From: Asterionella formosa
Lineage: Eukaryota
Reading direction: 5' to 3'
DNA length: 43,074 nucleotides
Assembly: GCA_002256025.1 (NCBI GenBank)
Contig: NKIB01014476.1
Coordinates: forward strand, 1-43,074
The position numbers and the translations under genes are program-made. Positions 1 to 43,074 of the stretch are shown one piece after another. Under the pieces are notes generated by a model. It did not search any database, was not told the DNA's origin, and worked only from the letters and a program-made list of their open reading frames with translations. Position 1 is the stretch's first letter; every line of letters begins with the position of its first letter.

Positions 1-2
1 AT

Positions 3-626
3 GAAGGGGCAATTAAGAAAATTTGTCGGTATCTAAAAGGAACAGCAACCGAAGGGATCGTATTTACACCATCCAAGGAATTCGCAATTGATTGCTATGT
101 GGATTCAGACTTTGCAGGATTATATGGTAGTGAAGATTCACATGATCCAGTTTGTGCTAAATCAAGGAAAGGGTACGTCATAACGTTAGCTGGATGTCCT
201 CTACTATGGGTATCCAAACTACAGACCACTATAGCCCTATCTACTATGGAAGCTGAGTACCAGGCCTTGTCAGCAAGTTGTCGGGATCTTATTCCATTAA
301 GACAAATTTGCAAGGAGGCATCTGAAGCTCTAGAGATTACTGAGCGGTTCATAGTACGGTCACATTCAAAGATATACGAAGACAATAGTGCATGTATGTC
401 TCAAGCAACGATGCCGAAAATGACGCCGCATACAAAACATATTGCAGTGGCATATCATTGGTTTAGAGAGTACGTGACATCAGGTGATATTGAAATCTTA
501 AAGATTGAAACTACAAAACAACTTGGGGACATTTTCACAAAGGGTTTAGTAGCAGAGAAATTTACAGCAATATGCAAGTTACTATGTGGATGGTGGCTAC
601 ATGCTTTTGCTGAGAGGGAGAGTTGA
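3..626 (+). mobile_element. Ty1/copia (CoDi-like) pol 3' end: RT C-terminus plus RNase H, truncated by the window start
   Basis: Frame is open from nt 3: EGAIKKICRYLKGT...DCYVDSDFAG...SRKGY...WVSKLQTTIALSTMEAEYQALS...IYEDNSA...TKHI...QLGDIFTKGL...LCGW. These are canonical copia RNase H motifs. Confidence 0.96.
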
Positions 627-1366
627 AACACATAGAGATTCCTGATTCCAGATCAGGTTATGAGTGTCAATATATTTCCGCCTCTAGTGACCTGATTAGG
701 AACATGTACCACAATCCACTAGATGATTGATTCAAGATCAAATGGTTAAATATCGCGTGTAAAATGCCACAGTTGAGAGAGGAACTTTCAGGAGAAGTTC
801 TCTCTAACCTGTTAATTGGACTCTAGAAGACGATCAGACCTAGAAGCCAAATCAATAAATGATTGACTAGACAATTACAGATATGTCCGCAACATCAAGG
901 AACATTAAAGAAGCAAACTAGATATGATCTAGTTATGATTAAAAGGATCATTCTGTAAGCAGTCTTCGATCAAACAGCATCTGGCCTAAGTTGAGACAGG
1001 CCAAGATTAAGACAAATGTGTATTGAGGAAGAGGATGTAGTTTATTCTCAGTTCAAGTTGGGAACACAAATGAACCTCGCCTCCGAAGATCACCTCTATT
1101 TGGAAACATGCATGAGCTTGGAAGTTTCAAAATTATACATTCAAATTTACATTTACATTTAGCTCACTCTTTTATAAAAACAATAATTAGCAAACAAAGT
1201 AAAACAAACAAATTGTGTAGAAACATTTTTCTAGCAAATTTTACTGCGTGAGAGCAACAGATACGTAGCATCTACCAACTTAAGTGTCGCATGTTTTGTG
1301 TCCTGGTTTCTAATCACTAGTAAGAATATCGATTCTCGACTCATTGGATTCCATATTTTTTTATCA
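612..1366 (+). mobile_element. Polypurine tract (612-622) and 3' LTR of the copia element
   Basis: GAGAGGGAGAG lies just before TGAAAC at 624. The right end is ambiguous: GTTTCA at 1124-1129 is a perfect inverted match to TGAAAC, while TTATCA at 1361-1366 marks where the AT-rich tract ends. Confidence 0.7.
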
Positions 1367-1498
1367 GTTGTTGACACCGTTCAACGATAATTTGCATAGC
1401 TGTTGCTTCAGCTCGATCCACAGAGGCTGGAAACGAGAGCAACGATCGACAAGTGGTGTTAAAAACGAATACGCCACATAGGTCCGCATCATCACCCC

Positions 1499-3060
1499 AT
1501 GGAAACACCGCAGAATGATGGAGGGTTTCACGAATCTCTACGAGCCCTACGTGAAATTCTGACATTGGATACACCCACCACAAACCTTTTGAAAGGAGAC
1601 CAATACGAGCATTTCAGATCCGAGATCAAGGCGCTAAATATAAATCTTAAAAGGGAGCAAGATGAGGTCAAACATCTGCAGACCCAGTTAGGACAAAGCA
1701 AAAATGAAATTGAACAACATCAACAGCTGAGATCGACTTTGGAAGAGGCATTTGATGCATTAAATAAGCACAAGGAAGCATTGGTTGCACAGACCAATGT
1801 TCTAAAACTAGAAAAGATAGCTGTCCAGAAGGAGCTACAGTCAACAGCAGAAGCTGCCGAATCTATGAAGGAAACTTTCGAGAAACAAATGGAAGATCTG
1901 CAAACGAAGCTCGTTCAAGCAACCAATGATCGAACAATCACAGTGGAAATGGTTGGTTCCATGGAGGCCAAATATTTGACTGCGGAAAAGAAAGTTGATG
2001 AGTTGTGCGTGCAAATTGAACGCATGAACCAAGAGATAAAAGATCAGAAAATTGGATTTGAAGCTGTGATATCCAGCCTAGAGTTCTCCAACAAGACTCT
2101 CGAGAGTGCAAGGACTGTTACGGAGCATCGGGTGAGTGCCACAGAAAGAAATAAGAAAATATTCTGTTTCCAGTTGTACTTACACAATATGCGCTGCAGT
2201 TGAAATCGGAAATGTCTCGATTGGAAGAAGAAATGCGAAGTATCGTTGCGAAGCTCGCGCAGGAATCCGACGAAAAACTCAAATGCAAGAAACAGTTAGA
2301 GGAAGCTGAAGAACGTGTCGAATCACTGAAATTAACTAGCGAGAATAGCGAAGGATTATTCGAAAAGGAGACCCAGCAAAAATTGAACGACACTCAGAGC
2401 CGACAAGAGGAACTGCAGCAGATACTAGATGAAGCTATTCAAGAAAAGGGTAGTGCAACGAGCGAACTCGAAAGCGGAGTTAATGATATGGCTAATAAGA
2501 TCGCCGAAATGAAGACGTTGCTCAATAATAAGGATATTTTCCTGCACGAGCTTCAATATGCACAAAAATTATCAAAGAAGGAGGAATCGGCGAATCAGTT
2601 GGTGCAACAGGCAAGAATCAAACTTCTCGAAGGCGATCTCGAAGATGCAAAAAATGAACTTGGACAGGTCGAAACGCAGTTTATGCTTTGTAGAGGCAGG
2701 CTCGCAGAGGTACGTGTCCTTGATATACGCTGTCCTAAGCATCACGATTTCATTATCTTATGTTTTTCCCTTTTACCCCTGCCTAAGGCGGAACGGGAAT
2801 TAGCTGCAACCGAGGCAACAATCAAGCCTCTTGAAGTGAAGCAACACCTTGATTCACCAGTAGCTCATATTCTGGAACATCATGACCTGGTCGATTCCAT
2901 TGATGCCAAAAGAGAGATTCACTCGGAGAATGTAGAGGGGACGAAAGATAGGAAGAGACCAGCAGAGGAGGAAGTGGACGAAGCCAGAGGAAAGGAAGAA
3001 ATGACTTCCTTGAAGGCTGAAATGATGGCAAAGAAGCGAGTAGGGCATTCGAAGGAATAA
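1499..3060 (+). CDS. Long coiled-coil protein of unknown function, 3 exons (introns 2132-2199 and 2710-2787); 5' end uncertain
   Basis: E/K/Q/L-rich heptad sequence. A 68-nt GTGAGT...CTGCAG intron joins ORFs 1499 and 2200 in frame. A 78-nt in-frame GTACGT...CCTAAG intron removes an out-of-character hydrophobic segment. Confidence 0.75.
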
Positions 3061-3265
3061 ACAAGTTCATTCCCGTATTAGCATTGTAACTACAATAGCT
3101 TGAGCACAAACATAATTTTCGAGTTCCACAGCGATGGTTAACACATTTCGCATATCATGTGCTTTTTTGCGAGGCGTCACGCAACCGGCAACGCTATAGA
3201 ACACCGACTAAAATTATCTTGTCTAAAGTACCTTACTCGTATGAACACAACAGTTTGTAAGCATA

Positions 3266-4492
3266 CTAATCGTACGACAAAAAGAATGTCCCATCATCAC
3301 CGAAATCTAAAAAGTTCAGATAATGATCATCGTCAAGGAGGGATTGAATGGAGTCATCTAAATCATGCGATATGCCTCCCCACCACATCCGTCCATTTCT
3401 GGCACGCAGAAACCATTCCCCTTTTGGACCCAGCGTTACACACACCACATCAGGTCTGCCGGCTCGATCAGTTAGTTTTTCTTGCAGTTCCTTCGGAATC
3501 CCTCGCCCCTGATATTCCCACGAGCCATCATCAAAAACCATGAAAAATGTATCGTATGTGGAGCCAAATGCAACAGATCGAGGCGCTTTTTTTTGCTGCT
3601 TGAGAACCTTGTCAATGCTCTTCGGTCCCCTCCAATCCCGGGAACCATCGAAGAAGGAAACAAAGTATCGATCACGGGTTCCGAGGGAAACGTATATCGG
3701 ACGAGAGGCTTTTTGGTTTGTTTTCAGTGCTTTCAATTTTTGATAGAGTGGTTTTGGGATATTCGGTGTGTAAGCCACTCCGCCGTTTCCGTCTAAAAAA
3801 CGTGGCATGAGAACATGATTCAAAATAGTGTGTTACACGTTAGCTGCATTCACACAATCAAACTTACACAAGAATACCGCACCCTTGGAGCACATTCCAA
3901 CGCCAATGACTTGTTTTCCCATAGACGAGATATCACTCAAACACTTCTCAACTTGTTGCATGACGTCGCTGGTAAATCTAAATTCAAACTCCATTCCTTC
4001 CTCGACACTCGAGTCTGACTCGTTCGCATTCTTTAAGTGTTTTGCCATCGCTTCACCTACCAAATGATTGACTTGCGCTTGAAGGGCCTCCTTCTCGCCC
4101 ATTAAGACACAAACCCCCACTTCCGCCAATTCCAACTTTCCAGACAAACTGCCTTGATCAATATCTGGCATGAGGGAAGGGTCAATCTTTGTCAACGACG
4201 GCGGATCTCGTAAACATTTTTCCACGGCTTCTACAGACGACGCATTCTTCCGAAAGATTTCTCTGACTTGCTCTCCCATAACTCGACAAGTGCCTATCGC
4301 TCCAGTGTCGAGGTAAATGTTGATTCTCGCTAGCTTGGCCTTCTCTTGTGATTCCAACCCAACCATAAACGAGAGCACATTTTCTCCGAAGGTGGCGACT
4401 TCTCGACAGCCAGGAATTCCTTCCACACAGGTGCGAACGGCATCGGGATCTAACTTTGGTATATTCTGCGTGCGATTCTGAAGCAAACTCAT
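3266..4492 (-). CDS. Hypothetical protein with C-terminal repeats (VSLG..D.YFV.F.DG..W type), 2 exons (intron 3793-3867)
   Basis: ATG at 4492 (MSLLQNR). A 75-nt GTAAGT...TTTTAG intron joins ORFs 3833-4507 and 3266-3823. Repeated units: YVSLGTRDRYF, SVAFGSTYDTFF, CVTLGPKGEWF, FLDFGDDGTFF. Confidence 0.8.
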
Positions 4493-5249
4493 CAGGTCTG
4501 AGGTCAACTGTAACGCACAAGCTTTGTGGTGGGTTGTGAAATAGTTGATATCAGGAGTACCGGTACTACCTCAAATATGACTTCTTCCATTTTCTCCATG
4601 AAAATCCCCGCATCAATCAAGACCACAAGGAAGTAACAAGCCAATAATATATGACTTGTTGATTTGCAGGTTATTATTCGTCAGATTGTTTTATTAATTA
4701 TTGTATATACATATTTGGCACGGCTTCCTTCCTAATCTTACCATCGTCGTTTTAAGAGTTTTGGTTACCAGATACCAGGTACCAGGTGCCGGTACCTGGT
4801 TCTGGAGTACCTGCAAGTTGCGGTCATTTTGCCGAAAATTGAACGCGGCGCCGGCAAGCACTCAAATTCGACTCACCAGGAATGTTACTTAGACATTTAG
4901 AAAATTCTAACGTTCGCGCTGACCAATCAATATCATTATAATCAAAATCTAATTTTGAAGAATGATTTTCTCATAAGAGCTGTGGTACCTACGGGTGTGC
5001 ATCATACATGGGAGTACGACGGAGTCCATACATTCACATGCATCCTAGCGTACATACCGGTATCAACTACCTGGTACCGATTCATCTATCTACCTGGTAC
5101 CAGGTAACCACTGGACTAAAATAAATATTATATGGCTGGGTGCATCCTGAAACTGAATTAGGTAGCCACTGTAGCTACCAGTACAACATAATTTAGCATC
5201 TGCAAAATTTTGTGCATAAATTACATACACATGAATAAAAAAGTTAGTA

Positions 5250-5353
5250 TGTTTTATAACCCATTTGTACTCCCCTCTTTCAAGACAAATATGTCATTGT
5301 GCTACCTGCCGACAAGACCTGTGCTTCCCTAGTTTTGTTAGCGTAGGTGAGTC
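5250..5353. repeat. Dispersed ~100-bp repeat, copy 1 (copy 2 at 12931-13034)
   Basis: TACTCCCCTCTTTCAAGACAAATATGTCATTGTGCTACCTGCCGACAAGACCTGTGCTTCCCTAGTTTTGTTAGCGTAGGTG recurs with few substitutions at 12949-13029. Confidence 0.9.
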
Positions 5354-5849
5354 CCCAACCACATTTCGCGAAAGGTGATCGTCTTAGCCGCAGCTTTAGG
5401 GGAAAATCCGACCGCCTAGCTAGGAAGGCGGCACAAGCTGTTTGTAGGGGGGCAACCCACCGTCTGTAAATAAAAACCGTTAGGCCTAACAGTTTTGCTG
5501 TAAGACACACTGCCCCAAAAATTCTTAGTATGACTTTTTTGATTGATCATTCAAAAATATCGATTGATCATACAAAAAACCTGATTGATGTCAACTAATA
5601 TTTTGGTGTTCGATCTAAAGAAAGTAATTGTGAGATCAAATTAGTTATTCATTCGGTCTAACCTTTGGAATGCTAATATCAAATAGAATTTTTAGCTTTC
5701 GATCTAACGTTCATTACTACTGATCTAACTTATTTCTCTCATTGATCAAAAATATTATCATGTTCAATCAATGATGAACACAAATCGAATTAAATGGATT
5801 GCTATTTAATGCTCAATTATTCTACTTCTGGTCACCCATACTTCCCACT

Positions 5850-8310
5850 GTGCATCCTCTATCAGAATGAGCACACAGTGGTCTTCAATATCTTAATTTT
5901 CACTTCCGGTAGCTATGTTTAGATCATTGCCTTTCCAAAATGAATTGAGAGAGTAAACGAAATTGATGATGCTTTATTCGAACCTCTACCATTGGGAATG
6001 GCAGCAAGTCACATTCTCCAATGTTGTTGTACAACTTTCCTGTAAGAGATAATAACAACAATGTTAGCAAAACTGTTGCATCAAGTAAGCAAGGCATCTA
6101 TACGAAGATATGTGCAACGAAACGATCACATGAACAATCCATCACTCCAATTTCCGTATGAGCAGGCAATGTGCATATAACTTAACCTGTGCTCTCATGG
6201 TTGATTGTTGCTTCCATTAAGAATGGTAGCAAGCCACATTATCCAAGGTTCCTGTATGATTTTGAGAAGATAAAATCAATGTTAGCAAAAGTGTTGCAAC
6301 GATTAAAGCATCTCCAGCCACACATGTGCCATGAACTGATGACATAAACAATCTATATAGTAACTTCACGTTCCAATCGACATAATGAGCATCAAATGAG
6401 AGTATAGTAACTTACCTATGCTCTCACTGTTGATTGATGGGTGACAGGTAGCGTTGTTAACCCTCACATCTGCTTATATGGAAGGGAAAGATGTTATTCA
6501 TGTCGAAATCCAAATTACTGGACACAGACACTACAAACCCTCTGCAGCATTGTGCACAAAGATATTAAGTGCGGTTTCTTACCTCGTAATTAGGTTGATT
6601 TTTATCGTTCGTCCTGAGGAAGTGTAGAAACTTTGAGTGGTGGTAGCAGCGCACACGAACAGCGATACAATTTTATGGTTTGCTTCCGGTCTCACACGGT
6701 ACCGATCATAACAAGCCCCTTGGTAGCCGCAGTTGAGATAGAGTCTGGCTTGCTTAACAAAACATCATTTGAAATTTCAAGGAAATTTCGGAATCATATA
6801 GGACCAGCAATGATTTTATGGAAAACTCACTTTCCTCGAGATTTTAGACTACATCAGAAAGACAACAATATGCCACCAAATGCACCCATGAACTGCATCC
6901 AGACTGGCGACCATGTCCTGTTTCAATATTTCAAACTCCTTACTGGATAAATGGGACTAATCGCTTTCCTCCTCGACCTGTTCTTTATTTACTTTCCCAA
7001 TCACTCCTACAATTTCGGAACTCTTTGGTGACAAGTCATGGACTGCTTCTTCCGGATTGGCAACCATGTCTGGAGTTGTCTTTAATTTACATTTTGCTTT
7101 TGCTTTGGAAGAGGGAGATTTTATATCAAGTCTATCAGATTCGATAGACTCAATTAGACGCTCTGAGGAAGTAGAAACAAGATCTACCACGGGCATACAA
7201 GCAAAATGATCTTTACTTCTTGGAATGGTATTGGGATAAGATGAACTGCCATCAACTATTTTGTTTTCACTCAGCTGTGTCAATGCATAAACAGAGAATA
7301 CACAACGTTGGTGATCTTTATTTGGAATGACTGGTATGACTAATTCCATCGGCTCTTCAGGAAAAAAGTTTCTCAATTTAGGCGATGCTTCTCAAATGTG
7401 GTCGTAATGGTGCACAGAAGCTTGTTCCTCTTTTCTTCTGTATCAATACCAGCACCAACAATATTAGTAAAAATACAGGGATCACTTGAAACGCCCCAGT
7501 AACGGAGACGTTTATCAACATTATTGGACTCATTTCGACAACCATTGTTGCTGTATGACATTGGAATCAGTTATTGATTGAATAATGGTTCTGGTAGTGC
7601 CCTCATAAATATTTTACACTTCTTCGGAGTGGCGAGAACATAAGTGTAGGACAAGCTACACTACGTATATATAAGCTATATAAATATAGCGGTCACTTTG
7701 TCTTTGTGGAAAGTATATGTGTAGCAATGGGGTTAGGCTGTCCTATATGGTGCCTCTGATGTTGCCGATAAGGAGATTTCTTAAAACAATGGGATAGTAC
7801 AATGTTATTAAGCAAAGTTATGATTGCTATTTCGAACCACCTGCTATTCAAGGTTCATGTGATGCTACTATTTCCTGAATGAAATGAAGCTACTTCCTGA
7901 TTAGTGATGTTGCAGCTTTAATTCTGCAGCAAACAAATTTGCTCGCCAATAGCTAGTCAATATGAATGGAAGACCCACCATGATTAAGGCCATGAGCAAC
8001 AAACATTGTCTCCATCTGGTCCATCTTCACTTTGATCCACATCTCATCTTGAAGAACAGATTCGAAATACAAATCGATTTTCGCAATGGGCGAATTATGA
8101 TCAAAAGGTACCATCTTATTGATTTCGGTTGGAATTGGAATTGGGTATGGCCGTCAATGCATCGTTCTCCAATTCTGACGTATAAATTGACCAAAGCGTT
8201 TGATTTCGAGTAGCAAACAAACAATCAAACTTCGCCAGCATCATAATTCCCCATCAATGATGAGACCATATCATTCATTATAAGACTGAGATCATCGTCG
8301 TCCCCGCAAG
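5850..8310 (-). pseudogene. Decayed multi-exon coding sequence, probably transposon-derived; family not recognised
   Basis: Protein-like fragments in shifting frames (7373-7561, 6957-7376, EINKMVPFDHNSPIAKIDLYFESVLQDEMWIKVK near 8030-8130) broken by stops. Residual GT-AG introns at 6040-6186 and 6252-6415. Flanked by TGATC-rich repeat blocks. Confidence 0.45.
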
Positions 8311-8630
8311 AAGGTAGCTCGTAAGGGATTCAATGAACGCACATGGCTTGTAAGAAATTCGATTACTGATATGCGAATGGAGAGATAATGACGAATACTA
8401 CCGGTACAAGAATTGGATCAATGCATGTACCGGTACTAGAGCATTCAAATCGGAATGGCAACAAGGAACGCACCATTGTTGCACAGATTTCATTCTGATA
8501 GCATCGTTGGGTACAAGGTTTACATACACGTAAGGTGATCTGTGTTAAGTCATAACCTTCGCTAAAACAATGATTGATCAAAGAGCAACAGCTATTGATC
8601 AATCAAACAACGTAAAAATATATCAAAGCA

Positions 8631-8975
8631 TTTGGTTAGCAGATTAGTTTTGATAACTAATATATGTGACTTCTATCTATGCGTTACCTGACGTTTGTAA
8701 GAAAACAATCTGACAAACAAATTTGATTGACCAAACCGACACGGTCATTGATAAATCAAAATTATCGTCATCATAACAAAAAATTTGATCAATAAATCAA
8801 CAATTTTGGTTAACCGATTAGATTTGGTAACTAATATATACGAGTTCTTATACACGCATATCCTAATATGTGTATGCTACCAACCTAATGTACAAATTTG
8901 ATTGATCATACAGACACTGCCGTTGATATATCAAAATTATCATCAACATTTCAAAATATTTGAATAATCAATCAG
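8631..8975. repeat. Imperfect tandem repeat, ~175-bp unit, 2 copies
   Basis: TTTGGTTAGCAGATTAGTTTTGATAACTAATATAT...CAAATTTGATTGA...TCAAAATTATC at 8631 is repeated from about 8806. Confidence 0.8.
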
Positions 8976-9110
8976 TTTTTTAACGTATGCTGAGTAAAAC
9001 GTTAGATCTAATGGAAAATCTATTCACAGACGACTATTTCTTGCACACCAGGTAAGACCATGCGGGACGGTAAGGAGCGGCGTAGGAGTCGAACCCAACA
9101 ATTGCTTTTA

Positions 9111-9183
9111 AAAAAATTGCGGGAATCGAACCTCACAACCTCAGATCAAAGGCAACGTTCTCAACCACTAAGCCATTCTCTGA
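9111..9183 (-). pseudogene. tRNA-derived pseudogene or SINE-head-like sequence
   Basis: The minus strand has A box TGGCTTAGTGG and B box GGTTCGATTCC at tRNA spacing, followed by a T run. Acceptor and anticodon stems do not pair. Confidence 0.6.
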
Positions 9184-10064
9184 ATACAATTGAATACATT
9201 TTATGTATCGATTTAAATAATTTTACTATGCGATCTCGTTGTTTTCACAGTTGAGTTCATTCATGATGACCTTGAAATCGAGTCCATTGCACAGATCCAA
9301 TCTTTTCATAATCTTCATCTATATACTAGAAATCTCTTAGGTATCCTTACAGCCAACGGCTTGCTCCTCACTATTTGCAACATCAGCATTTTTCCTTTTG
9401 CCATTCTCAAAACTGATGTCATGATTGTCTACATAGAAAATTTAATAAACCAATTTTATTCCTCTCATCTAGGTCCTCCGATAATTGCTATGCTATAAAC
9501 AGTAAGCAAAAGCTGCAGTACAAAGCGGGACCCCAGCCAGTTAGGATGCGAGAACAATTAGGACTGTGATTTCTGATTGTTGGGAGTTGTTGGGCTTGAT
9601 TGTTGGCCTTGATGCTGAAAAATTCCTTGTTGCTGCTTCTTGTCTAGTCATACAGTCAACCCAAGGAACTTTTGCCCAATAATTCTTATAATGATGGCCA
9701 CTTCTCGACTTTCTGAAATTAGTGCACCTGCATCGAGAATTTTCTCAAATCACTCAGCAATTTTCAGGACTAATTTGGAGAAATTCCCCTCTCGTTTGCT
9801 CTCGTCTATGGCAGCAAAGTGAGCGACATACATGGAGGAATGTCTGTCAATGTAATTGCAAAAAATGTTTTCAATTGATGAACAACAACCTCATCTGAAA
9901 GTTCTGCAATTTACTCCGCCCAATAGTAGGAGCGGAGAATGCATCGTTCTTATTATCCCAACAACGAAAAGATGCTTCCATCACTATTAAAAATGAAAAG
10001 TAAACACGACTTGTACACTGTTACCGGTAGATGGTCTCTTCCTAAGAACAAAGTAGGTTGCTTG

Positions 10065-10220
10065 ACGTCAGCAAATTGAAGTTAGCAGTCAGCGACTTCA
10101 TGTCAGTAGTCAGAAAATGAAGTCAGCAGTCAGGGAAAAGCTTCAAAATTTCAGCAAATCAAGTCAGCAGTTAGCAACAAGAAGTCCGCAGTCAGAAAGT
10201 TGATGTTGGTAGTCAGCGAT
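10065..10220. repeat. Degenerate minisatellite, ~20-21-nt unit AAGTCAGCAGTCAG
   Basis: Successive units such as GTTAGCAGTCAG, GTCAGTAGTCAG, GTCAGCAGTCAG, GTCAGCAGTTAG and GTCCGCAGTCAG. Confidence 0.8.
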
Positions 10221-12930
10221 TCTGCTGTGAAAGATGGCAGCGCTTTTCCGTTTGAAACTTTATAACGGTTATAGGTAATCAAAATATATTGAAACATTTT
10301 GATAATTTTCATCATTTCAGAATTGGGGAGCCGGTCAGACTTCCAAGCAAGTAGGTTGAAACCGCTACGTGGAATTTTAGTTTATATTGCATGCAATTTG
10401 CTGATTACCGGACCTTCCAGCATGGAATGGATATGCGTGTGTTAAATTGGTTTCGATTAATTTATTTAAATGCTAATAATTTAATTAAAGAAACCGAGTA
10501 TATGTTTACGTCTAGGTAACTAATAAAAAACGCATTTTTCCGAGTAAGCCGACCGTCAAGTAGAAATTTGGTATGTTGGCTACACAATCCTTCATATGCG
10601 AACAGTAAAGACACTGGTGATGCCAGCGAATCGATGCAACTGTTAATAGACAGAGGGAGTACCATACTCTCAGCCAACTCTCAACTCTCCAACAGGTCGT
10701 ACCAGTGTACCTGGTACCAGGTACCAGGTACAGGTATCAGTACCTAGCAGGAGTACCCGCTACTAGACATTCGTAGTGAAACTTTTATTTATTAGGCCTA
10801 CAGTGGTACAAAATTGAACGCTCTTTCTACACATTTCTGTGATCTCCTTCCACATTTTTCTGTACTTCCCCCCCTGTTGATGTTCGACAGACCACATCAT
10901 CCTAATGTGTATGCTCGACACACCATATCCAACAGGAATTTTCATAGTGCCCTCTCTTTTTCGTTATCTCCTTTTTCTTTCTGTTCTTGCTAAGGACTTG
11001 AACTATTGACCTCTGGTTTTCATGTATACCCACGTACCACTTGTAATAACAAGCCCGCTACTATGTTGAAATATATGGCGCCTACTCTAGTGCGCTCCAG
11101 TACTGGTGCCCTGGAATGACCGGTCAGGATCTTTCTCGCACTGCTCGTTTGCGTATTATTTTGCTATATAAATACTGTCTATTTCCGTTTAGACATTCCT
11201 CAGCCTACATCTAGCTAGTCTTCGGATACCTGTCAACATAAACTGCCTAACAGACACACTTTGCCAACCCTCCTGGTGCCAAGAATGTAAAATGAACTGA
11301 TAGTACAATTGACTTTATGTCAGCCAGTATTGGTTGTTAGGCATGTGTTCTACAAGCACGTATGTTCTTGGAACATGATGTTTGCCCGGTATGGTACCAG
11401 GTACAGTACTGGTGGCAACATCATGACAATGATGATACGCCTATTTTAAACAGATAAATCACGAATTATAAACCAAAATTTTTTCAGCTACTGATGATGT
11501 AGTATATGTCTATTTGATGCACGACGGTTATGTACGAACTACTCGGGTTTTGATCTGGCAAGAAATCATGGAGATATTGTCATTGCGGTCGAGCGCCATG
11601 TTGATACCGCCGATTTTCTATTTTAGCTATTTCGCAATGAATATCAAAGCTGCGTGTTCGTTGCTAGCGACACGTGTGTTAAAGCAACTAAGAAAAGTGT
11701 TAAGCACTTATACAAAATTAAAAATTAAAAATCATTTTAATTTTATCTTGGTAATGGGAAAATTCTCAGGTTCGATTCATGAGCAATTGTATAATTATAT
11801 ATAGGCAGAGAGCATATACTGGTATATTATACATAAATGTGAATGTAACGCTAAATGTACCGGTATTCCCAAAATTGCAAGACTGGACATTAGCTGATAG
11901 GTGCTGGAGGCCCCGCAACTACCAGTACTCAGTACGAGGGAGTACAACCATCGCTCAGCCAAATAATTCTTCGATGTACATGCTGAGGAACTGTTTGCAT
12001 TGGACTACCTGCCGGTATTGTGCATAAAACAAAATGTAGTTTATGGTTGTATAATTAGCTATTAGCTTTTACCATTACCACCATTTTGTGAATATCTAAA
12101 TCTAGAGACTTGGGTGCAATTGAGTCAATAAAAAGTCGAAAAAGGGTATCGAGGATAGTAAGAAAGAGGATCAATCCCCTTTCAGCTGAATATGAAGTCA
12201 ACTTATAACATTATACTAGCTGGAGTACATGACTATAAATTCTAGTTTCATTTAACACCAACAATGTTGAGCAATAATCATCCAAAAAGTCGACTCAATC
12301 GGCTTTTTCAACTGTTGCCAAGCTATTTGAATCTGAATTTGTATGTATACAGCAAACGTCATCATTGGGATATGAATCTGCCTTGCAACTGAATATTTTT
12401 TGAAAGCATTCAAAATTTTAAATAATCCAGATGAACCATAATCTTTGGATAGTGATAAATTGAATGCTCTGGGCCATCATATTGCAAAAGTCAAGATGAA
12501 AATTTAACTCCCATGATCTAATATTTAAAACACAGCCGAGAGAGAAATTGTAATTAACATCATGCATTAATCAAAGGCGAAAGCAACATTAATAGATATG
12601 GTGCTAGGCGCAAATAGCATGGTGGTGCCAGGGGCAAATGGTGACCATTTCATGACACAACTTGTCAAAAGCATAATAATCATCACAATGCCTTCTTTGC
12701 TGCCTTGTTATGCTCAGTATGAAAATTTCAGATTTTATTTACTAGCTTCTGCTGCTGGACAAGATACTAAGCTAGTATAAAAATTATCTCAGGTCAAGCA
12801 TTGAAAACCTCTCAAGCAAAGGCTGCATGTGAAAAGTTGCATTAATAGCTCAGCCTCCTAGAATTGTATAACAATCAAACAAAACAATGGTGAATGAATT
12901 AATCAAGTAGTAGTAAGACTAATGATAATC

Positions 12931-13034
12931 TGTTTTATTTCCCATTCCTACTCCCCTTTTTCAAGGCAAGTATTCATTGTGCTACCTGCCAACAAGATCT
13001 GTGTTTCCCTAGTTTTGTTAGTGTAGGTGTAGTC
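12931..13034. repeat. Dispersed ~100-bp repeat, copy 2
   Basis: Matches 5250-5353 in the same orientation. Similarity stops abruptly after ...AGTC in both copies. Confidence 0.9.
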
Positions 13035-13794
13035 TTAGAGCGTAAATGCTCAGGATTTGGGTCAAAGTTTAAAAATGAACATGGTTAAACCATGTTCTTC
13101 TCCTGTTCAGTGGGTCACAGGATTTCCAATTTTTTTAATTGAGTCACAGCAGTTTTTTACTGGTACTCTGGTACCAGGCATAGCTATTCATAGATTCCCA
13201 TTACCTGGTACCAGGTACTAAGTAGCAGGCGGAGTGGGAGCTTTTTCCGGAGCGCTTGATTTGCACTTTTCAGCGACTACTAACTGTGCTTCGTAGACCA
13301 ACGGTCAAAGACTATTGTCGCTGAAGAGTAAGTAAGTGGTAAGTTTTGTTAGCCAAAACGACCGGACAGGAGCAGATAAACAAAGCAGAGTGTGCCTCAT
13401 CAAACCATTCTTCGTGCCCATCAAGGTGTGTTTTGTCCAGTCGTTTGATGCTCTTCCAATGATTTACAATAGCGATATGTGAAACGGTTACTACGCGGAA
13501 GTTTCAAAAGGACAGTGACGACAAGAGTTGTGTCATGGTCGGTTTGGTTGTTTGAGTTCTGGCTGGCGGTTTTTGGACAGTCTTTGAGATTGCGATAATG
13601 TAATGATATCATTTCGGGCTTTACTTCTGTCAGCGTTCCTTGTATGTGTTTGATTTATCTCACGAAGTCGACAGCCGGCGTCTTTTGACGTGCGGGCCTC
13701 GTTCGGCGGGGAAACCCGAACTCTCTACCTGGCGTTGAACACGAGCTCATACTGACATTGCTCCTTTCAACTGCTTACAGGAATATACTTTAAA

Positions 13795-14142
13795 ATGGTC
13801 AAGGGAGCGAACAAGCCGGATCTAGTCACTCGTGACTACACGATTCACCTTAGTAAGAGAGTCCACAAAATTCAATTCAAGCGTCGGGCTCCTCGCGCCA
13901 TTAAGGAAATCCGCAAGTTTGCCGAGGAGGTAATGAAGACGAAAGATGTACGAATTGATGCCAACTTGAATAAATTCATCTGGGCTACTGGGATCAAGAA
14001 CCCACCTACCCGCGTCCGTGTCCGTCTTTCTAGAAAGCGTAACGAGGATGAGGAGGCCGACGAAAAGCTTTACACTTTTTGCCAGCTGGTTGAGGTTTCT
14101 AGTTTTAAGGGACTTCAAACAGAAGCGGTTGATGTCGCCTAA
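13795..14142 (+). CDS. RPL31: 60S ribosomal protein L31 (eL31), with a probable 5' UTR intron (about 13328-13780)
   Basis: [33 protein letters not shown]...[31 protein letters not shown]. Upstream are GTAAGT donors, a CTGAC branch point at 13752 and a TTACAG acceptor ending at 13780. Confidence 0.98.
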
Positions 14143-14273
14143 ACAAACATTAATTTTAGAATTTCCTCATTCAGCACATGTTAGATAAAACCACAAAATT
14201 CTACATAAGAGTTTCTACCTTGTTTCTACGAAACATGTTCGAATAGTTATGTGCCTTTGACTTGCTGTTTCTG

Positions 14274-17003
14274 TTATCCCAACGCAGTTTGCATCATTTT
14301 CGTCAATTGCTCAACACGAGCATTAGGGTCCTGCGTGCTGCTTCCACTGACTTTAATGGTGAGAATCAACAAAGCTTCAGAAGACTTGGTAAGGTTGGAC
14401 TGGATCAAAAACAAGTCACCAGCAGAGTCTTGAGCATATAAGAAAAACTTAAATTCTGAAGCGAGCTCACCACTTGCCATGGTCAAAACATTACACGCGG
14501 AGAGAGCGGATTCCACCTCAGCAGTAGACGAGGGGAGAGACCGTAGGGCTATCGTAGCCACAATGGAATCGGCATCAGATATAGCACCCCATTTAGCCTG
14601 ATAATCTGCACCTGTCATGGCGACGTTGGGTTGCAAATTCAGTGCCGTTGCCACAGGAGAGGTAGCTACGACCGGAGAAGGACCGAAGCCAAGCAAGTCC
14701 ATAAAGCCGCTTGCCGGAGCCGCTTCGGGAAGTGGAGCAGGGATGTAGACAGGAGTCGTTGGTGGAACCACAAATGTGGAATCCGTTCCAGGAGCCAACG
14801 GGTGTTCGGGGGGCATCCTGATTAGTTTCACTAGATGTTCGGAAGCAACAAACTCTTCTGCTTTCTTCTGGTATAGAGTGCTCAACGTATTGAATTCCTC
14901 CATCAAAGAAGTACGAAGTTCAGCATCGTCTTCCTCAGAAAAGTTTGTCAGACCCCCAATGAATGAATTAGTCTTCACAACAGCCTCGACCACCTTTGGA
15001 TCACTACTTTTCAATAGGCGGTAGTAGAGGAGAGCACGATCGTGTAGATCTTGTGAAGAAACATCGTCCGTCGCCTTGACCAAGAGTCGACCCAGCATTT
15101 TTTGAACTTCAGGTGGACGCAGAAAAAATACCTTCATCGTCGACGTCAACAATGCAATCTTGATGGTCGGGTCGGTAATATCGTCGTAGGTATCAATCAA
15201 TTTTTCCAGTGAATATGGAGCTTCACGGACAATATCCCCGCACTCACCCAACAGATAGATTATGCTAGCCTTCCCACTTGCCTCGTGAATGTACTTGAGT
15301 GATCTAGGCAGCGGAGGCGCGATGACGGACTTCAAGGCAGGATGTTTTCGCACCATCTGAGCCAAGGCAGTTGCTGCTTCGGAACAAACATGATCAATGT
15401 CCAGGTCCAACATATCAACCAACCGACGAGCAATCGATTGCTCACAGCCTGGTCCTCCTACATTCCGACAGGCGATCCGTGTCATGCTTCTGACCGCCAA
15501 ACGACTCAAAGTGACATCGGCATCAGCGACAGATTCTGCAAGCTCCGCAACAATGTCGGGAGCATTGTCTGGGTTCGCAAGTTTGGGCAAAATTTTTATT
15601 TTGAGGTACTTGATGTAAGTGGGCTCGTGATACTTGCAGTAAAACTGACGATATTCATCATCAAATACACTTGGGCACAATTCAACCAAGGCTTCGACAT
15701 TCTGCAAGAGACAGTACACCAACTCACTGGATCCAGATGCTACCAAGGTAATCAAGGGCGCCTTGACACGAGTAACGACTTGACGCTTCATATTTTCCAC
15801 ATCGACACTCGCTCCTTCTGCTAGACTTAAAAAGGCCCGAATGACGGCCATGACAGCGGCAGCATTGGAAGTTCGTAAAACAGGGTCCAACAAATTCATA
15901 ATTTGAAAGGCTTCATCGTCAGTCGCAGGAATGTACCGAGGAATCAAGTCCAAGATTTGCAAAATGCCGAATTCCGAGAATTCGTGAAGTCGATTCAAGA
16001 GATGAAGCATAATGGCCCGATTAATGGCCATGCCTCCGTTGGGGCTATTAGACATGACTTCATTCAAGACCAAAATACAGTTGGAGACCACAGATGCATC
16101 TGGATCCCGGAGCATGTCATACAAAATGTCGACAAAATTGCTTCGTTCAAACGCCTCTTGGTCGAGATCGAATAGTTTCAGAGTACCTATGACGCCCGTC
16201 TTGCGCACGTATGCATGGCCATCATGAAGCGACCGACCTAGCGGTTCACTGATATATTCTACCATTTGAGGCAATCGTAAACTGCATAGAGCCCGTAAAG
16301 CGAGACCTCGAACCATGGGATCATCATTTCCACAGTCTTTTTGGAGGGTATTGGTGCACATTTGAGCAAGGTCCGGGTGGGTTTTTGCGTAGTTGCAGAG
16401 ATATAGATAGACCATCTTCTTGATGACAAGATCCCTGGTTTCGATGGCCAGCATCATTTCTGTAAAGAGACGAGAAACATCAATACCTAGCGTCATGTAG
16501 GCAATCACCTTTTTAATAATTTCTCGCTTTCGCTGAGGATCGCGCTCGGTGGAAAAGTTGCGCAGGAGGGTGCGAAGTTCATTGACTTCTCCCTTGCGTG
16601 ATTCAGTAAAATAGGAGTCTGCAACAGCAGCCGCGGTAGCAGGGACGTTTGCGCTTCCGGGAGGGGCTCCATTTTGGGGAGGGTAGGAAGAAGGACCGGG
16701 ATAGGAAGTCATTGTGGAGGCAGTCGTTGTCTTTCCGGACAAGAATCTTTGAAATATGTTCTGTCTTCTATTTGGATCTTTATACTTCTGATAGCTATCA
16801 ACTTCGTCAGAGCTATGAAGCTGAAGAGTTGTCGACGACGAGTACGATAGATCGACGTCTCTTGGCCTTGCTGGATCCAACAACGGAGTGTTGTTTCGAG
16901 GACTCTCTTGAATAAGTGACGGACCTTCGCGCTGATCTGGTTTCGTTTGTCGACTTCCGTTATCACGTATTTCCGCCAGATCCCGAGACTTGCCGCCTTG
17001 CAT
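14274..17003 (-). CDS. AP4B1: Adaptor protein complex beta subunit, most likely AP-4 beta; start at 17003 or 16712
   Basis: Adaptin_N motifs KGEVNELR, KKVIAYMTLGIDVSRLF, KKMVYLYL, DPMVRGLALR, AYVRKT and DLHDRALLYYRLL. A short hinge is followed by a single appendage platform (DYQAKW), an architecture typical of beta-4. Confidence 0.9.
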   Translation of the reverse strand: MQGGKSRDLAEIRDNGSRQTKPDQREGPSLIQESPRNNTPLLDPARPRDVDLSYSSSTTLQLHSSDEVDSYQKYKDPNRRQNIFQRFLSGKTTTASTMTSYPGPSSYPPQNGAPPGSANVPATAAAVADSYFTESRKGEVNELRTLLRNFSTERDPQRKREIIKKVIAYMTLGIDVSRLFTEMMLAIETRDLVIKKMVYLYLCNYAKTHPDLAQMCTNTLQKDCGNDDPMVRGLALRALCSLRLPQMVEYISEPLGRSLHDGHAYVRKTGVIGTLKLFDLDQEAFERSNFVDILYDMLRDPDASVVSNCILVLNEVMSNSPNGGMAINRAIMLHLLNRLHEFSEFGILQILDLIPRYIPATDDEAFQIMNLLDPVLRTSNAAAVMAVIRAFLSLAEGASVDVENMKRQVVTRVKAPLITLVASGSSELVYCLLQNVEALVELCPSVFDDEYRQFYCKYHEPTYIKYLKIKILPKLANPDNAPDIVAELAESVADADVTLSRLAVRSMTRIACRNVGGPGCEQSIARRLVDMLDLDIDHVCSEAATALAQMVRKHPALKSVIAPPLPRSLKYIHEASGKASIIYLLGECGDIVREAPYSLEKLIDTYDDITDPTIKIALLTSTMKVFFLRPPEVQKMLGRLLVKATDDVSSQDLHDRALLYYRLLKSSDPKVVEAVVKTNSFIGGLTNFSEEDDAELRTSLMEEFNTLSTLYQKKAEEFVASEHLVKLIRMPPEHPLAPGTDSTFVVPPTTPVYIPAPLPEAAPASGFMDLLGFGPSPVVATSPVATALNLQPNVAMTGADYQAKWGAISDADSIVATIALRSLPSSTAEVESALSACNVLTMASGELASEFKFFLYAQDSAGDLFLIQSNLTKSSEALLILTIKVSGSSTQDPNARVEQLTKMMQTALG

Positions 17004-18299
17004 ATACTCTCTAACAGGCGAGCTATTCGTAGTCTTGCTTAGTAATTGCAAGAGCAACAGTCAACGAAACAGGTCACGAAGTTGCAATCAAAACGCTATG
17101 GGTAATGTGCAGCAGTAGGTTAGTGCAACTGGTATATTTGTAAGTAGCTATGCAAACAACAATGCCAACGCAAATTTTCTAACATGAGCAATTCTTCCAC
17201 GATCATCGAGAGGCAGTGCAATCTTCATTGCACCCGGAAATTGCTGCTTAAATAAGAAATAATACCAGTACTATGATATGTAGCACATACTGCATACAGT
17301 ACCACCAGCAGCAAGTTGCGGTAATTTTGCTGAAATGGACAACGTGACGCAGGACAGGCGCACAAAACGACAGAATACCGGTAGAGAACATCAACTCTCG
17401 CTTTGAACAGTTGTATCACAACTTGTTATTGACATAAATAATTATTTCGTCTCAACACGGAAATAGGTAGTTTTTCCACTTTGGCCAGAAAAGCCGAATT
17501 TTAGAGACTTCAGGAAATTCAACGCATTTCCTGAAATTCATGGGAATTTTACCCACCTAAAAATACTTATCTACCTGAAGCATCTGTCACCTGCATTTTC
17601 TCATGCAAGCTTTTTATGGGGATTCTACAGTAGGTTCACAAAAGTGAATTGTCTGGCACTGTAATCACTGATCATGATGCAACTATAGTTGAACAGAGGG
17701 AGTAGCGTACTATGGTGGTGTAAGTACTGGTGTTTAGTATATGTGTTCATGGAGAGGAGGAAGTGATTGATGATGTGATAAGGATTGCTGTTCTTGTTGT
17801 GCCAAGGCAAGAGTGTACATATGTGGGCCACTGGATGAGCACAAGAACAAATATATATGAACATACACATATCCCAAACCAGGGATCAGGGGTTATGGGG
17901 TACTCCACATTCATTTACTCTTTACTCTCTGTACTGGCACATGGCTTGGCAACCAGGGGGTGAGCAGCAGTGACAATAATCAAGGAAAGACAATATATAG
18001 AGGATATATAGTACTGTATTTAGGATGATTGTGTCATGACCACGATGCATAATGAAATACTAGGAGTACAGTCAAAACGACTCCACCATCAGGTACCAGT
18101 ACTCTATAGACTATACAGACATGAAAACAAAACAGAATAGTTCCCATACTTGATGTTGAAATTGCTAAGTGTGTCCCATCGTCACTGTTGCCGATTATTT
18201 TACCGTTATATATAGTTTTATAATGGTACCCGGTGGAGTCCATTCATAAAAATAAGCAAAGCAAATCAGCATGCAAAGGAGTTCAGGTTCATTACCTTA

Positions 18300-20320
18300 G
18301 GGCTGATAAAATAAAAACTTTCTGATAAACAAACCCGGTGGCATGACGTCAAAAAGTATCTGTGCATCTTTTTTCTGATGAATGAACCCGGAAAGGAAGC
18401 AAAAAATTTAAGAGCAAAATTGAGATTGAAATCTCGATTTTGCTGGTAAACTGTGATGTGTTAGTTGGGTAGCCAATCATCATTTAGGTTGAGGTTGGGC
18501 AATCATTCCTGCTTCATGGGCTGGTGTGTTCTGCTGGTGGTCTGGTGTGTTTGGTGATATATATATATATATAATGATTTTTTCCATCCCCATATTTCAC
18601 CATCAGTGAACAGTCGTCAATGTCGGCTACTTCCAACAACCAGCAACTCTTCCTTCCAAGCAAGGTGGTTACAACATGGAACAGCACTCCTCCTCTGTCT
18701 CCTGGCAGCAAAGGATCATCAGCTACTAGTGGATCACAAAACTCAAGGTTCTCATGTAATCCAGCACCTCCTGGATTCACAGCAAAAACTGATGAATCTG
18801 TTGCAAGACGCATCCTCCTTCCCTCGCACATTGAAGAAAATCAGTTTTATATGGATCTCGTGCTTCTGCAACAGATACAGAAAGCGGTATATTTCTGCCT
18901 CCTGTCTCTCTGGTAGCACTACCATTAAACTTCCAATTGAACGAATTTGATCCCAACTCTTATCAAATTTCCAAGCGAGATGCAGACTCCTTTAAATCGC
19001 AATGGGCGCGAATGAGGTCGGAATTTTCTTTGAGATATTCAAGATTGGCGGGGCCGATCTGGTCAAATGGATCCAGACACTTTCCTGCTTTTTGCGATTC
19101 TTTACCATTTTTGATTTACATGTTCAAAGTGATGGCAGGGAAACCCATTCTCATGGGTCAAACTCTTCGTATTTTTCCATAATCGGAAATCAACTCAACA
19201 AAAAAACTTACATTTGGAATGACTGCGCAAGGTTGTAAATCCGTTGCAATCAAGAAGAGCAATGGCAATAGCGATGATGATTTTATTCCTGAAGAGGAGG
19301 ATAAAATTGATGAAAGTTTTCCAATTATTATCAGAAAAACGGAAAAAAGAGAATCATAATAAAATCATTGAATCCTCCTGTAAACAGGACAGCTGATGCG
19401 ACAAAAGCAATTGCTGAAGCGTTGAATATCTTGGGTAATGCTGCAATTCAGTAATTGCATTCAGCAAGTGCAATAAATGAACTTAGCTAGCAAGAAAGTA
19501 CAACAAGAGGAGCTTTACTTTGTATCTGAGGAAATCAAGGGCAAGAAGTGTACTGATTCTTTTAATGTAAGAAGGAAGAATGCAAGGTTTGTATTAATAA
19601 GTAATATGAGCAATGACTTGAATAAATAACTGGCGCATTCATATCAAGTATATTTGAGAACTACTGCTGATAAAAATACTGAATCAGTTGGTAGCTAAAA
19701 ACAGGAATGATGATAGCAGTGAAAGTGAAAGTGATTGTAATTAAAGATTAGCAGTGATCCATAAATAATTGATTATACTTCCATAATTTGCCCTGTTGGG
19801 GGGCCGCTGGGGCCTGCAAGCGCTCTAAAGATTGCTGAGGGTGCGCTGGAAATCGATGTAATTACAGCAGCTAAAAAATTCCCAAATTTCCTGTATACAG
19901 AAGTAGCGCCCACATTAAACCCCAACATGCATCAATGCATGTTGAACCTCCGTCCAAAACTGCGAAATGATAAGCACATGATTTCATCAATTGAAAGTAC
20001 CCGACTGTTGCATCAAACACACAAGAATGATTATAGAATAAAATATCAATGAAATTTGAACATGATGTTTGGAGCAACTAGTAGCTAAAGCATGATATGC
20101 AATGTAATAGGTTGCGTCATGTGAGAAATAAAAAATTTGGTTTACAAATTGAGTAAAAACTACCAGTTTCCATGACCTCCTTTTTGTTCGTCTCCTGAAA
20201 AGTGACTGCGGCAATTCACCTTTAACCATGTCGATCATCATCAATCATACTCATTCTGAAGCGAAATGAGTTCATTGATGACACCTGTAGAAAACTCATC
20301 ATTTGAGTCATCATGAAAGA
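18300..20320. mobile_element. Degraded, internally deleted PIF/Harbinger-like transposon: Myb/SANT-like ORF (+, about 18620-19500) and transposase N-terminal remnant (-, about 19800-20300)
   Basis: KRDADSFKSQWARMRSEFSLRYSR resembles a Myb/trihelix helix. The minus strand reads RRRTKRRSWK and MKSCAYHFAVLDGGSTCIDACWG, similar to the Harbinger LRxLAGGSYxD motif. Candidate left end TTA|GGGCTG at 18297-18305. Confidence 0.55.
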
Positions 20321-20323
20321 ATA

Positions 20324-21047
20324 GAATTTTTGGACAAAAGTGTCCGAAAATGCACAAACCGTCAGTCAGGGGATTTCATGACATTGCACATAATGCAAAT
20401 TTTCTAGTTGCTTAAATAACATGTATTGTATTGTTACATGTCAATATTTAACTTCAAAATGACCAGCTCAAGATTACATAGATATATGAACCACGACAAT
20501 TAGTACGTGCATGACAGTCAGTACAAAATTATGCCTTGACGTACTTTCTTGCATTTTGAGATATTGCCCCTCTCCAAGATTTCTATTGCTCAAGTTTCGC
20601 ATCTATTTATACATAAGATAGATAGAATTATCTAATAGTAGTTATCAAGCTAGTCACTGTGGACTCAACGATCTCTCGTTTTTGTTCGTATCCTCAAAAT
20701 TGAGAAAACGATGACAAAAACATTCTAGTGCCGATTTCTAACATTGTTGTCAATATTGGTGCAAATTTTTTATTCAGCTAGCCTAGGTATGACATTATAA
20801 TGCAGCAAGTACCATGTCATGAAACCAACCCCGATTACTGATGATTTCGATGATTATACAAAACTTGCTTATAATTTTCTTTTTTCATTTTAGTAAGCAA
20901 AAAAAGTCAATTAGAATTTAGTTCGAAAAATTTTCTATCATTGATATAAATTATAATTGAGTTGCTACATATTTAGTCAAAAAAAGTAATCACGAATTCT
21001 CCGGGCTAACTCATTGTGCATTTTCCGACACTTTTGTGCTAAAAGTG
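20324..21047. mobile_element. Non-autonomous Tc1/mariner-type element (MITE), 724 bp
   Basis: 34-bp terminal inverted repeats at 20324-20357 and 21014-21047 (29/34 match). TA on both flanks (20322-23, 21048-49). AT-rich non-coding interior. Confidence 0.85.
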
Positions 21048-21349
21048 TAGGGGACCGAGTCATCATTACCCCTGCAACTATCATCTAGCCACTCCTCTCA
21101 GCAGCAACAAAAACAACATAATGGGACTCCCCACCTGAAGCCAAGAAACTCATCAACTTCCTATCAAGAGAACCCACCCTGAATGCAATCACAAAATATA
21201 TAGAATTTCTCAGGCAAGCAAATAACTCCAGCTCTTGATATCTTGCATTGATTCATAATCTCAACTCACTTAACCAAGAAGATAACATCGCCCATCATCA
21301 CAGGTGGAACATCCAACAAAAATGCCAATACATTGCTCTCTCACTCTTA

Positions 21350-22654
21350 TTTTTTAAATTCACTTTTATAGCGCCTTCAAAGCTGCTCTATTTGTGATAG
21401 GGTAGCCCTCTTGACGGTACCTGGCGTGATCAGCCTGTGCTTTTTAAGAACCCTCCTGATATCATCATAACATTTGTAATGACTTCTGGCACTGTCAAGC
21501 GGGGGTATTTTTGGTGGGTAACACACATTCAACCGCCATTCAAAGTGTGTGGGAGTGCAAATGAGTGTTGAGAGGTGCTTCTTGTGCTGAGTTGCGTGTC
21601 ATTCTTTCACCCTGTCATTGGACCTGTGGTTGTTGTGGTCTGGTCGGCCACACCACTGTGGGTTGGTATAATGCCATTTGTTTGCTTGGTGCACTGGGAA
21701 TGAAGGTGTATTGCTATCCAGCACTTTTTGCCAGGTTTGCCGATTCCTCGACGAGAATATCTGTCTTTTCCAAAAAATTTGGACCCTGTTAATGCTGTTG
21801 GACTTGTGTTCTTGGTGCAAATCTTTAGTTCTTTCTAACCCCATTGAAACATTGATAATCCTGTGGTCATCTTTAAACTTTCTACTTTGTGCTTAAGTCT
21901 TGGACAACTGTTGTTGTTTGCGTGCTTTTACATCGAAAAGTTTTGCAATCTGGTATGGTGGTAAATTACTTGAATTCACCTTGATATTTATCTTGATCAT
22001 CCATAGATTTCTTTACAGCCACTGTACCATATGGGATGACACCATCTGTGAAGGTTTCTTTGTGTTTGCTGTTGTCTGTCCATTTAGGATGGAATTCAGG
22101 TCTCTTTCTATTTGTGGCACTGCCTTGGGCTCACTCATATAGGTGGCATTGTGACTTTGGAGTACAGTGAATCCGGTAATTTGATCCATTTTTCCATCCG
22201 ATAGCTAATTCTGTAGTTAATGTCTTTCCACTCTTTGTGTTTGCCCAGTCGACTTTGAGGACTGACGCGAATGCTGAATCTGCTGTTATTTCTTGCTGTA
22301 GTTGTCCTTTACTTTCCTTGCTGGTGTGTGTTATTTCCCTTGCCTTGAATTGCTTTGCGGAAAATATCTCCGACTTCTGCGACATTGCCATCGTCAAGTA
22401 TGCAGGGTGCTACCGTTAATGCTTGTAATTTCCTCATTTTTTCTATAATTAGATCGCTTCCTTTGGTGACTTTTATGGCGGTGTGTCGCAACGAAGATAA
22501 TGCTGGCGGTTTGCTGGTATTTTTACAAACATACCAGAGCGATTGCTTTTTTGCCATGGCGATGACGCCTTTTCCGCCGATTCCCCATAGGGAACCCGGA
22601 AGCATGGATAGCTTGACTACCAGAGGATTCCTTGCTTCTCTGCTTTTGTACTAG
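21350..22654 (-). pseudogene. Decayed coding remnant, possibly a retroelement RNase H region
   Basis: Frameshifted fragments NVAEVGDIFRKAIQ, EITADSAFASVL and YRIHCTPKSQCH fall in an order loosely like RNase H E/D/H motifs. The A-rich sense strand has many stops. Confidence 0.3.
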
Positions 22655-22679
22655 ACTAGTCCACTGGTCCATTCGAAAT

Positions 22680-23499
22680 ACAATGAACCCGCTGTTGAGG
22701 AGTAAGAGAAGCAGAGTGTTAGTGTTGCACTTAAACTTGACTCTGAGCAGGAATACAAGTCAAAATTGAAACAAAGTCTTAGTATCAAACACGGAGCAAA
22801 GGGTAAGAAGCAAGAAATACAATCAATGGCGCAAGAACACAACTTAACAGTTGAAGAGATCAATGAAAAAAGTTATTGAAGAATGGGAAAATAAACAAAG
22901 GGTCTGTTGTAGGTACTTTGGGAGTGTGGATATAATGATGAATTGAGATTGGAAAGCTACGTATTGAATGGAAAGCAGGATGAAATTGGATTTGTCCAGA
23001 AAGATTTTTCTTTGAAGTTGCCGATGGGAAACTGTTTTGATTTCGGGTAAGAGGAGACACCATTACAGTCAATAGGAAGGTAAATGGTAGTACTTGTTGA
23101 CCAAACTCCAAAATGTTGCTGAATTTGCAGGAGAGGGAATCGAGTATGCTTGGAGTTGCGCCAAAAAAATATTGCTGTCTGAAGAGGAAAAGGGGGAAAG
23201 ATAACTTCAGGTCTGTGGTGCAAGAGAGCATGTCAAGGGACAAAGCAAGTGTTAACAAGAAAAAGGATATGACATTTTCAAGTCAAAGAACAAGACAAAA
23301 TATGTGTGCATATGTCAAGATTTGGAAAGATCTTGATGAACAAAAAGATGACAGGATGATGACAAAGTTGACACAACACCTGAATGGGAACCCATCAGTG
23401 CCGAGAAGCTTGTCAAACAATTCAAAATACACCACTTTGCGTGCCCTCGATTTTGACACAACTTTCTGCAAGGCAAAATATGTCTATGACCTAACATAG
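22680..23499 (+). mobile_element. Pseudogenised IS630/Tc1-like (DDE_3-type) transposase C-terminal half
   Basis: Across frameshifts: VIEEWENKQ, LL*VLWECG, EETPLQ, QTPKC/EFAGEGIEYAWSCAKK (23101-23168), KRGKDNF, FSSQRTRQNMCAY and RALDFD. This matches the PKxHxELxxIExxW catalytic-Glu motif. Confidence 0.75.
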
Positions 23500-23994
23500 C
23501 AAAGAACAAACCAATGAAGCAAACAAGAAGCAAGCAACAAAATCAACAAACATGAATGATAAGAACAGATCAATGTTGCATAACTTAGTAAGGGGGGAAA
23601 TGAGCAGAGGGCATATAATGTATTTATATCTATATATAAAATAGGATATAGAACAACTATAGAGTCAATTTTGTGTGCACATCACAAATTTTTACTTTAG
23701 ATTATGAATTGCAAAATACCTCTACACCTGGTACATTGATCTTCCCAGATTTTTCCTCCAATGTAATCCCTTCGCGGTTACTGCATGCCTTCTCCCATAC
23801 CGGATGGCACTCGTACTGCCACTCGTACGGTCAACCTACACGCGCCACCCATCATCGAACACCTGTGTTATATACCGGTACTTGCAGGCAGGAGACCACC
23901 TCGGGCGTCTATGTACCGGTAGTGCCTACAGTAACATTATCAGAGCTCATATTCAGACTTGAAAGGCGAACGACAAACTCTGTTCGGCATCATC

Positions 23995-26271
23995 ATGGTA
24001 GCGATGACGATGCTTCTGCTACTGTTTATAATCTGGCCATCACAGGTATTTTCCTTTGCCCTGCATCCAGCAACTTCGAGTTCGCCTCAATCGCGCCCTC
24101 TGAACTTTATTCGTTCCATGGTGCATGCCAATGGTGCAAACGGTGCAGCAGTGGCCTCTGCCAATATTTTTCAAGACTATCGCAAACCCATCGTGTTGCT
24201 GGGCTGTTCAAGCGCCGCCGGCGAACTGTTACAATTGGCCAGGTCCCTTGCTTCGCAAATCTCTGGATCGGTTGTTGACGCCGATCTGTACAAAGGGACG
24301 ACCTTTCCAAATGTTATCGTCTTGGATTTCACAGACAAGGACTACACTGAGATTTCAAAATCTATTTATCAAGAAGAAGACATGCTTTCTATCTATGTCA
24401 ATGTACAGCAGCAAGGTCAAGATAGGGAAGTTGACGTGTTCGTCCCGTACTCAGATTATGAACTCTGCATCAAGGACGAAGGCAGCGATATGGGGAGCGA
24501 CGATTGGCGACACGTTGAATGGGAACTTTCTCGGCTGGTTGCTCGTGCGTTGCTACCGCCTGCCATTCCGGGGGATACGTCACAGTCGGTCAACTCGGCC
24601 CACCTCACCATGGGCAGTCATACCTTCTTTCTATCGCTCAGCTTTCCCGATATTAGCAACGTTGAACCATACACCGAAGCCATGTGCAGAGATATTGATG
24701 CCATGGAGTACCGCACGGATCTACTGTCATGTAGGGATTCGAGGTTTGACTTGATCTACGGGCAGCAGCTTCTTCGCAAGTACTGCCGGCCTCATGCCGT
24801 CAGGGTCCCTGCCTTGCCTTTCGGTGGGAGCGTGTTAGAAGACGTTATGCCGATTGTGTACACGGTAAGAACGCGGAATCAAGCGGGCACGTATCCAGAT
24901 GATGCCGAGGGGATCGATAAAATGTTTAAATTGTTGGAATGGGGTCTGAGATCTGGAGTAGAAGTCTTGGATGTAGAGAGTGCTTGGGATCCGAGTAAGA
25001 CAGACGCATTGCTGGATTTGGCAGAAAGACGATATTCAAGCCAAATTCTTGGATCTCACCATGTCGTTGGCAAGGAGATTGACCTTGAGGACGCTGTCGA
25101 ATTGTTTGAAAAATGCGCTTTGGATGGTCGAGCACATGGTGCTAAGGTTGTCTTGAGTATTGACAATGCCGACAAAGATCGAATGGCATACGAAGCCGCG
25201 TTGATTGCTGCTAGTTTAGCACAGTCCGAAGGCAAGCCAGTCATACCCAACATTTCACTGATCCTCGGCGATGTCGGACAGTTTTCCCGGATCATTAATA
25301 TCCCTTTTACGCCCGTCACCCATGAATCCCTCCCGGCAAAGGCTGCCCCTGGGCAGTTAACAGCAAATGAAATCATGGCGACTCGACTAATTACCCAGAT
25401 TTTTGACAAAAAAACGTTTGCCATTTTGGGGCACAACATTGCGTACTCTGTCAGTCCACAAATGCACGGAGCTGCATTTTTAGCGACTCGACTGGCCCAC
25501 GATTATCGCCGGGCAGATTTAGCCACCGTAGAAGAGTTCGTCGAGTCTCCTTTTTTCACTAGTGCTGATTTTGGTGGATGTTCGGTTACAATTCCACACA
25601 AGCAAGCCATCATTCCCTATGTGGACATTCTCAGTGATGCTGCTCGCGCGATTGGTTCTGTCAATACACTCATTGTCAAGCAAGAATTTGGTGACGATGA
25701 GCTCATTCGCGTCATTCACGGCGATAACACCGACTGGAAAGGCATCGTCAATCCCCTTAAACGCAAATTGCAAGGGTCATCAGGTGGATATGCTCTCATT
25801 CTGGGAGCAGGAGGAACTGCACGTGCTGCCGCGTACGCGGCAGGCAAGCTAGGCCTAGAACGTATTTACTACAACCGAACTCCGGAAAAGGCGACTGACC
25901 TGGTGGAAGCATTTGGTGGTACCCTTGTCACGAATTTGGATGAATCAGGTGCACACAGTCTGGGCGAAGCCTTGCAGGGTGAAGTTCTCAAGGTTGTTAT
26001 CAGTACTTTGCCTGCTGCCGCCGAGTTTGAGTTGCCCGAGTGGATCGTCCCAAAGTGTCCTATTGTTTTCGATGTGAACTACAAGCCATATTACACCAAA
26101 TTGCTGCGTCAAGCCGAAAACAATGGCTGTCATATAATTCGTGGCTCTGAAATGCTCTGGGAACAGGGTGCTGTTCAGTTTGAACTTTGGACAGAGCGAA
26201 CTGCTCCTTATGCAGTCATGAAAGGTGTTGTTCTGCACAACTGCATCCCGGAGGAAGATGCCTTTCAATAA
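23995..26271 (+). CDS. Probably plastid-targeted type I 3-dehydroquinate dehydratase / shikimate dehydrogenase with an N-terminal degenerate shikimate-kinase-like domain
   Basis: Signal peptide [18 protein letters not shown] followed by a Ser-rich transit region. DHQase I motifs EYRTD, YTVRT..QAG, GSHH, AKVV and AAPGQL. SDH motifs [27 protein letters not shown] and LGAGGTARA. Confidence 0.93.
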
Positions 26272-26707
26272 TCTCTTGTTATCAGATGAACAAGTGAGCT
26301 AGCTAGCTACGAGTAATAATGGGTACCACTCAACTGAAACTTGAAAATGCTGGTGTTGCAAGATTGGTGATCAGAAGATGTGCTCCTTTAACAAATAGGC
26401 ATCCATGAAACAGCTATAAAAAATTTTGAATTCATGGATTTAGCTGTTTCATTTTTGGCAATCTTGACAGCATTCAATTCTATTTGTTTCTTACTCCTAA
26501 ATGACATATTCATGTAATTCTGTTGGCTCCCTTCATGGGTTTGGCATCCTTACAACGTTCACCTTGTATTGGCGAAAGGCTGGTATGTCAAGTCCAATAA
26601 ATGGTAAAAACAACTCTGGATAACACTCCAAATTCAAGGTGTTCTTTTAAAAGTTGTGGAAATATCATCCAAAACAAGGTATGCTCTGTATTAGGCTTTG
26701 TTTACTT

Positions 26708-26920
26708 CCCAATACAAGGTGGCCACATTTTGCAATTCAAGGTTGCCCCTATAATGGGTTTTTGGCTGTACTATGTCACGTCCCAATACAAGGTCATAAG
26801 TTCCAATACAAGGTGATGATATTTTGCCATTCAAGGTTGCCCCAGTATTAGATTTTGGCGGTACTCCGTCATGTCCCAATACAAGGTGACAATATTTTTC
26901 AATTCAAGGGCAACCCTTTA
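26708..26920. repeat. Tandem repeat, ~74-bp unit built on CCAATACAAGGT / ATTCAAGGTTGCCCC
   Basis: CCAATACAAGGT occurs at about 26709, 26783, 26803 and 26876, with an inverted copy ACCTTGTATTGG at about 26560. Confidence 0.85.
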
Positions 26921-27943
26921 TTGGTCTATAATCCTAATAAAGTGTACATATGATATCATAGTAATGCATATTGATTGAAAAATCTTCATTTTTGGTTTAT
27001 ATGACCATTCAGTTATATATATATACTTTCAAAATTTTCCAAAATTTGGCTTTGTGTCCATAATCCATATTGATCATACAAAACCGTCATTTTTTTGTTT
27101 CATATGATCATACAGTTTGTAAACATTCAAAGTTTTCCAATGTGTCTGGCTGGCATATATCTTGTCACTCAAATTATCTTTTACTGACTGTGTATAGCAT
27201 ACATACTGGGACATCACTGAGCCAATGCAGTTTATTGACATCACAAAAATAATAACTCCAAGTTATTTCATATCCTGCTTTAGAATGATGTGCAGCAACA
27301 ATTTTCTCACTGTTTCACTCATCTCCAGCTGAACAGGGGATGCGCACAATCATAGATAAGGTGCCATGTTTAAGCAATTGAAATTTTACCTCGCCATAGC
27401 ATGTAGTAGGTCCTGCAACTTTCTTGGACTTGATGAATAATTATGTGTGCATTATATCTCACCTATCATCGTGATCATCATGATTATGTTGATTCAGGAG
27501 TAATTCAGAAACAACATTTCTCTCTCTCTCTCAGTGCTCCTTTCGATTTAATTGAAGGATCCTCGGTGAATTGTTGAGTGATTGGAAAGGAAACAATCAA
27601 CACAACTTGTTTCATGCAAAATGATGAAATTGGATAAGTTTTGTTGTTGTATTGTTCATGCATGCTATTTCTCAACCATGCTCTTGGTGCTTCTGTCATT
27701 GAAGCACTTCACTGTCAAAATCTCTCTCAGTGCTCCAAGACGCTTTGATTGGTAAAGGATTGCTGAATTGCAATGATGGCAATGCTGGGGCTCAAGAACC
27801 AACAGATAATTCAAACTCTTTTCCGAAATACTGTATTGCTGTAGGACTCTAAAATGTATTCGTTTCTTGTTAAAATAGCAAAAGAAATTTGAATATTTGT
27901 AAAAGAATATAGTATTATAGATATTAGTTTGCTATTAACCTTA

Positions 27944-29161
27944 AGGTTGCTGCATTTGAAACCCTAGGCAAAAATTAAAATGTTGCTTAGGGTTGCCAAA
28001 ATTTCCTGGAATTAAGAATTTTATTAGCTATTTTTGAATGACGTGATTCCATTTGAAATATTTAAATCGTGAAAATTTGCGAATACGTACATAGATTCCT
28101 TTTCAAAATCGATAGATATATATGTAAACATTGTACATTGCTGAATTTACATATACCCTAAAATGCGATCAACATATATGCATAGACACTTTATACTCCG
28201 ATTGACTATTTCATGTGCTAACAAAAAATCCGTTTGACATATTCAAATCACTGCATATCTATAAATTTGAATTCTACATCGCTTTATATGTATATACTGG
28301 TAGTACTAAAATCTATACTCCAATTGACAACTATTTGTCATGCATACAACCCGTCGGCTCAGCAAATATTTGAAAGTGCACTCAAGGAGTGGTACGCTTA
28401 TGTCAAATGATGATCATCTACTGTTTCCCATAGTTAATATAGTACCAGACTGTCAGTACACCGAAGAAAATGTTACATCTTTATCCCATGTGGCCGGCAT
28501 GGGTTTGCAAGACCTTGTAAACTGGGACAATCAAACGGAGGAATGTAATTCACGTTCACCAATCATATTATGTGGAAGCGGCCACTGACAATGGAATTTG
28601 TTGGACAGGAGATTTTAGCACTAAAAATTCCGGCACATGACTACTATTCCGATGATGATGTTTTGGCTCATAGTAGTTCTGATTCCGATATTTTGGCAAC
28701 TGAAGAAAAGGCCGCCGATTTTGTCGAATTTTTGGACAACAATAGCTCAACGTTGGCTGGGGCTGAAGGTGATTTAGATACATAGGGAACTTTCAAATAG
28801 CATCAGTATATATATAACTTCTGGCAAGAAACTGCAGAAAGGAACTTCGTTTTTTACTATACCAAATAAACAGATGCCCCCCGAATTTTCGAGTCTTTTC
28901 ATATTTTAAAACCGCAAGTTCCTTTCTGCAGTTTCTGACCAGATCCTATGTACTGACAAAACGTAGAGTGGACCTACACCCCTACTTTATCCGAAGACTG
29001 TATGTATATACCGGTAAGCATATGGAAAGGTGTCTATTGCTGAAAGCGCAATTGAGCATTACACATATTTGATTTACGTGAAACGAACGTGTTTGATTAG
29101 TCTGACTCAATATTTTGTTTTTAAACCCTACCTCGAGCTAGGGGTTCAAATGCAGCAACAT
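27944..29161. mobile_element. Non-autonomous TIR element, ~1.2 kb, possibly PIF/Harbinger (Tourist-like)
   Basis: AGGTTGCTGCATTTGAAACCCTAG (27944-27967) is the inverted match (22/24) of 29138-29161. The left flank is TTA. The same right end recurs at 41836-41869. Confidence 0.75.
28803..28956. repeat. ~150-bp foldback / mini-MITE nested in the TIR element
   Basis: 28820-28847 and 28916-28943 are inverted repeats (26/28), with imperfect extension on both sides. Confidence 0.85.
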
Positions 29162-29555
29162 CAAAATGATTACCGGTATGTACCGGTATCTTGATGCAAT
29201 GTAATCCAAATCGACATTTCTTGTAGGGGCACGTACCGGTAGTATATTTGCTATACAAAATACAGTTTTGAGGCCTCCTGATGATGTCGAGTCAAAAAAT
29301 CGAACAAAGATTCGATGTTTATTATTAATACCGGTATATAAATAATCACTTTTTACCGGTAATAACTGGTTAAGGCATCAAGGTATCGGTAGTACCAGGT
29401 ATGGTACCAGGTACTCTACCTGGTCCTCATCATCAGTGTTCTTAGTATCTTGCTTATTTAGGCTGTTGTTGCAATCTTTACTGCATCTTAGAGGCTACTG
29501 GTATCCTTGTGTAATAATGTAACACAGCTTCATATATGCCCATATCATCAGCGAA

Positions 29556-31102
29556 ATGAGCTCGAAAAGTTCTGATCCTGAAAAGGGAGAAAGCGATCCA
29601 TTGATTGCCGGAAAGGAGGATGCCGACGGTCTTGCCCGACATGGAAGCTTTCAGGATGATGCCATGGACACTATCAAACTTGGAGTGCCAATCTTCATCA
29701 CCATGCTCTCTTGGGTGGGAGTACGTATAGAACCATAGGAAACCTTGAATATCCCATGTATGGCACTGCGATCGCATGGGCTCTAATTTACGATTTGTCT
29801 TTTGCAATGCAGATGAAAACAACAGATAGCGCCCTCTTGGGACACGTTTCGGCGGAAGCACTTGCAGCTTCGTCGCTTTCTGATCTTTGGACCATGTGCT
29901 CTGCAGTTCTGATTCAAGGTCGTGTCCTGGGAATCTTGGTGGGTGCTGCTGTCGGAGCCGGTAACCCAAAGTTGGCCGGGATCTACTTGCAGGTTTCCTA
30001 CCTGGTTCTGAGTATTCTAGCAGTCGGAGTGTTTGTAGCATGGAATTTCACAGAACAAGTATGGGTTACCTTTGGAACTGACCCTGTTACTTCTCGTGAC
30101 GCTGGCTATTATGCCCGTGTCCTCTCAATCAGCATTCCTGGATTGGTTGCTTTTTCCCAGCTTAGTCAGTTCTTCTCTGCGCAGCGAATTATGTATCCTG
30201 AACTCAATGCTTCCAGTGCCGCCTTACTTTTGAACCTTGTTTTTGGCCTCATTTTGGTTTTGGGTGTTCCTTTCCCGAATTTTGATGGGTTTGGTTTTCA
30301 GGCTTGTCCCATTATTACAATGCTTTGCGTTTACGTTCAGTTGGCTGTTGTCTATTTTATCTATGTCAAAGGTCAACGTCTCCATGAACCGTGCTGGGGT
30401 GGTTGGTCTTGGAATGAGATCACATATGATCGTGTTAAGACATTTTCCGCTCTGTACTTCCCTTCGGCGCTGGGTACTGCAAGTGACTTTTGGCGCGTCG
30501 CCGTGATTGGAGCGGTAGCAGCCAACCTCGGAGAAATGGAGGTGGCTGTTTTCAACACTTCTTACCGTATCATGTGGATCACCTTGATCCTCATTAATGC
30601 ATTGTCGAGTGCTTCCGGAATCAAGATGAGCATGCGTTTGGGAAAGCTCAACCACATCGGAGCAAAGCAGGCTGGACATGCTGGTTTGGCGCTGTGCTTT
30701 ATCACTCTATGCGTTGTATCATTACTTGTCCTCTGGCAAGCACGGACGCTTGGCGCAATATTCACTAATGACGAGGAATTTCTCCAGTTATTCGACGAGT
30801 GTAGGGTGCCCTTCACTGTTGTTCTATTCTTGATGAACTTGTCAATCGCCATAGAGAAAATTCCTTACTCAATGGGACGTACTAGCGACGTATTCTGGAT
30901 GGGTGTGATTGCTAGTTGGGGATTCCAAGTGCCCGGAGTTTTCGTTTGCACCACTTACTGGCGCAACGACTTGAATGGCTTGTACTCTGGAATGGCAATC
31001 GGATATTTCGCTTTATGTATCCTCTATGGGATCATTGCCTTCAGCAGTGATTGGGAGAAGTACGCTCAGCTTGCCCGATCCCGGTCGGAGGCCAGCGAGT
31101 AA
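29556..31102 (+). CDS. MATE family efflux transporter, 2 exons (intron 29721-29812)
   Basis: LGVPIFITMLSW, DSALLGHVSAEALAASSL, GAAVGAGN, FFSAQRI, SMRLG and GLYSGMAIG, with about 12 hydrophobic segments. A phase-0 GTACGT...TGCAG intron joins the two ORFs. Confidence 0.93.
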
Positions 31103-31158
31103 TATTTGTCAAATAGATTGTTTGGTCCACACTAATCACCATCCTAGCAGGTCAGTCT

Positions 31159-34100
31159 TTACAGATACACAGCACGTTGCATCGATTTCATCCATGGTTC
31201 ACAAACGAGATGTCCCTGAAGTCGTTTGGTGTTCAATATCTCGTGGGCCTTAGCCACCTTGCTTAGGGGCATGCGATCCAATATTTTAGGCTTGATCACC
31301 CGCTTCTCAAGGAGGTTGATGAGGTGGCAAAGGTCTCTCTTGCAGTTTTCGGTGTCGTTGTCCCAGTTTGCATAGACGTCATAGATGTGAACTCTTGTCG
31401 CTATTGTTGATGATTTTGTCGAGCACATTAGTTTACTTGTTGGCGACAGCTCCGATATCATATCCTTGATTTCCTTAGTCGCTGTTCCCATGAAAATGTA
31501 TTCCCATTTGTGGTTATTGAGAGCCTTGACATGAAACTTAGATTCGCCACCAAAGCCTGCAGATGCATCAACTATCATATCGATTGTGTCGACTTGGTGA
31601 GGAACCCATTCTTCCATCTTCCGGCTCAAGGGTATGGCACCGATGCGACACAATGCTTCGTTTTGCTTCGCCTTGCCTGTTCCATAGACAATGGTCGCAT
31701 TAGCTTCGTTTGCTAGCTCAACAACGGCGCGTCCCACATTTGAAAGGGCTCCGATGACGACAATTGATCTGCCAGCCAGTGAGTCCTTTCTATATCGAAG
31801 TCCTGTTCGTTGTCCATGATGAATAGCCTGAAATGCTAACAAGTATGTCTCGGCAAGGCAGACGGCTTCAGCTGGGTCAATACTTTCTGGAACCCGCAGA
31901 AGTTGTTCTGGACCCATTCGCATGAATCGAGAATTGCCTCCATATTTGATGAGCGAGATAACTCGATCGCCTTTCTTCAACTTATACTGTTTGGCAATCC
32001 TGGTATCGATTGTGTGCACCTTTCCAACAAGATCAACTCCGGGTGTGTATGGAAGGGTCAATTGCCCCTCTTGCAACCAGCCATTTCTTCGGGTTTGACA
32101 ATCAGTGTTCGAGATAGTTGAAGCCTACGAAAGAAGCAGTATGAGTCACGCTTAATTGTGGTGGAAAGCACATGTATTTCATTACAGCTTACCTCAATCT
32201 TTATGAGTACATGATTGGGCAATGTTCGGATAACAGGAGGGCGTTCGTAGGAAATAACTTTAGCGAAGTCGCTGGGACGTTCTCCAAACTGGGAAAATCG
32301 AACCTCCATGTGACAACCTGTCTCATACTCGTATGTGTACACCGATTGAGGTCCTCGTCGAGCTGTGAACTCCACGCTTGAGACAACATGAGGTCCAATG
32401 CGATCTTGCGAAACTGACCCCGCACATTTCGCAGTTACTGGTTTCTGTGAGCCTTCTTCGTCCGCAACCATTCTTATATCTGGAAAATACTGCAGGGATT
32501 TTACGTCTCCGCTTTCAAAGTGCTTTTTGATGCTACAACAAACTGCCCTGCTGAAGCGCCCTTGGTCAATGATTGACTTCTTTCCCGAGTCATTTATCGT
32601 GCTCCAACGTTCCAGTTCGTCATCACCCATGAGTGACTTGACTGTCGTACCTCCGTTTGCCTTCGAAGTCATTGGAACACCTGATTTTGGTTCTCGATTT
32701 ATGAGGAGCGACCCCTCTGATGATTCTTGTCTTATTGGGGCTGTTACATGACTTTGGTTCGATATTCTTGAAGGTCGGTACGAGCCAAGAAGGGATAATT
32801 TCGTCGATGCTTGGGGTCCACTTATAAAACCCATGTTATTTGCAATGATACCATCTTGACTTTGTGTGCTAGATTTCAAGGAGGTCATATTTGGTTGACT
32901 CACGACCTGGCTGTTCTCGTCAGTCTTTAGTTTTCGAGCCGGGGAGGGACGACTGAGATCATTCGTGCGCATCATGTCGCCAAGGGCAAGCTTTTCATCA
33001 GCTTCCAAGGCTCCTTCACCGAAGTCGGTGGACTCCATAGATTCATCACAATTGGTTGTCAGTGAATCCGAGATAGATGTATGATCATTGGTGTATGTGG
33101 TTTCGTCTTCAAAGTTCTTCTCGTCGTCAAAATCGAAAAACTTCCATAAATTCAGCACAGAAGGCGGAGCGGGCGCTGGTTCGTCGTTCTCAACCAATAT
33201 GTGATTGAAAAAGGCAAAGTCTAGGAGACTACTTCCATTATGCAACGGGATTTCTGTTTCATTTTCACTGCTATCCTCATCATCGATAGAGCTCGCTTGT
33301 CCAGCAAATTTAAAGGCTTCCAAAGGGCTATCGTCCCTTGTCAAAACTGTGGACAGGACTGGTTCCACATTTTTTCTTGAATTAATCATAGCATCTCCGT
33401 GTGGGTTCCTTACCTGCCTTTGGACTTCCGATACTGCCGAATTCTCGTCTATGCTCAATTGCTGATCCACTTGTTGGCTTTTTTCCTGTTTCTTTCGATA
33501 AACGCTCCTCTGACTCCCTAGTCTTGATAGAGAAAATCTTTTCGTCCTTGCATTTTCAATGATTACCTCAGCCATTTTAGGATTTTCAGTCGCCGTTGAA
33601 GTCGCCTCCGTCACTGTGTTTGGGACATTTGATTCATCTTCGTGAGTTTTTCCCGAAGGAAAAATTGCGGTGGATATTCGATCGAAGAAACTCCCATCCT
33701 GATGGGCAGGAGGATGCTGCGCGTGATTGGAATCCCTCCTTTCTTGCAGCGTTCCTTTCGATGAGGCCACTGATCCTACCGAACCTTTATCGTCTTGAGT
33801 GACCCCTTGTGATTTCAAGTTGTCCCGTTTCTCCGGCGAGGGTTTAGATTGATATTCTCCCTGAGAAATCGAAGAACCATCAAGCAAGCTCCAGATGCTA
33901 CTATCGTCGTCATTTTTTGTCGTTCCACCATCTTTTCTAGGAAGCACAATGGGTGTACTATTTTGCTTGCTTGCATTTGCTTGTTTGCTGTCATCTCTAG
34001 ATTTTCCTTCGTTGCAATTGTCCGACAATATACTCTCTGGAACATCACGCAACTCTCTGTTCTTTCGAAACTGGAAAGGCAATCTCCGTCCCGCTTCCCT

Positions 34101-34385
34101 AGATCGAGCAAAAGTAGAAAATAAAGGAGTATCATCATCTCGGGCATCTACTTGCTTTCTTAGCATACTTGAGTATTTTCCTTTTTTCAAGATTGGACGG
34201 TACATTTGGTTTCCTTCCTTCTTCACTGACCCATCGCCGAGATCTGCAAAAAAGTCGGCAAAGGTAAGCTCGGTGTCATCCTCGTGTCGTAGATTGAAAC
34301 GAACCCGTCTCCGAGCCTCTACCGGTTCTTCATCCACCATGTACCGCCATAAGGGATCTAAAGGAGTTTCGGCGTATGCTGCCAT
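31159..34385 (-). CDS. MDR-superfamily (quinone-oxidoreductase-like) protein with a ~690-aa low-complexity N-terminal extension, 2 exons (intron 32125-32192)
   Basis: The spliced product reads HVLIKIE|ASTISNTDC...LPYTPGVDLVG...KKGDRV...AVCLAETYLLAFQ...VIGALSNVGRAVVELA...PLSKVAKAH. The intron is a 68-nt GTAAGC...CGTAG. Confidence 0.85.
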
Positions 34386-35234
34386 TGGCTTGAGTCCTAT
34401 GAGCAAACCACCAAAGAATCGTAAGTGGAAGGAAGATGAGGCTTCTACTGAGCGTGCATAATCGTGTGTCGTTATGTTAAAAATAAATAAATGAAGAAAC
34501 ATCAAAAGACGACAATAAATTGTTGTACAATCATCATTTTCAACGGATGTATACTTCCCATCTATAATGCAGTCCTCATGTTGACTGTACTATGATTTAT
34601 CGATATGTGAAAGTATTCTGTGATTCTTGATGCGTTGAGATTTTTTGCTCGCTAGCCCAGTTGCCTTTGGCGCGGTTAGATATACTTCTCGTACACCGGG
34701 TATACTGCTCTGTAAGTATACCGGTAGTAAGTAGCTGGCGACGAACTTCGAATTTTCATCTCAAGATATAAGCAAGATTGTCCGGCGATGTTCGCGCAGC
34801 CTTAAAGTCCCTATGTAAATATGCATGATACATAGAATGTACTGAGGACAATGTCGCTATGACATATGTATGAAGTTATACGACCGGCATTTACATACGA
34901 TCAATTTCTATACATATATGGTGGTTGGAATACTGTACAAGGTTCCTGAAATATTCCGAAAATAAAAAAATGGTGTGTGTATCAAGCCAAGGAGTGGTGG
35001 TATGTCTGTGTTTTGGGCATTTCGTTGCAAGGAATTCATCTCATACATACTGATGCTATCAGCATTACCAACAAGCTTAGAAGGGTAGACTACCGGTATA
35101 TCAATAGAAAGTAGAAAGGATTGAACATTTCGTCTCTCCAAGAGAAAATTAACTCATCTTCATGAATAACCAGGGTAAGAAAACCTAGATGAAAATCTAA
35201 TTACTGGTAAAGAAGCAAGGATACAGAATGCCAC

Positions 35235-36381
35235 TCAGTCAACTTTACTGATATCCAGGTCAGGATGCCGTTTCCTTTCCCCCCTGTCGCCTTCAGGAGA
35301 CCGAGACCTTTCGTTGCGTCGTCGCCTCGATTCCTTAGATTGCCGCTTTGAATCGTGTTTTTTTCTTTTTCTGTGCCGGCGCTCAAGGGAAGACGAATCG
35401 CTGTCACCGGTGCTACTATTACTGTTACATCGTCGGCGCTTGTATTTCTTTGACCGTTTATGCACCTTCTGGTCATCATGATGCGACAATTTCTCTACCT
35501 TAGCTGAAGCGCCCTCTATATTCTCTAGATCATTTGTCAGAGGCTGACAGCTCAATCTGTTAGCGCCGGAAGGCGGGCCGCGAGAAAATGGATCCCACCC
35601 AGACACTAGACATTCTCTGTCATTTCGGGAGTGACCCCAGACTCCACAAGATAAACATCTCACATTCCGCAGCTGAGTTCCCAATGGTTTGAAAGTGACG
35701 TTCACATTAGTTTCTGTCATGCCCTTGGCCATCGGTGCATTTTTGAGTTGCGGAAATCGTTCAACTTGTTCCTCCAAAGTCAACCCTTGCGCGGTCTTTT
35801 TACCTACAGCCTTCTCCAGCGCTGACATGTGCTCATTCTTTTTGCTTGATTCTACTGTCGACCCCTGCAAGGCAGCTCCACGATTATTGGAGAAGGCCAA
35901 TCCAAGGTCCTCGCACGAGCCAGGGTCCTGTATGTCGTCAGCTGTTCCGGCGGTGGCAGCCGCCAGCATTTCACGAAATGCCGCTGCTGCGTCGTCATCT
36001 CCAGGCTGTCGTTGCGTCAGATCACTGGAATGTCGTTTGGTGGGTTCGCTGGAGCCCTCCAGGCCTGGGGGAGGCGCATACATGAACTTTAGTGTGGCAG
36101 CAGCAGCTCCAGTGGTTCCACCACGAGCCCGAGCCAATTCTTCATCGTCGCGTTCTCGTCGGAGCTGATCGGCTCTGTCCTTCGCCTACTCGGAGCCCAA
36201 TTCTTTCTGTGAGACGAGATTGGGAAGGAGAATACTATAGCAACTCTAATCAGCTCTACACACCACCTACCTTCTCCTCGTCCAGTACTTTTTGCTGGCG
36301 TGCCTCCCAAACACTCTTCTGATTTGATTTATTCGCTGGATTGAATCCTTTTTTCGACAGGAAAGCCAGTCCGGCAACCAT
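35235..36381 (-). CDS. CIR1: CIR1-like splicing factor/corepressor (Cir_N domain, zinc knuckle, K/R/S-rich tail), 2 exons (intron 36186-36270)
   Basis: FLSKKGFNPANKSNQKSVWEARQ (Cir_N), LKFMYAPPPG, ERFPQLKNAP and FKPLGTQLRNVRCLSCGVWGHSRNDREC. The splice gives EEK|AKDRADQLRRERDDEE. Confidence 0.88.
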
Positions 36382-36816
36382 TTGTGGTTTGTTTATAAGG
36401 TTTGCTGTCTTCGTTGAATGGCTCACAAAGGAGGCTCCAGGCAGAGGCACAATAATAATCTGATACTATATTTTTTTAGTCCACCATCTGGGAGTTCCGG
36501 AAAAGTCCGAATTTTTTGTACTCTTACCGCTAATCATGTTTTTAGTTTGGCAGTGGTACCTGGTGCTCCTACCAGGTAGAAAAAAACTTACCTTGTTCTG
36601 TAGACCACCAAGCAAATTTAGCTACCGGTATGTTTCTTTGGTGCAATTTTTGGGGTCACGAGGTAGATCCCGTTGCCCTGGTATTAGCAAAAACCCTGAC
36701 CCTAGTACTGTAAAGCAGTAGGGGCAGCCTCCTTGTCCTTCTTTGAGTCTTGAGCAACCCAAAGACCAGATTTGATTAGCGATTGATACTCGTCATCTGC
36801 TTCATTGCATGCAGAC

Positions 36817-37277
36817 TCAATGGTAGGAGCATTTGCTTGGAATAGATGCCAGAGCAATTGCAGTCTTGCCAGCGTTCTCCTTAAGAAACTTGCTCACCTT
36901 AATACGCTTTGTAGCGGCCAACATGGCAAAGATCGAAGTAGTCGAGTCGGATAAAGAATCAACAACTGTCATAAGAGCATTATATGGTATCATATTTGCG
37001 TTGCGTTGATGTACATAGTCATCAGGAAGTTTGATAGTATGCTTTGTCACATTTTCGCCGCCTGGTTCCAACTTCAAACAACATCGCTCTTCGAATGCTT
37101 TCTGAAGCAGCTTTGTTCCACAATATAAGGAAGATTGAACCAGTCCCATAACAAACATCCACACAATAGTTCCATTTTCATAGAAGGTTCCAGCTTTAGT
37201 AAGTACTTGTCCTCGGAGATGAGGCGAAATGGAAGAGAGGATGTAAGCTGTTGAGAAGCGAAGGTTTTGGAGATCAT
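36817..37277 (-). pseudogene. Frameshifted coding fragment of unknown family
   Basis: Two overlapping protein-like frames (MISKTFASQQ...WFNLPYIVEQ and KHTIKLPDDY...GKTAIALAS) with no clear intron linking them. Confidence 0.3.
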
Positions 37278-37609
37278 ATATATTGTAGTAGCACTCAGAA
37301 GGTGAGGAGGTGAGGCTGCCAGGTACGAGGTAACAGGTACTCTTGTACCTGGTACCTGGTACGGTATAGCTGTATTTATAGAGGTACTTGCCCCCTTCTC
37401 ATTTCTTGACACATATGGTTGCGTATTGACGGTTGTTGCCCTTCCTCGAAGAAAGGTACATGGTACCAGGTCCCGGTATGTAACACACGGTACCAGGTGC
37501 CCAGGAAAAACATTGAGTGCAAGTATGTAGAGATAACAAACAATACTGGTACATGGACTCTTGACTCCACACATGTAGGACAAATACATACATACAGAAG
37601 CATGTAGTA

Positions 37610-38405
37610 TCAATAGCATTCCGAATCAAAGTGGTTGACTGACAAGTGATTTCTTCCCTGGAGAACTGTGTGTGTCCATCTAGAATGTTGATCCATAGAT
37701 TTTCTGGAGTGTTGAAAGAGAAGATGCTATCCATTCCGTAGTAGTATTCTATGAGAGGTGACGATGAACTTGCCCTGTATATGTAGATAGACCAAGAACT
37801 GGGTCAGTTGCCACCTAGAAGAGAGTCGAAGGTGCGGCTTCAGCTCCAGCTCCAGCTTCAACCTTCATCATATTCAAAATGTTGGAGGTGCGGATGGCCA
37901 TGAAGGATGGTGGACCAGAAGTGGTCGTGGTAGAAGTGAGTTAGAACTCATTGGCTGTGTTGAGCACTGGGACTCCTCCAGTGAAGGAAACTTGATTTGT
38001 CTGACCTCCTCGAAGAGGCATGATGGAGTAGGGATCAACAGGAGTGTTGACAGTGGTCATGGTGAAAGATGTTGCTGTTGTTTTTAGCAGTAGAAGCTTG
38101 AGCTCATAACCAGCGAAGTGCTAGAACAAACACTTGAATGAAAAAGGTGGATCTCGAGAGTAAAATTATGAAGTAGTGATAACAAGTCGAATAAACTGAA
38201 ATTATTATGTTAACTAAGTTGAGACAAAAGAGGTAACCTTGGTGTAAAGAAGGACTCTGAAAAGACGACTTGAATTGGGAGAGTAGAGCCTACACAACAG
38301 GAATGCAGTTGCTGTAGCTCTCCATATCCATCAAGCAAGGTAATTCACACCGTTGGTGAGTGTGTGAATGAAGGAAGAATAGTGGACAGGTAGATTTGGT
38401 AGTAG
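37610..38405 (-). mobile_element. 5' fragment of a second Ty1/copia (CoDi-like) element: LTR part, PBS and decayed gag start
   Basis: Minus-strand GGTTATGAGCTC (38100-38111) is a copia-type PBS. It is followed by MTTVNTPVDPYSIMPLRGG and YGMDSIFSF...LWINILDGHTQFSREEI, with stops. Confidence 0.7.
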
Positions 38406-38759
38406 GAAATGTTCGGGAGCGATAGTCATTTTGGGACCAGTGTTTTTCTGTGCCTAGTGGCACTAAGACATAATAGTTGGGTCACGACTACCACTGTGGA
38501 TTTGCGATTTAATTAGCCCGTACCGACACCAGACGTGTCATAGTATTCTTTTCTGCTGTTCGATCATCAATTTTGCCATGACGAATTTAGGTACCTGGTA
38601 GTTTTCACGCGATCAGATGATCATTTCATTGTTGGGACAATTCTTTGCAGCATGCCACCACTGTCGCCATGATTCTTGTCAGTATAACGCTACGAAAAAA
38701 TGGAAACGTCTGTTTGCAGCTGTTTGTCGCAGCTTTCAGTGGCAACAACCGATGGGCGA

Positions 38760-39662
38760 TGGAGCCTGCCGGTCACCATTCATCGATATCATGACGAAAA
38801 TTCCAATTCTCCGAAACCTCTATTGTTGCTTTTTTGGCCAGTCCCGAATTGGTAGCGATTGGGCACGATACCGAAACTTATCAGATCGCAATCCAGCTGT
38901 GATTTTAATACCTTTGATGCACGAATCATGGGGCGAGCAAATTTCTTGCCAATGGCAAATATGGCGAGCGTTCTCTTCATCAAATCGCCGGCAACGTTGT
39001 CGACATACTTAACAGATTTTCGGAATCATGCTACTTAAATCAAACAGAAAGTTCTTTTAGAATCGGTGGTGCTAGCATGGATGACATGATTTGTCAGGTG
39101 GTGGTAAGAATGTCTCTCGGTCTCCTCGATGTTGTCGTCAAGTGTACAAGGCAGCATCCATGCTTTTGCTCTGCATCATGCCAGGTTGTTCACCTCCTCC
39201 ATATCCAATCACGTTGACTGCCCGAAGGTTTTTGAATTCGTTTAGTAACTACAGCGTCGATCCTGAAGCTTGCGTTGAACACTTCTTCGCTGCAATAGGT
39301 GAAGACTTTGTGAGACGTCCTGGTCTTATTAAATTCAAGGAAAAGTTGATCCAAATATTTTTTCCATCGACAAAGAATTTTTCAATTCCAGCCGAAATCG
39401 GAATGGCTGCCAACTCAAGGTGCTGCTTGTCGACTTTGATGCCACTACCTACCTGCCACAGATTGACAAAAAAGTTCGTTCTTTGGTTGTTCACGGGAAC
39501 GAAGACCTCGTGATTGGCCAGCTCCATGCTTTTCTCCTGCAAGATTTATTAGGGAAGGAATCGTGTCATCTTTGCATACCAAAATGTGATCACATTCTTT
39601 GGATTTCGCACGGCCATGAATTGGAACAGGCTGCTCGTGAGTTTTACGATGAATCTGAGTAA
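38760..39662 (+). pseudogene. Alpha/beta-hydrolase pseudogene
   Basis: The nucleophile elbow is degraded to GGASMDDMICQ (about 39065-39097). The C-terminus reads LPQIDKKVRSLVVHGNEDLVI...IPKCDHILW. The pieces lie in at least three frames. Confidence 0.75.
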
Positions 39663-40258
39663 ACCAGTTAATAATAAAAGCAATGAAAAACCATAAAGAT
39701 CAGAAACCAATGCTTTGACTTTTGGTGACATCCACTTTGATTCCTAAAAATCGAAAACCAAAATAGGGGGAAATCTTTACAAACCTATGTCTTCTTGAAA
39801 AATAGAGATAGGAATGTAATCATCTCACAACACTCGGAAACTCGTAAAGCAGTTCCAGGGCCAAGTATTGTTCCAATAGAGATCGCATACATAAAATCGA
39901 ATATTATAACTTGACAGATCAGAAGGGCTTGAAAACTGGCAGACGAGAGTCTTTTACTTGACATAACACGCTGCAGCAAAATCAATCGCTATTATACCTG
40001 GCACTCCGAACCACCTACGGAGTACCTGGTTACCGGTACCTGGGCCTGGCTGACCTTCTTAGATTGAATGTATGTACCATTGCCATCAGAACCAAAATAT
40101 GTGCCTCCGTATCACATGTGCATCATGACTACCGGTACCCTGGTACCTGTTACCTGTTACCAAGCCACATCATCTCGCGCAGTCGGAAACAACTGTGAAG
40201 GAAAACATACAGACATGTAAGTTACGTGCGAAAATGGGTGCAAAAGTTATCAATGTCT

Positions 40259-40331
40259 AGGTCCCAGCGAGACTCGAACTCGCGTCGCAAGAATCAGAAC
40301 CTTGCATGCTAACCACCTACACCATGGGACC
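40259..40331 (-). tRNA. tRNA-Gln(CTG)
   Basis: GGTCCCA/TGGGACC acceptor stem, anticodon arm CAAGG-TTCTGAT-TCTTG, T arm GCGAG-TTCGAGT-CTCGC, and a TTTT terminator downstream. Confidence 0.96.
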
Positions 40332-41154
40332 ATTTGTGATACATCAACATGTTGGCGTTTGTTTAATAAAAACATTGTAATTCTTGATCATAGATGCTAT
40401 GTATGTACCGGTACCCTGGTACGGTACCAGGTACCAGCGTTCATACACAAGAGTCAACAGTCTGCCGGTATATAGAGTCTTCTATAGCCATTACCGGTAG
40501 CAGGTACTCCGCGTAGAAAACGCAAACAGGGTTTCTTTGAAGGACGTGGATCAAGAAGGATTGCAACTACCGGCATACATGAACAGAGGGAGTACAACAT
40601 AAAAACTGTAAGCCACAGCTATGACGACTTTTAAATTGTAACAACTAAACAGAGTTAATGCACAGTTTGAACTTAGTTTGCAAGATACGTTAATTGTTGT
40701 CACAAAGGAGTTGTTCAGATTTGTATAGCGAGTAAATACTTACATACTTGTATCGTTGTATTGTTTAAGTTGTTAAATACTTATTATGGCCCAAAGGTTG
40801 CTATCAACGCGAAATTGCAAAAAATGGATATTTTCATTTCTACTCTGTTGAGCTGGCATCGCCTTTTCTATAGGTGTATATGTAAAAGAAGAAGAATTTT
40901 CTTATAGGACTAATTTAGTATAATTAAGGTTGTGACCCTGCAGTTACACATTGTGAGGTCTGTTTCTTTGTAAAGATATTTTTATGATGTATGTCAATCT
41001 ATACAGTACATACAATTAAATAAAATAGTTAAAGGAAAAACTAGCATTCACCAATACAACCACTTTGCATATGCTTAGATTCAGTCATTGCTCGACTTAG
41101 GGGTATGATCTACATTTGGATAGTATGGTACTAAGGACCTCATTTCCTGACAAT

Positions 41155-41240
41155 AGTGGCAGTTTTCCCTCTTGGATTTGTAACTATCAAAAAAAGGGGA
41201 TACGAAGCTTTTTAAAAAACCAAGAGGGATAACTGCCACT
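41155..41240. repeat. Inverted repeat, 21-bp arms
   Basis: AGTGGCAGTTTTCCCTCTTGG (41155-41175) pairs with CCAAGAGGGATAACTGCCACT (41220-41240), 20/21. Confidence 0.85.
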
Positions 41241-41835
41241 TCTCTCCAGAAGTTACCTCCTGAGGACGTTATAGGGTACATGACTATCTATTTTATTCTT
41301 CATGAAACCCCGTAGTTGTAGAGCAATCCTCCTCCAAAAATTGACCTGATCGGCTTTTCAACAACAGTTGCCAAAATATTGGAATCGGAATTTGTGCGTG
41401 CAAAAAGGTTCTCATAGACTTAGAGTCTTGCATAGGTATTCTTGCTGAATAATTCTCTGTCCGAAAAGACTCCAGGGTAACCTCCCGTGTCACTACACAT
41501 ATTCTGATTGGTTCAATTGAATTTATGTTTCCTGAAATTTCCTGAAAGTCATAGTCATTTCCTGAAATTCATAGTCATATGCTTTGTATTCTCGTTTCTG
41601 CAATTAAAAGGATTCCGCTATTTATTTCGCTGAATCATGCTATGAATTGAAGATGTCCTTTAGTACTATTTATTATAAAATGTCTCGCTGTCTGGTAACA
41701 TGTTGTCCGTTTCAGGAATATGACCGCAGCTTGCAGGTACAGCAACCAGATGCGGTCATTTTGCTTAAATAAACAATTTGATATGGGATAAAGACAGCTG
41801 AATCCTTAGTTCAGCAAAATTTCTGCAACTTGCTG

Positions 41836-41869
41836 CTACCTCGAGCTAGGGGTTCAAATCCAGCAACCT
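41836..41869. repeat. Orphan right terminus of the 27944-29161 TIR family
   Basis: 32/34 identical to 29128-29161 and followed by TGA. Confidence 0.85.
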
Positions 41870-42208
41870 TGATGATTGATAATTTAGCATTATAGAAATT
41901 TACTTAAGAGAGCTTGGAATTGAAAGTCAGCCTATCTTGTCCGGAGGCATGGGACGAGCCATTGGGAGTGAATCGAAACAGAATAAATTCGCATAAAACG
42001 TGCGCTACTACCAATAGGCCTTCTAGGTACCAGCACCTCTGGTCCAACATAGACCTACCGGTATGTAGTCCATGATCGTATTTTACTGCTACATAGGTAC
42101 TGGTAATTCTGCATCATATTACGTAACAAACAGGTAGACTACCGGGACTTTTCCCAAAACGGGATGAAACTGGAAAAACTATTCGTAAATTCAACTGCCC
42201 ATTGGCAT

Positions 42209-42279
42209 TTGCACCACCGTTGCACCACAATTGCACCACCAATTGCACCACTTTACTTAGAGTAACCTGAATTGCACCA
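42209..42279 (+). repeat. Five TTGCACCA direct repeats
   Basis: Copies start at 42209, 42220, 42231, 42243 and 42272. Confidence 0.9.
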
Positions 42280-42425
42280 GACTATATCAAATCCGTGCAA
42301 CTATATAAATATACATAACTGTATAGGAATACATGTGATCCTAAAAATTACAGCCCGCCAACATTTGATGAATAATTTGTTCACTTAACTTGCCAATTTC
42401 GCATCCATATACTTGAATTGTCAGA

Positions 42426-43074
42426 ATGAGTTAGAAGAATACACGCGGTGAGACTAAAAAGCTTGCCAATCTACCTCGGGATGTCTTATATGCCAAGGAT
42501 ACAACAGCAGATATTGAAGATAAAGTAGCCCAAGGAATTCTGAATGCTTTGGACAAATTGAAAAAGACATCTGTTGACCGACGCTTGGCAAAATTGACTG
42601 GTACAAGTGCACTCCGGTATCGTACAGAGCTAAGCTATGAGGTTCACTTTCGTGGTCTTACAAAATTCTTCAAGTTGATTGGTGATTATGAGTCACTGTT
42701 GATGCTTAGGGACAAATGTCCTGCAAACTGTCCATCGATGAAGGTAGAATCCCTTGTAATGTATGTATGGTGGAAATACAATGCACCAAGTATGACATTA
42801 TTGGATCTTGGTGGAAAGGAAGTTTACGATGTCATGGGGCATCTTATAAAATGTCGTGGGGATTGGAATGCCCCTGAAAAGCGTAAGGGATTTCGTACGG
42901 CAGTATGGTGCATTCATAAGGCTCACAATCAAACTGGTAACTACATACAGGCTTGTCAAGACTGTCGTGATATGCCCTTTGATGAGTGGTATAAGGGATG
43001 CAGTACCCACAAGGGTCATCCTGCTCTACTTAGATCTGGTAATCCTGCATACGATTCGGTCTTTACAGATTGTT
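42426..43074 (+). mobile_element. Partial ORF (>215 codons, runs off the window), putative Crypton-like tyrosine-recombinase transposon protein N-terminus
   Basis: MS*KNTRGE...TELSYEVHFRGLTKFFKLIGDYESLLML...CPSM...DVMGHLIKCRGDWNAP...FRTAVWCIH...YIQACQDC...GCSTH...LLRSGNPAYDS. The frame is open from 42435 to the end. Catalytic R-H-R-Y residues are not within the window. Confidence 0.5.

Follow-up and report, generated by a model that had tools for sequence, protein, structure and literature searches.

A repeated 2.6-kb element with a probable Crypton-type tyrosine recombinase gene at the contig end of a diatom-like alga

The locus at the contig end

The DNA stretch analysed, called here the window, is 43,074 nt long and ends within an open reading frame: ATG-AGT-TAG is followed on the forward strand by 213 stop-free codons up to the last full codon, in agreement with the original prediction of a frame open for more than 210 codons with TAG as codon 3. 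The frame is missing from the default ORF list because it runs off the window end; a list that permits open ends includes it, starting at a TTG at 42549. It corresponds to codons 1-216 of a 690-residue protein, P0001, with agreement at 215 of the 216 positions (99.5% over 216). Given this match, and the family detected by HMMER (see below), it is therefore no chance frame. The predicted motifs T..SY..HFR.L..F, FRTAV..IH, GNP and CxxC-x11-CxxH are all found in the translation, the cysteine-histidine cluster lying just before GNP as had been claimed (Table 1). A Pfam search of the window fragment gave no match, and tblastn searches of the window with P0001, P0002 and P0005 revealed no further copies.

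The stop codon had been attributed to a C>T change from CAG, which is not borne out. Position 3 is K in P0001 and the codon is AAG in L001, a metagenome contig carrying the same element; in assembled contigs of public sequencing runs, the place corresponding to 42432 reads A in 264198 of 264756 depth units in X1, and in all of them in X2 (1520.7/1520.7), X7 (28.7/28.7) and X15 (81.6/81.6). Nearly all other copies thus have AAG at codon 3, and the stop is therefore private to the window copy, derived from AAG by a single change. The first unit of the window would be unable to make the full-length protein and would rely on recombinase supplied by intact copies.

The whole unit is seen in L001, where it measures 2598 bp, contains one long ORF, and is arranged in head-to-tail copies: L001 18-1131 is repeated at 2616-3730 with 99.64% identity, 3 differences and 1 gap, defining a period of 2598 bp. 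The contig holds a complete 690-codon frame, and its self-matches consist of tandem units only. The head-to-tail junction is crossed in the same way by a second contig, L002. Window and L001 are 98.2% identical over 942 nt, with 17 differences, and the homology begins at 42133 or 42135 of the window. Three different sequences lie to the left of this boundary: one in the window, another preceding the unit in L001 (a left flank of just 15-17 nt, at the 5' end of a metagenome contig) and a third at the head-to-tail junction. The core found here, a 13-nt sequence that contains a palindrome, is shared between the left end and the junction and may be read as a hybrid, attL-like recombination site.

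Table 1. Features of the window related to the element. Positions refer to the whole stretch; the third column gives the strand.
Feature	Position	Strand	Remark
Second exact GGTAGACTACCGG, followed by TAT	35084..35096	+	intergenic
Exact junction-type core CATAGACCTACYGG	42048..42061	+	first base 85 nt and last base 72 nt to the left of the element
Left end of the element, 13-nt core GGTAGACTACCGG	42133..42145	+	5-1-5 palindrome GGTAG-A-CTACC
5' non-coding part of the element	42133..42425	+	293 nt; holds 4 of the 17 differences from L001
Five direct TTGCACCA repeats	42209..42279	+	spacing 11, 11, 12, 29 nt
Recombinase gene, codons 1-216 of 690	42426..43073	+	N-terminal core-binding domain, cut by the window end
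TAG nonsense change at codon 3	42432..42434	+	AAG (Lys) in other copies
TELSYEVHFRGLTKFF motif			present in the translated frame
FRTAVWCIH motif			present in the translated frame
CQDC-x11-CSTH (CxxC-x11-CxxH cluster)	42954..43010	+	C177, C180, C192, H195; presumed zinc knuckle
GNP motif (within SGNP)	43038..43046	+	G205 invariant, P207 in at least 90% of relatives

TTGCACCA occurs 12 times in the window against 2.29 expected, a number reached in none of 100 shuffles, and 5 of the 12 matches, all on the forward strand, form the cluster of direct repeats in the 5' non-coding part. The cluster is found also in L001, where a further two TGCACCAC immediately precede the junction. The repeats are candidates for accessory recombinase-binding sites or promoter elements. 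A TATA-like stretch can be read about 110-120 nt before the ATG, in the same region; a bacterial promoter scan was set aside as not meaningful for a eukaryote.

Allowing up to 2 mismatches, GGTAGACTACCGG has 4 matches in the window against 0.25 expected, and none of 100 shuffles reaches 4; two of the four are the palindromic site of the element itself. The second exact copy, located far from the element, may represent an empty target or an excision footprint. The junction-type core left of the element is the single match of CATAGACCTACYGG in the window and is exact, a result not significant in itself, as 28 of 100 shuffled sequences contain one or more matches when up to 2 mismatches are tolerated. 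This core may, with some uncertainty, be an attR-like site or a footprint. The idea that the left neighbour is a decayed element end found no support: beyond 18 nt around 42048 it bears no likeness to the 3' end of L001, with a Smith-Waterman score of 26 against a mean of 18.9 and a maximum of 30 for shuffled sequences. The junction does not stand out as a hairpin, its single-stranded DNA fold being unremarkable (z 0.01), and a 31-nt junction pattern had 0 matches in viral contigs. In the material covered, neither a right end with host flank, nor an empty-site allele, nor a transposition event was seen.

The recombinase and its relatives

The AlphaFold model of P0001 (pLDDT 89.3) was compared with known structures. 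In the VIA-align ranking the best match is Cre (1pvp_B: Z 19.5, rmsd 3.7, 287 of 318 residues), aligned over both domains, residues 49-429 of the model being matched to Cre 19-326; XerA, lambda Int, Tn1549 Int, Flp (Z 11.3) and Ndc10 follow. Foldseek also places Cre first (E 1e-6), among 38 matches at E <= 0.001. The original prediction of a phage-integrase fold is thus supported. The ends of the P0001-Cre alignment imply a constant offset of 103 residues, which we take to place Y427, H418, R395 and H392 on Cre 324, 315, 292 and 289. The R...HxxR...Y signature anticipated downstream of the window is found in P0001 and L001 as R271...K306...H392-x-x-R395...H418...Y427. In 42 full-length relatives, which are 25-58% identical to P0001, K306, H418 and Y427 are invariant, while R271, H392 and R395 are conserved in 90% or more of them. 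Beyond the catalytic domain lies a C-terminal domain that is helical and about 250 residues long (about 445-690). In the model, P0001 has a two-domain Cre-like clamp, composed of a core-binding and a catalytic domain, and it is assigned to the tyrosine recombinase superfamily.

The window fragment was modelled by itself as well (pLDDT 90.4). Cre (1kbu_A) ranks first out of 48,161 chains, with 93 residues aligned onto Cre 18-116 and a Z of 7.9, in the middling range on the scale of the structure-comparison tool; judged by name, 24 of the top 26 chains are N-terminal domains of recombinases or integrases, or known derivatives. The core-binding layout claimed for the fragment agrees with this ranking. 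With the fragment model alone, Foldseek gave no match at E <= 0.001.

Sequence searches do not place the protein with the recombinases. Pfam searches of P0001 and P0002 returned only a chance-level Ribosomal_L11 row, without PF00589 (Phage_integrase); among the 42 relatives PF00589 appears in one, at E 0.029 and below the curated score. Phmmer and profile searches of the PDB gave nothing significant, Cre appearing at E 2.3 in the profile search. That PF00589 misses the protein reflects how far the sequence model reaches, and does not count against the fold.

The residues C177, C180, C192 and H195 are invariant in 42 of 42 full-length relatives, and all four metal ligands are conserved in 90% or more of a set of 47 N-terminal sequences. 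Around the cluster the alignment of the fragment model to Cre is sparse, with 93 of 169 spanned residues aligned, which fits an insertion. The CCCH cluster is presumably a zinc knuckle within the core-binding domain. The original prediction of the 5' part of a tyrosine-recombinase element with a metal-binding insert is therefore supported by catalytic motifs, fold, invariant cluster and repeated unit.

An HMMER scan revealed 562 cluster representatives at E <= 0.001, 243 of them at E <= 1e-10; the cluster of P0001 has 143 members. In 47 relatives, up to 1178 aa long, Pfam matches at E <= 0.01 are confined to NDC10_II, SecD_1st and TAF10. NDC10_II, touched by 7 of 42 relatives, is the sole Pfam family touched by more than one, and a single relative, P0089, passes its curated cut-off (28.0 bits vs 26.3); ALOG_dom (PF04852) was found at E <= 0.1 in 0 of 42. 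In a protein atlas, taken as a source of leads only, the nearest clusters are diatom and oomycete hypothetical proteins, and the next ones carry NDC10_II, DUF3435, DUF3504 and ALOG plus integrase. In named databases, entries of the family are called 'hypothetical protein' only. The literature found consists of general accounts of Cryptons and of brief mentions, one line each, in papers on diatom genomes, and a Repbase consensus may exist. The element is most probably a Crypton-type tyrosine-recombinase element, from a family lacking a Pfam model. Cryptons occur in stramenopiles, and the host is diatom-like, hence a stramenopile.

Copy number, proposed mechanism and alternative readings

The units are present in many copies and head to tail. 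In three public DNA runs the depth, which is a sum over all matching contigs and not a copy number, rises about 10-fold or more at 42120-42135: from 2.8 for the flank contig to 28.7 for the element in X7, from 93.8 to 1129-1472 in X2, and from 770-895 to summed values of 1.7e5 to 3.8e5 in X1, counted in 70-nt bins from 42260 onwards, where up to 5.7e5 is reached over the TTGCACCA repeats. Many variant contigs, 90-99% alike, cover the element in X1, while the boundary contig of X7 (depth 26.7) carries the head-to-tail junction. In an RNA library, X15, a 939-nt element contig has a depth of 81.6 and the flank contigs 3.5-8.9; as this ratio is about that of the DNA runs, the contig is no sign of transcription. 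A single-copy host gene of another fold, the outcome that would have contradicted the original prediction, does not agree with a 2.6-kb one-ORF unit repeated head to tail, a depth rise at its boundary and a Cre fold.

The frame very probably covers the 5'-terminal third of a recombinase gene that belongs to a Crypton-type DNA element of 2.6 kb, which a diatom-like alga carries in its nuclear genome. Such an element would consist of one gene and would lack a reverse transcriptase as well as terminal repeats, both long and inverted. Its protein would bind two sites, the core TAGAC(C)TACYGG where units join and a chromosomal sequence of 13 nt that is nearly identical to it; Y427 would cleave, and strands would be exchanged via a Holliday junction, in line with the model that Goodwin put forward for Cryptons. 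A copy in circular form could enter either the chromosome or a resident copy, the latter giving rise to head-to-tail arrays, and the phased TTGCACCA repeats flanking the core could act as accessory binding sites or as promoter elements of the gene. Tandem amplification without transposition could also be at the origin of the head-to-tail copies.

The unit might exist mainly as a 2.6-kb plasmid-like nuclear circle, with the window holding an occasional integrated copy and the TTGCACCA repeats acting in the way iterons do at an origin or at a partition site. A parallel would be the 2-micron circle of yeast, likewise kept in the nucleus, with its Flp recombinase, to which the model aligns. Two contigs from different samples, L001 and L002, link the 3' end to the 5' start, the junction contig of X7 has nearly the depth of the element body (28.7), and the spacing of the TTGCACCA repeats is close to one helical turn. 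However, L001 is made up of a non-element flank, an integrated-type left end and then a second unit, and looks like a chromosomal array; the differences between its repeats do not allow it to be a simple assembly overlap of one circle, and the unit contains no replication gene. In addition, short contigs cannot separate a circle from an array, and on the whole we consider a predominantly circular form unlikely.

A satellite-like tandem repeat, no longer mobile and expanded through unequal crossing-over after a single Crypton insertion had died, would account for the head-to-tail order, for the closeness of junction and body depths in X7 and for the stop at codon 3 of the window copy. This stop, however, is private to the window copy, as the X1 counts indicate, and the L001 copy retains a complete 690-codon frame. 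The left end adjoins two different flanks, the variant contigs of X1 suggest that the copies have diverged and do not make up a single uniform array, and the catalytic residues are retained across 42 diverged relatives; this origin is accordingly judged quite improbable.

The gene might also be a host gene domesticated from a recombinase, as are Ndc10 and the DUF3504 genes, or might belong to a DIRS-like retrotransposon and encode its recombinase, but these readings are hardly credible: the weak NDC10_II matches of 7 of 42 relatives and the presence of DUF3504 and of ALOG plus integrase among the atlas neighbours point this way, whereas all six catalytic residues, usually lacking in domesticated forms as these are described by Kojima and Jurka (2011, PMC3212892), are conserved here, the copies are many, the boundary is sharp, and the 2598-bp unit has a single ORF, with just the three Pfam families named above in the 47 relatives.

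The 562 clusters, defined at 50% identity and ranging from diatom-like algae to a chytrid fungus, might form an unnamed, widespread Crypton-like clade marked by a CCCH knuckle within the DNA-binding domain, whose members would be site-specific integrating mini-plasmids: a 2.6-kb circle with arrays of phased repeats around the crossover core would enter either a 13-nt site or resident copies, in the latter case producing arrays. This broader proposal is speculative, and we hold it as a doubtful possibility.

Significance and comparison with known systems

Cryptons are, to our knowledge, among the least understood transposons of eukaryotes. The case described here combines a compact unit, a clear left end and a candidate 13-nt target with a circle-or-array junction, short-repeat arrays around the crossover site, and a confident enzyme model with an invariant metal cluster. 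With these features together, direct tests of the recombination sites, and of what the zinc knuckle does, become feasible. As the 562 clusters have no Pfam model and are named only 'hypothetical protein', a family model would improve transposon annotation in diatoms and other protists. Crypton activity was first directly seen in 2023, in Chlamydomonas, according to the report of that work (PMC9977147), and Crypton ends are hard to define.

CryptonS elements, described from oomycetes and Phaeodactylum (PMC3212892), resemble the present element in their stramenopile hosts and in encoding a recombinase only, without a GCR1_C domain; the present element may further share their low to moderate copy numbers and their short repeats at the ends in place of inverted or long terminal repeats. 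The lengths given in that account are 2.5-5.9 kb, against 2.6 kb here. Compared by eye, the motifs GRASD, RVKT, HSFRRGG and RGxW...Y reported there for CryptonS differ from LRFDDF, FGKSD, HMFRRTG and ARH...Y in the present protein. The metal cluster present here is not among the CryptonS features in the same description, and the usual TATGG end is absent from the gene strand, its reverse complement CCATA spanning the head-to-tail junction. Among the named groups S, F, A and I, the element was set against CryptonS by eye; it may be a deep branch of CryptonS or CryptonF, or may stand as a new group.

CryptonF-1_cRei of Chlamydomonas carries the short terminal motif CACCG, which enters a near-identical target, CAYCG (PMC9977147), a situation similar to the one here, where the TAGAC(C)TACYGG core adjoins a GGTAGACTACCGG site. 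The copy number of CryptonF-1_cRei climbs despite clean excisions (Lopez-Cortegano et al. 2023, PMC9977147). That element was directly seen to be active, whereas here no movement was seen; the apparent target, at 13 nt, is longer than the one given in that report, which describes the element with no mention of head-to-tail arrays such as those found here.

Cre of phage P1 is the best structural match in both domains and has an identical spacing of H-x-x-R, H/W and Y, although sequence identity to P0001 is just 12-13%. The core-binding domain of P0001 is larger than that of Cre by about 75 residues, including the CCCH cluster, and the C-terminal domain is absent from Cre.

The remaining similarities concern recombinase-derived or related domains. 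An ALOG structure (8p5q_A) aligns with the window fragment at Z 5.5 over 83 residues. In the ALOG insert, as described by Iyer and Aravind (2012, PMC3537659), HxxxC and CxC are located between helices 2 and 3; the CxxC-x11-CxxH cluster, in contrast, follows the third long helix of the model, and the DIRS1-like ALOG elements are retrotransposons, unlike the present unit. The DNA-binding domain of Ndc10 (3sqi_A) ranks second for the fragment, with Z 6.3. Ndc10/Cbf2 (Pfam NDC10_II) is a Crypton-derived kinetochore protein and, according to PMC3212892, has lost catalysis, while the catalytic set is intact in the element described here.

The frame at the contig edge and its host

The frame open to the right edge of the window encodes the first part of a tyrosine recombinase of Crypton type whose metal cluster is invariant. 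It marks the left end of an element of 2.6 kb that occurs in many copies and has a stramenopile host. The original prediction, a Crypton-like transposon, was right in substance, as judged by the catalytic set conserved in full-length relatives, the fold of the Cre recombinase of phage P1, the repeated unit and the stramenopile host.

Translation of 42426-43073 (+) gives M, S and a TAG stop (42432-42434), followed by 213 stop-free codons up to the last full codon, as originally read; the motifs noticed at that time (TELSYEVHFRGLTKFF, FRTAVWCIH, SGNP and CQDC-x11-CSTH) were all found. The frame is absent from the default ORF track because the listing, with open ends permitted, reports it only from a TTG at 42549. 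With the 213-aa fragment as query, HMMER run in full over 1.84 billion representatives matched 562 proteins at E <= 0.001, 243 at E <= 1e-10 and 10 at E <= 1e-30; full-length members of the family measure about 650-750 aa. P0001, a relative of 690 aa detected by searching among longer proteins, is identical to the window fragment at 215 of 216 positions, the single mismatch being a Lys where the window has the stop; P0002 (699 aa) is 66% identical to the fragment and 58% to P0001 over the full length. At 42432, nearly all the depth in four public sequencing runs (X1, X2 and X7 from DNA, X15 from RNA) corresponds to A, not T. The non-A remainder in X1, about 558 depth units, is comparable in magnitude to the depth of a single copy and fits a stop carried by one copy. 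The stop at codon 3 knocks out the window's copy.

Elsewhere, the window has the character of ordinary nuclear DNA of a eukaryote, and includes genes for a beta-adaptin, a dehydroquinase/shikimate dehydrogenase and a MatE transporter. Almost all the named relatives of the adaptin (60-64% identity) come from diatoms (Nitzschia, Amphora, Chaetoceros, Cyclotella, Stephanocyclus, Pseudo-nitzschia, Bacillariaceae), which makes the host diatom-like; the two rows with other labels are an Alexandrium_tamarense scaffold (63%) and one whose organism name begins 'Tiarin'. Features and run depths are collected in the table below.

Features of the window and depth of the element in sequencing runs (summed depths are not copy numbers)
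Feature	Position	Strand	Remarks
Beta-adaptin gene	14274-17057	-	
Second exact copy of the 13-nt left-end core GGTAGACTACCGG	35084-35096		intergenic, then TAT
Exact junction-type core CATAGACCTACYGG	42048-42061		then TAT
Five TTGCACCA	42209-42279	+	spacing 11, 11, 12, 29 nt
CQDC, eleven residues, CSTH (translation)	42954-43010	+	
X1, flank contigs	41892-42145 or part		depth 770-895, 0 differences
X1, element	from about 42120		from 42260 on, 1.7e5 to 3.8e5 summed in each 70-nt bin; many variant contigs, 90-99% alike
X1, TTGCACCA repeats			summed up to 5.7e5
X2			flank depth 93.8, 1 difference; element 1129-1472
X7			flank depth 2.8; element 28.7

Fold and conserved residues

The relationship to recombinases is invisible to sequence models and visible to structure. 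Pfam gave zero matches on the window fragment and none meaningful on P0001 or P0002, PF00589 matched one of 42 full-length relatives (E 0.029), and the profile built on the alignment of these 42 reached Cre, among PDB sequences, at E 2.3 only. An AlphaFold model of P0001 was obtained on the same alignment (mean pLDDT 89.3, pTM 0.73), and its comparison to the PDB by Foldseek returned 38 matches at E <= 0.001, with Cre-DNA complexes at the top (3crx_A, E 1e-6, probability 1.0), followed by XerH, XerA, Tn1549 integrase, integron integrase and Ndc10. The expected recombinase fold was recovered from the full-length protein; the model of the fragment alone produced no Foldseek match at that threshold. 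VIA-align, applied to the Foldseek candidates, superposed model residues 49-429 on Cre 19-326 (1pvp_B, Z 19.5, rmsd 3.7, 287/318 residues); Z was 15.0 for XerA, 14.6 for lambda Int, 14.2 for Tn1549 Int and 11.3 for Flp. The alignment ends at 429/326 and 417/314 (P0001/Cre) imply an offset of 103, which places Y427, H418, R395 and H392 on Cre 324, 315, 292 and 289, the Tyr, Trp, Arg and His of Cre.

The 42 relatives, proteins of roughly 600-750 aa with 25-58% identity to P0001, were drawn from 150 listed HMMER matches together with P0001 and P0002, after excluding shorter, evidently partial ones. W147, C177, C180, C192, H195, G205, G305, K306, F346, R417, H418 and Y427 are invariant, and R271, H392 and R395 are among the positions conserved in 90% or more. 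R...K...H-x-x-R...H...Y is the established catalytic signature of tyrosine recombinases; the R...HxxR...Y series anticipated downstream of the window is present in P0001, and the four metal ligands originally proposed (C177, C180, C192, H195) show no variation. Among the relatives found, just one is named: a 'hypothetical protein' from the chytrid Boothiomyces, 25% identical (E 1.6e-32), in which the CCCH cluster, R271 and K306 are conserved and the H-x-x-R stretch falls in a gap.

The C-terminal domain of P0001 (residues 600-690; about 2106-2378 of the metagenome contig L001), modelled as confidently helical, shows a conserved Cys/His pattern of its own: no fewer than 90% of the 42 relatives retain C657 and F669, and C685 is invariant in a 7-sequence alignment. 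Possible roles are a second metal site or a DNA-binding module.

The 213 window residues were also modelled alone, on an alignment of 47 N-terminal sequences (pLDDT 90.4, pTM 0.86). In a second structure search, independent of Foldseek, Cre ranked first among 48,161 chains (1kbu_A, Z 7.9, rmsd 2.9, 93 residues, model 45-213 vs Cre 18-116), followed by the Ndc10 DNA-binding domain (Z 6.3), integron integrase, XerA, XerD, an ALOG domain (8p5q_A, Z 5.5) and lambda Int. Of the top 26 rows, 24 carry the names of recombinase or integrase N-terminal domains or of known derivatives; ranks 17 and 25 bear no functional name, and rank 27 is unrelated. Each Z is middling by the scale of the tool, and the weight of the comparison lies in the consistent list and in the full-length match. 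Since 93 of the 169 spanned residues align to Cre, the domain contains about 75 extra residues, including a strand-rich stretch (fragment residues 121-139) and the CCCH stretch (174-192), each located between long helices of the model. This agrees with the predicted core-binding domain with a metal-binding insert, the exact point of insertion being suggested by the model.

The repeated unit, its ends and its abundance

P0001 as query matched 136 stretches among metagenome contigs, and a relative is encoded in two of these. L001 (3730 bp) contains the complete gene, 690 codons without intron, at 309-2381, and its positions 18-1131 recur as 2616-3730 with 99.64% identity (3 mismatches, 1 gap); units of 2598 bp are therefore arranged head to tail. 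No second long ORF was found within the unit. L002 (1026 bp), from a different sample, also reads through this junction, from the 3' end into the 5' start. Within its positions 1-278, eukaryotic large-subunit rRNA (Rfam RF02543, 168 bits, model 1565-1840) joins the last 561 nt of the element, with a sharp break at position 248, within the recombinase gene; the alternatives are a chimeric assembly and a copy in rDNA truncated at its 5' end.

The window matches L001 at 98.2% over 942 nt. The 17 differences comprise 4 within the 293 non-coding nt and 13 within the 649 coding nt; synonymous changes account for 5 of the coding ones, and the other 8 include the stop and one N. Of the termini that were sought, the left one was located, as homology begins at window 42133 or 42135, and a right end with host flank was not seen. 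The element start is preceded by three different sequences, namely the window flank, 15-17 unrelated nt at the L001 5' end, and the 3' end of a preceding unit; the two flanked ends read GG-TAGACTACCGG-GAC, and both junctions CA-TAGACCTACTGG-GAC.

TTGCACCA has 12 matches in the window against 2.29 expected, a number reached by 0/100 shuffles. Its cluster is kept in L001, where two further TGCACCAC lie directly left of the junction; in the joined form the core is therefore flanked by repeats on both sides. Seven more exact TTGCACCA lie outside the element (2600, 20757, 21813, 23216, 24132, 30946, 36639; about 2.3 expected in the whole window), and the motif may serve the host as a regulatory word as well. 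Allowing up to 2 mismatches, the left-end core has 4 matches against 0.25 expected (0/100 shuffles reach 4), two being the element's own palindromic site; a 2-mismatch relative, GGTAGAGTACCTG (29408-29420, -), is found just upstream of the MatE gene, possibly by chance. The core at 42048 is not significant, with at least one match in 28/100 shuffles, and to its left there is no similarity to the element's 3' end past 18 nt. The head-to-tail junction could be described as P-core-P', the 35084 site as B-core-B', the element left end as B-core-P' and the 42048 site as P-core-B'. Such a scheme would account simply for the four kinds of site, and would be weak at 42048 and at the right end.

All runs were analyzed as Logan contigs. 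Of the 24 listed runs, 20 contain part of 41200-43074, and in ten of them at least half of its words are present. These runs come from 11 studies; by label, most are metagenomes from fresh water, lakes or rivers, and four belong to one organism. Contigs of X1, X2, X7 and X15 were placed on 41000-43074. The element is many-fold more abundant than the flank in the three DNA runs, from three studies, the summed depths not being copy numbers. Two contigs, record 2 of X1 and record 19 of X2, run from the flank some 10-12 nt into the element, and the window's own junction is therefore present in two studies. The boundary contig of X7 (depth 26.7) has the head-to-tail junction as a loose end; in that organism, most copies have another copy ahead.

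Left of the single-copy flank, 41000-41900 is highly repeated in all four runs, with many contigs and summed depth up to 8.6e5 (X1). It features opposite-strand joints near 41112-41251 and a 56-nt inverted repeat at 41128-41267, has no similarity to L001, and looks like another, unrelated repeat or small transposon.

Comparison with known recombinases

NDC10_II of Pfam touched 7 of the 42 relatives, one of which (P0089) above cut-off, and 6/47 sequences at E <= 0.01 in a second scan. No description of a CCCH-bearing recombinase family was found in the literature, Repbase being outside the search; diatom genome papers, in their accessible parts, apparently mention Cryptons once each. In ALOG and DIRS1-like recombinases, a domain of this type also contains an inserted zinc ribbon, which differs from the present cluster in motifs and apparently in position (Iyer and Aravind 2012, PMC3537659).

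The first active Cryptons have been reported, with a terminal CACCG that enters CAYCG targets (Lopez-Cortegano et al. 2023, PMC9977147); this supports Goodwin's model, which we apply to the present element. CryptonS, from oomycetes and Phaeodactylum, encode a recombinase only, with a conserved C-terminal region, measure 2.5-5.9 kb, occur in 1-32 copies and have mostly TATGG ends, as far as the accessible text goes (Kojima and Jurka 2011, PMC3212892). The present unit fits this outline; the catalytic motifs, compared by eye only with the alignment excerpted from PMC3212892, differ from the CryptonS rows. TATGG has no counterpart at the element ends on the gene strand, whereas its complement spans the junction. 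By eye, the motifs look in places nearer the CryptonA and CryptonI rows of that excerpt, as for CPV past the Lys hairpin, H-x-F-R-R-T, and a His, not Trp, nine residues ahead of the Tyr.
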